A stretch of DNA of 64,000 nt from a virus (taxonomy: Duplodnaviria; Caudoviricetes). Below, in pieces: positions 1 through 64,000 of the stretch. A program made the position numbers and the translations under genes. Each line of letters starts with the position of its first letter. The stretch's first letter is position 1. The stretch covers positions 64,001-128,000 of the IMG/VR virus record IMGVR_UViG_3300013383_000017; one strand, given 5' to 3'. The notes below the pieces were generated by a model that did no database searches, was not told the origin of the DNA, and worked only from the letters and a program-made list of their open reading frames with translations.

Positions 1-42
1 TAAAGGATGCTATGGTCTGGGCAGAGTTCGCATAAAATATTT

Positions 43-72
43 AGTATAGTGAGGGTGATACTTCACTATACT
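43..72 (+). terminator. Hairpin between the truncated upstream gene (ends TAA at 35) and the fibre gene
   Basis: Inverted repeat agtatagtgag / cttcactatact; no clear U-tract. Confidence 0.4.
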
Positions 73-93
73 CCTAATTAAAATTATTTAAGT

Positions 94-2745
94 ATGAGTA
101 AACCATATAAACTACATAAAGTAAACTCCCTTCCTTCAACAGCAACGGAAGGTGATATTTACTTTGTAAAAAGTGATAAGAAGATATATGTAAGAACTGC
201 AAGTGGTTGGGAAGATTTTAATGGTGTTCCTGTTAATAACCTCACCACTACTACTACTGGAAAGGCTCTTGATGCAGCACAAGGCTATGCACTAAAACAA
301 GCAATTGATGCAGCAAAAATACCTCAAATGCAACCAGCACCATATATACCATATGAGGTTACTTATGGAACTGCTGGCTATGTAACTGCTCCTTTTTTAG
401 GGATAAATTATAGAAATAGTGGTAAAAGAGATGTACTAACTTCAAGAGGTTGGCAACAATTGACTGATAAGGATTTAATTTTAGGTCCCGGAACTCAATT
501 ATCTCCAATAGATTACATCCTGAATCCAGTTACTTCTTTAAATATGCTTAATTACCTTCCTGCAGAGCAAATAATATTAGAGGTAAGCTTAGACGGAGGT
601 AGTACTTGGAAAAGTTATAGAGAGTGGTATAATGAAAATATAGCGAATACACCTTTAATGGATTCACAGTATAAAAACTATAAAAGATCATTATTTAATA
701 ACACATCAACATTTAATATATCAATACCAACCAAAAACAATAAAAAATCAGTTGATTGTAAACTAAGAGTTACATTTACTGCAATGCAATTCAATGTTCC
801 AGATGGTACTCCAGAAACTGAAATAGTAAATTATTGGAAATCAGATTATGTTAATATATGTGAAAGATACTGTAGATTAAATAAATTTCTTATTAATATT
901 AGTACAAGTGGCGCTCCGGGAATTAGGTGCCTACATGAAATTAGAAAAGGAAATTCGGATATATGGGAGGAGTGTCGAACATCAGAAAAGATGATAGGCT
1001 GGACAGGTTGGAACTCTTTCCCAATTGGAAATAAGAATGATTCTATTAGTTCCTGTACTTTCGGTGGATCGACCTCTCAAGTTAATAATTACTGGTGTCA
1101 TAGATTAACCTTCTTTATTTGTGGAGAAAAAGAAGAGTCTGATGACGCTACAATAGAGAGTCAAAGTAGTCAAGATTACTTATCTATTCGGAGTAGTATT
1201 ATTAGCATACTTGGGTTTGGTTATGCATATTTTATGGCCCCTAGCTATAATAAAACTAATTTTCCATTTTATTCAGATTTTCTTAAACAGACACACTTTC
1301 TAGGAAATATATTTATACAGGATTCAAATAATACGATTGTAGCCTCAATTGAAGATAATGGTAATTTGTATGCTAAGAATATATATGAAGGTAATAAAGT
1401 CGCTTCCAATTCACTTAGTAATAAATATGCAAATAAGACTTATAATGCTAAATCCTATGAAGCAATAAACATAAAGACAGATAATTCAGCAGAAAGCAAA
1501 GCAGCCAATGTAGCAGCAATAAAGGCATATACTGATAACCTTATTAGTTTGGGAGTAAGCTTGAATAATGGATTTATAATACCTGTAAGAGTAGACAGTA
1601 TTAACTATGGGGTATTGGTAGGCTCCGGAAGTACACCTCGATTACATGGGTATATCAATCGAGATAATACATGTAATTCCTTGGTTATTGCAGTTGATGG
1701 TACTGCAGCTATGTCACAAATACAAAGAGCAGCAGAATCTACTCTTTCTACCACCTCAAAAACCATAGTAGGAGCAATCAACGAATTGAAGACAGAAGCA
1801 GGGATGAGGGATAATGATATAAGTGCAGCACAAAGTCAAGCATTATCGGCGCAAGAAGAAGCCACAGATGCAAAGAATAAGGTTACTGACCTTGAAAAGA
1901 AAATACCTACCATAGATAGTGCGCTAAGTGACACTTCCACTAATCCTGTTCAGAATAAGATATTAAAAACCTGCTTAGATAATATAGCAGATAATGTAGA
2001 TGCAGCTGCTGATGCGGTCGCAACTCTTTCTAATAAGGAAACTACCATTGCAGGACAGAAAGTGAAGATTGGAGGAGAAATAACTGCCGTACAACTAACA
2101 AAAGGATTAAGATTTCCAATTCGCAGTGTGCTTAACCTTTTAGAGAGTGACCAAAGTCTTAGTTTAAGTTCATTTAATGCATATCTAACTGAGAATAATT
2201 TAAGCTTGCAAGATTACTTCTGTGCACCTACTATGATTTATCGTTCAGAAGATGACGCAGAACCGAAGTGTGGTATGATGTATAATTCACCTACTTCACA
2301 CTGCCTTACAGGTATATTTGACACAGGTACAGACACAGTGGAGTTCGAGGATATTCAGAAAATTCAATTTAATACAAACTCTGGAACAATTAATATAGGC
2401 AATAATGGCTTAGCAGAAGTACCTTCTGCAACTATTAACCTATCATCAGTGCCAACCACAAGCACCCCAGTAACCACAACCCTGAATGATTATGACTATA
2501 AGCAAATGACAGATTTAAGTATTAAGAAATATGTGAAATTTCCTAATACGATGTCTGTTAATAACGCAAGAACACTTATGGAATTAACTCTTATGGAAAA
2601 GAGTGAAATGATTAGACTTAGTGGTGCAGAAGAGGTATGGACATATGTATATCAGCACATCTGCTATTATGGGGGTGGTATTCATGTCTTTGAATTTAGT
2701 CTAAATAGTGATACCAAAGTTTTAACTGCTAAAATGATAATGTAA
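94..2745 (+). CDS. Tail fibre / receptor-binding-like protein (883 aa)
   Basis: Contains shaft motifs common in gut-phage fibres (VNNLTTTTTGKALDAAQGYALK, LSTTSKTIVGAINEL, IDSALSDTSTNPVQNK) and a coiled-coil segment. Lies upstream of the virion module. Confidence 0.6.
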   Translation: MSKPYKLHKVNSLPSTATEGDIYFVKSDKKIYVRTASGWEDFNGVPVNNLTTTTTGKALDAAQGYALKQAIDAAKIPQMQPAPYIPYEVTYGTAGYVTAPFLGINYRNSGKRDVLTSRGWQQLTDKDLILGPGTQLSPIDYILNPVTSLNMLNYLPAEQIILEVSLDGGSTWKSYREWYNENIANTPLMDSQYKNYKRSLFNNTSTFNISIPTKNNKKSVDCKLRVTFTAMQFNVPDGTPETEIVNYWKSDYVNICERYCRLNKFLINISTSGAPGIRCLHEIRKGNSDIWEECRTSEKMIGWTGWNSFPIGNKNDSISSCTFGGSTSQVNNYWCHRLTFFICGEKEESDDATIESQSSQDYLSIRSSIISILGFGYAYFMAPSYNKTNFPFYSDFLKQTHFLGNIFIQDSNNTIVASIEDNGNLYAKNIYEGNKVASNSLSNKYANKTYNAKSYEAINIKTDNSAESKAANVAAIKAYTDNLISLGVSLNNGFIIPVRVDSINYGVLVGSGSTPRLHGYINRDNTCNSLVIAVDGTAAMSQIQRAAESTLSTTSKTIVGAINELKTEAGMRDNDISAAQSQALSAQEEATDAKNKVTDLEKKIPTIDSALSDTSTNPVQNKILKTCLDNIADNVDAAADAVATLSNKETTIAGQKVKIGGEITAVQLTKGLRFPIRSVLNLLESDQSLSLSSFNAYLTENNLSLQDYFCAPTMIYRSEDDAEPKCGMMYNSPTSHCLTGIFDTGTDTVEFEDIQKIQFNTNSGTINIGNNGLAEVPSATINLSSVPTTSTPVTTTLNDYDYKQMTDLSIKKYVKFPNTMSVNNARTLMELTLMEKSEMIRLSGAEEVWTYVYQHICYYGGGIHVFEFSLNSDTKVLTAKMIM

Positions 2746-2747
2746 TT

Positions 2748-3047
2748 ATGTGTGACATTATTTATAATTATATAAACAAATTAATAGCATTCTCTAAAAG
2801 ACATGATATACTATATAGTATTATATGTCTAATTATAGTAACAGTTTTATACTTTTTTCCTATAAATATATATGTAGCAACTTTTATAATATTATTAATT
2901 TCTTTTCCTTATTTTAATGAACCTAAGAAATTATCTTTTGGTAAGTACAAAAAAATGGATGAACAATGTGATACAATATATATGTTTACTGGTATAATAG
3001 TAGGAGCTGTATTATGTATTATAGCATTAAATGGTAATGTTTTTTAG
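2748..3047 (+). CDS. Small membrane protein, 3 predicted TM segments (holin-like size)
   Basis: Three hydrophobic stretches in 99 aa; function not established. Confidence 0.5.
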   Translation: MCDIIYNYINKLIAFSKRHDILYSIICLIIVTVLYFFPINIYVATFIILLISFPYFNEPKKLSFGKYKKMDEQCDTIYMFTGIIVGAVLCIIALNGNVF

Positions 3048-3049
3048 TA

Positions 3050-3090
3050 TAAATCCTCAATAGAGTAACTTCTATTGGGGATTTATTTTT
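3050..3090 (+). terminator. Rho-independent terminator
   Basis: taaatcctcaatagag...ttctattggggattta followed by a T-tract. Confidence 0.75.
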
Positions 3091-3127
3091 ATATATAGTA
3101 ATGTTTTCTTTTTACTTTAAAATAACA

Positions 3128-3135
3128 TATCTTTG
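3128..3135 (+). promoter_or_regulatory. Bacteroidota -7 promoter element (TAnnTTTG)
   Basis: TATCTTTG lies 45 nt upstream of ATG 3181; the -33 position reads TTT rather than TTG. Confidence 0.55.
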
Positions 3136-3180
3136 TATTGTAAGCTTACAGAGATATGTTTAATTTTTAATTATAATTTT

Positions 3181-3942
3181 ATGTCAGAAGAAAAAACTTA
3201 TGTATTTGGAAATGATACCAGTAATGGATTATGGGCATCTTTACCAGCAATGCTTTCTAATAGAGGTGTTGATCCTGCTATTTTATCTTGTTTTAATAAT
3301 AGAGGATTTCTTGGTGGTGATGGGGATATACTGGCTCTTATTATTTTGTTTGCTATATTTGGTGGGGGATTCGGAAATTTTGGATTTGGTAATGGAAATT
3401 CTGTTGCTTCTAATACTGATATGATAATGCAGACATTAAATAGGAATGGATTAGATGTTGGTACTCTTGCTACTAATCTTAATGTAACAAAAGATGCAAT
3501 AACTACAGCTATTGGAGGTGTAGCAACTCAACTATCACAGTGCTGCTGCGATAATAAAACTGCAGTTATGCAACAGGGTTATGAAAGTAGAATAGCAAAT
3601 GCAGAACAAACTACTATATTAGGTAGTAAAATAGATCAGCAAACAGCTCTTATAAATGACAAGTTCTGTGCCTTAGAAATGAGAGACATGCAAAGTAAAA
3701 TGGATGAATTAAGGGAAAGAAATACTGCCCTTATGAGTCAATTAAGTAATGAGCATCAAACTGCTGCTTTGCAGAGTTATGTTGCTTCTACTATTTCTCC
3801 AATTGCATCTGATGTTGCTACAATTAAAGCTACTTTACCACCAACAGTTAGTGTTCCTTATCCACAACTAGCAGCAGTGCCAGCATCTTATGCTACTGCT
3901 TATTATAGTCCTTATTTTAATAGTAATAATTCTATTTGGTAG
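3181..3942 (+). CDS. Hypothetical membrane-anchored coiled-coil protein with CCC motif
   Basis: ATG at 3181 is preferred over the TTG at 3133. Gly-rich TM segment (ILALIILFAIFGGGFG), QCCCD motif, coiled coil, Pro-rich tail. Confidence 0.75.
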   Translation: MSEEKTYVFGNDTSNGLWASLPAMLSNRGVDPAILSCFNNRGFLGGDGDILALIILFAIFGGGFGNFGFGNGNSVASNTDMIMQTLNRNGLDVGTLATNLNVTKDAITTAIGGVATQLSQCCCDNKTAVMQQGYESRIANAEQTTILGSKIDQQTALINDKFCALEMRDMQSKMDELRERNTALMSQLSNEHQTAALQSYVASTISPIASDVATIKATLPPTVSVPYPQLAAVPASYATAYYSPYFNSNNSIW

Positions 3943-3945
3943 GAG

Positions 3946-4281
3946 GTGATTATGGCTCAATTAAAATTTTCAAATAGAGTCGGTTTTCCTAATTTAGAAG
4001 CAGTTAGTGTGGTTTCAGATGGTACTAATACTACTGTTAATTTTAATCCTTATAATATACCCACTAATACTTTCTTTGGCGGGTTTTGGGTTAAAATACC
4101 ACAAGCTGTAACTACTAGTACTGAACCATTGCAGTTTAGTACAATAGGGGTTAGTAACTCTACAGTTTCTGTTTATTTAGCAAATGGAACACAAGCTACT
4201 GTGGCTAATATAGCTAGTACAGGACCTGCTATTTATTTAGTATTTTATGATAGAGATAACAAAAGAGTTCAATTAATTTAA
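3946..4281 (+). CDS. Hypothetical beta-rich protein
   Basis: ORF tightly packed in the operon; alternative ATG at 3952. Confidence 0.7.
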   Translation: MIMAQLKFSNRVGFPNLEAVSVVSDGTNTTVNFNPYNIPTNTFFGGFWVKIPQAVTTSTEPLQFSTIGVSNSTVSVYLANGTQATVANIASTGPAIYLVFYDRDNKRVQLI

Positions 4282-4287
4282 TTTATT

Positions 4288-4809
4288 ATGTTTCAATCTT
4301 TAAGACAGAATAGTCAATTATATGTATTTTATAAAGGTGATAACCCAAGATTAGAAAGGGCAATGGTTGTATCACCCCCTGTTTCAAGACCTAAATACCA
4401 AGTACCTGCTAATTTTGGTCAATCAGAAATGGTAGTAGATATAATAGCAAAAGTAAATGGACAAACAGTTAATTATAATGGTTTACCGGCACATTTAGAT
4501 ATAGCAGATAGTGTATTAAGTGGTGAAAATATTGTTGTTTCTGATAATAAGGAAGCTATGAATGCTGAAATACTATCTTTAAAACAGAAAAGTATAGATA
4601 TAATTAATAGTGTTGATTTTCATAAAAACCTTATAAAGAATTGTGATTTAATTCTTTCAGAGCTAAATCCAGAATTTGCAGAAAAGAAAGCTCAAAAAGA
4701 GGAAATAGATACTTTAAAAATACAAGTAAATGATCTATCTAGTAGTATTAAGGAACTTATGGAAACTAATAAAATATTAATAAATAAGTTATCTATAAAA
4801 AATGAATGA
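4288..4809 (+). CDS. Hypothetical protein with C-terminal coiled coil
   Basis: ORF in operon; heptad-rich C-terminus. Confidence 0.75.
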   Translation: MFQSLRQNSQLYVFYKGDNPRLERAMVVSPPVSRPKYQVPANFGQSEMVVDIIAKVNGQTVNYNGLPAHLDIADSVLSGENIVVSDNKEAMNAEILSLKQKSIDIINSVDFHKNLIKNCDLILSELNPEFAEKKAQKEEIDTLKIQVNDLSSSIKELMETNKILINKLSIKNE

Positions 4810-4967
4810 TTATGAAAATGTGGGAAATAAGAGAAAATGATGAACATAGACCAAGAAAATTAAGAAATTATAAAGAATATGATGATTATACTTGTGGCTA
4901 TGAAGATGGTTATGAAGAAGCTATGAGGTCTATGCAGTATAGGTATAATGAAAGAAAAATATATTAA
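4806..4967 (+). CDS. Small Tyr/Glu/Arg-rich protein (53 aa), absent from the ORF track
   Basis: Hand-translated as MIMKMWEIRENDEHRPRKLRNYKEYDDYTCGYEDGYEEAMRSMQYRYNERKIY*. ATGA overlap with the previous stop; ends 2 nt before the next ATG. Confidence 0.65.
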   Translation: MIMKMWEIRENDEHRPRKLRNYKEYDDYTCGYEDGYEEAMRSMQYRYNERKIY

Positions 4968-4969
4968 AT

Positions 4970-5368
4970 ATGAGATTAGATACTTATAACCACTTCCCTA
5001 CAGGAATGATAGAATACTTAGATACTTATGGGTGGCATTTTAGTAAAGCAATGTGTGATTGGGCAATAAGTAAGATGCATAAAGAAAATAATAAACCTAT
5101 TGATGTTATAAGTAAAGAAAGAGTAGATAGCTTATTATCTATTTATGGTATTAAACTAGATAATAATAAGGGCTATGACTATGTTTATATAGCTAATATG
5201 GTAATGAGTGATTTCTATGGTAAATCTATAAAAGATGAAGAACATCTTATTCTTTATGTAAAGGATGTAATAGATGATGTTGATGCCTATGAAGGTATGC
5301 CTTTTACTAGGTTTTATGCTGATTGTATAGGTAGTGGTACCCCTATAATTTGGGAGGATATGTTATGA
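4970..5368 (+). CDS. Hypothetical protein
   Basis: ORF in operon (YGWHFSK, YDYVYIANM, FYADC motifs). Confidence 0.75.
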   Translation: MRLDTYNHFPTGMIEYLDTYGWHFSKAMCDWAISKMHKENNKPIDVISKERVDSLLSIYGIKLDNNKGYDYVYIANMVMSDFYGKSIKDEEHLILYVKDVIDDVDAYEGMPFTRFYADCIGSGTPIIWEDML

Positions 5369-5799
5369 TAAAACAAGATATTTATATTAGAAAATATGGT
5401 TGGAAAATAATAGTGTTCTATATTGTAAATGATATAGATATCAAGGCTATTTTAAAAGAACTAATTAATATAGATTGTGATATAGAATCTTTTATTAATA
5501 TTTATTATAGAATAAACCATTTTAATTATAATGAAGGTATTACATATACAAATCAAGATACTAAAGATACTATAGTAATTATATTTCCATCTACTTCTCC
5601 AGAAGAACTAAGTGATACTATAAATCATGAAAAAGGACATTGCTTAGCACACATTAGTGAAACTCTGAATATTAATCCTTTTGGGGAAGAAATACAATAT
5701 ATTAATGGTTATATAAGTAAAAAAGTATTTAAAGAATCTAGAAAACTATTATATGGTTGTGAAAAACTGAATCAAGATTTATTTTCAATTAGGCAGTAG
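5365..5799 (+). CDS. Putative zincin-like metallopeptidase (HExxH)
   Basis: INHEKGH motif plus downstream GEE. ATG at 5365 overlaps the upstream stop (ATGA). Confidence 0.55.
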   Translation: MIKQDIYIRKYGWKIIVFYIVNDIDIKAILKELINIDCDIESFINIYYRINHFNYNEGITYTNQDTKDTIVIIFPSTSPEELSDTINHEKGHCLAHISETLNINPFGEEIQYINGYISKKVFKESRKLLYGCEKLNQDLFSIRQ

Positions 5800-5817
5800 G
5801 AAACTACTGCCTTTTTT
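5791..5817 (+). terminator. Rho-independent terminator
   Basis: aggcagtag-gaaa-ctactgcct followed by a T-tract. Confidence 0.85.
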
Positions 5818-5861
5818 ATTTAATATAATATTAAGCACTGCTTAATTTTAAATTAAATGTA

Positions 5862-5892
5862 TTGTATATTTTAAAATTTTTAATTAGTTTTG
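5862..5892 (+). promoter_or_regulatory. Bacteroidota-type promoter for the capsid operon
   Basis: TTG-N20-TAGTTTTG. Confidence 0.65.
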
Positions 5893-5926
5893 TAATTAAT
5901 TATTATTTTAATAAAAAAGGGAAAAT

Positions 5927-7075
5927 ATGGAAGATTTTAGTTTAGATCTCTCTAATATTTTAAGTGATGAGCAATTGAATGCTCTAAACAATGAAGGAGA
6001 GAAGAAAGAAAAACAGGATACTCCACCTGAAATTAAGGAGAACACTAGTACTGAGAATTTAACAGCATCAGAGTTGTTTGATTCAGAGAGCGTAAGTAAA
6101 AGTGACGAGGATAATAAAAAAATTATTAAAGATGATAATGATATCTCTGTCTTAAATACTGATGCTCCCCCAAAAAATATCTACTCTTCCATAGCAAAAG
6201 CATTTAAGACAGATGATATTTTTGATTTATCTGATGAGGAAATAGATAATATTAAAACTTCTGATGATTTTGCTAATGCTATTGAAAAACAAATTCAATC
6301 TAAATTTGATGAAAGACAGAAGAGAATAGATGATGCACTAAATAATGGAGTGCCTGCTGATAGTATTAAAATGTTTGAAAATAATATTGGTATACTTAAT
6401 AGTATTACTGATGAAAACATTGAAGATGAAAGTGAGCAGGGTATTGAGTTAAGAAGAAATTTAATAATAAGAGATTACCTAAATAGAGGTTATACTGAAG
6501 AAAAAGCAGCAGCAATGGCTCAAAGGTCTTTTGATTCTAATAATGATATTGATGATGCAAAAGATGCATTACAACAAAATAAAGACTTTTTTAAGAGAGA
6601 ATATAATAAACTTCTAACAGAAGCTAAGAAAAAAGCTGATAAAGAGAAGAAAGATATTGCTGACGCTGCTGAAAGATTAAGAAAATCTATTTTTGAAGAG
6701 AAGAAGGCATTTGGGGAACTGGATGTTGATAAAGGTACAAGGCAAAAGATTTACGATACTATTAGTAAGCCTTATTATAAAGATCCTGCTACAGGTCAAT
6801 ATCTAACAGAACTTCAAAAATATGAAAAAGATAATCATAATGACTTCATGAAAAATATTGGTTATTTATATGTAATAACTGATGGATTCAAAACCTTAGG
6901 TAATATAACAAAAACTATAGAAAGAAAAGTTAACAATAAGGGCATAAAAAACCTTGAGAATATCATTAATACTACATATAGAAACTCAGATGGCAGCTTG
7001 AGATTAATTAATGATAGTACTTCTGATAAGGAGTCTTATTTCTCTGGTGGTTGGACCCTTGATTTAAATAATTAA
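5927..7075 (+). CDS. Acidic helical protein upstream of the capsid gene (putative scaffold/assembly protein)
   Basis: Very acidic N-terminus, coiled coils, and the position directly before MCP seen in crAss-like phages. Confidence 0.6.
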   Translation: MEDFSLDLSNILSDEQLNALNNEGEKKEKQDTPPEIKENTSTENLTASELFDSESVSKSDEDNKKIIKDDNDISVLNTDAPPKNIYSSIAKAFKTDDIFDLSDEEIDNIKTSDDFANAIEKQIQSKFDERQKRIDDALNNGVPADSIKMFENNIGILNSITDENIEDESEQGIELRRNLIIRDYLNRGYTEEKAAAMAQRSFDSNNDIDDAKDALQQNKDFFKREYNKLLTEAKKKADKEKKDIADAAERLRKSIFEEKKAFGELDVDKGTRQKIYDTISKPYYKDPATGQYLTELQKYEKDNHNDFMKNIGYLYVITDGFKTLGNITKTIERKVNNKGIKNLENIINTTYRNSDGSLRLINDSTSDKESYFSGGWTLDLNN

Positions 7076-7087
7076 TTATAATTACTT

Positions 7088-9437
7088 ATGGTAAAATTAA
7101 ACAAATTTCAGACTGCAACATTTGATGGTTGGGCTTCGGAGATTACAAAAAGAAACCATATTGATTCTATGTATCCAAGTAACCAGCAGGCTGTTGCTGA
7201 TTTTATGATTCAGTTGTTGGCAAGGAATTTTGGTAATAGCCTTGAAACAACTTTGAGTAAATTTCCTACAAAGTTTTTTGAAGATGATTCAGAATTTTAT
7301 TGGGATGTTATAGGTTCTGCAAGGAGAAATATTCCTCTAGTAGAAGCTAGGAAATATGATGGTACACCAGTTAAAGAAGACTCTGGTATGATAGGTGCTA
7401 ACAGAGAGCCTTTCTACCTAGTATTTCCAGAAATGTGGTTCTTCGATGGTGAGGAAATCTTTGGTGAGTTGAATCAAGTTTATCCTATGTTAATTAAGGA
7501 TAAGCCTAAAACTGAAGGTACTAATTATGTTTATCTTGTAGAACTCTCTAATGGTTCAACTAATGGTATTCCTGCTGAAAGGTTACTTGCTGGTGAGAGA
7601 TTCTCTTGGGGATTTGCTCCAGTAGAAAGAGGACTTTCTCGTGGTGTTGGTGGTGTAAGGTATGCTACTCCTGCTAAGATGAGGAATGAATTTACCACAA
7701 TCAGAATTAAAGATGAGGTTTCTGGTGATGTTTATGGAAAGAAGATTGCTATGGGTGTTCCTATGGTTAGAGTAGACCAGAGTGGTAAGATGGTTAAAGA
7801 AACTGCTAATATGTGGATGCATTATTGGGAGTTTGAATTTGAAAAGACTTGGAGAGAATATAAAAATAACCTTTATGCTTATTCTGTTTCTAATAGAAAT
7901 GAGAATGGAGAATATATGAACTTTGGTAAATCTGCAGAGGTTATTCGTAAGGGAGATGGTCTATATGCTCAGTTAGAAAGAGGAAATGTACATTATTATA
8001 ATAAGTTCTCTCTTCAGTTACTAGAAGATTTACTTCTCTCTATTTCTACTTCTAAACTTGAAGCTGGTGAGAGGGAATTCCTTATTAGAACTGGTGAGTA
8101 TGGCATGAGAGATTTCAGCAGGGCTGTATCACAGACTGGTTCTGGTTGGTCTATGTATAATTATAATGCTGATAATCTTGGTATTATGAAGAAAACAGGG
8201 GATAATAACTTTACTCTTGTTAATCCACAGTTTGATAATTATTATACTTTTGGTGGTATTAAGATTAGAGTTGAGGTAGATTCATTCTATGATGACCCTG
8301 TAAATAATAAGATAGAATTTCCGGGAGGAGAAGGCAAAGCAATGTCACACAGATTTGATATTATCAATATTGGTACTATGGATCAGCCTAATATCTTTAA
8401 GTGTGGTATTAAAGGTCAGCCTACGGAAGTTAGGTCTATTCAGTGGGGATTAATGGCATAAGCCTTACACATTTCTCAGTTCTCACTATTCTACCTAGAA
8501 CAGAAAAGAAAGTATAAAATAAGATTGTTAATTGCTAGAAGTTCCTTAGAGACTTTATTGCTTTTTATCTTCAAACATTTAATTATGGAAGAAAAAGAAT
8601 TATGGAAAAAACTAGATGAATATCCAAATATAGAAATTAGTAATTTAGGAAGGATTAAAAAATTAAAAAATCATAAAAAACATAAAGATATTATTCAGTC
8701 TGATTTTTTTAAAGATAAAGATGGGTATTCAAGAATAAATGTTTTAAATAAAAAAGGTGAAATAAAACAAGTTGGTATACACAGACTAGTGGCTTTGGCA
8801 TTTATCCCAAATCTAGAAAACAAAAAGTGTGTCAATCATAGAAACTCAGTAAGAACAGATAATAGAGTTTCTAATCTAGAATGGGTAACACCAAAAGAAA
8901 ATGTTTATCATTCTTTTATTTTTGGTAATGCAGTAAAAAGAACATTAGTACCAAAAAATAAAGTATTAACAGCATTTCAAATTTCTGAAATAGAAAATTT
9001 GAGAAGGATGTATACATTAAAAAAGATTTCATATCTTTTTAATATTAATTATTCTACTTTAAAAAACATAATTCGTAAAAAGAAACAACATAAAGTATTG
9101 GATAACCAGCAGCCAAGTATCTATAGTTACAATGATATTATAGATAAAGGTTCAACGACTATTCCGAAAGGAAGTAGTGAGTAGTACTCACGAAATGCAG
9201 TCTGCTGTATTTACAGTAAAGATATAGTCTGAACTTCAATGAAAATTGAAGAGAATATATGGAAACGATATATTCGTAACATTAAATGTGAGAGATCCTT
9301 ATACGGGTAGATGGGGTAACCAAAATATGTCTTTTGAGGATGACAAGGCTGTTATCCACAAGATGGGACAGTTTGGTGTTTGTGTTCTTGACCCTTCTAG
9401 GACACTGTCTTTGATACCTAAAGTATTAAGGGGATAA
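7088..9437 (+). CDS. Major capsid protein, spliced: exon 1 7088-8450 + exon 2 9289-9437 (503 aa)
   Basis: crAss-type MCP sequence. Splicing joins T|TG to give ...RSIQWG-L-RDPYTGRWG..., and the C-terminus GVCVLDPSRTLSLIP is typical of this MCP family. Confidence 0.85.
8451..9288 (+). mobile_element. Group I intron in the major capsid gene (838 nt)
   Basis: 5' exon ends in U and the intron ends in G. P1: agtggggat pairs with gttctcact, U.G at the splice site. P10: atttctca pairs with the 3' exon tgagagat. Core elements aattgctagaa, cagcagccaag, gttcaacgact and aagatatagtctgaac are present. Confidence 0.9.
8585..9184 (+). CDS. Intron-encoded NUMOD4-HNH homing endonuclease (I-HmuI-like)
   Basis: WK..EISNLGRIK (NUMOD4) and HRLVALAFIPN...VNHRNSVRTDNRVSNLEWVT (HNH); ATG at 8585. 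Confidence 0.85.
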   Translation: MEEKELWKKLDEYPNIEISNLGRIKKLKNHKKHKDIIQSDFFKDKDGYSRINVLNKKGEIKQVGIHRLVALAFIPNLENKKCVNHRNSVRTDNRVSNLEWVTPKENVYHSFIFGNAVKRTLVPKNKVLTAFQISEIENLRRMYTLKKISYLFNINYSTLKNIIRKKKQHKVLDNQQPSIYSYNDIIDKGSTTIPKGSSE

Positions 9438-9442
9438 TTAAT

Positions 9443-9470
9443 GGGTGGGGAAATTTCCCCACTCTATTTT
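9443..9470 (+). terminator. Hairpin/terminator after MCP
   Basis: gggtgggga-aatt-tccccactc followed by tatttt. Confidence 0.7.
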
Positions 9471-9495
9471 AAATTTTTAAAATGGGAGATTAAAA

Positions 9496-10464
9496 ATGGA
9501 AGAAATGAATATTGATACTCAAGAATTAAAGGAACCAATACCTATGGAACCAGTAACTCTTAGTAGACAAAAAGAAAAAACAAAAGTAAAAACTGTTACT
9601 ACAGTTTCTGATAGAGAGGTTACAAATTGTTTAAGAAATGAAAAAGTCATTGTTAGATATATTATAAAAGAAAAGACTGGAATTACAGATACTAAACACC
9701 CATTTTATGGTGGTTTGGCTGATAATTCTTTTATTGACCTCACAGTACCCCTTTTAAGAAGTGGCTCTTATAAAAATCCTCTTACTAGTAATGAGAAGGC
9801 ATTTTTAGAGTCCTATATGGGATTAGAGGAAGGGAGTCTAAGTGTTTATAATAAAGAAGATAATTTTTGGGATAATTTTTATGTTAGATTAACTAAGGTG
9901 GATACTATATTAAATCTGGCAGATGCTAATGATTATATTAGATATAAAGTTATCCTTGCTAATAATGATATTGTAGCACCTTCTTTAAAGTCCTTACGAG
10001 ATTATTCTCTAGAGACATATAGATTTGTAATTATTTCAGAATCTGAAACATATAATTCTACTATAGACAAAACTAATACTAAGAGTAAATGCTGGAAAGA
10101 GTTTGGAAAAGTTGAAAATAATGAAGATATCCTAAGATGTATTATTCATACCATTGATGGAAGAAAACCTTCAGAAAATACTAAGATAGAGTTCTTGAGA
10201 GATAGAATTGATAAATTGATAGATTCTGATAGTAAACTATTCTTATCAGTAATTACTGACCCTCTTCTTGACTTTAAGGTTTTAATAGAAAAAGCATATG
10301 ATAAAGGTGTAGTAAATAAGAGAGGTGATTATTATTATTTTAATAATACTCCTTTGTGTGGAAAGAATGAAAATCCTACATTTACTATTGCAGCTAAATA
10401 TATTAGTTTACCTGAAAATCAAGAGATTAAGTTTGCTATTGAAGGTAAAATAAAAAATAAATGA
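9496..10464 (+). CDS. crAss-like head-module protein downstream of MCP
   Basis: Long ORF at a typical position; function unknown. Confidence 0.65.
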   Translation: MEEMNIDTQELKEPIPMEPVTLSRQKEKTKVKTVTTVSDREVTNCLRNEKVIVRYIIKEKTGITDTKHPFYGGLADNSFIDLTVPLLRSGSYKNPLTSNEKAFLESYMGLEEGSLSVYNKEDNFWDNFYVRLTKVDTILNLADANDYIRYKVILANNDIVAPSLKSLRDYSLETYRFVIISESETYNSTIDKTNTKSKCWKEFGKVENNEDILRCIIHTIDGRKPSENTKIEFLRDRIDKLIDSDSKLFLSVITDPLLDFKVLIEKAYDKGVVNKRGDYYYFNNTPLCGKNENPTFTIAAKYISLPENQEIKFAIEGKIKNK

Positions 10465-11135
10465 CTTTAGAACAGTTTAATTTAGAGTTTGATATTCTAT
10501 TTAATAGCATTTCTTCTAATGTAGCCCCTAGTTTATCACCATTAGAAAAAAGTATTCTTTTAACACAAGCACAAGAACTTTTAGTAAAAGAGTATTATAG
10601 TGGTGATATAACAGGAAACTCTTTTGAAAAAAATGAAGAATCAAAAGAATATCTAAACACTTTAGTTACTCAAACTACTGCAACTGAAAAACCTACTGTT
10701 TTAGATGTGCCTTTTAATTATAAAAGTTATGAACTTCCTACAGATTTATTATATATAGTTAATGAAGTTATAACAGTTAAAAATAAATGTAATGAATCAT
10801 TAAGTAGTGTATTAAGAGTAAAACCATCTTCAAATGATGAGTATATAAAAAGTCTAGACAATCCTTTTACTGGACCTTTAGGTAATATAGTATTAAGAAG
10901 AATAGAAAATAACACTATATTTTTGTATCCTCCTAATACAGAAGAAGTTAAGTCTTATTTTATTACTTATATTAAAAGACCAGAACCTATTGTTTTGCTA
11001 GGTATTGAGGATGCTCCTGCACCTTATAAACAATATATAGAAAATGGTAATAACTGCTCTTTACCAGAGTCTTGTCATCAAGATGTGCTATTAAGAGCAG
11101 TACAACTTGCTAGAAATGTTTGGGTTTCCCAATAA
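10461..11135 (+). CDS. Virion ring/adaptor (head-tail connector-like) protein
   Basis: YELPTDLL, TYIKRPEPI and CSLPESCH motifs typical of ring/adaptor proteins. Confidence 0.6.
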   Translation: MTLEQFNLEFDILFNSISSNVAPSLSPLEKSILLTQAQELLVKEYYSGDITGNSFEKNEESKEYLNTLVTQTTATEKPTVLDVPFNYKSYELPTDLLYIVNEVITVKNKCNESLSSVLRVKPSSNDEYIKSLDNPFTGPLGNIVLRRIENNTIFLYPPNTEEVKSYFITYIKRPEPIVLLGIEDAPAPYKQYIENGNNCSLPESCHQDVLLRAVQLARNVWVSQ

Positions 11136-11160
11136 TAAATAATATTTAATATTAAATAAT

Positions 11161-12252
11161 ATGAATTTTTCAACAAATCAAGTTAAGCAGCTTTATGTAG
11201 CAAAAGCTGATTCAACACTTACATTAAAAGAAATTAAATCCCCTGATAAGGCTGCTACTGTTGGGGCTGTTATAGATATTGATGGGGAGATAACTGATAT
11301 TATTCCTAAGGGAAAAGTAATGTCTGTTACTACTGCTTGTGCTCAAGATGATGCTCAGAAATTAAAGAGAAAGGGTGTCCTTATTAAACTTAATGCAGAT
11401 GTAAATGATGGAGCACCTGTTGCTGGTGAACACTATATTATGCATCTTAATTATAGAGGGCATATTGGTGAGGAAGATACCTATCAGAAGTGTGCAGAAG
11501 TTTATGTTAATAAGAAGAACATGACTGCTGCTGAGTTTCTTCAGAAAATGGCTCAATCTCTTATTGATCAGATAGGTGTAGAAGCAACTCCTCTTTATGA
11601 ATTATTTACAACTGAAGGACAAGTTATAAAAGAAATTACTATACCTGTATTCTCTGAAACTGTTGACTATAAGACAGGTGATAAGGTTATTTATGCTGGC
11701 AAAGCATATGCTTTTAGTAAGGCACATACTAAAGGTGCTTGGGCTGCTGGTGATGTTACAGCCCTTACAGAAGCTCCAGTAGAAGCTATTACTGATAAAG
11801 GATTTTACATTGTAGAGCCAGTACCTTATTGGAGATTAGGTACTTTCCCAGAGACTTTAATGAAAATTGAAATAGGTACAGCTCCTATTACAGTTAGTGC
11901 TATAGAGTATATTGATTGGCTTGCTAATTATAAGTTTGAAGCTGTTAATATTACAGCTATTAAACCTATTTACAATACCCATAAGATTGCAGACCTTGAG
12001 TATTTCTGCAAGGGTGAAAGGGGTATATCTGCAGGTCTTTCTGCTCCTTATGATGTTCAGTTGCCTTTAGATCTTAAAGTTGATACTACTGTTGCTACTG
12101 GTTATGATATTCTTAATGTTCATTATGCTTATGAGGGACATAATCAGAATAGTACTTTATCTGAAAAAGATATAACAATAGTTATCCCTAATAGTGGTGC
12201 TACTGTAAACACTAAACTCAGCACTCTTAAAACTAGTCTTTTGGCACTTTAG
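11161..12252 (+). CDS. Structural protein (auxiliary capsid-like) with a CBM5/12-like insert
   Basis: FSTNQVKQLYVA start and IADLEYFCKGERG motif of a crAss structural family; codon usage resembles MCP. Confidence 0.6.
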   Translation: MNFSTNQVKQLYVAKADSTLTLKEIKSPDKAATVGAVIDIDGEITDIIPKGKVMSVTTACAQDDAQKLKRKGVLIKLNADVNDGAPVAGEHYIMHLNYRGHIGEEDTYQKCAEVYVNKKNMTAAEFLQKMAQSLIDQIGVEATPLYELFTTEGQVIKEITIPVFSETVDYKTGDKVIYAGKAYAFSKAHTKGAWAAGDVTALTEAPVEAITDKGFYIVEPVPYWRLGTFPETLMKIEIGTAPITVSAIEYIDWLANYKFEAVNITAIKPIYNTHKIADLEYFCKGERGISAGLSAPYDVQLPLDLKVDTTVATGYDILNVHYAYEGHNQNSTLSEKDITIVIPNSGATVNTKLSTLKTSLLAL

Positions 12253-12266
12253 TGTGTATTTAATAT

Positions 12267-12296
12267 AAGGTGGCACTTAATTGTGTCACCTTTTTT
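12267..12296 (+). terminator. Rho-independent terminator
   Basis: aaggtggcac-ttaatt-gtgtcacctt followed by a T-tract. Confidence 0.85.
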
Positions 12297-12375
12297 AGTA
12301 TCTATTAATTTTAGATTAAATCTATTGTATTATATTATAATTTTTATTATATTTATATTTTAAAATTTAATTAAA

Positions 12376-13170
12376 ATGAGTACTTATAGAGAACTAATAT
12401 ATATAGTATCAGATTTAGCAAAACAACTAAATGATGATACTACAATAAATGAAAACCATATAGCCTTCTTACTTAATAAGTATAGAATGTATCTTTTAAA
12501 ACAGAAATATGGTAAGGATTACAGTCAAAATATACCAATAGAAGCATTTCAAACTATATGTGTAGACTTAAAAGAAAATAATTTTTCCTCACAATGTGTT
12601 GACTCCTGCCTTATAGATGATGCTGAGGATAAATATTTAAAATCAATTAAAAAAGTACCTAGTATTTTTAATATCAATTTAGTTAGAGTAGCAACTAATA
12701 ACATATTTAAAAGTTCTATAGCTTTTATTTCTCCGGAAAGAATGGGTTATGTAGGTAATAATAAATGGTTAAAGAATGTTATTTATAGTACCATTTATTA
12801 TGATAACTATCTATATTTAAAATCAGCCAATCTCAACCTATATAAGAAAATAGATAATAATTTAGTTTATAATAAGGTATATCTTTCTGCTATTTTTGAT
12901 GACCCTATTCAAGCTTTTAATATGAAGCACTGTACTGGAGATGTTTGTACTGAAGAAGAATGCTTAAAAGAATATAGTTATTTAGATATACAATTTCCAA
13001 TAGAAAGTGCTTTGGAAACACAACTTATAGCACTTACACTTAATGAAGTTATTAACGCTTCATATAGACCTAATGATAATACTAATAATGCTAAAGATGA
13101 TTTGGCTGATCTTGCTTCTTATGTATCTCAATATATGAAGAAAAATAAACAACAAAATACAGATGCATAA
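12376..13170 (+). CDS. Tail ring/tubular protein
   Basis: MSTYRELIY start, FQTICVDL and AIFDDP motifs; tail-module position. Confidence 0.6.
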   Translation: MSTYRELIYIVSDLAKQLNDDTTINENHIAFLLNKYRMYLLKQKYGKDYSQNIPIEAFQTICVDLKENNFSSQCVDSCLIDDAEDKYLKSIKKVPSIFNINLVRVATNNIFKSSIAFISPERMGYVGNNKWLKNVIYSTIYYDNYLYLKSANLNLYKKIDNNLVYNKVYLSAIFDDPIQAFNMKHCTGDVCTEEECLKEYSYLDIQFPIESALETQLIALTLNEVINASYRPNDNTNNAKDDLADLASYVSQYMKKNKQQNTDA

Positions 13171-13690
13171 TATAACACTAGAGGATTTTTTAAAGGAAAC
13201 TAAAAAAGTTAAAGAAAAAAGAACATTTAAAGTAACTAATTCTATTGGTTCTTCTTATGCTTATAGAATCTATAAAAGAGATATTAATGCATTGTCTAAT
13301 CATGACTATTGTAGAGTAATAAGGGAGATAAATAATGAAATTATTAATAGAATAATAGAAGGTGATATTATAAATCTTCCACTAAGGATGGGTAATCTAT
13401 GTATAGTAAAGAAAGAAACTAAAGTTGTATTTAATAAAGATAAGTTATATATAGATAAGCCTATAGATTGGAATAAAACAGCTATTTTATGGTATAATAA
13501 TGAAGAAGCCAGAGAAGCAAAAAAGATAGTTAGAAATGATGTGCCTTATGTATTTAGAATAAAATATAGTAAAGGACATGCTATGTATAAAAATAAAAAC
13601 TTTTTTAGGTTTAAAACACATCGCCCAGTTAAATTAAGAATAAAAGATTTAGTTCAAAAAAATGAACTAGAAGCATTAATGGTGGATTAA
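13163..13690 (+). CDS. Basic HU/IHF-like DNA-binding protein
   Basis: IIEGDIINLPLRMGNLCI resembles the IHF/HU core; Lys-rich; embedded in the tail module as in crAss-like phages. Confidence 0.55.
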   Translation: MHNITLEDFLKETKKVKEKRTFKVTNSIGSSYAYRIYKRDINALSNHDYCRVIREINNEIINRIIEGDIINLPLRMGNLCIVKKETKVVFNKDKLYIDKPIDWNKTAILWYNNEEAREAKKIVRNDVPYVFRIKYSKGHAMYKNKNFFRFKTHRPVKLRIKDLVQKNELEALMVD

Positions 13691-13691
13691 T

Positions 13692-14522
13692 ATGGAAAAT
13701 AAAAGTATAAGTTTAAAACAGGTAATAGATAGATTGAAAAGGCATCCTATTTTAAAAAGTTTAAATGAAGAAACTATAATAGATTATACTATTGATTTTT
13801 TTAGGATAGTAGGACTGCCTAATACATATGAAGAAAAAACCTGTCTAATAAAAATACATAATAATAAAGGGAAGTTACCAGAAGATTATATAGAGCCTAT
13901 TCAGTTAAGGTATGTTGATTATAATCCAGTAGAATTTAATGAAGAAAAACAATATACAAAAGGCACTATTTTATTTTATGATAATAAATTATGGAAATTA
14001 TTACAAAATAAAGATATTGGAGAATGGGATAATACTATAGTAGAGGAAGCAGAAATAGATAATAAAGATGTAGTATATTATAGATATAGTACTGATACTT
14101 TCCACATGAGTACTAATAAAGTAAATAGTGTCCCATTTACTTATAAAATACAGGGAGAGTGCCTTATAACCACAGAACAAGATTGTATGGTAGAATTATC
14201 TTATTATGCTATTGAAGTTGATAAGTGTGGGTTACCTGTTATACCTGATAATTCTAAGTTTATTAGAGCATTAGAAAACTATATAAAAGTACAATATTTT
14301 ACAATACAGTTTGAATTAGGTAATTTACCACCTGCAGTTTTACAACACGCTGAACAGGAATATTGCTGGGCTGTAGGAGCTTGTGAGAGTGATTTACATT
14401 CTATATCTTTAGATAAATTAGAAAGTATTGCTAATATGGCTAAATCCTTAATACCAAGAGATTTTGAACATCATTCTGGTTATGCAAATGCTGGAAATAA
14501 AGAACTTTTAAAAATACAATAA
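13692..14522 (+). CDS. Tail ring/tubular protein with a CBM5/12-like insert
   Basis: KLPEDYI, GLPVIPDN and RALENYI motifs; immediately upstream of the muzzle gene. Confidence 0.6.
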   Translation: MENKSISLKQVIDRLKRHPILKSLNEETIIDYTIDFFRIVGLPNTYEEKTCLIKIHNNKGKLPEDYIEPIQLRYVDYNPVEFNEEKQYTKGTILFYDNKLWKLLQNKDIGEWDNTIVEEAEIDNKDVVYYRYSTDTFHMSTNKVNSVPFTYKIQGECLITTEQDCMVELSYYAIEVDKCGLPVIPDNSKFIRALENYIKVQYFTIQFELGNLPPAVLQHAEQEYCWAVGACESDLHSISLDKLESIANMAKSLIPRDFEHHSGYANAGNKELLKIQ

Positions 14523-14523
14523 T

Positions 14524-17500
14524 ATGAAGTTAGATGTAGTAGAATGCGGAAATTTAGGAATGTCCCAAGATTTATCTATTAGTAAAGCAGATAATAAATT
14601 AGCTTTTGAGAATAGAAATATAAGAATAACAGCTGTAAATGATAATACTTTATTAAGTATTACAAATGAGAAAGGACCATCTGAAGTAGAAGGTTCTACA
14701 TCTATAGAAGGATGTTATAAAGCACATTGTATAATAGATGATACATTGGTACTATTTACATCTAAAACAGCTGTACCTCTATTAAAGTTTTCTGATTATA
14801 TATATGTAATAAAATTAAGTAAAACAGGGGATACAATGACTGTTAAATTATTGTATTCTGGCAATCTTAAGTTAGGGGATAATATTGATACAATAGGATA
14901 TTATGAAGCTTATGATGTAAGAAAAGTATATTGGGTAGATGGTGTAAATTCTCCTAGAGTTATTAATATAGATAAGGAATATACTAATAATGAATCATTA
15001 GATTTTATGCCTGTTCTACATAACTTTTCTACAATTAAAGTTGAAAAAGACTTTAATGGTGAGGGTATTTTTGAAGCAGGTACTATTCAATATGCTATTA
15101 CTTACTATAATAAATATGGGGCAGAAACTGCTATTTCTAATATAACACCTTTAATATATATTACAGAAGAAAATAATGGATTAGATATAAATAATAAAAC
15201 TTCTTGTAATTTTAATATTACTATTACCAATATTGATACATCTTTTGAATATATGAGAGTATATTCAATAAAAAGGACAACTCTCAATGGTCCATTTACT
15301 GTAAATATAGTTAAGGATGTACCAGTAGTATCTTCAACAATATCTATTATAGATAATAATACTAATCAAGAAAGTATTGACCCTAATTTATTATATTATA
15401 TAGGAGGTAATGATTTTATAGCTAAAACTATTAGTCATAAAGATAATACTCTTTTTGTGGGTAATATAACTACTAAGGGAACAATAGTAAATGATGATAT
15501 TGAGGATGATATTAAAAATAATTGGTATACAGATATAAAAGATAAAGATGGTAATATAACATACAGAGAATGCAATGTTATATCAGAAATATACAAAACA
15601 GTTAATACTGGAAATTATAAAAATACTGATGCTTATTATGTAAAAGATACATCTTTTATAAATAACAATATAAAAGGTTTTAAAAGCTCTGAAATTTATA
15701 GATTTGCTATACAGTTTCAAAGTGAGAAAGGACAGTGGTCGGCTCCTATTTATATAGGAGATAAAAAACAAACTAAGTTCCCTAAAACAAGTCTTGTAAA
15801 CTATAATGTAGTAAACCATATTCCTGTCTTTGAGTTTAATAATTCTATATTTTTTGAAAATGTACTTACTAAGCAATTAAAAGATATTTACAAAGATATT
15901 AGAGCTTTTAGAGTTTTAAGAGCAGAAACAACTTATGAAAATAGAAGTGTTTTAGCACAGGGAATAATTAGTCCTACTATATTTAATTATAAGCAAAGAT
16001 GTGATAATGCTCCTTATGTAATATCTTCTCCTATAATGAGAGATAATACTAATAGAAACTGGTGTAACTTAGCAAATGAAATAAGAGGCACTAAATATAA
16101 TAGTATAGCACAAAATGAAACTAATACAGATATTAAAAAAGACTCATATGCTATAATTCTTATTTTTGAAGAATGTGTTGATTATATCTGCAAAAAATTA
16201 AAATGTTCTATAAATGCTACAAAAACTAATAATACAGATTATGGTGTTATATTACATACTTTTGCTATAGATAATGATAAATATAATAATACCGAGCTTG
16301 TAACAAATATAAATAATATATTAACTAGTTATAATTGTGCTAAAGTAATAACAGAAGCAGAGATAATAAATCTTATTAAATATTTAAATAATGAAATAGA
16401 AAGTGCACCTAGTGGTTGGATAAAGTATTCTAAATATTCATATTCTTGTGAGTATATTATTAATGATACAATACCAGAAAAATGTATAGATAGCAGTAAT
16501 TATCAAAATAAGCAAAGTGAATTTTTTGTAGATACTTCTATTATTACATTTCATTCTCCAGAATTAGATAAGGAAGAATTATCTATAAATGATGATGTTA
16601 AATTTAGATTAGTAGGTATAGCTCCTATAACAGCAAATAAAGCAGATGTATCATTAAATGTAGAAAATCCAATGTCTTCTTTAGGTGGATTATTTAAGGA
16701 TAATATATATAAATATAACTATCCTAATATCTCAAAAAATGTTAAACCACTAACAAAAGATAGATTGTATATTGATGCTTCTTGGAATTATAGTAGTGAC
16801 AAAAAAAGTTTTTATCCAGATAGCAGTATAACTAAAGCATATAATGTATTTATGTGGGATAAGACAGGTTCTCTTATAGGACAAACAGATGGCACTATAA
16901 AAAATAGTAGTGGTGATAGCTGGGGAGAAGAAAAGAAATCTATTATAAAAAATAAAATATTTGCTAATAAAAGATTTTCTTTATATACTAAATATCTTAA
17001 TATAAAAGAAGATATTAATATTACAAATGTACAAACATTTAATTCAGAAAGTATAGATGCTAAAAGACTTAATATACTAAATAAGGATATTTATTATTAT
17101 GGTAATTATGATTTTCTTAATACTTATTTAGATTCTTATTCTGTAGATGGCACATATACTAATGAAATAAAGAGTTATGCTCCTGTAAGAATTAAATATA
17201 AATCTACTCCACATGCTGTATTTGGGTTATTAAATAGTGATAAGACTAAGATGCTTAAACTTCCTTATATAATAGGAGAAGCACCTGCTTCTGAATACTC
17301 TGAGGTTAATAAAAAATATTTATGGCTCTCTAATATATTTGGTAGTCAAGATTTATATAGTACCGATTCTATAAATCAATCTAATATAGAATATCCAGAT
17401 AGTAATTATTTATTTATTGGAGAATTATATAGAGATATAAACTATAGTTCCTTATATGGTGGATTAGAGGATACTTCTTTGCAGAAATTAAGATGGTTAC

Positions 17501-18882
17501 CTGCTAGTGAGATTTATAATATTTATACACCTTATATATCTACAATCTATATATATGGTGATACTTTTTATGAAAGGTATGATTGTTTAAAGACTTATCC
17601 TTTTTCAGAAGAGGAACAAAACAGTGTAGTAGATGTTACATCTGTAATGCTAGAAACACATATAAATACTGCGGCAACCTATAATACTGCAAAAGATAGT
17701 CTTACTAATATAAGACCTACATCATTAAAATTAAATACAATATATAATCAAGAAGATAATGTTTTTGTATATTCAATACTAGATAATAAATATAAAAATA
17801 TAAATTATCCTAATCAAATTATTTGGAGTTTACAAAAAACAACTAAAGAAAATATAGATAATTGGACTAATATTACTCTTACTTCTTCTTTAGATTTAGA
17901 TGGTACAAAAGGTAATGTAACGAAACTAATAACATATCAAGATAAACTATTAGCCTTTCAGCCAAAAGCCATATCTTCTATAAACTATAATAATAGAACA
18001 GCATTATCTACAGTAGAAGGTGTTCCTATTGAGATAGTTAATAGTGGTTTAGTTAATGGCTATACTATTATTTCTGATAGTATAGGACTTTCTAATATAA
18101 AAGAAATAGTAAAAGCATCTTCTGGTATATATTTTATAGATATTATAAATAAGCAAGTTTATTGTTTAAACAATAATGGTTTAAGTACTATTACCTCTAA
18201 AGGGTTGGAACAATGGTTTAAAGAGCAGTGCTCTTATAATAGTATAAAAGATACTAAAAAGAAAGCTTTTACTGTATGCTATGATTACCTAACTAAAGAT
18301 GTATACTTTATAAACTATAATCATTGTATAACTTATAATGAAGTATTACAACAGTTTACATCTTTTATGCCCTATTCAAATATTTCAGCATTATTTAATA
18401 TATTAGGTTATTCCTATTTTATTAGTAATAATATATCTATTATGAAACTATTTAAAATGTTTGGTGGTGATTATAATAAAGATAAAAATGGTCAATTTAT
18501 ACCTTACTCCATTACATATAGGATAAATCCTAATAATATAGATAATGTATTTACTAATATAGAATTTACTGCTGATTTATTAAAGAGTGACTATACTATA
18601 GATTCTAAACCTAATAATAGTTTATTATCTAGTGTTCCTTTTGATAAACTTACTGTGTGGAATGAATATCAATATGGAGAATCTAATATTACACCTAATT
18701 ATGGTGTATCTAATATAAAACAAAAGTATAGAAGGTGGAGATTAGATATTCCTAGAGATAGTAATTCTAAATATAAAATAGATAGAATTAGAAATCCTTG
18801 GTGTTATATTAAATTAGAGAAAACACCAACAGATTCTAATAAGTTAATTTTTCATAATTTATTAGTGAAATATTATAAATAA
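14524..18882 (+). CDS. Tail stabilization/muzzle protein (P22 gp10-like, 1452 aa)
   Basis: GMSQDLSIS...FENRNIRI start, YWVDGVNSPRVINI, and C-terminal RRWRLDIPR...RIRNPW. Confidence 0.75.
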   Translation: MKLDVVECGNLGMSQDLSISKADNKLAFENRNIRITAVNDNTLLSITNEKGPSEVEGSTSIEGCYKAHCIIDDTLVLFTSKTAVPLLKFSDYIYVIKLSKTGDTMTVKLLYSGNLKLGDNIDTIGYYEAYDVRKVYWVDGVNSPRVINIDKEYTNNESLDFMPVLHNFSTIKVEKDFNGEGIFEAGTIQYAITYYNKYGAETAISNITPLIYITEENNGLDINNKTSCNFNITITNIDTSFEYMRVYSIKRTTLNGPFTVNIVKDVPVVSSTISIIDNNTNQESIDPNLLYYIGGNDFIAKTISHKDNTLFVGNITTKGTIVNDDIEDDIKNNWYTDIKDKDGNITYRECNVISEIYKTVNTGNYKNTDAYYVKDTSFINNNIKGFKSSEIYRFAIQFQSEKGQWSAPIYIGDKKQTKFPKTSLVNYNVVNHIPVFEFNNSIFFENVLTKQLKDIYKDIRAFRVLRAETTYENRSVLAQGIISPTIFNYKQRCDNAPYVISSPIMRDNTNRNWCNLANEIRGTKYNSIAQNETNTDIKKDSYAIILIFEECVDYICKKLKCSINATKTNNTDYGVILHTFAIDNDKYNNTELVTNINNILTSYNCAKVITEAEIINLIKYLNNEIESAPSGWIKYSKYSYSCEYIINDTIPEKCIDSSNYQNKQSEFFVDTSIITFHSPELDKEELSINDDVKFRLVGIAPITANKADVSLNVENPMSSLGGLFKDNIYKYNYPNISKNVKPLTKDRLYIDASWNYSSDKKSFYPDSSITKAYNVFMWDKTGSLIGQTDGTIKNSSGDSWGEEKKSIIKNKIFANKRFSLYTKYLNIKEDINITNVQTFNSESIDAKRLNILNKDIYYYGNYDFLNTYLDSYSVDGTYTNEIKSYAPVRIKYKSTPHAVFGLLNSDKTKMLKLPYIIGEAPASEYSEVNKKYLWLSNIFGSQDLYSTDSINQSNIEYPDSNYLFIGELYRDINYSSLYGGLEDTSLQKLRWLPASEIYNIYTPYISTIYIYGDTFYERYDCLKTYPFSEEEQNSVVDVTSVMLETHINTAATYNTAKDSLTNIRPTSLKLNTIYNQEDNVFVYSILDNKYKNINYPNQIIWSLQKTTKENIDNWTNITLTSSLDLDGTKGNVTKLITYQDKLLAFQPKAISSINYNNRTALSTVEGVPIEIVNSGLVNGYTIISDSIGLSNIKEIVKASSGIYFIDIINKQVYCLNNNGLSTITSKGLEQWFKEQCSYNSIKDTKKKAFTVCYDYLTKDVYFINYNHCITYNEVLQQFTSFMPYSNISALFNILGYSYFISNNISIMKLFKMFGGDYNKDKNGQFIPYSITYRINPNNIDNVFTNIEFTADLLKSDYTIDSKPNNSLLSSVPFDKLTVWNEYQYGESNITPNYGVSNIKQKYRRWRLDIPRDSNSKYKIDRIRNPWCYIKLEKTPTDSNKLIFHNLLVKYYK

Positions 18883-18886
18883 AATT

Positions 18887-18926
18887 AAAGGGGAGTAAAA
18901 GCTAAATTTTACTTCCCTTAATTTTT
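18887..18926 (+). terminator. Rho-independent terminator
   Basis: aaggggagtaaaa-gctaaa-ttttacttccctt followed by aattttt. Confidence 0.75.
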
Positions 18927-18937
18927 ACTTAAAAGTG

Positions 18938-18968
18938 TTGTGTAGTATAAATATTTTTACTATATTAG
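18938..18968 (+). promoter_or_regulatory. Promoter-like element for the cargo genes
   Basis: TTG-N20-TATATTAG. Confidence 0.55.
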
Positions 18969-18994
18969 TAAATTGAATTATAAATAATAATAAA

Positions 18995-20734
18995 ATGGAC
19001 GCAAATACATTACAGGGAATAATAAATTTAGTAGGCATGTCTGCAGGTAATCTTGATTCTAGTGGGCTTACTAAAGATAAAACTAAATATTCAAATGAGA
19101 TACAATTAAATAATCATTTTTCTTCTACTAATGATTATGACTCACTTACTAATAATTTTAGTAATTTAAAATTAAATACTAATAATTATACACAGTCAGA
19201 TTTATGGAACTCAAATAATTGGAAATCTGCAGCTAATATGTTTAAAGATGCTACTACAGGAGCATTGTCAGGTGCTGCAGCTGGTCCAGTAGGTGCTATA
19301 GTTGGTGCTGTTGCTGGGTTAGGTACAGGTGCTTATAAATGGATAAAAGGAGCAACAGATGCTAAAAATAAAGCAGATGAACTAAATAAAGAACAGAATG
19401 AAGCTAAAAATGCTGCATTGTATAGTGCACAAAATAATGCCTTCAATATATCTAATGATACTTTTAATAAAGCAGTTATGGGAATAAAGAAAAATGGAGG
19501 TAGTTTAAATACCTATGATTTATATAAATTAAGCACATTAACTCCCTATAAAATTAAAGATAAGAAACTACAATATAGAGGATATGGCAATATAAATGCT
19601 TTTGGGGGTGACCTTAATCAGTCTGGTGATTGGAGTAATAATGTAAAAATTATATCAGAAGGGGGTACTCACGAAGAAAATAAATATGGAGGAGTACCAC
19701 TAGGAGTTAGTATAGATGGTGTTCCTAATTTAGTAGAAGAGGGGGAAGTAGTCTTCAATGACTATGTATTTAGTAATAGGTTATTTCCATCAAAAGGACA
19801 GCTAGAAAGCATTAAACTTCCTAGAAAATACAATGGTAAAACTTATGCTGAGATAGCAAAAGATATGCAGAAAGAATCAGCAGAGATGCCTAATGACCCG
19901 ATTGCTAAAAATAGTTTATTAGATAATATGGGAAAACTGATGGCTATTCAAGAAGAAACAAGAGAACTAGAAAGTGCTAAAAATTTTAATAATGCTATTA
20001 ATAAAGATATAAATGTTTTTAAGGGTGGTGGTAAAACTAATACTGATAAAACTAATACTGATAAAACTAATACTGATTGGCTGAGATATGCAAGTGTTAT
20101 AGGCTCTGCTGGTCAAGTATTATCAGATACTTTTAATCTTACTAATCAATATGATTATAGTAATGCTGATTATATAAAACAAGGTATTAACAACATAAAA
20201 GATTACTCCTATACTCCTGTTAATGGACATATTGATTATACCCCAATAGACTTATCTTATTTGGATAGCAAGATATTAAATACTGGTTTAAGTAGTCAAA
20301 GAGCAGTACAAAATAGTTCTTCTAATAATGGGGCAGCTATTACTAATTTACTTGCTTTAAATAATAATATAACTCAACAAAGGGGTGATAATTATTTTAA
20401 GACAAGACAATACAATGAAGAATTAAGAAATAAATCTACTCAGTTTAATACTAATATACAACAAATAAATAGTCAATTACAAGCTCAAACAAATCAATTA
20501 AATGCTCAGTCTGCTGCTCAAAGATTGCAAGGATTAAGTAATTATGCACAATTTAGAGATAGCATTGATACTGCTGTTTCTTCGGCTCGTTCTGCTAACT
20601 GGAATAATCTAATACAGAATTTAAATAATATAGGAAGAGAAAAAGAAGAAGGTAATTTAATTATAGAGTTTTTAAAAAATAATGGTTTGTATGAGCAATA
20701 TATGGATTATATAAATAATACAAAAAATAAATAA
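18995..20734 (+). CDS. Virion cargo/ejection protein
   Basis: Glycine-zipper TM segment (GALSGAAAGPVGAIVGAVAGLG), GGTHEENKYGGV...VEEGEV...FSNRL motif, Q/N-rich coiled coils. Confidence 0.7.
   Translation: MDANTLQGIINLVGMSAGNLDSSGLTKDKTKYSNEIQLNNHFSSTNDYDSLTNNFSNLKLNTNNYTQSDLWNSNNWKSAANMFKDATTGALSGAAAGPVGAIVGAVAGLGTGAYKWIKGATDAKNKADELNKEQNEAKNAALYSAQNNAFNISNDTFNKAVMGIKKNGGSLNTYDLYKLSTLTPYKIKDKKLQYRGYGNINAFGGDLNQSGDWSNNVKIISEGGTHEENKYGGVPLGVSIDGVPNLVEEGEVVFNDYVFSNRLFPSKGQLESIKLPRKYNGKTYAEIAKDMQKESAEMPNDPIAKNSLLDNMGKLMAIQEETRELESAKNFNNAINKDINVFKGGGKTNTDKTNTDKTNTDWLRYASVIGSAGQVLSDTFNLTNQYDYSNADYIKQGINNIKDYSYTPVNGHIDYTPIDLSYLDSKILNTGLSSQRAVQNSSSNNGAAITNLLALNNNITQQRGDNYFKTRQYNEELRNKSTQFNTNIQQINSQLQAQTNQLNAQSAAQRLQGLSNYAQFRDSIDTAVSSARSANWNNLIQNLNNIGREKEEGNLIIEFLKNNGLYEQYMDYINNTKNK
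20033..20077 (+). repeat. Perfect 15-bp tandem repeat x3 (encodes KTNTD x3)
   Basis: aaaactaatactgat occurs three times in frame. Confidence 0.95.
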
Positions 20735-20741
20735 TATAAGT

Positions 20742-22922
20742 ATGCCAAGAATATCAATGAATACTACCGTGTTTAATCCTATTGATTTTGAAAAGAGAAT
20801 TAAACCAGTAGAAGCATATATAAATACATACAATAATGAATCTAAGACTTTAGATACATTAAGTATGGCTGGAGATAATATAGCTTCTTTAATAACAAAT
20901 ACTGAAGAAGATAAAGAACTCCAAAGTAAATATAATAATTATGATACTGGTCTAACTAATGCAGTTAAGCAATTAGAATCTGGAGATATTAGTTCTGCTA
21001 TGAATAGCATAAGAAGTTTATCACGGCAGTATTATAAAGATTTAGACCCAATAAAAACTGCTGCAGCTGCTAGATTACAAGATATACAGAATTATCAAAA
21101 AGAAAAAGCAAAAGGTGATTATATAGGTAATGATCCGTCTCTAAGAGGTATATCTTCTTATATGAATGGTAATGCCCCTAATAATTTCTATATACATGGT
21201 AATGATTTATACAAAGCAGCAATGCAAGGTATGTCATCAGCATCTGCTAGAAACAAAACTATAAGTGATTGGGGGTTAGATGAAGACCTTTTAAATCTGT
21301 ATTTTATAAGGGGAGCAGCTACTGGTTTTTCTGATAAAGATGTTAATGATATATGGGATAGTATATCAGAAAATGTTAAACAAGGAAAAACAAAAAAAGA
21401 TTTAAAAAAAGATCTCACTGCTTTAGAAGCTGATGTTTTAGATGTTGCTCATAGTGTATATGATAGGTATATTGGAAATGCTTTTAATGATGATAAGTAT
21501 TCTAGGGAGCAAGCGTATAATTATATATTATCAGGAGCTAAAGATGGTATAGGATTTGATTATAAAGAGGAACGGTTAAATAATACACTACTTACCGCAA
21601 AAACACCTAAAAAAGAAAATAAGAAAGATGATAGTGCAAAAATAACTAGTTATGCTTATGCTAATAGAGTACCAGATGATAAAGAAATAAAAGAAGAACA
21701 GAGAATATTGGGCTATGCTTATACTGATAGTGATGGCAATGTAAAAATAGCAGATAAAAAAATACAAAAAGAAGTAGCAGAAAAAAATAAAAAAATAGAA
21801 AAACTCTATAAGCAAGGTGTATATAATGATAAAGGAGAAAAAATAGACATACCGTTTGAAGACCTTGATTTTTCTACTTTTGAAGGTAATAAAAATCTAG
21901 ATAATACTGCTGTACCTACAAATGCTGGGTATGCAAAAGGGGTTGCTTATAACTATACTATAAAAGATAAAAAAGGAAATAAATATAAAATAGGAAATAG
22001 TAATAATATGCTTGATGCATTAACTCCTACAACAGAAGAAAAGATAGTAACTAAATATAAACCTATGGAAATAGATGGTGTTGATAAAGTTGATACATTT
22101 AAGTTAGGTGCTGCTATTGAACTTAATAAACATGTAATGAATAATAATATATTAGCATTTGATGATCTTAATAGTTCTGAAAGATCAACCTTAAAAAGCA
22201 AAACAGTAGAATATATTAATAATGTAGGACTACAAGAAAATAATCTTAATAATTCTATTATAGATGGTGATGGTGATAATAGTTATGGTTTATTTGATTT
22301 TAAAACTGGTAAAAGATTAAATGAAAAAGAAACAGAAAATGTTAGAGCTATAAAACAAGAAGATATTATAAGTGTTGGTCTTGCTATGCCTAATAATAAT
22401 AGTGGTTTTAAAATGGTTGTATCTTATAAAGATAAAGATGGTAAAGCTAAAGATATTTATGTAAAACCTAATAATGTAGCATTCCAAAAGTATGTACATA
22501 CAATGGATAGACTGTTAAAAAAGACATCTACATTTAATGACTTATCTATGGAAAGAGCAAAAACAAGTGTTGTTGATAATAAAGCTGATGTTTTAGAAAT
22601 TGGTAAAGATATATTATTAGATGACCTTAATAATGGTACTTTTGATGATAATAATATTAGTGAAAATGGTGTAGAAATTGTAGACACTACTGATGGTGTA
22701 ATAAAAGCTATTGTCCCACAGAAAATAAAAATAGGTGAAGATTTTGATTATATTAAAACTTATTATAGTGTAATACCTGATCCAAATGATGACACTAATT
22801 ATATTATTATAGATAGCAAGCCTGTCTTTGGAAAAGACACTGCTTATAATGGGCAAACTTATAATAGTTTTGCTAAGCACTTAGGAGAAGGATTAATTAA
22901 TCAGTTATTTAAAATGAAATAA
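20742..22922 (+). CDS. Putative virion cargo protein
   Basis: Helical N-terminus (FNPIDF); lies between cargo genes. Confidence 0.55.
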   Translation: MPRISMNTTVFNPIDFEKRIKPVEAYINTYNNESKTLDTLSMAGDNIASLITNTEEDKELQSKYNNYDTGLTNAVKQLESGDISSAMNSIRSLSRQYYKDLDPIKTAAAARLQDIQNYQKEKAKGDYIGNDPSLRGISSYMNGNAPNNFYIHGNDLYKAAMQGMSSASARNKTISDWGLDEDLLNLYFIRGAATGFSDKDVNDIWDSISENVKQGKTKKDLKKDLTALEADVLDVAHSVYDRYIGNAFNDDKYSREQAYNYILSGAKDGIGFDYKEERLNNTLLTAKTPKKENKKDDSAKITSYAYANRVPDDKEIKEEQRILGYAYTDSDGNVKIADKKIQKEVAEKNKKIEKLYKQGVYNDKGEKIDIPFEDLDFSTFEGNKNLDNTAVPTNAGYAKGVAYNYTIKDKKGNKYKIGNSNNMLDALTPTTEEKIVTKYKPMEIDGVDKVDTFKLGAAIELNKHVMNNNILAFDDLNSSERSTLKSKTVEYINNVGLQENNLNNSIIDGDGDNSYGLFDFKTGKRLNEKETENVRAIKQEDIISVGLAMPNNNSGFKMVVSYKDKDGKAKDIYVKPNNVAFQKYVHTMDRLLKKTSTFNDLSMERAKTSVVDNKADVLEIGKDILLDDLNNGTFDDNNISENGVEIVDTTDGVIKAIVPQKIKIGEDFDYIKTYYSVIPDPNDDTNYIIIDSKPVFGKDTAYNGQTYNSFAKHLGEGLINQLFKMK

Positions 22923-22924
22923 TT

Positions 22925-25900
22925 ATGGCAAATGGAAATTATTACTTAAACCAGACTGCTGATAGTGACGGTCAGTTTGAAACTGAAAAATGGGCTACAA
23001 CTAACACTGATAAAACCCAATCTAATGAAGGTGTGTTTTATATGAATACTGAAGATGTCCTTCCTACTTTTGTAGGAAGGCATTTTAATGGAACTACATC
23101 TGATTCTAATGCTGCTGGAAGAGTTATTAACTGGGATAAATATGAATCTGAAGGTTATACGGATTTAGAAATTTTAGCAGCTAATCAAAAAAATAAAGAA
23201 AGAATAGGTAGTGCATTAGTTAATAATGTTGTTACCTTTGGTAGTACTTTATTTAATAGTACTGCAGGTCTTGTTTGGGGATTACTAGACGCTGCTATTA
23301 ATTGGGATATTACAAGATTAGCAGATAATGCTTTAACAAGAGAAGCTCATAAATGGATAGAGGATGCTAACTATAATAATCCTATATATCAAAGAAAAGG
23401 ATTTGAAGATTTAAATGCTTTACAGAGATTGGGTACTACAGAGTTTTGGGCACAAACTATACAAAGTTTAGGATTTACAGAGGGAGCAATAGTGGCTTCT
23501 TTATTGCCCGGTGGTATATTAGCTAGAGCACCTAGATTTATAGGTATGGGATTATCTTCATTAAGTAGTTCTACAGGTGAAGGTACAGTAGAGGCTCTTT
23601 ATGCTAAGGATGATAAAATAAAATTAGAAAAAACATTAGCTATAGATGCATATAATAGAGCTAGAAAAAATATACAATATTTACCAGAAGAAGATAGACA
23701 AGAAGCTTATAATAGTCTTGAAAATAAATTAAATATAGCTTTAAATGATATCCAAAATGATGGTGATAGAGTTGGTAATGCAGTGTTGGGATTAAATATT
23801 GCATTATTAACAATTACTGGTTTAGCAGAATTTGGTCCTTTAATAAAAAGAGGTATGAGTAAAGCTAGAGCTAGGTCTGCAAAAAAATTATTAGAAGCAG
23901 GTAATATAGAACAGGCTATAAGTAGGGCAGGTAAACATGTTGAGGGTAACCCATTAACTGTTGTTAGAAGAGGAACTAATGGTGCAATAGAGGAAATTGA
24001 TAGGGTTGGTAAGGGAATATTTTATGCTAAAGAAGGAGCAAAGGTTATTGGGAGAGGTTTAGTAGAAGGATTTGAAGAAATCGGTCAAGGTATAATACCA
24101 AGTGCACTAGATAAATATAGTAAATTTAATAGCTTTAATGATAGTGAATTTAATCCTGAAAAAAGAGAAACTACTAATAATTTCTTAAATGCAATGTGGC
24201 AATCTACATTAGAAGCAATGCATGATCAAAATGTTTTATCCGAGGGATTAAGTGGCTTTGTTACAGGTGTAATAGGTGCACCTATGATTAGAAGTTCTAG
24301 AAATAGTAAAGGTAATTTCCAGTCTCCTATATATTTACAAGGTGCTTTGCATGAATCTTTTGAAAACATTAGAGATTATAATAAGATACAGGGTGATATA
24401 GATGTAATTAACAAGAGACTACAAGATCCTAATTTTCAAGAATTTTATAATCACCTAACAAGAAATATTGCTTTTAATGAAGAAACTAATGAAGCTATAG
24501 CAGAAGATGATATAAAGAAATTAAAAGACAGTGAATTAAAAACAATTATATCAGACATTACTCTTTTTAATAATGTAGGTGCCTTAAATAATTATAGGCA
24601 AATGATAAGAGATATATCTACTCTTAATGATGAACAAATAGATGAATTAATAAAAGAAACAACAGATAAAGATGGTAATGGTCCTTTTAGTTCTAATGAT
24701 AATAAAGATGACATTAATATAGTTAGAGATAAACTAAAATCAAATGCTGATTACATTGAGAGTCAAATAGATATGTATGAAAAGTATAGTACTTTCTTAG
24801 ACTCTGTTTTACCTAATCTAGATTCAAAAGTAAGAGAAAATATAATTGCAGCTCATATTACTAATGAAGACTGGTTGCAAAGAAGTTCTGAATTAAAAGA
24901 TAAAATATATGATTATTATAAGCATTACCAAGAAAATATAGATTCTAGTAAATTAGAATCAAAAGAAGAATTCTACAAACATAGTATTGAGGAACTAAAT
25001 ACTATATTTAAAGAAGTAATAAGAAGAGCTTCTGTATTAGAAAAGAAAGAAATAAATGATACTATTACAGATTTTAATAGAATTAATAAGAATATTGAAG
25101 ACTATAGTACTCAGCTTGAAAACTTTTATAAGGACCCATCTCAATATGTTAAACAGAGAGAGAGGAAAGTGGAAAGAAAAAAACAAGAAGTACAAAATAA
25201 CAGTAAACAAGATAAATTAAGTAGAATTGATAATGCTACCTCTTTTGCTGATATATATAATATAGAACAAGAAGAAACAGAACCAGATACTCCTTATGTT
25301 GATGCTCATAGTAGTAAAAGTAAAATAGCAAAAGAATATATTAAAACACGGTCTACTTTAAGTGTTATAAATAGAAAAAGTCAAGCATTACTAAAAGATA
25401 AGTCTGTACCAGAACAGGTAAAAAAAGATATAAAAACTATTATAAATAGAGCTTTTGATTTTACTGATGATAAACAATCTATTAAATCTTATAATGATTT
25501 AGTTAATATAGATAATTCTTTTTTTAATTCTCAGTTACTACAAGAAGATGGAAAAGATGTAAAACCAGAAGAGTTGCAGAAAAGATTTGATGCTGCTATG
25601 TCTTTACTTACTCCTATTATTAAACAAGCAGATTCCGAAAATAAAAAAAGACAAAAATTTACTGATAAACAGGGTAATACTCTAGAATTAGATGATACCT
25701 ATACAGGAACAAAAGAGGAGGAAGAATTATTTGATTTTATGGAAAGAAAATCAAGGGAAAAAGCAGATGATTATAGTGATATTGATGATTCCATTGCAGA
25801 TGATGTCCCTAAACCTAAACCTGCGCAACCTAATAATGAAAAAAAGAGGAAGAATAAAAAAGAGGAGAGTGGAGAAGAAAATGGAGAAGGTAATGGATTT

Positions 25901-27445
25901 ACTACATATACTGATGAAAATGGTGTTGTGCACTATGTTGACCCTAACAGTGCAGAGCGGAAACAAGATGATAATAGTAAAGAAAGTATAAAAGAAGGTT
26001 CTGGTCAGTTTTCTGGAGATGTAAATATAGATTTACCAGAAGGTTCTTTCTATCCTGCTATATATCAATATGATTTAAGTGAAGCTAATCCTTTAGATAA
26101 AAATGGTAATTATAAAGACATAAACTTTGTACAGCCTAAATATGAAAATTCAGACAAGGTATATACTTATTTAAAAACTAAAGGACCAGAAGGCAATGCT
26201 TTTGAGTGGGTAAATAATGGAGGATTAAAAAAATATGTAGAAGAAGGTGGTAAAGTATATATTGGTATAGACCCTGAGTTTTCTGAAACACAACCTGTTT
26301 TCTTTGTAAAAATAGGAGATGAATATAAACCAATAAATCTATCTTATGAGAGTCAAGAACAGATAGATAAAAGGGGTCTTACTGATATACATAGAGTTGT
26401 AGTAGAGGAATATAATAAAAATAAAGGTAATCTTTATATTAGTCCTTATTTATTTACAGTTAGTAATATAGCAAGAGGTAGATTACCTATCAAGGTAAAT
26501 CAAAAGTTTAATTTAAAAGATGTTATAGGTACAACTACTGACCCTTTTTCTTTATCAATAGTTATTGATAAGTATGCTATGAATCCATACTCAGGTAGGG
26601 CTTATATTAAAATAAAGACAGCTAATAGTAATATGCCTATTAGTGTTCCTATTATGCCTATTAGATATAAAGATAGGGATTTAAATTCTAATAATAGTTA
26701 TTTAGATAAAGTAGATACTGTAGTGCGTAATTTTGTTACTGAGGTTACTTCTTTTGCTGTAGGTTTAGGAAATATAGAAGATGTATTAAAATTGTTAAAT
26801 AAATTAAAACCATATATTCTTATAGAAGACTTAGAACTATTTGTATCTAATGATGTTTTATATTTTGCAAAAAAATTAAGAGATGAAAATGGTAATATTA
26901 TTAAAAAAGCAAATGGATATGATGCCACAAAAATAATAGGTAGTACTGATGCTATTAATTCAAGAGATGCTGCTGTTGATTTAGTTAATGCTGTTTTAGG
27001 TGATTTTAAATTTGTAATTAATAAGGATTCTAATATCTTTAAATTAGAAGAAGCAGCAGAAGCAGGTATCTTATATTGTTTTACTCCTAGCTTGCAATCT
27101 CAAATGTCTTTTTATAGTCTTAAAGCAGAGAGTAGAATTGCAGAACAGAAACCAGTAGAAGGAAATAATGAGGATAGCACAAAAGCAGATGAACAAAAAC
27201 CTAATAGTATTATACAAAGAAAAGAAAGAAAAGCAAGAGTACAACAAGAACATGAAGTTGAAGGAGAAATACATAAAGCATCAAACTTAAATAATAATAA
27301 TGATTCTAACGCTGTTATAAGTATGGATGAAGAAAGAAATAAAAGTATGGATAATCAACCAAGAGAAGCTCCTGTAGAGAGTAAATCAGCTGCTTTAAGT
27401 AATAAAGAAGAGGAATACATAAATAATTGTGATTTTCCGTTTTAA
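22925..27445 (+). CDS. Large virion cargo/ejection protein (1506 aa)
   Basis: Gly/Ala-rich hydrophobic segments, EGFEEIGQ motif, long coiled coils and acidic linkers. Confidence 0.6.
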   Translation: MANGNYYLNQTADSDGQFETEKWATTNTDKTQSNEGVFYMNTEDVLPTFVGRHFNGTTSDSNAAGRVINWDKYESEGYTDLEILAANQKNKERIGSALVNNVVTFGSTLFNSTAGLVWGLLDAAINWDITRLADNALTREAHKWIEDANYNNPIYQRKGFEDLNALQRLGTTEFWAQTIQSLGFTEGAIVASLLPGGILARAPRFIGMGLSSLSSSTGEGTVEALYAKDDKIKLEKTLAIDAYNRARKNIQYLPEEDRQEAYNSLENKLNIALNDIQNDGDRVGNAVLGLNIALLTITGLAEFGPLIKRGMSKARARSAKKLLEAGNIEQAISRAGKHVEGNPLTVVRRGTNGAIEEIDRVGKGIFYAKEGAKVIGRGLVEGFEEIGQGIIPSALDKYSKFNSFNDSEFNPEKRETTNNFLNAMWQSTLEAMHDQNVLSEGLSGFVTGVIGAPMIRSSRNSKGNFQSPIYLQGALHESFENIRDYNKIQGDIDVINKRLQDPNFQEFYNHLTRNIAFNEETNEAIAEDDIKKLKDSELKTIISDITLFNNVGALNNYRQMIRDISTLNDEQIDELIKETTDKDGNGPFSSNDNKDDINIVRDKLKSNADYIESQIDMYEKYSTFLDSVLPNLDSKVRENIIAAHITNEDWLQRSSELKDKIYDYYKHYQENIDSSKLESKEEFYKHSIEELNTIFKEVIRRASVLEKKEINDTITDFNRINKNIEDYSTQLENFYKDPSQYVKQRERKVERKKQEVQNNSKQDKLSRIDNATSFADIYNIEQEETEPDTPYVDAHSSKSKIAKEYIKTRSTLSVINRKSQALLKDKSVPEQVKKDIKTIINRAFDFTDDKQSIKSYNDLVNIDNSFFNSQLLQEDGKDVKPEELQKRFDAAMSLLTPIIKQADSENKKRQKFTDKQGNTLELDDTYTGTKEEEELFDFMERKSREKADDYSDIDDSIADDVPKPKPAQPNNEKKRKNKKEESGEENGEGNGFTTYTDENGVVHYVDPNSAERKQDDNSKESIKEGSGQFSGDVNIDLPEGSFYPAIYQYDLSEANPLDKNGNYKDINFVQPKYENSDKVYTYLKTKGPEGNAFEWVNNGGLKKYVEEGGKVYIGIDPEFSETQPVFFVKIGDEYKPINLSYESQEQIDKRGLTDIHRVVVEEYNKNKGNLYISPYLFTVSNIARGRLPIKVNQKFNLKDVIGTTTDPFSLSIVIDKYAMNPYSGRAYIKIKTANSNMPISVPIMPIRYKDRDLNSNNSYLDKVDTVVRNFVTEVTSFAVGLGNIEDVLKLLNKLKPYILIEDLELFVSNDVLYFAKKLRDENGNIIKKANGYDATKIIGSTDAINSRDAAVDLVNAVLGDFKFVINKDSNIFKLEEAAEAGILYCFTPSLQSQMSFYSLKAESRIAEQKPVEGNNEDSTKADEQKPNSIIQRKERKARVQQEHEVEGEIHKASNLNNNNDSNAVISMDEERNKSMDNQPREAPVESKSAALSNKEEEYINNCDFPF

Positions 27446-27456
27446 ATACTATATAT

Positions 27457-27496
27457 AAAAATAAAGGTGAGGATTTATATAATCCCCACCTTTTTT
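27457..27496. terminator. Bidirectional terminator at the convergence of the two transcription units
   Basis: A-rich tract, aaaggtgaggatt...aatccccaccttt stem, then T-tract; sits between convergent stops. Confidence 0.85.
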
Positions 27497-27513
27497 GTTT
27501 ATAGTCATATTTT

Positions 27514-30500
27514 TTATTTATTAAAGTATCTTTCTGCTATTTCTGGATGTAATAATCTATATATTGTTTTATTCATAGGTACAAAGGGACTATTCATTAA
27601 TGCTCTATAACCTTTTGATTTTCCTTTAAATCTTCCAGATTCTATCTTTTCTCCAAACCAATTAGGTAAATATAATGCTTCTTTTATCGATCCTATACTT
27701 TCTAATGTTCTAGTTGCTGCCATAGGAGAAGCAATGATATCTCCTAATTCTCTTGTAACACCAAAAGGAGTAAATGCTTTTATTTCAGTTTTTAATCTCC
27801 TACTCATATATATAAGTAATCTTTCTCCCCAAGGATTATCTTTTTTATCTTTATCACCCGTTAATGCAGCAGTAACACCTGTTAATACTATTACTGTTAT
27901 TAATTCATTTAAAGCTCTTGCTATATTAGATTTTTGAAAATCTTCCATCTGATCCCAATGAAGACTTATTTGTAGTCCCATATCTTTGGAATCTTTAATA
28001 GTACTATATATAAACTTCCACAAAGATACATAATAACCTTCATGTTCTTCTGCAGTATCAAAATTATATAGTGTTTCTTTTGATGTTATACCTCCATATT
28101 TTCTATTTAGAGCTGGTACAATATACTTTCTAAACATCATTATTAAAGCACCTATTGCTGTTTTTTGTAAAGCATTTTTATCTGCTTTATTATAAATACC
28201 ATATAAATCATGGTTTACTCCCCACACTCTTTTTTTGAAGTTATTTTCTTCTTCTCTTGTTAACTCTACACCATCTATTGTACCTAAATATTTCTCACCA
28301 TTCTCATCAGTTTTAACTTCTAATGCATCCCATAAAGATATCTCTTTACCATCATTTGTTTTTACTTTAGTATACATTGCTTGTGCTAATGCTGTCCTAC
28401 TTTCGCCCCAATGCGCACCTGCAGACATTAAAAAATAAAGACTATTTTCTGATAATAATTTTCTTACCTTTGGTGTTTTAAATTTATAATTAAATATATC
28501 ATTTTCATAATTATGAAGAACATCAAATTTTTCAAGGAATAATCCAAGTTTATTTGTTTTATTTATTTCCCCAAATTCTCCTATAACTTTTAATATATTT
28601 TTTCTATAGTACTTATCTGCTGAATATAAAGATTTTGCATCAAAATAAGCCTTTCCTCCCTTTACCATACTAGCAGCAACTTCAGAATTTACTTGAATAA
28701 TATCATTACCAACAGCTGCAATAGCAGCTAATGCATTTAATGCTAAAGAGTTAAGAGCAGTTAATTTATTTAATAGTCCTGCAACTTTAGATAAGTTTAT
28801 ATTAGTATTCTTAATTTGTACACTTGCATCACTTAAATATCTTCCGTAGAGTTGTGTTTCTAATAGTTCGTTATATTTAGCTACAAAATTATTATTTTCA
28901 GTTTTAAATATTTTCTGTACTAATTTTATACCTTTTGTTTTTATAGTTTCATTTCCTTTTTCTTCTGCAACTCTTTCATTCATAGGTGTTCTACCTAATT
29001 CTAATATATCAACTATATCAGACATTTCTTCATAATTTATAGCCATATCAGCAAAAGCAAGCATTGTAGATACCGTATCTCTATTTAAATTACTTTCATC
29101 TATAGCAGATGTAAAAAATATAGGAAGAGTGTATTTTTCAGAACCATCAAAATTTTTATATTTACCACCACTACCAAAATTTGTATCAGATAAATGAGAT
29201 GTTACAGATTGCTTTGCGGCTTCTCTTATTTTTCCCCACCACTCTTTAGGGTTTGTTTCTTTTAATCTCAAATATAAATCTTTTTGCATTTGTACAGCTA
29301 GCATTGGATCATTACTTAGTATTTGAGGAGGTAGTTTGCTTAACATATTCACTCTTATTTGCATAAAAGTATTATAGTAATCTAACTGTTCATCTGATAA
29401 ATTGTAATCTTTTTGTATATCTACACTATATTTAAGTGGGGATGGATCCCCCTCATAAGTAGTATTATCTCTATACCAAGCATTTAAATCTTGATTATAA
29501 TCTTTCCAATCTCCTTTTTCTATATCTCTTTTATACTTTTCATATAGTTCTTTCTTAAAAGAATTTAAAGTATCATAATATAAAGTCCAGTTGGTATTAG
29601 ATATATATCTACCACTCATACTACCATCTTTATGTCTTTCAAACATAAAAGAATCATCTAATCCTTTTTCTTTTAATTTATTATATTTTGCTACAAGTAC
29701 TCTTTTTAGTTCCTGTACTTTAGTTCTTGTATTGTCTTTCTTTTCTTTTATAGCAGCATCTACTATTTGTATTAATAAGTCATTAGTATTAGCTGCAGAT
29801 TGTATATATCTATCAATAATAGTTATATCCTGTTTAGCTGTTTCTAATAAGCTATCTATTATATCTTTTGTTAGTACTTTTTTCCCTTCTTTAGTTGATA
29901 CTTTTATTCCTTCTTCTGGGAAATACTCTTTTAAAAAAGTAGAAAAAGCACTAAAAGCAGCTTTTTTATATTCTGATTCTAGGATACCTAAATCTTCATT
30001 CAAACTATGTAAATAAGAAGAAATTTGAGGTTCTAATTTTAAATCACCATCAAATGTTTCTTTGGCTATTAAATCTCTTACTGTAGGATATATAGAATCT
30101 ATAAATATTTTTATAGTATTTAATTGATAAGCAGCTTCTTTTATATTTAAATCAGAATTAATAATTCCTTTCATTTTATCTGTATAAGTAGATAGATTCT
30201 CAAAAGATTTTTGTATAAAAGATACTATACCAATATCAAACTCTTCTTTTGCTAGATTTTCTTTTTCTTCTAAAATAAAAGATTCAACATCAAATATATA
30301 ATCTGCTAATTTATCATTTAGTTCCTCTTTTTCTTTTTCTGTTTTTGCTTTTAGCATTTTATCTTGAAGACTCTTTCTATAGAAGTCATATTTCTTTATT
30401 TCATTACTTAAAATTCTTGTTAGTATTTCTTTTTTGGATGTTGTTTTACTTTGTAAGTTATATAAAGAATCTAGTTTTTTTAGGTTGTTTAATTGTTCTT

Positions 30501-31554
30501 TTTTTACATCTATATCTTCTGTTATAAATTTACCTATATCACTAGCTATACTTTGTGCTTCTGTTAATGCATCTATAAAATCTTCTTTTTTAAATGTTTT
30601 TCTAATAAACTCTTTAATTGAATTTATTACTCTACTAATTATACCTTGATAGTTAGTGTTTTGTTTTTTGTCTAAAAACCAAGATTGATATATTAATTTA
30701 CCTGCTACTTCTCTTATTAATGTTTCCTCATTATTAGAATACTTTTTAGTATATTCTTCATATTCTTCTCCTAATACCTCTCTAATTAATGTTGGGTTTT
30801 TAGATAATAAGGTAAATAATCTTCGTACCAGAGGATTATCACTATTTATATCTACAGCAAAGTGAGCAAACTCTTCTGGAAGAGCATTTACACCTGTTTC
30901 ATTGTTAGCTAATTTAATTAGTCCTATTAAACCTTCTGCTGTATATTCTGCTGTCTTATAATCTACTTTACCACCTATACCAATGCTTTCTTCTAGTTTT
31001 GTTAATCTGTTTATAGTTATTCCTTTATTAGCTAATAGTGTTTCTATACTTTTATTAAGAGTATAATTTATTTTAATATTTTTAGCTTTAGCTTCATTTA
31101 TTTTATTTTTTCTTTCTACTTCTACATATAAACCACTATTATCTTGCTTTATAGTAGCTATAAAATCCTTATATGTATTTTCTTCATTAAATTTATTAAC
31201 TTTTTCATATAAAGTCATTACTCCTTTATATGTATTTTCTTCATATTTAAAAGAACCATCTTTGTTAATAGCATCTATCTTTTTATTTAATGCTGTAGTA
31301 ATAACAGCATCATTCAATATTGTATTTACTTCTTTATTTTTTAAAAGACTTTCTATTTTTGGTTCTCCTAATTCGTCTTTTTCTATTTTTTGATATTCCC
31401 TTGTAAAAGAGGGAGAAGTTACTTTAAAGTAAAGACTTTTAGTAGCTTCTCTACTGTTAGTCAAAGAGAGTAAATCTTTAAATAGTTTACTCTCTTTTAA
31501 CTCTCCAGTATTTACATCTTTTTTAAAGGGAAACAAAGTACAATAATTTCCCAT
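27514..31554 (-). CDS. Large RNAP-associated cargo protein with a zincin-like segment (1346 aa)
   Basis: ALPEEFAHF...EVAGK zincin-like motif, helical body, MMFRKYI motif; directly downstream of the RNAP gene. Confidence 0.6.
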   Translation of the reverse strand: MGNYCTLFPFKKDVNTGELKESKLFKDLLSLTNSREATKSLYFKVTSPSFTREYQKIEKDELGEPKIESLLKNKEVNTILNDAVITTALNKKIDAINKDGSFKYEENTYKGVMTLYEKVNKFNEENTYKDFIATIKQDNSGLYVEVERKNKINEAKAKNIKINYTLNKSIETLLANKGITINRLTKLEESIGIGGKVDYKTAEYTAEGLIGLIKLANNETGVNALPEEFAHFAVDINSDNPLVRRLFTLLSKNPTLIREVLGEEYEEYTKKYSNNEETLIREVAGKLIYQSWFLDKKQNTNYQGIISRVINSIKEFIRKTFKKEDFIDALTEAQSIASDIGKFITEDIDVKKEQLNNLKKLDSLYNLQSKTTSKKEILTRILSNEIKKYDFYRKSLQDKMLKAKTEKEKEELNDKLADYIFDVESFILEEKENLAKEEFDIGIVSFIQKSFENLSTYTDKMKGIINSDLNIKEAAYQLNTIKIFIDSIYPTVRDLIAKETFDGDLKLEPQISSYLHSLNEDLGILESEYKKAAFSAFSTFLKEYFPEEGIKVSTKEGKKVLTKDIIDSLLETAKQDITIIDRYIQSAANTNDLLIQIVDAAIKEKKDNTRTKVQELKRVLVAKYNKLKEKGLDDSFMFERHKDGSMSGRYISNTNWTLYYDTLNSFKKELYEKYKRDIEKGDWKDYNQDLNAWYRDNTTYEGDPSPLKYSVDIQKDYNLSDEQLDYYNTFMQIRVNMLSKLPPQILSNDPMLAVQMQKDLYLRLKETNPKEWWGKIREAAKQSVTSHLSDTNFGSGGKYKNFDGSEKYTLPIFFTSAIDESNLNRDTVSTMLAFADMAINYEEMSDIVDILELGRTPMNERVAEEKGNETIKTKGIKLVQKIFKTENNNFVAKYNELLETQLYGRYLSDASVQIKNTNINLSKVAGLLNKLTALNSLALNALAAIAAVGNDIIQVNSEVAASMVKGGKAYFDAKSLYSADKYYRKNILKVIGEFGEINKTNKLGLFLEKFDVLHNYENDIFNYKFKTPKVRKLLSENSLYFLMSAGAHWGESRTALAQAMYTKVKTNDGKEISLWDALEVKTDENGEKYLGTIDGVELTREEENNFKKRVWGVNHDLYGIYNKADKNALQKTAIGALIMMFRKYIVPALNRKYGGITSKETLYNFDTAEEHEGYYVSLWKFIYSTIKDSKDMGLQISLHWDQMEDFQKSNIARALNELITVIVLTGVTAALTGDKDKKDNPWGERLLIYMSRRLKTEIKAFTPFGVTRELGDIIASPMAATRTLESIGSIKEALYLPNWFGEKIESGRFKGKSKGYRALMNSPFVPMNKTIYRLLHPEIAERYFNK

Positions 31555-31567
31555 TTTTATAATCTAA

Positions 31568-34500
31568 TTAACACATTTCTACAAATTCACCATTTTCATC
31601 AAGCACTGTATTTTCTTGATTCTCCCTAGCACTCACTTTATCTGCACTACTAAGGAGCATGTCAATAATAGGATTATCACCTTCCATTACAAAGTCATCT
31701 GATTCATTATCATTAACATCATTAGTTTCATCAGCTAATTTTTCAATGTCACTTGTACTTGCATCTCCTATAAATTCACCATTCTCAGATTCTTCTTGTG
31801 ACACTGCCTGTTCATTTGTATTAGAATTATTATCTTGTAATAAAGTGTCTCTTATCGTTTTTTCTACAACTTCTTGACAATAGTACTCTCTTAATTTACT
31901 ATCACCCATCTTTTGTATTCTTTCATAAGTACACACAACTTTATCTCCTTTCTTCTCTTCACTTACCTTTTTATAATAAACAGTAACTGTTTCTCCTATT
32001 TCAAAAGCAGGTGCTTTTAGTTTTACATAAGTTTTACTTTGTCCTTCTTCAAAAGTAGCTGTTATGGTTTTATATCCATCTATAAGAGTAACATCATTTT
32101 TCTTTTTTCCTATTACACTAAATAAGAAATTATCATACAAATGATTAGCCATAAATTGTTTATTAAAAGAACTGACTAATGCTTCATTTTGTTGTGCATT
32201 TAAGTCTTTATTCATAGTAGCACTATATTCCTCTACCTTACTCTTTACTATAGCAGAAATATAAGGCATCAAAGAATTTGGTAAATAATTAAATCCATAT
32301 GTTGTTGCATATAATAATAAGGAAACTCCTAATCTATGTAAGTCTTTATTATTAGAAGTGAGTAATTTATACCAAGCATCTTTAATATTTTCAATTTGGG
32401 TTCTATTAACACCATAGTCTTTACTAAACCCAATTCTTTGACCTATCACAGAATTATTATAAATATAAACTTTTATATTATTTAATAAAGCATTTGTTCT
32501 AAATTCTTCTGGGTATTTCTCTTGCATCTCTGCTAATACATTAGGAACTTTCTGCAATAATTCTATATAATCATATGAAAATGATGGAGTTCCTCTTAAA
32601 AGGAATAGATAGTAATCATTTATATATTGATCTATAAATTTAGCTAATTCATCTGTACTTGTATATGTAATATCTGTTTCTGCTAATAAATCAAGAGCAT
32701 TTTGTAGTACTGCTTTAATCTTTACATGTTTTAATAATTGATTATTTCCCATTACTAAACCACATTTAGTAGCTGCATAAACAAAAGGAATAGGTTGTTC
32801 CATAATCTCTTTAATTAAATCATCTATACTGTTTGGATTTTGTTCTAACATGGAGTCTATATTAACCATGTTAGTAACAATATTACCTTTTTTATCTGCA
32901 CTATCCAAACTATTTTTAAGTTTTAAAAGAGTAGCTACAGTTTGTCCTAATGTAGGTCCAGCTTCATTAGATTGGGCATCCCCTCTTGCTGCTAATGTAT
33001 AACTATTTAATGTTCCACCATAGCTCTGAATTACCTCATTTAATACATGTATTGTCTTTGCTAGAGATGCATTACTATCTATTTCTAAATAACCCGGTGT
33101 TTCTACCATTTTACTTAATATAATAATATCCTCTAGTTTTACACTATTAATAGCACGATATAAACTCTTCCTTTCATCATCACTAATTTCAAGTTTTTTA
33201 TATTCACTATTTTTTTCTAGTGTAGACATTGCCTTAACATATTTCAAAACTACTTTAAGTGGTATACCTGCTCTTAATAAGAAGTTAGTTACATTTCCTG
33301 TATTAGGATTGTGACCCAAAGAATATAAGGTAGGATTAGATGCATTATCTACTGAAGCACCAATACCTTCTGCTATATTACTACTAATTAGAGTACCTTC
33401 CTTATCATATATATCATCAATTTTACTAATTGTATATCCTAAGAATGTAAAAGGTTTTTTTGTTTTAGTAGTGGTTAATTCTCCTATATTATGTCCTGCT
33501 GCAGCTACAGCATTAATACCAATCATCTTATCTCCTAAATTAAATTGTTCAAAGGTAAATAATTGAGTATTGAAAGATACTAAACTTTGATTTCTAGAAA
33601 GTGCCTGCTCTTTGAGTTTTCTCAGCTCAGATGAAGACATGTTATTTATTTCATTATAAAATTTTGCAACTATCTTTTTTATTTCTTTAGTATCTGTAAT
33701 ATCTTCTTGCTTAATATTGTAGTATTCTAATATCTGAGGTATACTCATATTATCCATAATATCAGCAATTGTAGCTTCTCTTACATAGTCTGAAAAATTA
33801 CCAACTCTTAAGTTTAAATCTGCAGTATCTTTATTTGTTAAAAACTCAAAAATTAAATCTTTTAACAAAGTATTTCTTTGTGTTTGAGTAGTTTCTTTAT
33901 ATATTTTTGCATAATCAATACTCCCATCTTCATTAATATAATCTTCTAAATTAACTGTGTCTGCTACTAATTTTTTAGTTTCTTTATCATATTTTACTTC
34001 TGGTAGTAGCATGAAAACTTTATCAATGTCGAAATCTGAACCTACTATTTTAGTAATCTCAGCTGGTAGCATTATAGAAGAACCCATTGTTGCTGGTAGA
34101 AAATCTTTAATATAGATAGGTTGCATAGAGTATGCTGCTTCTGTAGGTATTCTATAGCCAACAACCTTTCTTAATTCTTTTGGTAGTTTATTTACATCTA
34201 CTTTACCATCTTTAAAGTACTTTCTAAAAAATTTCTTTGCATATACTGGCATGTAGCATTCATAGTATGCTACAGATAGTCCTTCTATGCTATTTATATA
34301 ATTTTCCCAATCTTTTTCTGTTTTATCTTTATTGTTTTTCAACCATTGTTTTTTAGTTGGTAATAATTTACCGTCTTTATCTTTAAATCTAATGCTTAAA
34401 TCATCAGTTTTACCTACTGCAGAAATTTGAACACAAGAAGCCCCAGCCATTTGTTGTCTAGTTACTTTCTTTGAAACAATAGAACTAAGAAGTTTCTCTA

Positions 34501-37500
34501 TCCTATTTCTATTAGCAGGCTCTGTAAGAGGTACATTAAATTCCCCATCTTCATTTAGGGATACTGCATATCTATCATCATCTGTATATTGGTCACTTCC
34601 TGCCATTTGAGATAGTAAGAAAGTAGATAGAGATATATTATCTCTGCATATTTTTTGTATTCCCTCAAAGCCTTTAATGTATCCAGCAGTTAACATAAAT
34701 TGTACAAGATTAACAAATGGTTTCTTTCCTATTTTTATTTCTTTTCCATTGTGTTTATAGGTGAAACTAAATGAATCTGGGATATTTGCAGTAGTAATCT
34801 TTTTAGCTTGAGAACCAATAATACTTAATGCATCTCTAGCATGTTCTGGTGTTTCAGTAATTAATCCCCAATCTTCTCTGTTATGTTCTTTTATAACATT
34901 AGGAATTTTAGATACTTCTTCTAAATAATCAAGTATTTGTTCTTCACTCCAATTCTCTTCTATTGCTTGGTTAAGATCAATAGGTGCTATATTACCAATC
35001 TTTATACCACTTGAAAATTGAGCTAATTCTACATTTTCCTTTTCACAAAATCTATTTAAAGCCTTTAAAAAAGGAGAATTACCTAATTCACCAGCAATTT
35101 CTTGATATATAGCCATCATTACAGCTTCGGAGTTTTTAATAATCATTGGTACTTTTAGTTTACCATAGTTTTCTCCTTCACTATTTGTTACACCACTTTC
35201 AACATCAATATTAGTAAATACATAGGGTTTAAGAACAGTAACCATTGTTTGTATATCATTAAATGTAAATCTACCTGTCTTAATATGCATGTAGGCTTCT
35301 TGCATTGTGTCATTCCACAATCCTAAGCCAAGTAGAGTATCTTTTAAGGAGGTAAGAGTTACAAAACCCTGTCCATCAGTAACATTTACATTTGATTTCC
35401 AATTAGATATCATGAAGTCATACTCTTGTTTATTCATTCTGCCTTCTTTTACTGCTTTTTTAAATATTGCATCAACTTCAGTTAGTATTTTAGATTTATA
35501 TTGAATATCTGAAAGACTTATAAATCTCCTTTTTTTCCTATTAAAGTTTCTACTTTCAAGTTGTGCTCTTCTTTCCATAGCTGGAGTATAAAGTCTTTTT
35601 GTTGCCGATATAACACCTTTACATCTCTTAAAGAAGTCTGTAATAGATTTGAAATAAGCAGGGTCAACCATTAATAGTTGCATCATTTGTGAATTCCAAA
35701 AAGTATAATTTAAATAATAGTCTTGTAAGTCTTTTAGTTTTTCTTCTGTTGCATCTTTTACATACTTAGAAGCAAAAGTATTAAACTCCCTATTTAAACC
35801 GTCTTTAAGTTCTTCTTCTATTATTTCTCTTCTTTCTGTTTCACTACCTGCTTTTACTATAGCATTAAAAGTTTCAGGGTTATTTAAGAACTCAAAATAG
35901 CAGAATTGTTTACCTCTCTTACCATCAAAGTTAGCAATAGGGGCCATGTCATTCTTTTCTCTTGCAAGAACTAAATTAATTCTCTCCCACTCCTGCATAC
36001 ATAGATCTACTAAATCTTCTAATACTTTATCTCTTCTCATATGTGGAACTTTATAGAATTCATAGCTAGAACTATCAGAAAGTATGAACATTGGCATCCA
36101 TATTTCACCTTTTTTATTATCATTATTACTATATTCAGCATAACAAGCTGCAAAATATTCTGCAGCATTCATTTCTTCTATTTCTTTTTTATCTTTAGAT
36201 AATAGAACTTTCCTTTGTAATGTTTTTTTAAAGCTAGAATCAGTGTCTAATAATCTTAAGAATTCATTTTTATAACCATTTTTATCTTTGAATTGTTTAT
36301 ATTTACCAAAGTTTTCTTGTAAATAATCCTTAAATTGATCATAATTAAGTGTGTATACAGCATTAAGAAGTCTACCCCAGAAAGAAGGTTTAGTATAAGC
36401 ATATCTTGATTTACCATCTTCTGTAAATGAAGCCATAGATACATTCTCTGGTATTACCCCTATTACCTGTGCTAATTCTCTCCACCTTCTATTATTATCA
36501 TTTCCCGGTTGAAATTTAATATCTGTAAATATATTAGTACCTTGAGGTAATAAAGTGCTTTTTCCTTCTTTATCAAGATTTTTATTGTAGAGAGAATCTA
36601 GTATTGTACTTATACTACTTTTAATGGTAACAAAAGCTTGTAATGTATTTTTTTCTTTTTCTCCTTCTTCTGAATTTTCTGATATATAATCAGTACTAGC
36701 TAGTAATTCTTCTTTTGTAGTATTTACACCTATCATTCTTAGAAGTTCTACTATACCTAAAATATTATCTTTATATATTTGTATTCTCTGTTCATCAGAA
36801 AGGTATGGAACTATTACTTTTTCATTTATACTATTTAATAAAGCTTCTGCTCTTTTTATATTCTGTAAATTAAATGTTTGATTACTATTATATACAGGAT
36901 ATTTACTATAAGCAGTACCAGTAGAATAAACTCTTGCCCATTCTTTAACTAAATATTCTTCAGCATTTGATTTGTTTACTCTTTTAGTTTTGTTTTCAAT
37001 TTGTATCCAATAATTAAGATATTCAGAATAAAGATCTGTGTATAAAGCTGCATCTATATTTGCTACATGAGATAAATCTCTACTCATTGATTCTTTCATA
37101 ATATCATCTTGTATCATCTTATAGAGTTCTTTAGCCCAGCCATATTTTATACCTAATTTCTGTATAGCAGGTAAAAATTCTTCTGGTGAGTTTAGCTTAC
37201 TAACTACTTCTAATAAAACAGTATGTACTCTATCTGCATCTTCATATTGTGCAAAACCTAAATCATCTGTAATTTTTTTACCATTAAGGTCAACTTTATG
37301 AAGATTACTAAGTACTCTTCTTGAAGTAGCAGAAAGTGTTGTTCTTGGGTCTACTTCTCTTATTTTTACTGAAAAACCTTGCTTTATATCTTGTTTTTCT
37401 TCCTCATTAACTTCTTCTGCTTCTACTGTTTCTGTTTCTGTATCATTATCTTCTATATTATTATCTTCTTCTTTTTCTGTTTTTTCAGAAGTTTCATGAT

Positions 37501-40500
37501 TCATAATATAATCATAATCTTCATCAGTAAATTCACCTATCTTCGCATCTTCTTGACTCACAATATCTATTTTTACATCCTCTCTCTTATATAAAAGATT
37601 AGCAGCTTCAGCAAATAGTTGTTCAAAATTATCATATATCTTTTTAAACTCTCCTTCTATATATTGCCAATCTTCTTCTGTGTATTTATCTTTACGAAAA
37701 GATTGATCTGGGCGTAAAAAGACATCTTTAAACTCTCTTAATAAAACATCTGTATATTTGGTAAGAAGATATTTCTTTGTCTTTTTATATTTTTTACCTT
37801 TACTTTCTGCATCTGCTTTTAAATCTTCTATATAGTAATCTAATACTTCTTCTATTTTTAGAACTATAAGGTTTACTCTATTAAGTTTAGCAGCAGCAGA
37901 ACCAAAAACATTATTTAAATTTTTACTTGTAACTCTTTCTTTTTCTTTGATTTTATCTATTCTTTTTTGTTCTTCAACAGTAGGTTTTGGGTCAAATGTA
38001 GTACCTATACCTTCTCTTCCTAGAAGAGGAGTGGTTGTTTTTTTATCTTCTGTTTGCACGGATTGTTTTTTAAGATTATCTTTATCCCATTGTTCTGCAG
38101 CCTGTTTTGTGGCTTCAAATCTTTCTGTTTCTTTTACTTCTTCTGGGTATCTTGCTGCTGCTTCACAGATTGCAAGTGCTTTGGAGCAGGCATTATACAG
38201 GCTCCTGTCTTGTGTATTAGATTTGGTTTTAAGCCATGTTTTATACAAATTTCTTCTGGACTCATTGTCCAAGTATCTACTGTTTTGAAAACTGTATCCT
38301 TTGTACTCATATTTATCTTTTAATTTATTAAAAATATTATCAACTTCTTCTTGACTGAAGCAAGTAATAGCTAGTTCATTAGTATCAAAATGAAAACTAC
38401 TACCATCTATACCTACTTCTTGTAATGTTTTTTCAATTTGCTCTATTGTAGTACCTTCTGGTGTTGTAAACACTACTTCCAAAGCTGTTGCTTCTTCTTC
38501 AGTATTAACATAATTAGCAGCTATTACAGCATCTTGATATTCATTGCTTAAATCACCCATTAAAGATGCAAATAAATCTATTTTTTCTTGATCTGCATTT
38601 TTAAGTGTATAAAACCAACTTATCTCACTACTACCTAAATATGTACCACCTAAAGGTTCTACTTTTACTATTTCTAATCCTAATTTTTTTGCTAATTTAT
38701 TAGCTTTTTCTTGTATATCCTTAGTTGCTTGTATCATCTCTTCTTTATTAGAAGATGTTAATTTACTTCTAAAATATGGAGCTACAGTAACAAACTGATA
38801 GTCTTTATTGTTATTTTCTTGCTGTTCTTTTTTATTCTTTTTACCTTCAAATATTTTATTTGCTATAGCAATAATGTTTTCTCTACCTTTGGAGCCACTA
38901 AGTATAGCATCAATAGCCTTTTTACCATTATCTTGCAGTTCTCTTGACCCTATAACAGCTGCATTTTTTGTAATAGTTGGTTGTGGTATTTCTTTAAAAT
39001 TTCCATCATCCCATATTTTCCAAGAGTTGCTATTTTGATCAAATAAATACACAGGTATACCTCTTTGTATACCTCTTATCACAGCATATGCTGTTCCACC
39101 TTTAACAAATCCATCATTATCTAAAGTACTTATTGCAAATATTGCATCTGCATCATCTGCCTGCATCATACTTCTTCTAACAAGTTTACCAACATAGGTA
39201 TTTTCATTCAGTACTTTTCTACCAAGTATTTTTACAACTTCTAGATATTCTTTTTCAAATTTTTCTTTCAATTCTTTTGGTAGATTATCCCAGTCTGATG
39301 TAGTATAATGCACTACCTTAATACCAGCTTTATTAGCCACTTCTCCCCAATAAGTATCTGCACCTTTTGCTCCCCCAGAATAAAAGGTTGCTTCTTTTGG
39401 ATTAAAAGGTAGTTTATACCCTTCAGTCTTAGAAGATTGAGCAGTTTCAGGTTGTAAAGGAGTACCTTCTTTCTTGGTATTTTTACTTATAATAGAAACA
39501 GTATCTGTAGCTCTTGATACAGCTACATACTCTAATTGTTTAAGTATAGTGTTTTCTATACCTTTACCTAAAAAGTCACTCCATTCATCTAATTCAGAAG
39601 TATTCTGTACTTTTGCTATATCATCATCATCTATAAGAACATTATCAAAAGTAGAACCTTGCGATTTATGTACAGTCATAGCATAACCATAGTCTATAAC
39701 TTTATTTTGCAAAGTATTACCTTTATCATCTATTATATCATCATTTACAAATAAAAAACTATCTAAATACTGGATTTTTGCTAGTATTGCATTTGCTAAT
39801 TTTTTATTTCCTCTATTTTCTCTCCATTTTTTCCATAATTTCTTTTTTTCTTCAGCTACGGTAATAGCCGCTAATTTATTTTTTTGATTTGTTTTTATAT
39901 CTATAAAATTAAAAGTATTTGCTTTTTTAGATGAATTAATTAGTGTAATAGGGACTGCACTAAATTCAACAGTAGTGTCTGATAATTGTACAGAAATAGA
40001 TTTTTGTTCCTTTACATCAGTAACAGTATAAGCTTCTGAATTTACTAATGCATAGCTGCCAGTTCTCCAATCATATCCCATATTTGTATAACCCATCATA
40101 GGTTCTCCAACTCTAGGTATCATTGTTTTGTATCCTAGTACACTCCTTGTGAGGTCATTGTAATAAGCAACCATCTTATTAGTGTAGGCTAATATTCTAA
40201 AATAATTTGGATTATCTTTTATTTTAGTAGCAAAATGTTGTATAATCTTTTTTATAGAATCATGATTATTACTTTTAATATATGCCACACCTTTTCCTTC
40301 TTTATTAAAAGAAGATTCTTCTGACAATCCTTTATTATTACGAAGAGCTGTAGCTTCTTTAAGTATAGCATTATCCCCAGTTCTTTCTACCTGAGTTAAT
40401 GTTACTACCTTACCATTATTATTTGTAAAGACTTTAGAAATATTATTCTCTTTGACAGGATTTAACTGAGCACTATCACCTACATATATAATTTTTAAAT

Positions 40501-41857
40501 TAAAATCTTTTGCTATTTGATTTATAGTATTGTAATTATTAGTATTAATCATTGATGCTTCATCTATGACTACTACAGTACCCGGATAAATGCCATTTTT
40601 TGCTAAATTGCTAAGATCTAATTTGTTTACTAGATTTTTAACATTATAATCTTCTTTTGAAGAATCTAGCTCAACCATTATTCCAAATGCTTTATTCAAA
40701 GTGATAGCTTTAAATCCTGTTTTTTTTACTTTCTCAGAAAGAACAGCTGCTGCTTTGTTAGTTGATGCACTAAAAACTATATTTACACCATCTTGTGTAC
40801 ATTTGTCAGCAACCATTTGCATTAATGATGTTTTTCCAGTACCAGCATAACCACTAAGAGTCATTGTTGTTGCATCTGATTTAATAAAGTCACTTATAGT
40901 GTTTAATGCTTCTTCCTGCTGTTTATTAGGTTTAAATGAAGCATCTACTTTAATACCATCATTAAATGTAAAATATGTAGGAGTATTGCTTAAAATAGTT
41001 TCTTTTTCTTCTGTTTTGTCTTCTAATCTTTGCCCTGTTTCTGCATCTATAATATCTCCTCTTGTATTTACAATATAATTTTTATTTTTATATTCTACAA
41101 CTACTGCTTTATTTAGTAATACATCAAGATTAAAAAGTATTTTATTTCTATCAGGACCTTCTTCTGCAAATACTTCTCTACCTTCTGTATTATATATTTT
41201 AGTTCCTTTTACAATATATTCTTGTTGTATTTCCCCTTTTGGAGTATATTTGATTTTATATCCCTCTTTATCTTGAGACTCCTCTGCATTTTCTATAGGA
41301 GAAAAACTATTAGGCTGTACTGTTTTTTTACTTTTTTTTGCTATAGCTTCATTTAACTTTTCACTAAATTCAGATATTTGATCATCAGTAAAATCCCTTA
41401 AAAATATTTTTTTTCTGGTGTATACATCTATTATAGTACCTTTATCATCAATAACATATTTTTGGTTATTATATTCTACTATCCAAGCTTCTCCTTTTGA
41501 AATTTTATAATTCATTAATATAAAATCTCTTTCAGGATTGCCTTTTTTAAATACTTCATTACCCTCCTCATCTGTAATGATGTACTCACCAGAAGTATTC
41601 TGCATTATTAAAAATTTTTTCTCTTCTCCTCCATATTTAAATGGTACTACTCTAGCATCTTTAAATCTTGAATCTATGTCTTCAATTTGTTTAGCCATAT
41701 AATCATCTAATTCTTTTTGTGAAGGCATAGTATCTTTTATAAATACACCTAGTTTTGCTCTAATAAATCTTTCTGTAACATATTTTTTATCTTTATATTT
41801 AGATAAAAAATCTTCAATTACTCCTTGTGGGATTACCTTACATTCTATTTTACTCAT
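31568..41857 (-). CDS. Virion DNA-dependent RNA polymerase polyprotein with N-terminal SF1B (Dda/RecD-like) helicase and SLOG-like domains (3429 aa)
   Basis: GSDFDIDK catalytic motif (about 34016-34042), VGYRIPT and NVTDGQGF. Helicase motifs GYAGTGKT, IDEASM, GDSAQL, LTQVER, TVHKSQGSTF and YVAVSRA. SLOG-like SGGAKGAD...GGTAYA. Confidence 0.88.
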   Translation of the reverse strand: MSKIECKVIPQGVIEDFLSKYKDKKYVTERFIRAKLGVFIKDTMPSQKELDDYMAKQIEDIDSRFKDARVVPFKYGGEEKKFLIMQNTSGEYIITDEEGNEVFKKGNPERDFILMNYKISKGEAWIVEYNNQKYVIDDKGTIIDVYTRKKIFLRDFTDDQISEFSEKLNEAIAKKSKKTVQPNSFSPIENAEESQDKEGYKIKYTPKGEIQQEYIVKGTKIYNTEGREVFAEEGPDRNKILFNLDVLLNKAVVVEYKNKNYIVNTRGDIIDAETGQRLEDKTEEKETILSNTPTYFTFNDGIKVDASFKPNKQQEEALNTISDFIKSDATTMTLSGYAGTGKTSLMQMVADKCTQDGVNIVFSASTNKAAAVLSEKVKKTGFKAITLNKAFGIMVELDSSKEDYNVKNLVNKLDLSNLAKNGIYPGTVVVIDEASMINTNNYNTINQIAKDFNLKIIYVGDSAQLNPVKENNISKVFTNNNGKVVTLTQVERTGDNAILKEATALRNNKGLSEESSFNKEGKGVAYIKSNNHDSIKKIIQHFATKIKDNPNYFRILAYTNKMVAYYNDLTRSVLGYKTMIPRVGEPMMGYTNMGYDWRTGSYALVNSEAYTVTDVKEQKSISVQLSDTTVEFSAVPITLINSSKKANTFNFIDIKTNQKNKLAAITVAEEKKKLWKKWRENRGNKKLANAILAKIQYLDSFLFVNDDIIDDKGNTLQNKVIDYGYAMTVHKSQGSTFDNVLIDDDDIAKVQNTSELDEWSDFLGKGIENTILKQLEYVAVSRATDTVSIISKNTKKEGTPLQPETAQSSKTEGYKLPFNPKEATFYSGGAKGADTYWGEVANKAGIKVVHYTTSDWDNLPKELKEKFEKEYLEVVKILGRKVLNENTYVGKLVRRSMMQADDADAIFAISTLDNDGFVKGGTAYAVIRGIQRGIPVYLFDQNSNSWKIWDDGNFKEIPQPTITKNAAVIGSRELQDNGKKAIDAILSGSKGRENIIAIANKIFEGKKNKKEQQENNNKDYQFVTVAPYFRSKLTSSNKEEMIQATKDIQEKANKLAKKLGLEIVKVEPLGGTYLGSSEISWFYTLKNADQEKIDLFASLMGDLSNEYQDAVIAANYVNTEEEATALEVVFTTPEGTTIEQIEKTLQEVGIDGSSFHFDTNELAITCFSQEEVDNIFNKLKDKYEYKGYSFQNSRYLDNESRRNLYKTWLKTKSNTQDRSLYNACSKALAICEAAARYPEEVKETERFEATKQAAEQWDKDNLKKQSVQTEDKKTTTPLLGREGIGTTFDPKPTVEEQKRIDKIKEKERVTSKNLNNVFGSAAAKLNRVNLIVLKIEEVLDYYIEDLKADAESKGKKYKKTKKYLLTKYTDVLLREFKDVFLRPDQSFRKDKYTEEDWQYIEGEFKKIYDNFEQLFAEAANLLYKREDVKIDIVSQEDAKIGEFTDEDYDYIMNHETSEKTEKEEDNNIEDNDTETETVEAEEVNEEEKQDIKQGFSVKIREVDPRTTLSATSRRVLSNLHKVDLNGKKITDDLGFAQYEDADRVHTVLLEVVSKLNSPEEFLPAIQKLGIKYGWAKELYKMIQDDIMKESMSRDLSHVANIDAALYTDLYSEYLNYWIQIENKTKRVNKSNAEEYLVKEWARVYSTGTAYSKYPVYNSNQTFNLQNIKRAEALLNSINEKVIVPYLSDEQRIQIYKDNILGIVELLRMIGVNTTKEELLASTDYISENSEEGEKEKNTLQAFVTIKSSISTILDSLYNKNLDKEGKSTLLPQGTNIFTDIKFQPGNDNNRRWRELAQVIGVIPENVSMASFTEDGKSRYAYTKPSFWGRLLNAVYTLNYDQFKDYLQENFGKYKQFKDKNGYKNEFLRLLDTDSSFKKTLQRKVLLSKDKKEIEEMNAAEYFAACYAEYSNNDNKKGEIWMPMFILSDSSSYEFYKVPHMRRDKVLEDLVDLCMQEWERINLVLAREKNDMAPIANFDGKRGKQFCYFEFLNNPETFNAIVKAGSETERREIIEEELKDGLNREFNTFASKYVKDATEEKLKDLQDYYLNYTFWNSQMMQLLMVDPAYFKSITDFFKRCKGVISATKRLYTPAMERRAQLESRNFNRKKRRFISLSDIQYKSKILTEVDAIFKKAVKEGRMNKQEYDFMISNWKSNVNVTDGQGFVTLTSLKDTLLGLGLWNDTMQEAYMHIKTGRFTFNDIQTMVTVLKPYVFTNIDVESGVTNSEGENYGKLKVPMIIKNSEAVMMAIYQEIAGELGNSPFLKALNRFCEKENVELAQFSSGIKIGNIAPIDLNQAIEENWSEEQILDYLEEVSKIPNVIKEHNREDWGLITETPEHARDALSIIGSQAKKITTANIPDSFSFTYKHNGKEIKIGKKPFVNLVQFMLTAGYIKGFEGIQKICRDNISLSTFLLSQMAGSDQYTDDDRYAVSLNEDGEFNVPLTEPANRNRIEKLLSSIVSKKVTRQQMAGASCVQISAVGKTDDLSIRFKDKDGKLLPTKKQWLKNNKDKTEKDWENYINSIEGLSVAYYECYMPVYAKKFFRKYFKDGKVDVNKLPKELRKVVGYRIPTEAAYSMQPIYIKDFLPATMGSSIMLPAEITKIVGSDFDIDKVFMLLPEVKYDKETKKLVADTVNLEDYINEDGSIDYAKIYKETTQTQRNTLLKDLIFEFLTNKDTADLNLRVGNFSDYVREATIADIMDNMSIPQILEYYNIKQEDITDTKEIKKIVAKFYNEINNMSSSELRKLKEQALSRNQSLVSFNTQLFTFEQFNLGDKMIGINAVAAAGHNIGELTTTKTKKPFTFLGYTISKIDDIYDKEGTLISSNIAEGIGASVDNASNPTLYSLGHNPNTGNVTNFLLRAGIPLKVVLKYVKAMSTLEKNSEYKKLEISDDERKSLYRAINSVKLEDIIILSKMVETPGYLEIDSNASLAKTIHVLNEVIQSYGGTLNSYTLAARGDAQSNEAGPTLGQTVATLLKLKNSLDSADKKGNIVTNMVNIDSMLEQNPNSIDDLIKEIMEQPIPFVYAATKCGLVMGNNQLLKHVKIKAVLQNALDLLAETDITYTSTDELAKFIDQYINDYYLFLLRGTPSFSYDYIELLQKVPNVLAEMQEKYPEEFRTNALLNNIKVYIYNNSVIGQRIGFSKDYGVNRTQIENIKDAWYKLLTSNNKDLHRLGVSLLLYATTYGFNYLPNSLMPYISAIVKSKVEEYSATMNKDLNAQQNEALVSSFNKQFMANHLYDNFLFSVIGKKKNDVTLIDGYKTITATFEEGQSKTYVKLKAPAFEIGETVTVYYKKVSEEKKGDKVVCTYERIQKMGDSKLREYYCQEVVEKTIRDTLLQDNNSNTNEQAVSQEESENGEFIGDASTSDIEKLADETNDVNDNESDDFVMEGDNPIIDMLLSSADKVSARENQENTVLDENGEFVEMC

Positions 41858-41905
41858 ATTAATATATATTAATTATTAATTAAATATCAAATATAAATTT
41901 TAGTG

Positions 41906-41936
41906 CTAATATAGTAAAAAGAAATAAATTATACAA
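41906..41936 (-). promoter_or_regulatory. Promoter-like element for the RNAP gene
   Basis: On the - strand TTG-N20-TATATTAG; a second TATATTTG lies at 41888-41895. Confidence 0.55.
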
Positions 41937-41946
41937 TAGTTTTAAT

Positions 41947-41990
41947 AAAAAAGTAGGGCAGTAATAATTAAATATTACTACCCCATAAAT
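41947..41990 (-). terminator. Terminator ending the replication module
   Basis: Imperfect stem gtagggcagtaata / tattactacccc, preceded by an A-tract (T-tract on - strand). Confidence 0.6.
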
Positions 41991-42046
41991 AAAAAATTAA
42001 ATAGGTTTTAAATATAAAATAATCATTAATATATAATTAATAAGTA

Positions 42047-42841
42047 CTAAAGATAATAATTATCTTTGAAATATTTATATAGAGAATCTAATAATCTGTG
42101 CATTTCAGGATGTGCTTTTCCTGTTTTATCTAGTACTCTTAAATCAAATAAATGTTTCCAATCTTCTATAAAACCAGTTACTACTATCTCTGTTTTAGTA
42201 CAAAGAGGTAATATATCTCTACATTCTTGTGCTTTAAAATCTTTAGATAACTTCATATAGTTATTTTCTACTGTTGCTAAGTAATTATAAAACTCTTTTT
42301 TGGTTTTAGTATCAGCATTTTTAACCCAAAGGGGTTCTATAAAAGATAACTCATTACCAAATTTATCTTTAGAATAATTACAATATCTTGATGATTCTTG
42401 AGCAAAACTCATAGTTCTATGTCTAACTAGTTCATTAGCAATGGCTCTATCAGTTATAAATCTAACTGTTGGTCTAATTTTATCTATATTAGGTGTAGGA
42501 TTATATAACTTTAAATCATCTAATCTACCTAGCTCTTGTAATACTCTTAAATTTGATATAACTGTATAGTTACCATTTATATCTAATCTGCATATAGAAT
42601 AGTGATTACAACCATAATCTGCTTCATAAGAATAGGGAAACTTTAATGATACTGTTCCAAATTCTAGCATAGCATAGTGTTTATGTTTTATAAGATTATC
42701 TACAAATCTTTTATAGGAATCTTCAGTTATACAATCAGAGGATTTATAGCATGTTCTTCCTACTTTTTCTATTTGTTTATAGATACCTTCTACTCCTTTT
42801 TCTTGTTTAATTATTTCCCATGATGGCTCTAAAAGTTTCAT
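42047..42841 (-). CDS. thyX: Flavin-dependent thymidylate synthase
   Basis: ELVRHRTMSFAQESSRY (RHRx7S motif) and AHPEM. Confidence 0.92.
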   Translation of the reverse strand: MKLLEPSWEIIKQEKGVEGIYKQIEKVGRTCYKSSDCITEDSYKRFVDNLIKHKHYAMLEFGTVSLKFPYSYEADYGCNHYSICRLDINGNYTVISNLRVLQELGRLDDLKLYNPTPNIDKIRPTVRFITDRAIANELVRHRTMSFAQESSRYCNYSKDKFGNELSFIEPLWVKNADTKTKKEFYNYLATVENNYMKLSKDFKAQECRDILPLCTKTEIVVTGFIEDWKHLFDLRVLDKTGKAHPEMHRLLDSLYKYFKDNYYL

Positions 42842-43098
42842 ATTTTCTTTAGTATAAATGTATAATCATTGTTGATTTTTTCAATAACAGTATCCTTGTC
42901 TATTGTAAAACCGACACTTAGAAAAGGACCCCCTTCTGGATCTACTGCTAATATACCTTTATTATCTTCTGTATATATATGTCGGGTATAATTAGAATTT
43001 CCAGCATCTAGAGCATATTCATTGTTATTTATCTGTATTAATCTTACTTTATAATTATATCTATTATATAAAGTATATTCTTTTTTAAATTTACTCAT
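42838..43098 (-). CDS. Hypothetical protein
   Basis: Overlaps neighbours in operon; VDPEGGPFLSVG motif. Confidence 0.65.
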   Translation of the reverse strand: MSKFKKEYTLYNRYNYKVRLIQINNNEYALDAGNSNYTRHIYTEDNKGILAVDPEGGPFLSVGFTIDKDTVIEKINNDYTFILKKI

Positions 43099-43240
43099 AT
43101 GGTTCTAATGTGTAGTGTTTTACTTGTATATTAGGTAATTTAGTAATTAAAGTATTATAAGCATTACTATAAGAAGTTCCTAATACTGTTACTTCTGTTG
43201 TTAAATTAAACACATTAATTGTAAAAATAAACTTATTCAT
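43091..43240 (-). CDS. Small hypothetical protein (49 aa)
   Basis: ATG at 43240 overlaps the end of the upstream gene; the longer start in the ORF track is unlikely. Confidence 0.5.
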   Translation of the reverse strand: MNKFIFTINVFNLTTEVTVLGTSYSNAYNTLITKLPNIQVKHYTLEPYE

Positions 43241-43424
43241 CTTTAATATATAATTTACAATGGCATATATTCCTTTCCCTAAAATCAGTACAAGGACAAT
43301 GGGGGTCTTTTGATTTATTATCACAGATACACTTATTCCCATTTTTCTCTATTAATCTTGTAATATTATCTACTATTTTTTCATTAGGATTTAGGTGGAA
43401 TCCTTCTTTTTCTACATAATACAT
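43233..43424 (-). CDS. Minimal ferredoxin-thioredoxin reductase catalytic-subunit-like protein
   Basis: CIC...CPC...CHCKLY matches the FTR CPC/CPC/CHC pattern; LNPN at the N-terminus. Confidence 0.75.
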   Translation of the reverse strand: MYYVEKEGFHLNPNEKIVDNITRLIEKNGNKCICDNKSKDPHCPCTDFRERNICHCKLYIKDE

Positions 43425-44926
43425 TACATACCTCCTACTTCTAATATAGCTCCTCCAATAGATAGCAAAGATAATGCTGTGGATGCTGCATTTTGTACAG
43501 AATTAAGTATTACTAATTTAGGGTCTATAATATAAGAATTTATTAAGTTACATTTCTTCATATTTTTAAAATCAAAGCCTTGCATTTCTTTAATATTATC
43601 ATATGAAATTTCAGCATTTTGACATTGTTTGATTAAAGGCTCATAAAGAACAGTATAAAAAGGATTATTTTTAATTTTATTAGCAATATCTCTATATGCA
43701 AAACCTCCACCTTTTACTACACCTCCATTTAAAGCAGCTTTAACAGCACAAACAGCATCTTCTACTCTATCATACTTTTCTTTTATTTCTGACTCTGTTA
43801 ATCCGCCTACTTTAATTACTGCTAATTTACCTAATAACTTTGCCTTTCTTCTTTCTAAAGATACTAAAATTGGATCATTATTTTCTTTGGCTAATTTGAT
43901 TTGTTGTGTTAATTCTTCCTCTCTTTCTTTAAGACTTTCTATATTATTATCTATATATATTACAGTATCAGAAAAAGAAGATATTACTTTTTCACAATGA
44001 CCTAATTCATTAGGGCTAAACATTCTTATATTATTAAGAAGTTTAGCACCTGTAACAGCACAATAGTCTCTTAAAGTATCTTCTTTATTACCTACCCAAC
44101 CTTGGTTTTTAATAAGCAGTACTGAAGAATTACCTTGATAATTATTCCTAATTACTCCTCTTATTACTTCTTCTCCAAAATCATTAGCTATAAGTAATAA
44201 TGGTTTTTTCTGCTCTATTGCATGCTTCATAATAGGCATAATGTCTTTAAAATAAGGAATAGTATTATTTACAACTACTACTAAAGCATCAGTATATTTA
44301 CATTCTTTTCTGACTTTATCAGTAAAGAAATCTGATGATATAAGTCCTGTATTAAATAAAGCACCTTCTATACAATCTACAGTATCTTTTTGATGGTCAG
44401 TTAATTCAAATAGCACAACTCCACTACTTCCTGCTTTTATAAAAGCATCTTTTACTATTTCTCCTATATAATCATCATTATTTGCAGATATAGTAGCAAT
44501 ACCTTTTATATAGTCAATATCTTTATATGTTATTACTTTGCTATCTTTTTCTAATATTTTTGCAGTACTATCTACTAAATCCCCTAATAATTCTTTTACT
44601 TCCAATAGTGTATTAGTTTTAAGCATTTCTACTCCTTTTTTATAAAACCCACTAGTCAATATAGTAGTAGTTGTAGTACCATCACCTGCTTCTTTTGCAG
44701 TTTTTTCTGCTGCTTCTCTTACTATAGATATAATAGCATTAATAATAGGGTCTTCATCCTGCAATTTTTTAGCTACTGATACACCATCTTTTGTAATAAA
44801 TGGTTTACCCATATTATCAGTAAGCATTATAGTCCTTCCTCTTGGACCCAAAGTTAATGAAACATAACCATTTATCTCATCTACTCCTTTTCCTATTAAT
44901 TGTTTTATCTCTTTAGTTTTAATCAT
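43424..44926 (-). CDS. groEL: Chaperonin GroEL-like
   Basis: TLGPRGR, ITKDGVSVAK, AGDGTTT, ATISANND, DRVEDAVCA and GVVKGGG. Confidence 0.93.
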   Translation of the reverse strand: MIKTKEIKQLIGKGVDEINGYVSLTLGPRGRTIMLTDNMGKPFITKDGVSVAKKLQDEDPIINAIISIVREAAEKTAKEAGDGTTTTTILTSGFYKKGVEMLKTNTLLEVKELLGDLVDSTAKILEKDSKVITYKDIDYIKGIATISANNDDYIGEIVKDAFIKAGSSGVVLFELTDHQKDTVDCIEGALFNTGLISSDFFTDKVRKECKYTDALVVVVNNTIPYFKDIMPIMKHAIEQKKPLLLIANDFGEEVIRGVIRNNYQGNSSVLLIKNQGWVGNKEDTLRDYCAVTGAKLLNNIRMFSPNELGHCEKVISSFSDTVIYIDNNIESLKEREEELTQQIKLAKENNDPILVSLERRKAKLLGKLAVIKVGGLTESEIKEKYDRVEDAVCAVKAALNGGVVKGGGFAYRDIANKIKNNPFYTVLYEPLIKQCQNAEISYDNIKEMQGFDFKNMKKCNLINSYIIDPKLVILNSVQNAASTALSLLSIGGAILEVGGM

Positions 44927-45146
44927 TTTGTTCTAACATATTTATTTTTTCATTTATATAGAAAATAGCTTTCTTTAAATCTTCTATTTCTTTTTCTCTA
45001 TCTTCTAGACCCTCTTCTCTTTTTAATCCTGCTCTCCAAAGATATTTTATAGCATTACCTATACAAAAGTCTCTATATTTTACAATTTCTATACACTCTA
45101 CCCCACTAAGGTCTTTATAATAATTAGGGTGATTAACTCTTTCCAT
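44919..45146 (-). CDS. DUF3310-like protein
   Basis: VNHPNYY...ECI...FCIGNAIKYLWRAG.K...EDLKKA.FY. Confidence 0.8.
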   Translation of the reverse strand: MERVNHPNYYKDLSGVECIEIVKYRDFCIGNAIKYLWRAGLKREEGLEDREKEIEDLKKAIFYINEKINMLEQND

Positions 45147-45387
45147 TTTCTATTGTTTTTAGTATATCTTCTTTAGTCATTAAGCCTTTATGTGTAGCAT
45201 AAGGTATAGTATCATTATCTTTATAGAATTCAAGATATGGGATATTAACTATTCCTTTTTCTTCTATAACATCTTCATTTTTATCTATATCAATCTCTTC
45301 AAATTCTACACCACTATCTTTTAAATTTATAGTAGTGGCTTTACAAGGAGCACACCATTCTGCTCCATATTTTTTTACTTTTACCAT
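45133..45387 (-). CDS. Thioredoxin/glutaredoxin-like protein
   Basis: AEWCAPCK active site and NIP cis-Pro loop; ATG at 45387. Confidence 0.85.
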   Translation of the reverse strand: MVKVKKYGAEWCAPCKATTINLKDSGVEFEEIDIDKNEDVIEEKGIVNIPYLEFYKDNDTIPYATHKGLMTKEDILKTIENGKS

Positions 45388-45388
45388 A

Positions 45389-45970
45389 TTATTTATTTTT
45401 TCTTTTATTAATAATATCTTTAAGTTCATAATAAGATATAGGGTAATAATTATTATTATCTACTCCTACATCATACTGCTCTGGATAGCACAATTTTAAT
45501 CTATCTAAATCTAAACTTGTAGACTTAGGACCAGAATGCACATGTCCATATAACTGAATAAAGTGTCTATAATCATAACATAAAAAAGGAAAATGATTAA
45601 GATAAATACCTGTATTATCTATATTTATTTTTAATTGATTAGTTCTATAATAAAGTAAATTATCATAATCCTTTCTTAAATTTCTGGCATCATGATTACC
45701 CATAATTAACACTATATTACCATTTAGTTTAGAAAATATTTCATACCATAATTTTGAACCACCAAATATGAAATCTCCTAAATGATATACTATATCATCT
45801 TTTTTTACTTTACTATTCCAATTATCTATTAAAACTTGATTCATTTCTTCTACTGATTTATAAGGTCTGCTGCAATATTGAATTATTGCAGCATGACCAA
45901 AATGAGTATCAGAAGTGAAAAATGTTTTATTAGGTGAAGGACTTAATATTTTTTCTATATTATCTACCAT
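45389..45970 (-). CDS. Calcineurin-like metallophosphoesterase
   Basis: SDTHFGH, HLGD, GNHD and GHVH. Confidence 0.9.
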   Translation of the reverse strand: MVDNIEKILSPSPNKTFFTSDTHFGHAAIIQYCSRPYKSVEEMNQVLIDNWNSKVKKDDIVYHLGDFIFGGSKLWYEIFSKLNGNIVLIMGNHDARNLRKDYDNLLYYRTNQLKINIDNTGIYLNHFPFLCYDYRHFIQLYGHVHSGPKSTSLDLDRLKLCYPEQYDVGVDNNNYYPISYYELKDIINKRKNK

Positions 45971-45974
45971 AATG

Positions 45975-46005
45975 CAAATATAATAAAAAATAATAAAAGA
46001 AACAA
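45975..46005 (-). promoter_or_regulatory. Consensus Bacteroidota promoter
   Basis: On the - strand TTTG-N20-TATATTTG, ending 4 nt before ATG 45970. Confidence 0.6.
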
Positions 46006-46006
46006 A

Positions 46007-48944
46007 TTAATGTATCCAATGATCTCCTATAGCTGCTTCTGCTGGGATAGGTAAAGATTTACAAAATATAGTAGCTGCTTGTTCCATAATAGTTTCAAGA
46101 GTTTTTGGAAATTGTTCTATTTCTTTAGGATATTCACAGCATATTTCATCATGGACTACTGCACATATTTTAACTTTATTAAATAAATTATTATTTATAA
46201 TCCAATTAAATAAATTTATAGTCGCTAGTTTAATTATACAAGAACCAGTACCTTGTGTTACATAGTTTAAAGCATGTCTTTCCCATTCTGAACCTGCTTT
46301 AAAATGTATTTTTACTTCTTGTTCTATTATATCACCAGTTCCCTTATGATTTAATTTATAATCACTCCAACTCCAAGATGATGATCTATATTTATCCTCT
46401 ATTTCTTTCCATTTCTTCCAATCCCACCAATAAGTTTTATGTTTTGTTATAGGATTAATCAATATATAACCATGTTCTTTTACAAATTTAGAACCTTTAT
46501 TTTTAAAAGCTGTAACACCAGTAAAACCTTTATCATAATAGTCAGAAAATTTCTGAGCTTCTTCTAAAGAACAACCTAAAGAACCAGCAATAGCATGTGC
46601 TGAACCTCCAAATTGCTTTGCGCTTTTATTAATTATTAAACTTTTTCTCAATGTCTTTTATTATTTGCTCTTTTGTTTCTATATTTAGATTATTAATCAT
46701 TTCTTCAGTAAACTGAGTTAATGGTTCTGTTCTAAATTTCTGTTCTAATATAAATCTAGCAAAAGTAGCTTCTTCTTTTGTTTTATAACAAGGAGAATGA
46801 TATTGTTTGTTATCTACCCTAAAGTAAGCAGAAAATTTACCATTTTTATGTTCTTCTACACCCTTAATATTTAATTTATTATAAGGATGTCTATTAGAAG
46901 AATTTAAAGAATTATCACAAATTCTTAGGTTACTTTTTCTGTTATCTTTAATATCTAAATTAATATGGTCAACTTGTTGTCCTAGTTTAGCATTAGTGAT
47001 TAACCTATGTAATAATATACTAGTTTCTTTTGTTCTTGCATAGCCATATTTATTAGAAGACCAATGGTATTTACTTACTAATGGGTAATCTTCAGCATCT
47101 ATAATATAAGTTGCATCTTTATAGTAAGATGGTGCTTTATAAGTATCAAATTCTACTGTATCATTACCAATAAATCTAAACTCATTAGTATCAAATTTAT
47201 TTCTTGGATTGGTGTCAAGAAAATAACCATATTTTTCCAGTTGACATTGATGTTTTCTGCAGTATTTAGATGAGTGATTACCATTATGCTTTCTCCCACA
47301 TACTGCACAATAATATTCTTTCATAATTTTAATAATTTAAAATAAAATGGACTATTCCTTTATCATATAATAGTGTTTACTATTACTTAGATAGGCATTA
47401 GTAGTCTCTAGGGTGGTATAATACCGCCACGGTGTTAGGGTTTAATCTTTCGCCGTAATTTGCCTTTTGTTTATAAAAATTTCTTTTTATAGGAGTCCGC
47501 AGTTGAACTCCACTGATTTTACTTTTTTTCTTAAATCTGGTCTTACTTTTTTAATATCTTTTATTTCTACATCTTTTAATTCTTCAGCAAAAACCATTTT
47601 TGCACAAAGAGAATGCATATCACCACTTCCCTCTAAGAATTCTTTTAGCATTGTAGGTTCTTGGTATATATCAGCCCCCAAACGACTTTCTAGAGCACTG
47701 AAATCGCAACTTACAAACTTATTATTTTCTTCTGAAGTAAAAGCTCCTCTTGTAGCATCATCTGCAGGTAATTGTTGCATATTAGGATAAGCACAATTTT
47801 TAGGATTAATCTTTTTTAGTTTTGCTAAATCAATATTTGATTGTCTAGAACCACTAGACATTCTACCAGTAACTGTTCCTAATTGTTTATATATTGTATG
47901 CATTCTATTAGTGTTAGGATTAATAGCATTAAGATGCCCTTGACCAAAAGAAGATACTACTTTAGAATATTCTTTATAACTAAAATATAATTTAAGAAAT
48001 TCATCATTTATACCTTTTTGTGTAGATAATGATTTTTCAAGAACACTGTCTTTATCTTCTCCTGTCTTTTTATCTTGAACTGTTGTATTAAATCCTAATT
48101 TTTTAGCTACTTTTATTACTTGTTCTGGACTATCCCAATTAATAGTACATTTAGGAGATGTATCAAAACCAGTAAATAAATCACCTTGTAGGTTAATATA
48201 TGTAAATTCTTTTAATAATTCACTATTAATAACAAAATTATTTAATAATTCCTGTGCTTCTTTTAATTGAATACTGTCATTATACATTTTTTCTTTCCAT
48301 TTAGTTTGGTCTAAATGTATACCACACCATTCAAGATAAGCTATAGCAGGTACAAAGTTATTTTCTAGTTCTGCAGCTTTTAAAAGCTCTTGATTTTGTA
48401 AATCAATTATTTGACTTTCCATTATTTTCTCTAGATAAGTAACATCTCCAGCTGAATATTGAATTACATTACTATCTAATCCTCTCCATATAATTTCACC
48501 TCTAATTGTTTTATCTATATTAACATGTAATCTTCTATCTGCTATACTTTTTAAAGAATAAGATATTATACCTTGGGGATATCCAAGGTATAATAACTGT
48601 TCTGCTATCATAGTATCATATACTTTAATAGGAATGATACCATAATTATATAAAAATTGTAAATCAAATTTAAGATTTTGCCCTATAATAAGATGCGTTT
48701 CTAGTATTTCTTTATATTCTTTAATATCAATAGTTGTTGTATCTATTACTATTCTAATATCTTTAGCATCATTACCAAACTGGATACATAAAACATCATT
48801 AATATGAGCATCTCTACCATTAGTTTCACTATCATATTGTAATCTACCACATGAATTCAATAATTCTTTTGATTTTTCTACAGATATTATAGTATAATAA
48901 TCAGATTTAAACAGCTCTTGATTATTAGTAACTAAATAAATCAT
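46007..48944 (-). CDS. polA: Family A DNA polymerase with 3'-5' exonuclease, spliced: exon 1 48944-47506 + exon 2 46622-46007 (684 aa)
   Basis: Exo motifs YDSET and NLKFD; TGRMSS; PNMQQLP; motif A DFSALESR; motif B restored by splicing as RKKVKSVEF|AKQFGG; motif C VHDE. Confidence 0.9.
46623..47505 (-). mobile_element. Group I intron in polA (883 nt)
   Basis: Exon ends in U (gagtt) and the intron ends in G (aataaaag). P1 ggagtt/gactcc with U.G; P10 tgcg/cgca; P7 gacta/tagtc; frame restored (TT|C = Phe). Confidence 0.88.
46629..47324 (-). CDS. Intron-encoded HNH-AP2 homing endonuclease with an N-terminal Zn finger
   Basis: CAVC...CRKH; LLHRLI...VDHINLDIKDNRKSNLR; AP2-like KGV...FSAYF...TKEEATFAR. 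Confidence 0.85.
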   Translation of the reverse strand: MKEYYCAVCGRKHNGNHSSKYCRKHQCQLEKYGYFLDTNPRNKFDTNEFRFIGNDTVEFDTYKAPSYYKDATYIIDAEDYPLVSKYHWSSNKYGYARTKETSILLHRLITNAKLGQQVDHINLDIKDNRKSNLRICDNSLNSSNRHPYNKLNIKGVEEHKNGKFSAYFRVDNKQYHSPCYKTKEEATFARFILEQKFRTEPLTQFTEEMINNLNIETKEQIIKDIEKKFNN

Positions 48945-49420
48945 GGTTTATAAATTTTAAAATCATTAAAATCTAAAGTAAATCCAAAGTGTGCTAAAAA
49001 ATCAGTGCCTATTACTCCTACTACTGGATTATTATTTATCTTTATAGTACTTAAAGCATCCTTTATATCTAAAATCCAAAAGTCAAATTCAAAAGATTCT
49101 TTATTAAAAGTAAAAGGTATTTTTGAATATTTAGCTGATAAATTACCTGTTGCAGTAGCAATAGTAGCAGTTGATTTTGTTGTCTTTTTTCCTTTTAATT
49201 CTGTTAATACTTCTGGTGTAATATAAGAAGAATTGGCACCTGTATCTATCAGAAAATAATATTCTTTATTATTATTAATTAACTTTAAATGGGCAACACC
49301 ATCACTACTCTTAAATGTGTCTATAAAAGACTCTGAGTTTCTCCTTTTTTTGAAGAGATCATAAAGCAATACAATGCTTAAGGAAGTAAAAAATATTAAA
49401 CATAATGTTAATGTAACCAT
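48941..49420 (-). CDS. Membrane-anchored retropepsin-like aspartic protease
   Basis: N-terminal TM helix; FLIDTGA and GVIGTDFL. Confidence 0.8.
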   Translation of the reverse strand: MVTLTLCLIFFTSLSIVLLYDLFKKRRNSESFIDTFKSSDGVAHLKLINNNKEYYFLIDTGANSSYITPEVLTELKGKKTTKSTATIATATGNLSAKYSKIPFTFNKESFEFDFWILDIKDALSTIKINNNPVVGVIGTDFLAHFGFTLDFNDFKIYKP

Positions 49421-49425
49421 ATAAA

Positions 49426-49947
49426 TTATTTCTTTCCAGTACTACCAAATCCACCACGATTCTTGCCATTTAAAGAATCTACATATACTATCTTAATACC
49501 ATTAGAGAATAACCATTTAATCTTTTGCCATACAGTTGCTTTTTGTGATAGCATTATTCTAAATTGTGCTATTCTAGTATTATTTTCTATATTTCCATCT
49601 ACCATACATCTAGCAGAGAATTTCCAAATATCATCATTACCACAATAGGAATTATCTATAATACCCATAGAATTTCTAAGTTCTATTCCTAATTTAGGTG
49701 TAGAGCTTCTTGGTAATACCCAAGCTTCATAACCCTTAGGTAGTTCTATTGCAACACCTAAATCTAACATTTTGTTTTCAAATGTTACAATCTTTTTACT
49801 TTTCTTTGTTTCTATTACTTTAGAAGTAATAGTAGGAGCAGTAAGAGTAATGTCTTTTTGCATATATAAATCAATCCAATCTCCTTTAGGATTTATTATA
49901 ATTTTCTTTGCTCCTTCACTTGTTTTTACTTTTATTTTAATTTTCAT
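49426..49947 (-). CDS. dut: Trimeric dUTPase
   Basis: PRSS, GIIDNSYCG, RIAQ and RGGFGSTG. Confidence 0.92.
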   Translation of the reverse strand: MKIKIKVKTSEGAKKIIINPKGDWIDLYMQKDITLTAPTITSKVIETKKSKKIVTFENKMLDLGVAIELPKGYEAWVLPRSSTPKLGIELRNSMGIIDNSYCGNDDIWKFSARCMVDGNIENNTRIAQFRIMLSQKATVWQKIKWLFSNGIKIVYVDSLNGKNRGGFGSTGKK

Positions 49948-50404
49948 ATTTTTTATATAAATAAATTGGTTTAAGTTTATTATTCTCTATTTTAAATAAT
50001 TGTTGATTCGTTGTTTCTTTATCAAGTCCTCCTAGTTCTTTTATATAAGGACCTGTTTTAATATAATCTAATATATCTATAAAAATAGAAGGTATATTGG
50101 GGAGTATTTCCCCAGTATACCATGCTAATTTTATATCTGGATAAGCTTCTTTTAGTTGTATAAATAAATTATAAAGAGAATCTAAATCAGAATTACCACC
50201 CATCATACAGATACAAGTAATTAATTTATTTTTCTTTAATTCTTCAGTAATACATTTTAAAGTTAGCTCTTTTCCTATATCTTTCCATAAGAATTTAGAG
50301 TGACATCCTTTACAGTGTATTTTACAATTAGTTATATTTATAGCTAATGTTATTTCTTCAGGTATCTCTCTAAATACCATGTCCATTGTAAGATACTTAA
50401 GCAT
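49937..50404 (-). CDS. nrdG: Anaerobic RNR activase (radical SAM)
   Basis: CKIHCKGCH (CxxxCxxC), WYTG, YIKTGPY and TNQ. Confidence 0.9.
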   Translation of the reverse strand: MLKYLTMDMVFREIPEEITLAINITNCKIHCKGCHSKFLWKDIGKELTLKCITEELKKNKLITCICMMGGNSDLDSLYNLFIQLKEAYPDIKLAWYTGEILPNIPSIFIDILDYIKTGPYIKELGGLDKETTNQQLFKIENNKLKPIYLYKKYEN

Positions 50405-50582
50405 CTTTATTAGGCATAAGATATAACATTAATACACCAAGTACTTGAAGAAATACACCTGAAAGTATACCTAGTAAAGCATCCTTTTTACTACTGTCAG
50501 TTATTTTTTTCTTCATTGCTACATTCCTACCCCAATATCCAAATAGGGCAGCTATACATAAATAAAATAAACAAAATAACAT
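50397..50582 (-). CDS. Small two-TM membrane protein between nrdD and nrdG
   Basis: Two hydrophobic helices; overlaps the nrdG start. Confidence 0.6.
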   Translation of the reverse strand: MLFCLFYLCIAALFGYWGRNVAMKKKITDSSKKDALLGILSGVFLQVLGVLMLYLMPNKDA

Positions 50583-50601
50583 AATTTATACTATTTAATA
50601 A

Positions 50602-53600
50602 TTATTTACCATGGAATACTCTAGTTTTCCATTCTTCTAATCTACCTTTACTATAACTCTTTATAGGCACTAAGTATCCAATACTTTTATACTCAATGTT
50701 TCCATTTATTTAATAAACATTTACTTATAATATCTTTTTGATCCTGAGTTAAAGAATCTATTACTTGTTATCTTACACTGGTATTTTGATATATTTCCAC
50801 ATTAAATCTTTGCTCCATTATATATCTTGCAAAGATTGCTTCTGCTTCAGTTTTATACCAACTAGAGTAATATCTTTTACCATTTAATTGTAATTCCGCA
50901 TGCCAACATGAAGGGTTTCTTTTTTCATTTTTATATACACCTTTATAAAGAGAGAGACTCTCTCTTTTTCTAGTATTATATAGTTGTTGCTTTCTATTTG
51001 ATATGCGTAAATTAAATTTTCTATTATCAGTAGAATCAATATTAATATGATCAATTTCACCAATAGGATTTCCTAAAACTAATCTGTGAAAATAGATATG
51101 TTGTTTATGTTTTGTAGTGACTAAATAATATGATTTAATATTTTTACCTTTTATAATGCACTGCCATTTATATGCATATATTATAGGCAAATCTTCTTTA
51201 TCAAATTTAAATGTTTTTAGCACATTACCAAATTGATTATAGGTATCTATTTCACAATAATGCTCTAAAACACGGACTTCATTTTTATCAAATACAGTTC
51301 TAGAATTAGAGCACATAATTTTTCCATATTTTTTAACCTATAAGTAATGCTTAAAACACATATTACTATGTGAATTAGTGTGCATTTTTCCACACACTGG
51401 GCATATTTTTTCTTTCATATGTTAATATAAGTAATGTTTGAGAATAGACCATACCATCATCATTTTCAGATGCCTCTTGGTGGTCGTTGAGGGCTTCTAT
51501 TTCTAGCTATCCCTGCTGATTATCCATTGTTGCATTCTTAAAATTTTTACACTTTGGTATTTAAGACTTTAGGAACTTCCAGCATATTCGAGGTTTGCAT
51601 TATATATTTCTATATATGGGGCTATTGTTAACTAACCCTGTCATAAAGAGTTACTTTATCACTATTACATTTAGGGCATCTAGCAAATGGTTTTTTTGCT
51701 ATAAAACCACAATCATCACACTCACAATTTGGAACATTAAATGTAAAATAGTTACAGCCTACTTCTGCTGCAAATTGTAGTATTTTTTCATATTGTTCTT
51801 TATCTAAATGTTCAGATAAATTAATATGGCATGCTGATCCACCATCTAATTGATTGTTAGCAAATTGTGTACTATGTAATATTATTTTATCTGTTATACT
51901 AATTTCTGTATCATTAGGTTTAAATATATAAGAAGCATAAAGATTAGTATCTGTAGGTACCCAATATCCATCTTCTTTATCTCTATTATATAGTTTAATA
52001 GCAGCAGATTCTGCAGGTACTAGTTCTGTATTAAACATAGTATTCTCTGTTTTGTGCTTAGTATTTTCTTCTTTAATAGTAGAGAATATAAAAGAACAAA
52101 ACTCTTTATAGTCTTTATTATTATTACACTGAATTCCAATAAATTCTGCAGCTTGATTTAAACCATTTATACCAATAGTTAAATACTGTTTATCTAAGTT
52201 TATAAAACCTGCTTTATATGCATTAAGAAGATTATTATTATATGCCCAATGTAACATATCATTATAAGCAGTATGATAAAGATATACTCTATTAAGAATA
52301 TTAATAATACTATCTTTTATATTCTTCTTGAGTGTTTCTTTATTTTCATTTACCCATTCTGATGTTGGTTTTTCTCCTTTATTTTTACCAGTAGAGTTTA
52401 AATAACAATCTTGAATTATCCTATTTAAATTTAATGTTATTACATTTTTACTTCCAGTCATTATACCAATCTGACCATTAGTAGTTGTAAACTGATTAGA
52501 TGTAATAGAGTTTCTTAATCTACAATTATGTGTATTTAAACCATTAGCTAAAGTAAAATAAGGCATATTTTGATTACTACATTGAAAGCAATAAATATCT
52601 TTATTATAATCTATTTTTTCAATAGACTCAACCTTCCAATAAGCGGCACAGTCTGTATTTTTTAAATAAAATGTATCTTTAGTTACTATTTCTAGACATT
52701 GAATTGGGGTGTTTTTATAATCTACAAAATCATAACTAACAGTCTGAATACCTAAAGAAACACATAAAGCTTCTACTTTAGTAAACAAATCTTTATTTTT
52801 AGTAGAAAAGAAAGGATGATTATCATCTGTAACAGCAGTAAATAATCCTTCTATAATACCTCTTCTAAACTTTTCTTGTTGATAAAGACATTCTATTTTA
52901 AGAGAGTAGTTATTAACAAGAGTATCACTTGGTTCATACTTAATCCATCTTGAGATAAATTTATATATAGGGTTATCTTTGCATTCTACTATACATCCTC
53001 CCTTTGTTGGTTGTTTATATATAAAATTACCTAAAGTAGATAGAGTTTCTTTATATTTATTCCAAGTAACAACATCAAGATTAAATGCTATTTCTTTATA
53101 AGCACTTTTATCTATTAATAGTGGTTTATCAAAAGTATCTCTTGTTAAACATAATCCTAACAATAAACCAAAAGCATATGATAAATGATTATCTTCTGTT
53201 CCAAGTAATACCTTGTTATTAAACTCCAAATAATCAGTTGTTGTTAAGTCTTTTGTTTCTTTTTCTCCATCTAATGTAAGATTTATATGATTGTCGCTCA
53301 TAATAAATTCTCTATTATTAGCAGTAACAACTTTATACATTTTTCTATTAGGTAATTTAATAACTTTACCTTTTATCCATTCTCCATTATAAAGAGTTTC
53401 AATTTCATCTTTAATATCAAATTCCCATAGTTTCTTAAAAGGTGTTATATTTACTTTATTTTTGTATCTCCATATTATCTTAGTATCACCATTAAAACAA
53501 CAAGAACTAAGACTATCTACACTATTAGAATTATATATAAAGAATGAATTACCTTCAGCTAACTCTTTACATATAAAATCTTTAGTTTGTTTATCTTTAA

Positions 53601-54687
53601 AATCATTATTTTCAGTAAGACAAGCATAACTAACTACTGGGAAAGTAAGCATACATTTTAATCTTTCCTGATTGAACCAGTGGAGAAAATGTTGCTGTAG
53701 CCAATTAAAAGATTCCCAATGAGGTGCTGTTCCATCTGGAAAATAGAAACTACTAAACATACCCTCAAAGAAATACTTATCAAATAAAGAGAAGTTAGTA
53801 AAAGGACACTGAGCACCTCTACTACTTGCTACTTGATTAATAGAATAAACTATTTGTTGAAGGTATTGGTCTATTTGTTGTTCTATTGTTTTCTTATTTT
53901 TTACAATATCAGAAGAGATAAGCTTATCAACATTAAGATAATAATCCTCTCCCCATTCTATTTCACAGAATCTATTAAAATACAATAATACTTCTGGTGT
54001 AGCTACAGCACCTTTAACCTCTGAAGCCAATGCAAATATAAGATTAATATATATACCACAGAATGATTCAAGAGATTTAGGAACAGCTGATTTACCACCT
54101 AAATCTTTTAATCCATTTAATAGAAATGGATACATTGATACTGCCATACAGTATGGCATCATTACTTGTGAAGAAGAATCATGAGCATAAAGAATTGATT
54201 TAAAGTCCTTTTCCATTTGTTTAATATCAAATGTTTCATCAATATTTCTTACCCATTTTTCCCAAATATACATATTAGTAATTTGATTATCTTGCTTATG
54301 TATTTCTGAGTTTAATACTGCAACATTATGATTATTAACATTAGCATTATCATCTATTGTAGCATTAGCAGTATTATTTGAATTTACAAAATTATTTATA
54401 AAATCTAATTTTTGTTTTGCAAATTCTCTATTAGTTTTATGATTATAATTATATATAATGTAAGCCTTTGCTACATCAGCATAATTAAAATGTATAATAG
54501 CTCTAATTACAGCATCTTGAATTTCTTCAGTTGTTTTACATCCTTCTGATAAAAATTCAGCATAAACTAATACATTTTTAGGACACTCAATTCCCATTAC
54601 TGCTATAAATGCAGAATTAAGTGCTTTTTTAATTTTATTAAAGTTATAATCTACTCTATTTCCAAATTTATTTTTTATTTTCCTCAT
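50602..54687 (-). CDS. nrdD: Class III anaerobic ribonucleotide reductase, spliced (exon 1 54687-51635 + exon 2 50683-50602) and intein-containing; 1044-aa precursor, 719 aa mature
   Basis: ATP-cone N-terminus; SSC|CRL finger loop; TIGINGL; VPAES; CECDDC...CPKC Zn site. The glycyl-radical motif is restored by splicing as DRV|IGYL. Confidence 0.9.
50684..51634 (-). mobile_element. Group I intron in nrdD (951 nt)
   Basis: Exon ends in U (agggt) and the intron ends in G (ataaaag). P1 gggt/gccc; P10 caata/tattg; core atgctggaa, atcagcag, tcaacgacca and tatggtcta; frame restored (GT|T = Val). Confidence 0.88.
50693..51418 (-). pseudogene. HNH-AP2 homing endonuclease with two in-frame stops (TAG 51340-51338, TAA 50770-50768)
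   Basis: Collinear with the polA-intron endonuclease from MKEKICPVCG to KWKH*, reading through both stops in one frame. Confidence 0.8.
52525..53499 (-). mobile_element. Intein in NrdD (325 aa) with degenerate LAGLIDADG motifs
   Basis: Starts CFNGDTKI; block B MSDNH; ends IYCFQC...FTLANGLNTHN followed by Cys+1. Eroded endonuclease motifs (GLLLGLCLTRD, GIIEGLFTAVTD). Confidence 0.9.
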
Positions 54688-55720
54688 TTTTTAACCACTC
54701 CTCAATATTATTTGGTTTTGTAGTAAATATTCCTTTAGGAACTGTAGGAGATTGATTTAAATAATAGTGTAAATCAGTTACTATTTCTCTCCAATTTTTA
54801 ATAGTATAATCTCCACATTTAAAAGTAACTTCTGTTTTTGTAAATGGGCATTCCCAAACAAGTGGTACTCTTGTTTTATTATTTATAACAATGAATCTAT
54901 AGTTCTCTAAAGTAAAGTCTTTAAAATAGTCATCTTTTAAGAGATTTTGTCTAATTATGTACCAATATAATTGCGCCTGTATGAAGTAAGACCATTGAAT
55001 GAATGATTTAGGAAAATCATATTCAAAATGTGATGATGTTTTCAAATCACAAGGTGTAATAGTCTTATTTTCATAATCTACAACTATTAAATCAGCCATA
55101 CATCTTAAAGGTATATTGTTATACTCTCCTTTAAATTTTAATTGATAATATCTTTTTATAGGTTCAAAAGGATTATCTTGGGCAAAGTAAAAAGAAGTTG
55201 CTGGGTTGTTTTTTAGTATATCTACACATTCTTTTACTTCATTACTTATAGTATTTGACAATAATTCTTTTCCTTCAGATAAAGATAAAAGATTGTATAA
55301 CTGACTACCTTTTTCTATTATATCTTTAACTCTTGTTTCTGGCTTCCATCTTAATTGGTACTTTAAAATTTCTGTATAGTTAATTAAATCATTTGTAGGT
55401 ATAGAAGAGAGTGAGTCATATTTATCTTTATTTTCATTGTATATTACACTTACTATATTAAATACAGTATCTGATACTTCTGGAAAATCTGCAATAAAGA
55501 ATCTTTCTTTAAATGCTTCTTCTCCATCAGTTAATAATGTATCAACTGCACTTCCAAAAGTTAAAGAGGGTGAAGAAACTTTATCAAATAACTTTGAAAG
55601 CTCTGAAAATCCACCCCTATAAAACTTAGCTAATGTTGAATAACTATAAGCCTTATCTTCTCTATAAGTTGATTCTGGTACTTCCCAACTTATTGTATTT
55701 AATTGCTTTTCAATATTCAT
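54668..55720 (-). CDS. PD-(D/E)xK exonuclease (Exo VIII/Cas4-like fold)
   Basis: SYSTL, FGSAVD, RCMADLI...DLKTS and YFIQAQLY. Confidence 0.75.
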   Translation of the reverse strand: MNIEKQLNTISWEVPESTYREDKAYSYSTLAKFYRGGFSELSKLFDKVSSPSLTFGSAVDTLLTDGEEAFKERFFIADFPEVSDTVFNIVSVIYNENKDKYDSLSSIPTNDLINYTEILKYQLRWKPETRVKDIIEKGSQLYNLLSLSEGKELLSNTISNEVKECVDILKNNPATSFYFAQDNPFEPIKRYYQLKFKGEYNNIPLRCMADLIVVDYENKTITPCDLKTSSHFEYDFPKSFIQWSYFIQAQLYWYIIRQNLLKDDYFKDFTLENYRFIVINNKTRVPLVWECPFTKTEVTFKCGDYTIKNWREIVTDLHYYLNQSPTVPKGIFTTKPNNIEEWLKNEENKK

Positions 55721-55988
55721 CTTCTATTTGTTCTTCAAAATCCCCTATTAATAATAAATAATCAACAATAATACCTGCCAATTCATAGATTTTATCCAAA
55801 TCTAAAGATGCAAATTTATTTATATATTCTTCTGTATTTGTGGTTTTTTCTATCTTTTTTATACAAGAATCTACTAATTCTTTTAGTGAATTAAAATCTC
55901 TTTTGGCTATTAATTTTAATGCTATGTTTTTATCTTTTTCTGGTAGATATTGTACTAACTCATTTATTTTTTTATTTGGTGATTTCAT
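55710..55988 (-). CDS. Hypothetical protein
   Basis: Overlaps both neighbours in operon. Confidence 0.65.
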   Translation of the reverse strand: MKSPNKKINELVQYLPEKDKNIALKLIAKRDFNSLKELVDSCIKKIEKTTNTEEYINKFASLDLDKIYELAGIIVDYLLLIGDFEEQIEDEY

Positions 55989-56385
55989 TTTTAATTAATA
56001 ATAAACTTTTTTCTAAATCTTTTAAAGAATGTGTTTCTATAAATATTATATTTTTATTAATAATGCTATTAAGAAATAATTTTCTTTTATAAGGATATAC
56101 ATCATTATAGAAACCTTTTACTTCTATGTATATATTAATATTATTTATAGTAATTTTAAAATCTGGTGTATATGTCATTTTTAAAATTTTCCTTTTTACT
56201 TTTTCACCATCTTTGTAATAATTATGAGAATAAAAAGATTCAGAAAGGACAAAAGCATCTGGTTCATAAGATGCTTTGTATCCTTCCTTTTTTAAATATT
56301 TATATACAGAACACTCTAAAATACTTTTAAATTTAATATTATCATATGATTTAGATGTTGTATTTATAATCTTTTTGTTCGGCAT
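55972..56385 (-). CDS. PD-(D/E)xK endonuclease (T7 endonuclease I/DUF1064-like, possible resolvase)
   Basis: FKSILE...YEP...YTPDF...IEVKG. Confidence 0.75.
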   Translation of the reverse strand: MPNKKIINTTSKSYDNIKFKSILECSVYKYLKKEGYKASYEPDAFVLSESFYSHNYYKDGEKVKRKILKMTYTPDFKITINNINIYIEVKGFYNDVYPYKRKLFLNSIINKNIIFIETHSLKDLEKSLLLIKNEITK

Positions 56386-56812
56386 GTAAAAGAGGTTTTA
56401 TAATATCTAATACTAAAAGAGCATCTTCATACTTTCTAAAAAATGGTGCTATTTTAGTATCTATATTTTCTGTGGCTACACTACAGATTCTTTCTCTTAC
56501 TATATCTATATAATATAAGATGTCAACATCTTTAATATGCCCTTCAAAACTACAATCTAAAGATTTAGCCATAAACATTATAATTTCTGAAAAGAAAGCA
56601 TCTTTAGCAGCAGAGTAAAGCTTTTTATATTTAGATACTAGGTCATCACCCATAATATCTTTTAGAGAAGTAAAGAAGAAATCTAGTAAATCACTCTTTT
56701 CTAATACACCTGTTTTACATAGTGCTTCAAGTGTTTCTTCTGATACATTTTTGAGATTTATATTATCTCCTACTTTTACTTTTGTGTTTGTTTGTTTGTT
56801 AATGTAATACAT
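56351..56812 (-). CDS. Hypothetical protein
   Basis: ORF in operon. Confidence 0.65.
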   Translation of the reverse strand: MYYINKQTNTKVKVGDNINLKNVSEETLEALCKTGVLEKSDLLDFFFTSLKDIMGDDLVSKYKKLYSAAKDAFFSEIIMFMAKSLDCSFEGHIKDVDILYYIDIVRERICSVATENIDTKIAPFFRKYEDALLVLDIIKPLLHAEQKDYKYNI

Positions 56813-56813
56813 A

Positions 56814-57464
56814 TTATTTCCAATAAATTAATGGTTTATTATATTTAATATTAATACCATCTATCTGTTTAAATATATTAGGTAGCAATATATTATTTCT
56901 GGCACAATAAGATGGATGGGGTGAAAGTATTGTAAATTCTTTATCTATAATAGTAGAATATCTTTTACACCATTCTCCAAATAATACAAATATAGTATGC
57001 GGATATTCACTTTTTATATTTATAATTAATTGTTTTGTAAATAAGTCCCAAATTTCTAAATTAGATGCTGGGTTATTTTCTATTACTGTAAGTGCAGAGT
57101 TTAAAAGAAGGACCCCTTGTTTAGCTAAATAATGTAAATCTTTTTTACCTCCTATAGGAACATCATCATAGTATTTATCTATAGAATCAAGTAAAACTTT
57201 TAACGATGGTGAAGTATATAATGATTCACTATTATTAGCAAAACAAAGTCCTGTAGCAATATCTTTTTGTGAATATGGGTCTTGCCCTAAAAAAACTATA
57301 TTTAGTTTATCAATAGGACAATCAAAAAAGGCTTTAAATATATATTTTTTATTTGGTAAAATATTATATTTAAAAGATAAAGAATTAATATTATTTAAAG
57401 CCTTTTCTAATTCTTTTTTAGGTATTAAAGGTTCCCATTTTTCAAAAAATTGAGAGTAATTCAT
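56814..57464 (-). CDS. ung: Family 1 uracil-DNA glycosylase
   Basis: LGQDPY, ATGLCF, SPSL, QGVLLLNSALTV and HPS. Confidence 0.9.
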   Translation of the reverse strand: MNYSQFFEKWEPLIPKKELEKALNNINSLSFKYNILPNKKYIFKAFFDCPIDKLNIVFLGQDPYSQKDIATGLCFANNSESLYTSPSLKVLLDSIDKYYDDVPIGGKKDLHYLAKQGVLLLNSALTVIENNPASNLEIWDLFTKQLIINIKSEYPHTIFVLFGEWCKRYSTIIDKEFTILSPHPSYCARNNILLPNIFKQIDGINIKYNKPLIYWK

Positions 57465-58002
57465 CTATAACTTCATTAGGAGCTGTTTTTAATTTTAATT
57501 TTGCATATTCTGTTACATTTTCATTACTATCACATTCTGCTGGTATCATTTTTTCAAAGACACACTTAGAAAAATCATAAAAGAGTAGAGATAATCCATT
57601 GATTTCAATATCTTTTATATGTTGTACTAACCATTTTTCTAAAGGGTCATTAGAAGTTAAACATTCTTTATTTAATAAAAAAATACCATGTGATGATATA
57701 AAAACAGGAATATTTTTATTATTATAAATAATACCATTATATGTGTAATATATAGTATCTTTTAATTTTGCTTTGCATTTATTAGTATTTCTTGCTAATA
57801 ATAACAGTAGACTTGATACATTTTTAACTACAATAGTTATACTGTGCCTATAATTAACTGTATAAATACATGGCATAGAAATAGGTAATGTATATTTATA
57901 ATTACTAGTGTCTCTATTAATAATTATATAATAAGAATCAATATCAGCAGGTATTCTATTAATAGGATAGTTTAAGTATTTCCAAGTTTTAATTGATATC
58001 AT
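57442..58002 (-). CDS. Hypothetical protein directly downstream of the E1-like gene
   Basis: Starts 3 nt after the E1 stop and overlaps the ung start. Confidence 0.65.
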   Translation of the reverse strand: MISIKTWKYLNYPINRIPADIDSYYIIINRDTSNYKYTLPISMPCIYTVNYRHSITIVVKNVSSLLLLLARNTNKCKAKLKDTIYYTYNGIIYNNKNIPVFISSHGIFLLNKECLTSNDPLEKWLVQHIKDIEINGLSLLFYDFSKCVFEKMIPAECDSNENVTEYAKLKLKTAPNEVIDELLSIF

Positions 58003-58005
58003 TAT

Positions 58006-58851
58006 TTATTTTTGTTTTAAAAACATTAATTCTGCATTATATTCTGTATAGAAAGGTAAGTCCCTTTCCATTAAAGGATTACAGTCAAGATTAGTAACAT
58101 AATTTATAAAAAGATTAGTCATTAAGGAACCTATTAAAGTAGCAGTATAAGTTGTTTGTTTGTAACTACATATTGATTGTTCCGCTTCTGCATCATCAAA
58201 TAACCACTTTTCCTTATACTCTTCTATTCTTTTTTCATCATGTGCAGGAATACAGAATATCTGTAGCTGCTCTGCTGCTAACCTTCCATCTATAAAAACA
58301 CCACTAGTATTAGTAGTATCCCGTAACCAACTATGAAATGCTATTTTTCTAGTTTGCATATTATCTACACAACAAAATGTTATAGGACATAACTTATAAA
58401 TATCTGAAAATCTTTCACTATAACAATATAAGTCTACATTATCACTAAATAATACAATATTTAAGCGTAAAGCATCTACTTTATATTTTCCTATATCATT
58501 TATTGTATACATTTGTCCAGATATATTTTCTTCTCCTACTTTATCTGGATCAAAACACCTTATTTTAGCTAGATTTAATCTACTTAGATTATAAACTAAA
58601 TTACTACCTATTCCTCCACAACCAATAACAGCTACTTCCTTAGTTTTTACTGCTTCAAACCATATTGCTGAAGAAAATCTAGAGGTCTTTAAATCTATTT
58701 TTTCTTCATCAGTTTTTATTATTGGTAGTATTTTATTTTCTTCAGTTACTGTAATCTCTTCTTCTGTCACTGTTGGTGTGGTTGTTTGAAATAATTCACT
58801 ATATTCTTCTGGTGATAGTATTTGTCTAAAAGTGTTTTCTATATTTTCCAT
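58006..58851 (-). CDS. ThiF/E1-like ubiquitin-activating enzyme
   Basis: VAVIGCGGIGS, FDPDKVGEENISGQ, IGKYKVDA, CVDNMQTR and FIDGR; candidate catalytic Cys228 (QSICSYKQ). Confidence 0.88.
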   Translation of the reverse strand: MENIENTFRQILSPEEYSELFQTTTPTVTEEEITVTEENKILPIIKTDEEKIDLKTSRFSSAIWFEAVKTKEVAVIGCGGIGSNLVYNLSRLNLAKIRCFDPDKVGEENISGQMYTINDIGKYKVDALRLNIVLFSDNVDLYCYSERFSDIYKLCPITFCCVDNMQTRKIAFHSWLRDTTNTSGVFIDGRLAAEQLQIFCIPAHDEKRIEEYKEKWLFDDAEAEQSICSYKQTTYTATLIGSLMTNLFINYVTNLDCNPLMERDLPFYTEYNAELMFLKQK

Positions 58852-58867
58852 TTTATAAAATTATTAT

Positions 58868-60013
58868 TTAAAATTCATTTGAAAACATATAAGTATTCAG
58901 TATATCTAATATGTTATCAATATAATCATTAGATTTCATTGTTCTTAATAGTTTAGCTATATTATAAGCATATATACACATTATTGATACTGTAATATCT
59001 TCATCTGAATTATCATAATTTATATACCTTTCTAGTTTATCATCTTCTATATGACTTAATATATAATCACAAAGTCTTTCTATGTAATCAGTATAGGTAA
59101 AAATATCAGAAAAATAGTTATCAAGAGTTTTTACCATATCTTTTTCTACATATTTTCTAATATCATCAATATTATTGCACTGAGAACATACATTTGCTGA
59201 TACTAATTTATAAGTTACATCATATAAAGTATGTAAATCTATAGGAGCTTTACTATAAAAAGTACCTACATCTTTTAGCTCTACTTCTTCATCTTTCTCT
59301 TTTGAAAAATTTAATGATATAAATCCTTTATTGTCAGTGTCATGGTTATCAAACAAAGAAGGGTATATAGATTTATAATTTGTTACTTTTTTAGCTGTTA
59401 GTTCCTTATATCTATCTAGAATATCTTTATTGATCGAATCATTCTTTCCTTCAATTACTATTTCTAGAGGAAACCACTCTATACCTGTTACTTTAGAGCA
59501 ATTTATATTTTTAGTATCACTAAAATTATCATCAAAACACTTTGTAGTTACTGTTGATACTCCTGTAATAGTCGTTATTACTTGTCTTGTAATTCTTGCA
59601 GTATATTGTTCTGCATTATTTACAATCAAAGAAAGAAAATTACAAGTTTCTTTTCCTTCTTTTTCTAGTGTATCTTCATCTGTACCACTAAAGAAAGTCT
59701 GCATCTGTTGATGTGAGTGAATTAATCCTATTTTACAGTCTAATAAATCTGAAAGTAACATATATTGTGTTATTTCAGCATCTACTTTGAATTCAGTAAA
59801 AGTAGCATTTCCAACATCAGATACTAGAAAATCTTCTACTGTTAATTTAATACCATTTTCAAAATTCTCTTTATAATTATAAAATAAATATCCAGACCAT
59901 TCTGTTGTTGGGGATACTTTACACCATTGTTGTATCTTCTCAAAGACTTTTTTAGGTATAAATAATTGTTGCTTTACAGCACTTTTTGTTTTAAATAATA
60001 TACTCTGTTCCAT
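58868..60013 (-). CDS. JAB/JAMM (MPN+) metallopeptidase with C-terminal extension
   Basis: E38 (EWSG) and H99-S-H101-x7-S109-x2-D112 give an exact JAMM motif. Confidence 0.85.
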   Translation of the reverse strand: MEQSILFKTKSAVKQQLFIPKKVFEKIQQWCKVSPTTEWSGYLFYNYKENFENGIKLTVEDFLVSDVGNATFTEFKVDAEITQYMLLSDLLDCKIGLIHSHQQMQTFFSGTDEDTLEKEGKETCNFLSLIVNNAEQYTARITRQVITTITGVSTVTTKCFDDNFSDTKNINCSKVTGIEWFPLEIVIEGKNDSINKDILDRYKELTAKKVTNYKSIYPSLFDNHDTDNKGFISLNFSKEKDEEVELKDVGTFYSKAPIDLHTLYDVTYKLVSANVCSQCNNIDDIRKYVEKDMVKTLDNYFSDIFTYTDYIERLCDYILSHIEDDKLERYINYDNSDEDITVSIMCIYAYNIAKLLRTMKSNDYIDNILDILNTYMFSNEF

Positions 60014-61037
60014 TGCTACTTATTGTTGCATTTAATAATTTTATTATACATACTACTATATAATTAAAAGCACTTTCTCCTAATCCATATACTTTATTAT
60101 ATTCTTGATAACCATTATTTTTTATTTTAATGTGTACTGGTTCTCCTTTAAAATTAAAATAACTAATAGTTGGATATCTAGATATAACATCTTCTAAACT
60201 AGAAAAAGGATAATAACTCACATTATTAGTTTCTGTTTTCCATAAAGTATTGTTTTTAAAAACTCTTATCGCCAAAAAACTTCTTTTTGTACTTAGAGGA
60301 ATACTGGTAACTAAATTACACCATTCAATATAACTATTTGAAATGTCTATATAACAATCTGAAATAGATTTATTGAACCAAAATATGCTACCATTATAAG
60401 AAAATGGGGTATCTTCTTTTTTAATATAATACCTAATAAAAGAATTTAATATTGATTTATCATTAGATGGTATATTATTTATTATATTTGTTCTTAAGTT
60501 ACTAAATAATATTGGTGTTAAGTGTTCTTTTTTATTTACATTACTTAAATATCTATAGGGTACACCTCGTAGACTTTCTGTTTTTACATATAAAGATAAC
60601 TCAAAACAAAATAGTTCCCATTTATCTAAATTATTATTTATCAACAATTCATATTGAGTTCTTTTTATAGGTCCTGTTCCTAGACATGGTGTTTTCCATT
60701 CATACTTATATGGTATACCTTGTATGTGAGAATGACAATAGCTATGTTCTAATTGAGCTATAGTAAATGTAGTACCAGTCATAGTAAATAAATTAAATAA
60801 TTTACCTTCTTTAGTAAGGGGTACTTGCACCCAAAGATCTTCCACATCTAGACTTTCATTATTTTCATTAGATATAGTTACTTTTGGAAAATGTACTATG
60901 ATATTACAAAATTCAGTATTATCTGTATTTGTATCTTCTCTATTAGTAATATTTAAATCAGTATTTTCTTCTCCAAAAAAGTCTTTAAACACATTATAAA
61001 CCTCGTTTACTTGTGTTGTGTTTTCATTGCTACTCAT
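59991..61037 (-). CDS. Putative prokaryotic E2-like conjugating enzyme
   Basis: YCHSHI...PCLGTGPI (His102/His104, Cys118) resembles the HPH...CLG pattern of prokaryotic E2 folds; lies between the Ubl and JAB genes. Confidence 0.55.
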   Translation of the reverse strand: MSSNENTTQVNEVYNVFKDFFGEENTDLNITNREDTNTDNTEFCNIIVHFPKVTISNENNESLDVEDLWVQVPLTKEGKLFNLFTMTGTTFTIAQLEHSYCHSHIQGIPYKYEWKTPCLGTGPIKRTQYELLINNNLDKWELFCFELSLYVKTESLRGVPYRYLSNVNKKEHLTPILFSNLRTNIINNIPSNDKSILNSFIRYYIKKEDTPFSYNGSIFWFNKSISDCYIDISNSYIEWCNLVTSIPLSTKRSFLAIRVFKNNTLWKTETNNVSYYPFSSLEDVISRYPTISYFNFKGEPVHIKIKNNGYQEYNKVYGLGESAFNYIVVCIIKLLNATISSNGTEYII

Positions 61038-61048
61038 TTTAATTAATT

Positions 61049-61075
61049 TATCCCCAAGAATATATCTTGGGGATA
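61049..61075. other. Perfect 11-bp stem hairpin between the Ubl-like and E2-like genes
   Basis: tatccccaaga-atata-tcttggggata; no U-tract on the coding (-) strand. Confidence 0.8.
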
Positions 61076-61085
61076 TTAAATAATA

Positions 61086-61670
61086 TTAAATTAAACCATT
61101 AAATAAAGCTAATAGGTCTTCTTCTTTATTAGATTCTTTTAGATACTCATTTAATGCATAGAATATAAATTGTTTTTCTCTCTCTGAGAATTCTTTATTA
61201 TTCTTTACCCATGTCATAAATGAATTTATTGATGAATCTTCACTATTATGGCTACTTGCTATTTGTGTAGTTTTCCAACTATCTATATAACTTTCTAGAG
61301 TTTGAGTAGGAAGGTTAGTAAAGGAATAACCATAAATATCTTTAATAGGCTTATTTAAATTATTTGTAGTAATAAAATCATAACATTCTGCCCTAGTAAG
61401 TCCAGAAGCAATCTTTTTCTGTGCTGTAGTTATTAGGAATACTAATTCATTAGTAGGATTACCATTCTTATCAGGTACATTTGTAGGAAGTATAGCATCA
61501 TCTACAAATAGTTCTGTCTTTGATCTTCCTTCAAGAAATGCCATACCAGTACTTTCAATTCCTACATTTAAAAGTTCTGCTCTTAATTCACCAAGTGTTG
61601 TAGCATTTGACATAAGTTCTTTTCTTGACTGTGTTGTGGATGAGATAACTGTAATTTTTCTTGTTTCCAT
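61086..61670 (-). CDS. Putative ubiquitin-like (beta-grasp) precursor with C-terminal extension
   Basis: First 90 aa follow a beta-beta-alpha pattern (RKITVIS / RKELMS / ATTLGELRAEL), then DDAILP and a final strand LVFLIT leading to KKIASG90; about 100 helical residues follow. Confidence 0.6.
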   Translation of the reverse strand: METRKITVISSTTQSRKELMSNATTLGELRAELLNVGIESTGMAFLEGRSKTELFVDDAILPTNVPDKNGNPTNELVFLITTAQKKIASGLTRAECYDFITTNNLNKPIKDIYGYSFTNLPTQTLESYIDSWKTTQIASSHNSEDSSINSFMTWVKNNKEFSEREKQFIFYALNEYLKESNKEEDLLALFNGLI

Positions 61671-61710
61671 AATATAATAAATTAAAATAATAAATAAATT
61701 GTTAATAAAA

Positions 61711-62709
61711 TTAAAATGGTGTTGCCACCAATGTTGAAATAACTTCTTTTACTTTTTGTCTGTTAAAGTTTTTACATAAATCTGATGGGTCTTTAGATTG
61801 ATATTCTGTAGGTATTTCTATTTGATATAAATCAAATAAACTTGCTAACTTATTACCAAAGATATGACCATGATTTTCTGTAGATTTAAAATCATTATCA
61901 TATAAAATAAAGACTTTATCAAATCTATTTTTTAACTGATTTATAACTTCTTTTTTTGGTATATAACCTTCTCCTTGTAAACTAACTGATGGAATTAATG
62001 TATTTTCCCATATACATAGGGCATCTTTTCTTGAAGATGTTATAATTAGATTCTCCCCTTTTTCTGGTAGTTTAGTCCATAAATCCCATACTGAAGCATT
62101 ATGTTTATTTAACCATTTTTGTTTAATATTAAACGGTTGATATATTTTGTAAGATAGTATATTATCTTTATTCTCTACATAAACATAAGCATATTTATCA
62201 GCAGGGAAAATTAATTCTTTATTATTCTTATATAAAAATATATGAGATATAGGATATATATCTCCAAACTTTAACCAAGAAAGAGAAATACCATAACTTT
62301 CCCAGTAATCTAAATCATACTGTTTCCATTCTCTTGTTTTTACTTTTATAGAAGAAGATGTTATAATATGTTTTTTATTATAATAAGTTTCTTTTTTATA
62401 TATAGTAGCATTATTATTTATTTTATATAAATCTTTATTTATTCTATTTAATACTTCAAAATAATTACAATTCCAAGTTAATTTAAATAATTCTATTATA
62501 TTACCATGATTATATGTTGCAAAATCTTTAAAAAGAATAGAATTATTACTATAAAAAATCCCTACAGAGGGTTTCTTATCTTCTCTGTAGGGAGCATTTA
62601 TTAAACATGGAATAGTAGTTATATTAAAATAATAATGTAATAATGCTTCTTCTGAAACACTATCTAGAATGTCTATATATGAAACACTACTATTTCCTTT
62701 ACTTATCAT
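61711..62709 (-). CDS. DNA primase (DnaG-like TOPRIM)
   Basis: APYREDKKPS N-terminal domain, IITSSRKDAL, ILYDND and KDPSD. Confidence 0.8.
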   Translation of the reverse strand: MISKGNSSVSYIDILDSVSEEALLHYYFNITTIPCLINAPYREDKKPSVGIFYSNNSILFKDFATYNHGNIIELFKLTWNCNYFEVLNRINKDLYKINNNATIYKKETYYNKKHIITSSSIKVKTREWKQYDLDYWESYGISLSWLKFGDIYPISHIFLYKNNKELIFPADKYAYVYVENKDNILSYKIYQPFNIKQKWLNKHNASVWDLWTKLPEKGENLIITSSRKDALCIWENTLIPSVSLQGEGYIPKKEVINQLKNRFDKVFILYDNDFKSTENHGHIFGNKLASLFDLYQIEIPTEYQSKDPSDLCKNFNRQKVKEVISTLVATPF

Positions 62710-63620
62710 TACTTAACTAACCAACTACTAGGTACTTCTTGTGTTGTAGGTTCTACTTTGGTAGGGGTATTTACATATTCTTGAAGATTAGTAAGTGTGC
62801 CATCTACAAAGAATTGTGTATTCTTTATATTACTGCTTTCAGAAGCTCTTTCTTGAGCATCTTTGATATCATCATAGAGTTTTGTATATTTAGAAACACC
62901 ACATCTAAGTACTTTATTAGTATATACTGTTTGATATTGGTCATTATCTTCAGTAGTCCTAACACCAAATGCTACTTTCATTTTATTAGTAGGTTGATAT
63001 GAAAGTACTTCTTGTAGTTCTGAGAAATCCCCCTTAAAATAATCTGCTACTTTCTCTAATCTAGCTGTACAATCTTCTGGATGTGCAGTCATTACCCACT
63101 CTCCATTTTTATAATCCATTACATTAGGAATATTAAGATATACTTTCAATGCTTCTGTAAGGGCTTCTTCACCTACATAAGCAGCTCTATAATCATTAGT
63201 AATGTTAAATGGATGCTCTATTCCATCTTTAGTATAGGTAGGAATTTCTTTATTAGCAAACTGTTCTGTAGTAACCCAAGCAAATCTACCATACTGATCA
63301 ACTACTTGTAGTTTAGTTCCATCTGCATTCTTTCTAGGCTGATTTCTAAGAATAAAAGAAGCTCTAACTGTCTTTTCTATATCATTATTTCTAGTAGGAT
63401 CAGTTTGTAATACCCATTCTATTCTAGCCATCTCTACAGATTCCCCATTAACATCTATTGTTGAAACATAAGATGGCTCTTCTGTAACTACATCTCTATC
63501 ATAGATAGAATTAAGAGTTTTCATATCTGGGCAAATTGCCTTTACAAATACTGAACCAACACCTACATAATACTTTTGACTAGCTGTTTCTACTGAAACT
63601 TTTCCTTTTGATATTGCCAT
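62709..63620 (-). CDS. Conserved replication-module protein (possible ssDNA-binding protein)
   Basis: Translationally coupled to primase; beta-rich with a flexible C-tail. SSB role is inference only. Confidence 0.45.
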   Translation of the reverse strand: MAISKGKVSVETASQKYYVGVGSVFVKAICPDMKTLNSIYDRDVVTEEPSYVSTIDVNGESVEMARIEWVLQTDPTRNNDIEKTVRASFILRNQPRKNADGTKLQVVDQYGRFAWVTTEQFANKEIPTYTKDGIEHPFNITNDYRAAYVGEEALTEALKVYLNIPNVMDYKNGEWVMTAHPEDCTARLEKVADYFKGDFSELQEVLSYQPTNKMKVAFGVRTTEDNDQYQTVYTNKVLRCGVSKYTKLYDDIKDAQERASESSNIKNTQFFVDGTLTNLQEYVNTPTKVEPTTQEVPSSWLVK

Positions 63621-63645
63621 AATTTAATTTAATTTAATTGTTATT

Positions 63646-63999
63646 TTATTCATTAGTTGTTTCTTCACTTACTTCTACTTCTTCTGGTACTTCTGGTAGT
63701 TTTTCTACGATTATACTCCAAGTTCCATCTTCATTTTTCCTAAGAGTATCTAGATTTGGTTCATAACTAAATCCATTTGAAGCACCTTGAACTCTATTTA
63801 TTAAATCTATAGAATTAAATCCACCAGTTATTAGTCTAGACCCTGTTTCTATAGCTTGAATTTCTTCTTCAAGATTCTTAATTTTAGTTTCTAGTTCTTC
63901 TTTTTGTGCTTTTAATGTTATGTACCTACTTACTCTTGGATACACATTTTGTGCATTTCTTTTTAGAAATGCTAAATCTCTTACTGTTAATGTTTTCAT
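63646..63999 (-). CDS. Hypothetical coiled-coil protein with an acidic tail
   Basis: ORF at the window edge; the start may lie further upstream. Confidence 0.6.
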   Translation of the reverse strand: MKTLTVRDLAFLKRNAQNVYPRVSRYITLKAQKEELETKIKNLEEEIQAIETGSRLITGGFNSIDLINRVQGASNGFSYEPNLDTLRKNEDGTWSIIVEKLPEVPEEVEVSEETTNE

Positions 64000-64000
64000 A

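Follow-up and report, generated by a model that had tools for sequence, protein, structure and literature searches.

The window analysed here is a 64,000-nucleotide stretch of a crAss-like gut phage, and at positions 58006-61670 it carries four co-oriented open reading frames on the minus strand. They encode a 194-aa protein with an N-terminal ubiquitin-like (Ubl) domain (61086-61670), a 348-aa protein with an E2-like N-terminal domain (ORF348; 59991-61037), a 381-aa JAB/MPN+ metallopeptidase (58868-60013) and a 281-aa E1-like adenylyltransferase (58006-58851). A first-pass annotation had placed these genes between a primase and a uracil-DNA glycosylase (UDG) and read them as a conjugation system. 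We confirmed the four-gene cassette and matched both of its fixed neighbours, upstream a DnaG-type primase (61711-62709, minus strand; PHROG 12622 DNA primase, E 3.5e-50) and downstream the UDG (56814-57464, minus strand; PF03167, E 9.6e-11). In the window the start of the JAB gene and the E2-like gene share 23 nt; across 87 loci this overlap has a median of 59 nt, and the gap between the JAB and E1 genes is 2 nt. All four genes of the original set stand, but a fifth conserved gene had been missed, here called X (186 aa; 57442-58002, minus strand). It directly follows the E1 gene: one ORF lies there in every locus having both E1 and UDG, and 85 of the 91 such ORFs fall into one jackhmmer family, of which the window protein is a member (E 1.7e-15). 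Relatives of X are 214-270 aa long, only P18, Y85, G90 and I125 are at least 90% conserved, no Cys or His is conserved in the family, and searches of Pfam, PHROG, NCBIfam and PADLOC returned no match of note.

Is this arrangement common among related phages? The order primase-Ubl-E2-JAB-E1-X-UDG is kept in about 85 IMG/VR loci, as well as in crAss001, DAC15, a bajarodcaudo virus and mis-binned MAG contigs. In Flavobacterium phage FpV4 the four genes follow the same order, with the UDG moved upstream, between primase and Ubl; hosts of the cassette thus range from Bacteroides to Flavobacterium. Conservation was counted over 76-85 distinct relatives per protein at 25-44% identity to the window, and every motif residue named in the first-pass annotation is present and, H102 of ORF348 apart (see below), invariant among them. 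Such conservation across distant relatives far exceeds chance. Mobile insertions in relatives lie exactly within the JAMM motif and, in the E1, within the nucleotide-binding region; since homing elements habitually settle in conserved, needed genes, we count these sites in favour of a functional operon. The replication module of crAss001 is transcribed 10-30 min post infection (PMC8375218), and expression of the cassette probably goes together with that of the replication (middle) genes. We found no publication on the cassette.

Residues 1-90 of the 194-aa protein (61401-61670, minus strand) are modelled by AF2 as a beta-grasp domain (pLDDT about 90 at residues 1-80) followed by a flexible tail, K85-K-I-A-S89-G90, where pLDDT drops below 50 at residues 86-88. 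With VIA-align, residues 1-86 correspond to the ubiquitin-type beta-grasp: the best match reaches Z 10.0 at an rmsd of 2.1 A with 72 of 75 residues aligned, all 50 listed matches are ubiquitin-like folds, and 37 chains score Z 8 or above. Foldseek likewise gave a probability of 1.0 to SUMO1, UBX and ubiquitin, so that the beta-grasp fold suspected earlier is borne out. K85, S89 and G90 are invariant in 83 of 83 relatives. The rest of the protein (residues 91-194; 61086-61400, minus strand) begins with a conserved helical part (91-130); a variable linker then leads to an acidic tail of the type ..EIDxMF.., and AF2 predicts helices at 93-190. The mean top-residue fraction is 0.66 in the Ubl domain, 0.56 over residues 91-130, 0.30 over 131-175 and 0.41 over 176-194, and the extension measures 104-217 aa among relatives. 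An invariant S89-G90, variation from residue 91 onwards and an extension of such changeable length fit a Ubl precursor that undergoes processing. The earlier view of a Ubl ending at Gly90 and followed by an extension therefore holds for the fold and the glycine, but had missed that the extension is partly conserved. Because the first 40 residues past G90 are conserved, the Ubl might instead stay as an integral domain of an uncut 194-aa protein.

The extension also bears on an explanation in which the Ubl is chiefly a cleavable N-terminal partner, as in ubiquitin-ribosomal protein fusions. The JAB-released C-terminal helical protein, possibly a replisome-binding factor set free beside the primase, would then be the working product, and E1 and E2 would regulate or recycle it. 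Conservation is indeed seen over residues 91-130 and in roughly the last 15 (R93, L105, T118 and L125 at 97% or above), the acidic aromatic C-terminus is reminiscent of SSB-type tails, which dock replication proteins, and the Ubl gene always comes after the primase. However, the linker is highly variable, the extension differs widely in length, and this role gives no reason for every genome to retain E1 and E2-like proteins whose cysteines are invariant; it is, moreover, compatible with conjugation rather than exclusive of it. As the main function of the cassette we consider it improbable.

The 381-aa protein had been credited with an exact JAMM motif, and the full motif is there, with E38, H99, S100, H101, S109 and D112 invariant in 76 of 76 relatives. 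The JAMM domain spans about residues 13-145 (59579-59977, minus strand) and is followed by a C-terminal helical region. The protein matches Pfam Prok-JAB at E 1.8e-4 (21.8 bits, cut-off 25) and the PADLOC JAB model at E 1e-4, and the best PDB match of the family profile is the archaeal SAMP protease JAMM1 (E 0.017).

In the E1-like enzyme, a variable N-terminal stretch of 55 aa precedes R58, the motif G77-x-G-G-x-G82, D101, D163 and the candidate catalytic C228 (codon 58168-58170). The protein matches Pfam ThiF at E 2.1e-16 and, with the adenylation part only, the PADLOC Cap2 E1-E2 models at E about 1e-12. Searched against the PDB, its family profile found UBA5 best (E 1.1e-15), then PaaA, UBA6, ThiF, MccB, Cap2, MoeB and BubCD; UBA5 aligns to no more than the N-terminal two thirds of the phage E1, and the C-terminal half, which holds C228, had no sequence match in the PDB. 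R58, G77, G79, D163 and C228 are invariant (80/80), and the sequence contains no CxxC pair. These features agree with the original ThiF/E1 call and identify, at the level of sequence, a small single-domain ThiF-type enzyme to which UBA5 is closest. Aligned with the N-x-x-R Arg that aids ATP binding in PaaA, MccB and UBA5 is a glycine, G112 (79/80); this near-invariant replacement of the ATP-site Arg counts against the mechanism proposed below.

In public records this E1 is labelled "thiamine biosynthesis protein". Could the Ubl then be a sulfur carrier of the ThiS/MoaD/CysO/TtuB type, adenylated by E1 and bearing sulfur as a thiocarboxylate to thiolate a nucleic acid or metabolite, with a JAB that acts like Mec+ or only trims? 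Besides that label, NCBIfam ThiF models recognise the E1, though in every case far under the cut-off (66 vs 159 bits), MoaD is among the fold matches of the Ubl, and sulfur operons combining JAB, E1 and Ubl are known (PMC1779556). Yet the Ubl ends in Ser-Gly, not Gly-Gly, and its fold is closer to the ubiquitin type (Z 9-10; about 9 for ubiquitin itself) than to MoaD (Z 7.9), while the E1 has neither a rhodanese domain nor a CxxC zinc site. The absence of thiamine and molybdopterin genes, already remarked on for the window, extends to about 90 loci, with no ThiG, ThiH, MoaE, CysM or sulfurtransferase gene within about 10 kb around the cassette, which is surrounded by primase, UDG and further replication genes. 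Sulfur relays, finally, have no place for a conserved UBC-like Cys protein. We regard a sulfur carrier as very unlikely.

The weak link of a conjugation mechanism is the E2 assignment, which we consider probable on the basis of modelled fold and motif position. The N-domain of ORF348 (residues 1-172; 60522-61037, minus strand) was modelled by AF2 with pLDDT 87-98 over most of its length, as a helix (5-21), four strands (26-92), a loop carrying the His and Cys residues and two further helices (123-133 and 137-150). The loop holds Y100-x-H102-S103-H104 and P117-C118-L-G120-x-G122-P123, with the candidate active-site Cys118 (codon 60684-60686). In the model, the invariant His and Cys occupy the position of the E2 HPN...Cys site, between strand 4 and helix 2. 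By manual count, 29 of 50 VIA matches are E2, UEV or RWD proteins, among them Tsg101 UEV (Z 5.4), VPS37A (5.0), Ubc9 and Ubc8 (both 4.8), GCN2 RWD (4.7) and BubB (4.1); a UBC-like fold is thus recovered at a modest Z of 4.0-5.4, the maximum falling below the VIA caution line of about Z 8. Its nearest named structural cluster in the Atlas is Prok-E2_D (TM 0.53), and Foldseek gave no significant match in the PDB. No E2 family in Pfam, NCBIfam or PADLOC matched ORF348 or its 44 aligned relatives, and hhalign of the phage domain against 11 Bacteroidota Prok-E2_D proteins returned a probability of 0.2%. What remains of the earlier E2 call is therefore the UBC-like N-domain, the motif position and Cys118, and not a sequence link to E2 families. 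The family is large (3,017 clusters at 50% identity). The C-terminal domain (residues 173-348; 59991-60521, minus strand) gave weak winged-helix-like matches (TcaR/MarR, MukF and the MCM8 N-terminal domain, Z 4.0-4.7 over residues 180-345), and S233, N234, I237, N241, F296, K297 and N336 are at least 97% conserved.

Given these matches, ORF348 could be an inert UEV/RWD-like scaffold, adaptor or substrate; E1 alone would then activate the trimmed Ubl, and either transfer it directly or merely form an acyl-adenylate or thioester for other use. The top VIA matches are non-catalytic UEV and RWD members (Tsg101, VPS37A and GCN2 RWD), and a sequence link to any E2 family is missing. Against this, Y100, S103, H104, C118, G120, G122 and P123 are conserved in 85 of 85 relatives (H102 in 84) that share only 25-33% identity with the window, FpV4 also keeps Cys118 and the Y-x-H-S-H motif, and the motif sits at the E2 position. 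Inert UEV and RWD proteins are not known to have such a conserved Cys. A pathway lacking an E2 step therefore seems unlikely, if less so than a sulfur carrier.

How does the phage set compare with known systems? As in Bil (BilA-BilB-BilC-BilD; PMC10557695, PMC11601596), Ubl, E2, JAB and E1 are separate genes, there is no E3, and the Ubl carries extra C-terminal residues whose removal by JAB exposes a Gly, a step predicted for the phage; with cysteines in both E1 and E2, thioester chemistry is expected in either case. BilD, however, is large, has an IAD-AAD-CYS architecture and contains a zinc site, while the phage E1 is a single adenylation domain; BilB has its His after the Cys (C..E.H..H), the phage protein before it; and BilA of E. 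aridi has one extra residue (Ala98 after Gly97) compared with 104-217 partly conserved ones. Bil lies in bacterial defence islands, the phage set in a replication module with the extra gene X, and no sequence-level match between the phage Ubl or E2 and their Bil counterparts was found. In Bub (6E/DUF6527) types I and II (PMC11601596), JAB must free the Ubl from a larger precursor, as predicted here, and the E1 has a homodimer-type adenylation domain; BubCD is among the E1 profile matches (E 2.5e-6) and the BubB E2 domain among those of ORF348 (9eav_D, Z 4.1, 117/128 residues). Yet Bub has Ubl-E2 and JAB-E1 fusions and, in place of catalytic cysteines, an E1 Tyr and an E2 Ser that form oxyesters, in contrast to the separate phage genes with invariant Cys228 and Cys118, and it has the BubE serine protease, while no DUF6527 protein was detected in the phage set.

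The UFM1 system (UBA5-UFC1-UfSP) shares a minimal E1 built on one adenylation domain, UBA5 being the best solved match. UFM1 is likewise made as a precursor and ends in a non-Gly-Gly tail (Val-Gly); UFM1 and UFC1, however, show no detectable relation to the phage Ubl or E2-like protein, and trimming there is done by a Cys protease instead of a JAMM metalloprotease. Type II CBASS has a Cap2-like E1 adenylation domain (PDB Cap2, E 2e-7) and a JAB partner (Cap3), but Cap2 joins E2 and E1 in one protein and acts in conjugating the CD-NTase C-terminus, whereas the phage set has a dedicated Ubl and no CD-NTase or effector. PRTRC/Prok-E2_D mobile elements of Bacteroidota, the same host phylum, also encode a ThiF-family E1 together with JAB-like and E2-like proteins on a single mobile cassette; the phage E1 matches PRTRC TIGR03736 at E 2.9e-13, though far below its cut-off (49.7 vs 144.75 bits), and the active-site motifs differ (H-A-P-F-F-N..C-M-G vs Y-x-H-S-H..P-C-L-G).

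Another reading is that the cassette undoes or jams host Ubl immunity (Bil, type II CBASS or Bub), for example with the JAB taking apart conjugates of host Ubl or CD-NTase while the phage Ubl, E1 and E2 serve as decoys. Host Ubl systems do attack phage proteins, Bil tagging a tail protein (PMC11601596), Cap2 models detect the phage E1, and Prok-E2_D-type genes occurred in 9 of 401 Bacteroidota genomes searched and in B. thetaiotaomicron. But the position and order of the cassette are fixed in the replication core of a whole lineage, across hosts as distant as Bacteroides and Flavobacterium, and a decoy would need no full set of invariant catalytic residues. Anti-defence genes are usually variable accessory genes. 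We give this explanation little chance.

We favour a phage-encoded Ubl activation and conjugation operon of five genes and judge it reasonably probable; the computable checks that could have overturned the first-pass reading, on the beta-grasp, the UBC-like N-domain and the conservation of G90, Cys118 and C228, all came out in its favour. JAB would cut the 194-aa proprotein after Gly90, so that the Ubl and the acidic-tailed helical protein behind it come apart as two products. E1, probably a homodimer like ThiF, MoeB, Cap2 and UBA5, would adenylate Gly90, load the Ubl onto Cys228 and hand it to Cys118 of ORF348, which would join it to lysine residues on proteins of the host or the phage. Bil offers an established precedent, in which JAB first processes the Ubl and a Cys relay from E1 to E2 follows (PMC10557695). 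No E3 or target was identified; in view of the missing E3, the C-terminal domain of ORF348 perhaps serves in transfer by directing attachment, and gene X may act as a specificity factor or be a target itself. JAB may additionally reverse the tagging. We infer cleavage, thioesters and conjugation, as we do any role of the cassette in host takeover or counter-defence. Ubl-tagging kits have until now been studied solely as bacterial anti-phage defences; here, a crAss-like phage keeps its own candidate Ubl, trimming protease, activating enzyme and probable transfer enzyme.

Five tightly packed minus-strand genes lie between a DnaG-type primase (61711-62709, minus strand) and a uracil-DNA glycosylase (UDG; 56814-57464, minus strand) in this AT-rich window (GC about 0.25-0.30). 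They encode a 194-aa ubiquitin-like (Ubl) proprotein (61086-61670), a 348-aa E2-like protein (59991-61037), a 381-aa JAB protein (58868-60013), a 281-aa E1 protein (58006-58851) and the 186-aa product of gene X (57442-58002). The first-pass annotation had read the first four genes as a candidate complete phage-encoded conjugation system, and every motif that it had assigned to the Ubl, E2-like, JAB and E1 proteins was found where it had been placed. Short conserved segments between 57400 and 62800 align at about 68% nucleotide identity with Bacteroides phage crAss001, with the PhiCrAssBcn isolates and with related crAss-like phages that are uncultured. The window covers bases 64001-128000 of the virus record, whose total length of 141,886 bases is greater than that of the listed cultured relatives (88-104 kb).

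Is the arrangement a common property of these phages? To answer this question, we used a linkage set of 90 IMG/VR loci retrieved with the E1 and E2-like alignments. The order 303-aa protein, primase, Ubl, E2-like, JAB, E1, X and UDG was found in essentially all loci of sufficient length and is identical in crAss001 (gp81 to gp74) and in bajarodcaudo virus 1. The crAss001 homologues of the five genes are gp79 (Ubl), gp78 (E2-like), gp77 (JAB), gp76 (E1) and gp75 (X). The order is likewise kept in crAss-like contigs binned into metagenome-assembled genomes (MAGs); in a Puia MAG contig, the cassette neighbours are RecT-like, primase, PD-(D/E)XK nuclease and PolA genes. Flavobacterium phage FpV4 carries primase, UDG and then the four cassette genes, with a Ubl terminus reading K-S-G-G and an E2-like protein that retains Y-M-H-S-H and the Cys. 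Among deposited phage genomes, E2-like and E1 proteins occur in crAss001/DAC15-type crAss-like phages and in FpV4-like phages, and a more distant ThiF-like gene is present in Xanthomonas jumbo phages. The spacing between JAB and E1 is 2 nt. The E2-like gene runs into the JAB gene for 23 nt in the window (59991-60013); in relatives the shared stretch has a median length of 59 nt and reaches 212 nt. Such overlap points to coupled translation, and perhaps to a complex of both proteins. Gene X, at its position after E1, forms a single family whose jackhmmer profile takes in the window protein at E 1.7e-15. An Atlas feature lead toward a UDG relative (UDG-superfamily clusters, 0.84-0.85) was dropped for gene X, since the X family, compared by hhalign with the adjoining UDG family, gave a probability of 0.15%.

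Several further observations were made at these loci. The 303-aa protein (window 62709-63620) has no Pfam or PHROG match, and its linkage upstream of the primase is as firm as that of the cassette downstream. In a distant marine variant with a 32% identical E1 (L012:3410-6615), a 558-aa ORF containing N-H-S-N-S-G-Y-C-T-G-D is followed by JAB and then E1; a separate Ubl gene was not detected at this locus, which may represent a fused or different arrangement. Two MAG contigs, one from a Puia sp. (L104, 373,651 bases) and one from Bacilli (L103, 639,747 bases), hold the cassette and phage replication neighbours within very long sequences, and could be integrated or episomal crAss-like elements, or else products of chimeric assembly or binning. 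On the minus strand of the window, a hairpin (TGGTGGCAACACCA, 61717-61730) with a T-run after it overlaps the stop codon of the primase gene, 40 nt upstream of the Ubl start, and may act as a weak terminator or attenuator; hairpins with T-runs number 3 in 8 kb against 1.4 expected. A promoter scan was uninformative (69 sites versus 63 expected).

The first protein of the cassette had been described as beta-grasp-like, and structural comparison confirmed this. Its AlphaFold model (AF2, 55-sequence alignment) reached a mean pLDDT of 81.6 and shows a beta-beta-alpha-beta..beta unit at residues 4-82 and helices from 93 to 190. The Foldseek matches were nearly all to ubiquitin-like proteins (SUMO1, UBX, ubiquitin variants, Hub1, ISG15), at probability 1.0. 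With VIA-align, the best superposition was on the TINCR Ubl (Z 10.0, rmsd 2.1 A, 72/75 residues), with ubiquitin at Z about 9 and, lower, MoaD at Z 7.9; all 50 of the matches listed were ubiquitin-like, 37 chains having Z>=8. On the predicted structure, we therefore regard the ubiquitin-like beta-grasp fold of the N-terminal part as settled.

In alignments of the homologues, of which 93 were found, conservation is high over the first 90 residues, which close in an invariant I/V-x-S-G; beyond this point length and sequence vary. K85, S89 and the proposed terminal G90 are invariant in 83 of 83 sequences (invariance counts here rest on 76-85 distinct sequences with only 25-44% identity to the window proteins). 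Residues 86-88 have a pLDDT below 50 in the AF2 model, and the flexible tail closes in this conserved Gly (S89-G90, 83/83), which would be of the adenylatable kind; that cleavage exposes this end is a prediction. Residues 91-130 of the extension come close to the Ubl domain in conservation, with mean top-residue fractions of 0.56 and 0.66, respectively, against 0.30 for the variable linker, and many members carry an acidic EIDxMF-containing tail at the C-terminus. Judged by its sequence, the extension is not junk.

The JAB protein scored just under the Prok-JAB cut-off in Pfam (E 1.8e-4, 21.8 bits versus 25 bits) and matched the PADLOC JAB model at E 1e-4. Its family profile found the archaeal SAMP-processing JAMM1 as best solved relative (E 0.017). 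The JAMM motif recognized in the first-pass annotation (E..HxH..S..D) is complete, and E38, H99, S100, H101, S109 and D112 are invariant in 76/76 sequences. In some relatives the cassette genes are interrupted: an insertion of about 1.2 kb splits JAB between the H-S-H and S-G-T-D parts of the motif (L060:6339-7515, also L073), and one of about 1.1 kb, carrying a 292-aa LAGLIDADG-like ORF, splits E1 after the nucleotide-binding region (L072:7697-8799). Each insertion is probably an intron or intein that carries a homing endonuclease. At another locus (L058:5995-7236), JAB is divided into one ORF that covers profile positions 4-278 and another that covers 292-396, through a frameshift or stop or through a sequencing error.

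For the E1 protein, the ThiF domain PF00899 was found above cut-off at residues 66-262 (E 2.1e-16, 60.2 bits versus 28.1), and PADLOC models of CBASS Cap2 matched in their adenylation part at E about 1e-12. The features of a Rossmann-type adenylation domain are present, namely G77xGGxG82, the aspartates D101 and D163 and the Arg finger R58. R58, G77, G79, D101, D163 and the candidate catalytic C228 are invariant in 80/80 sequences, and the 281-aa sequence contains no CxxC pair, so that the ThiF/E1 call, its motif residues and the reported lack of zinc pairs all held. A profile of 24 family members searched against the PDB ranked UBA5 first (E 1.1e-15), then PaaA, UBA6, ThiF, MccB, Uba1, Cap2, MoeB and BubCD. 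A profile of residues 150-281 had zero PDB matches and so gave no known catalytic Cys against which to place C228. The N-x-x-R(Q) motif lacks its Arg: G112 (window 58516-58518), present in 79/80 sequences, aligns to the ATP-binding N-x-x-R Arg of PaaA, MccB and UBA5, and R91, R168 and R190 are conserved. As read from the alignment, this Gly is a point against a fully canonical E1.

Could the cassette instead belong to the ThiS/MoaD sulfur-carrier pathways? The Ubl terminus is Ser-Gly and not Gly-Gly, and the E1 falls far short of the cut-offs of all the NCBIfam ThiF, MoeB and PRTRC models that it matches. Replication genes surround the cassette in every locus examined, in agreement with the earlier statement that thiamine and molybdopterin biosynthetic genes are absent. 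We rejected this membership.

The E2-like assignment is the weakest of the four calls. Its model (pLDDT 80.5, pTM 0.72) shows a helix at 5-21, four long strands within 26-92, a loop, helices at 123-133 and 137-150, and a second domain at 180-340. The loop holds Y100-x-H-S-H104 and P-C118-L-G-x-G-P, which places H102-S103-H104 and C118 between strand 4 (85-92) and helix 123-133; the predicted N-domain follows the order of elements in E2 enzymes. The family search found 52 homologues. In the invariance counts on 76-85 distinct sequences, N57, E58, Y100, S103, H104, C118, G120, G122, P123, E146 and E154 are invariant, which includes the cysteine proposed as catalytic. A VIA-align search of 48,161 representatives gave the Tsg101 UEV as best match (Z 5.4), and by our own count 29 of the 50 matches listed were E2/UEV/RWD proteins at Z 4.0-5.4, values that lie under the safe level of the tool and are read as fold-level support, not proof. 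Among them are Ubc9, Ubc8, Ubc13, UBE2F, E2S, UbcH5b, UBE2K, UbcH7, UbcH10 and Ube2W, and also the bacterial BubB domain (9eav_D, Z 4.1, 117/128 residues). The second domain gave weak winged-helix-like matches.

With the E2-like protein, Foldseek against the PDB was not significant (best E 0.19), and the BFVD matches were confined to uncharacterised crAss-like relatives and to giant-virus E2 entries at E about 0.3. The nearest named structural cluster in the ESM Atlas is Prok-E2_D (TM 0.53, members mostly viral). Membership in Prok-E2_D (PF14460) was rejected: the window protein and 44 aligned relatives did not match this Pfam model at E <= 1 or any other E2 family in Pfam, and hhalign of the N-domain against 11 Bacteroidota members gave a probability of 0.2%. 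Of the earlier reading as an E2, the putative UBC-like topology has tentative support from the modelled fold (29 of the 50 matches listed, Z at or below 5.4), and assignment to an E2 family by sequence is not supported. The N-domain profile collects 3,017 clusters at 50% identity in a library of 1.84 billion proteins.

How does the cassette relate to known systems? The Ubl and E2-like window proteins had no meaningful match in Pfam, PHROG function labels, NCBIfam or PADLOC, Pfam scans of aligned family members (45 E2-like, 55 Ubl) had no match, and both profiles had zero matches among PDB sequences; by sequence, the two proteins belong to no described family. Bil likewise has separate Ubl, E2, JAB and E1 genes and a Cys in both enzymes, but its E1 comprises IAD, AAD and CYS domains and a Cys4 zinc site (PMC10557695), whereas the phage E1 is minimal, with one ThiF domain in 281 aa and no CxxC, and is closest by sequence to UBA5. 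Bub is characterized by gene fusions (Ubl-E2, JAB-E1 or E2-E1), oxyester chemistry without catalytic Cys and a BubE/DUF6527 protease; in contrast, the phage cassette has separate ORFs, an invariant Cys in both enzymes and no DUF6527 match in Pfam. Type II CBASS has no dedicated Ubl, while the phage cassette has one. Based on the lack of a described family for Ubl and E2-like protein and on the differences in E1, fusion and chemistry, we do not class the cassette as Bil, Bub or Prok-E2_D.

The anatomy of the cassette is most likely that of a thioester-type Ubl conjugation pathway, the steps of which we infer from the identity of its parts. JAB would cut off the extension after Gly90, as BilC and BubC process their Ubls in like manner (PMC10557695; PMC11601596). 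The E1, presumed to be a homodimer like ThiF, MoeB, Cap2 and UBA5 because it has a single adenylation domain, would adenylate Gly90 and then hold the Ubl as a thioester on Cys228. The Ubl would pass to Cys118 of the E2-like protein, which would transfer it to target lysines, perhaps with its own C-terminal domain replacing an E3. A complex prediction of the E1 dimer and Ubl(1-90) with the E2-like N-domain as partner scored 0.00, which is no answer and weighs neither way. In crAss001, transcription of the replication module, to which the homologous genes belong, falls 10-30 min after infection (PMC8375218), and the cassette would by extension act during genome replication. For the window itself, a search for sequencing runs listed no RNA data and one DNA-type run, probably that of the source sample. 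Taken as a whole, we put forward tentatively, at somewhat short of even confidence, that crAss001/DAC15-type and FpV4-like phages run their own complete thioester Ubl cascade during replication, in which a minimal E1 resembling UBA5 and an E2 of a new family tag proteins of the host or the phage, while JAB frees a second, replisome-directed protein.

A full-text literature search turned up no publication that connects crAss-like phages to ThiF, E1, JAB or ubiquitin-like functions; a Crassvirales review does not mention ThiF, E1, JAB or ubiquitin, and homologues encoded by phages go unmentioned in the Bil preprint (PMC10557695). Public records name the E1 'thiamine biosynthesis protein'; the JAB is entered as 'metalloprotease domain containing protein', and BFVD labels the E2-like relatives uncharacterised. 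A large E2-like family is unannotated and the E1 routinely mislabelled; thousands of phage genomes would be better annotated if this alone were corrected. The lineage has cultured members, both gut phages (crAss001, DAC15/17, crAssBcn isolates) and fish-pathogen phages (FpV4), which makes the conjugation idea directly testable by biochemistry and infection proteomics.

Prokaryotic ubiquitin-like conjugation is known from bacterial anti-phage systems such as Bil, Bub and type II CBASS. A minimal E1 without the canonical ATP-site Arg, together with a new E2-like family, could inform the evolution of E1-E2 cascades. A complete set fixed in the replication core of a phage lineage reverses the picture, in that the virus and not the cell would tag proteins; if true, this would be the first full Ubl conjugation pathway encoded by a virus among the prokaryotic viruses.
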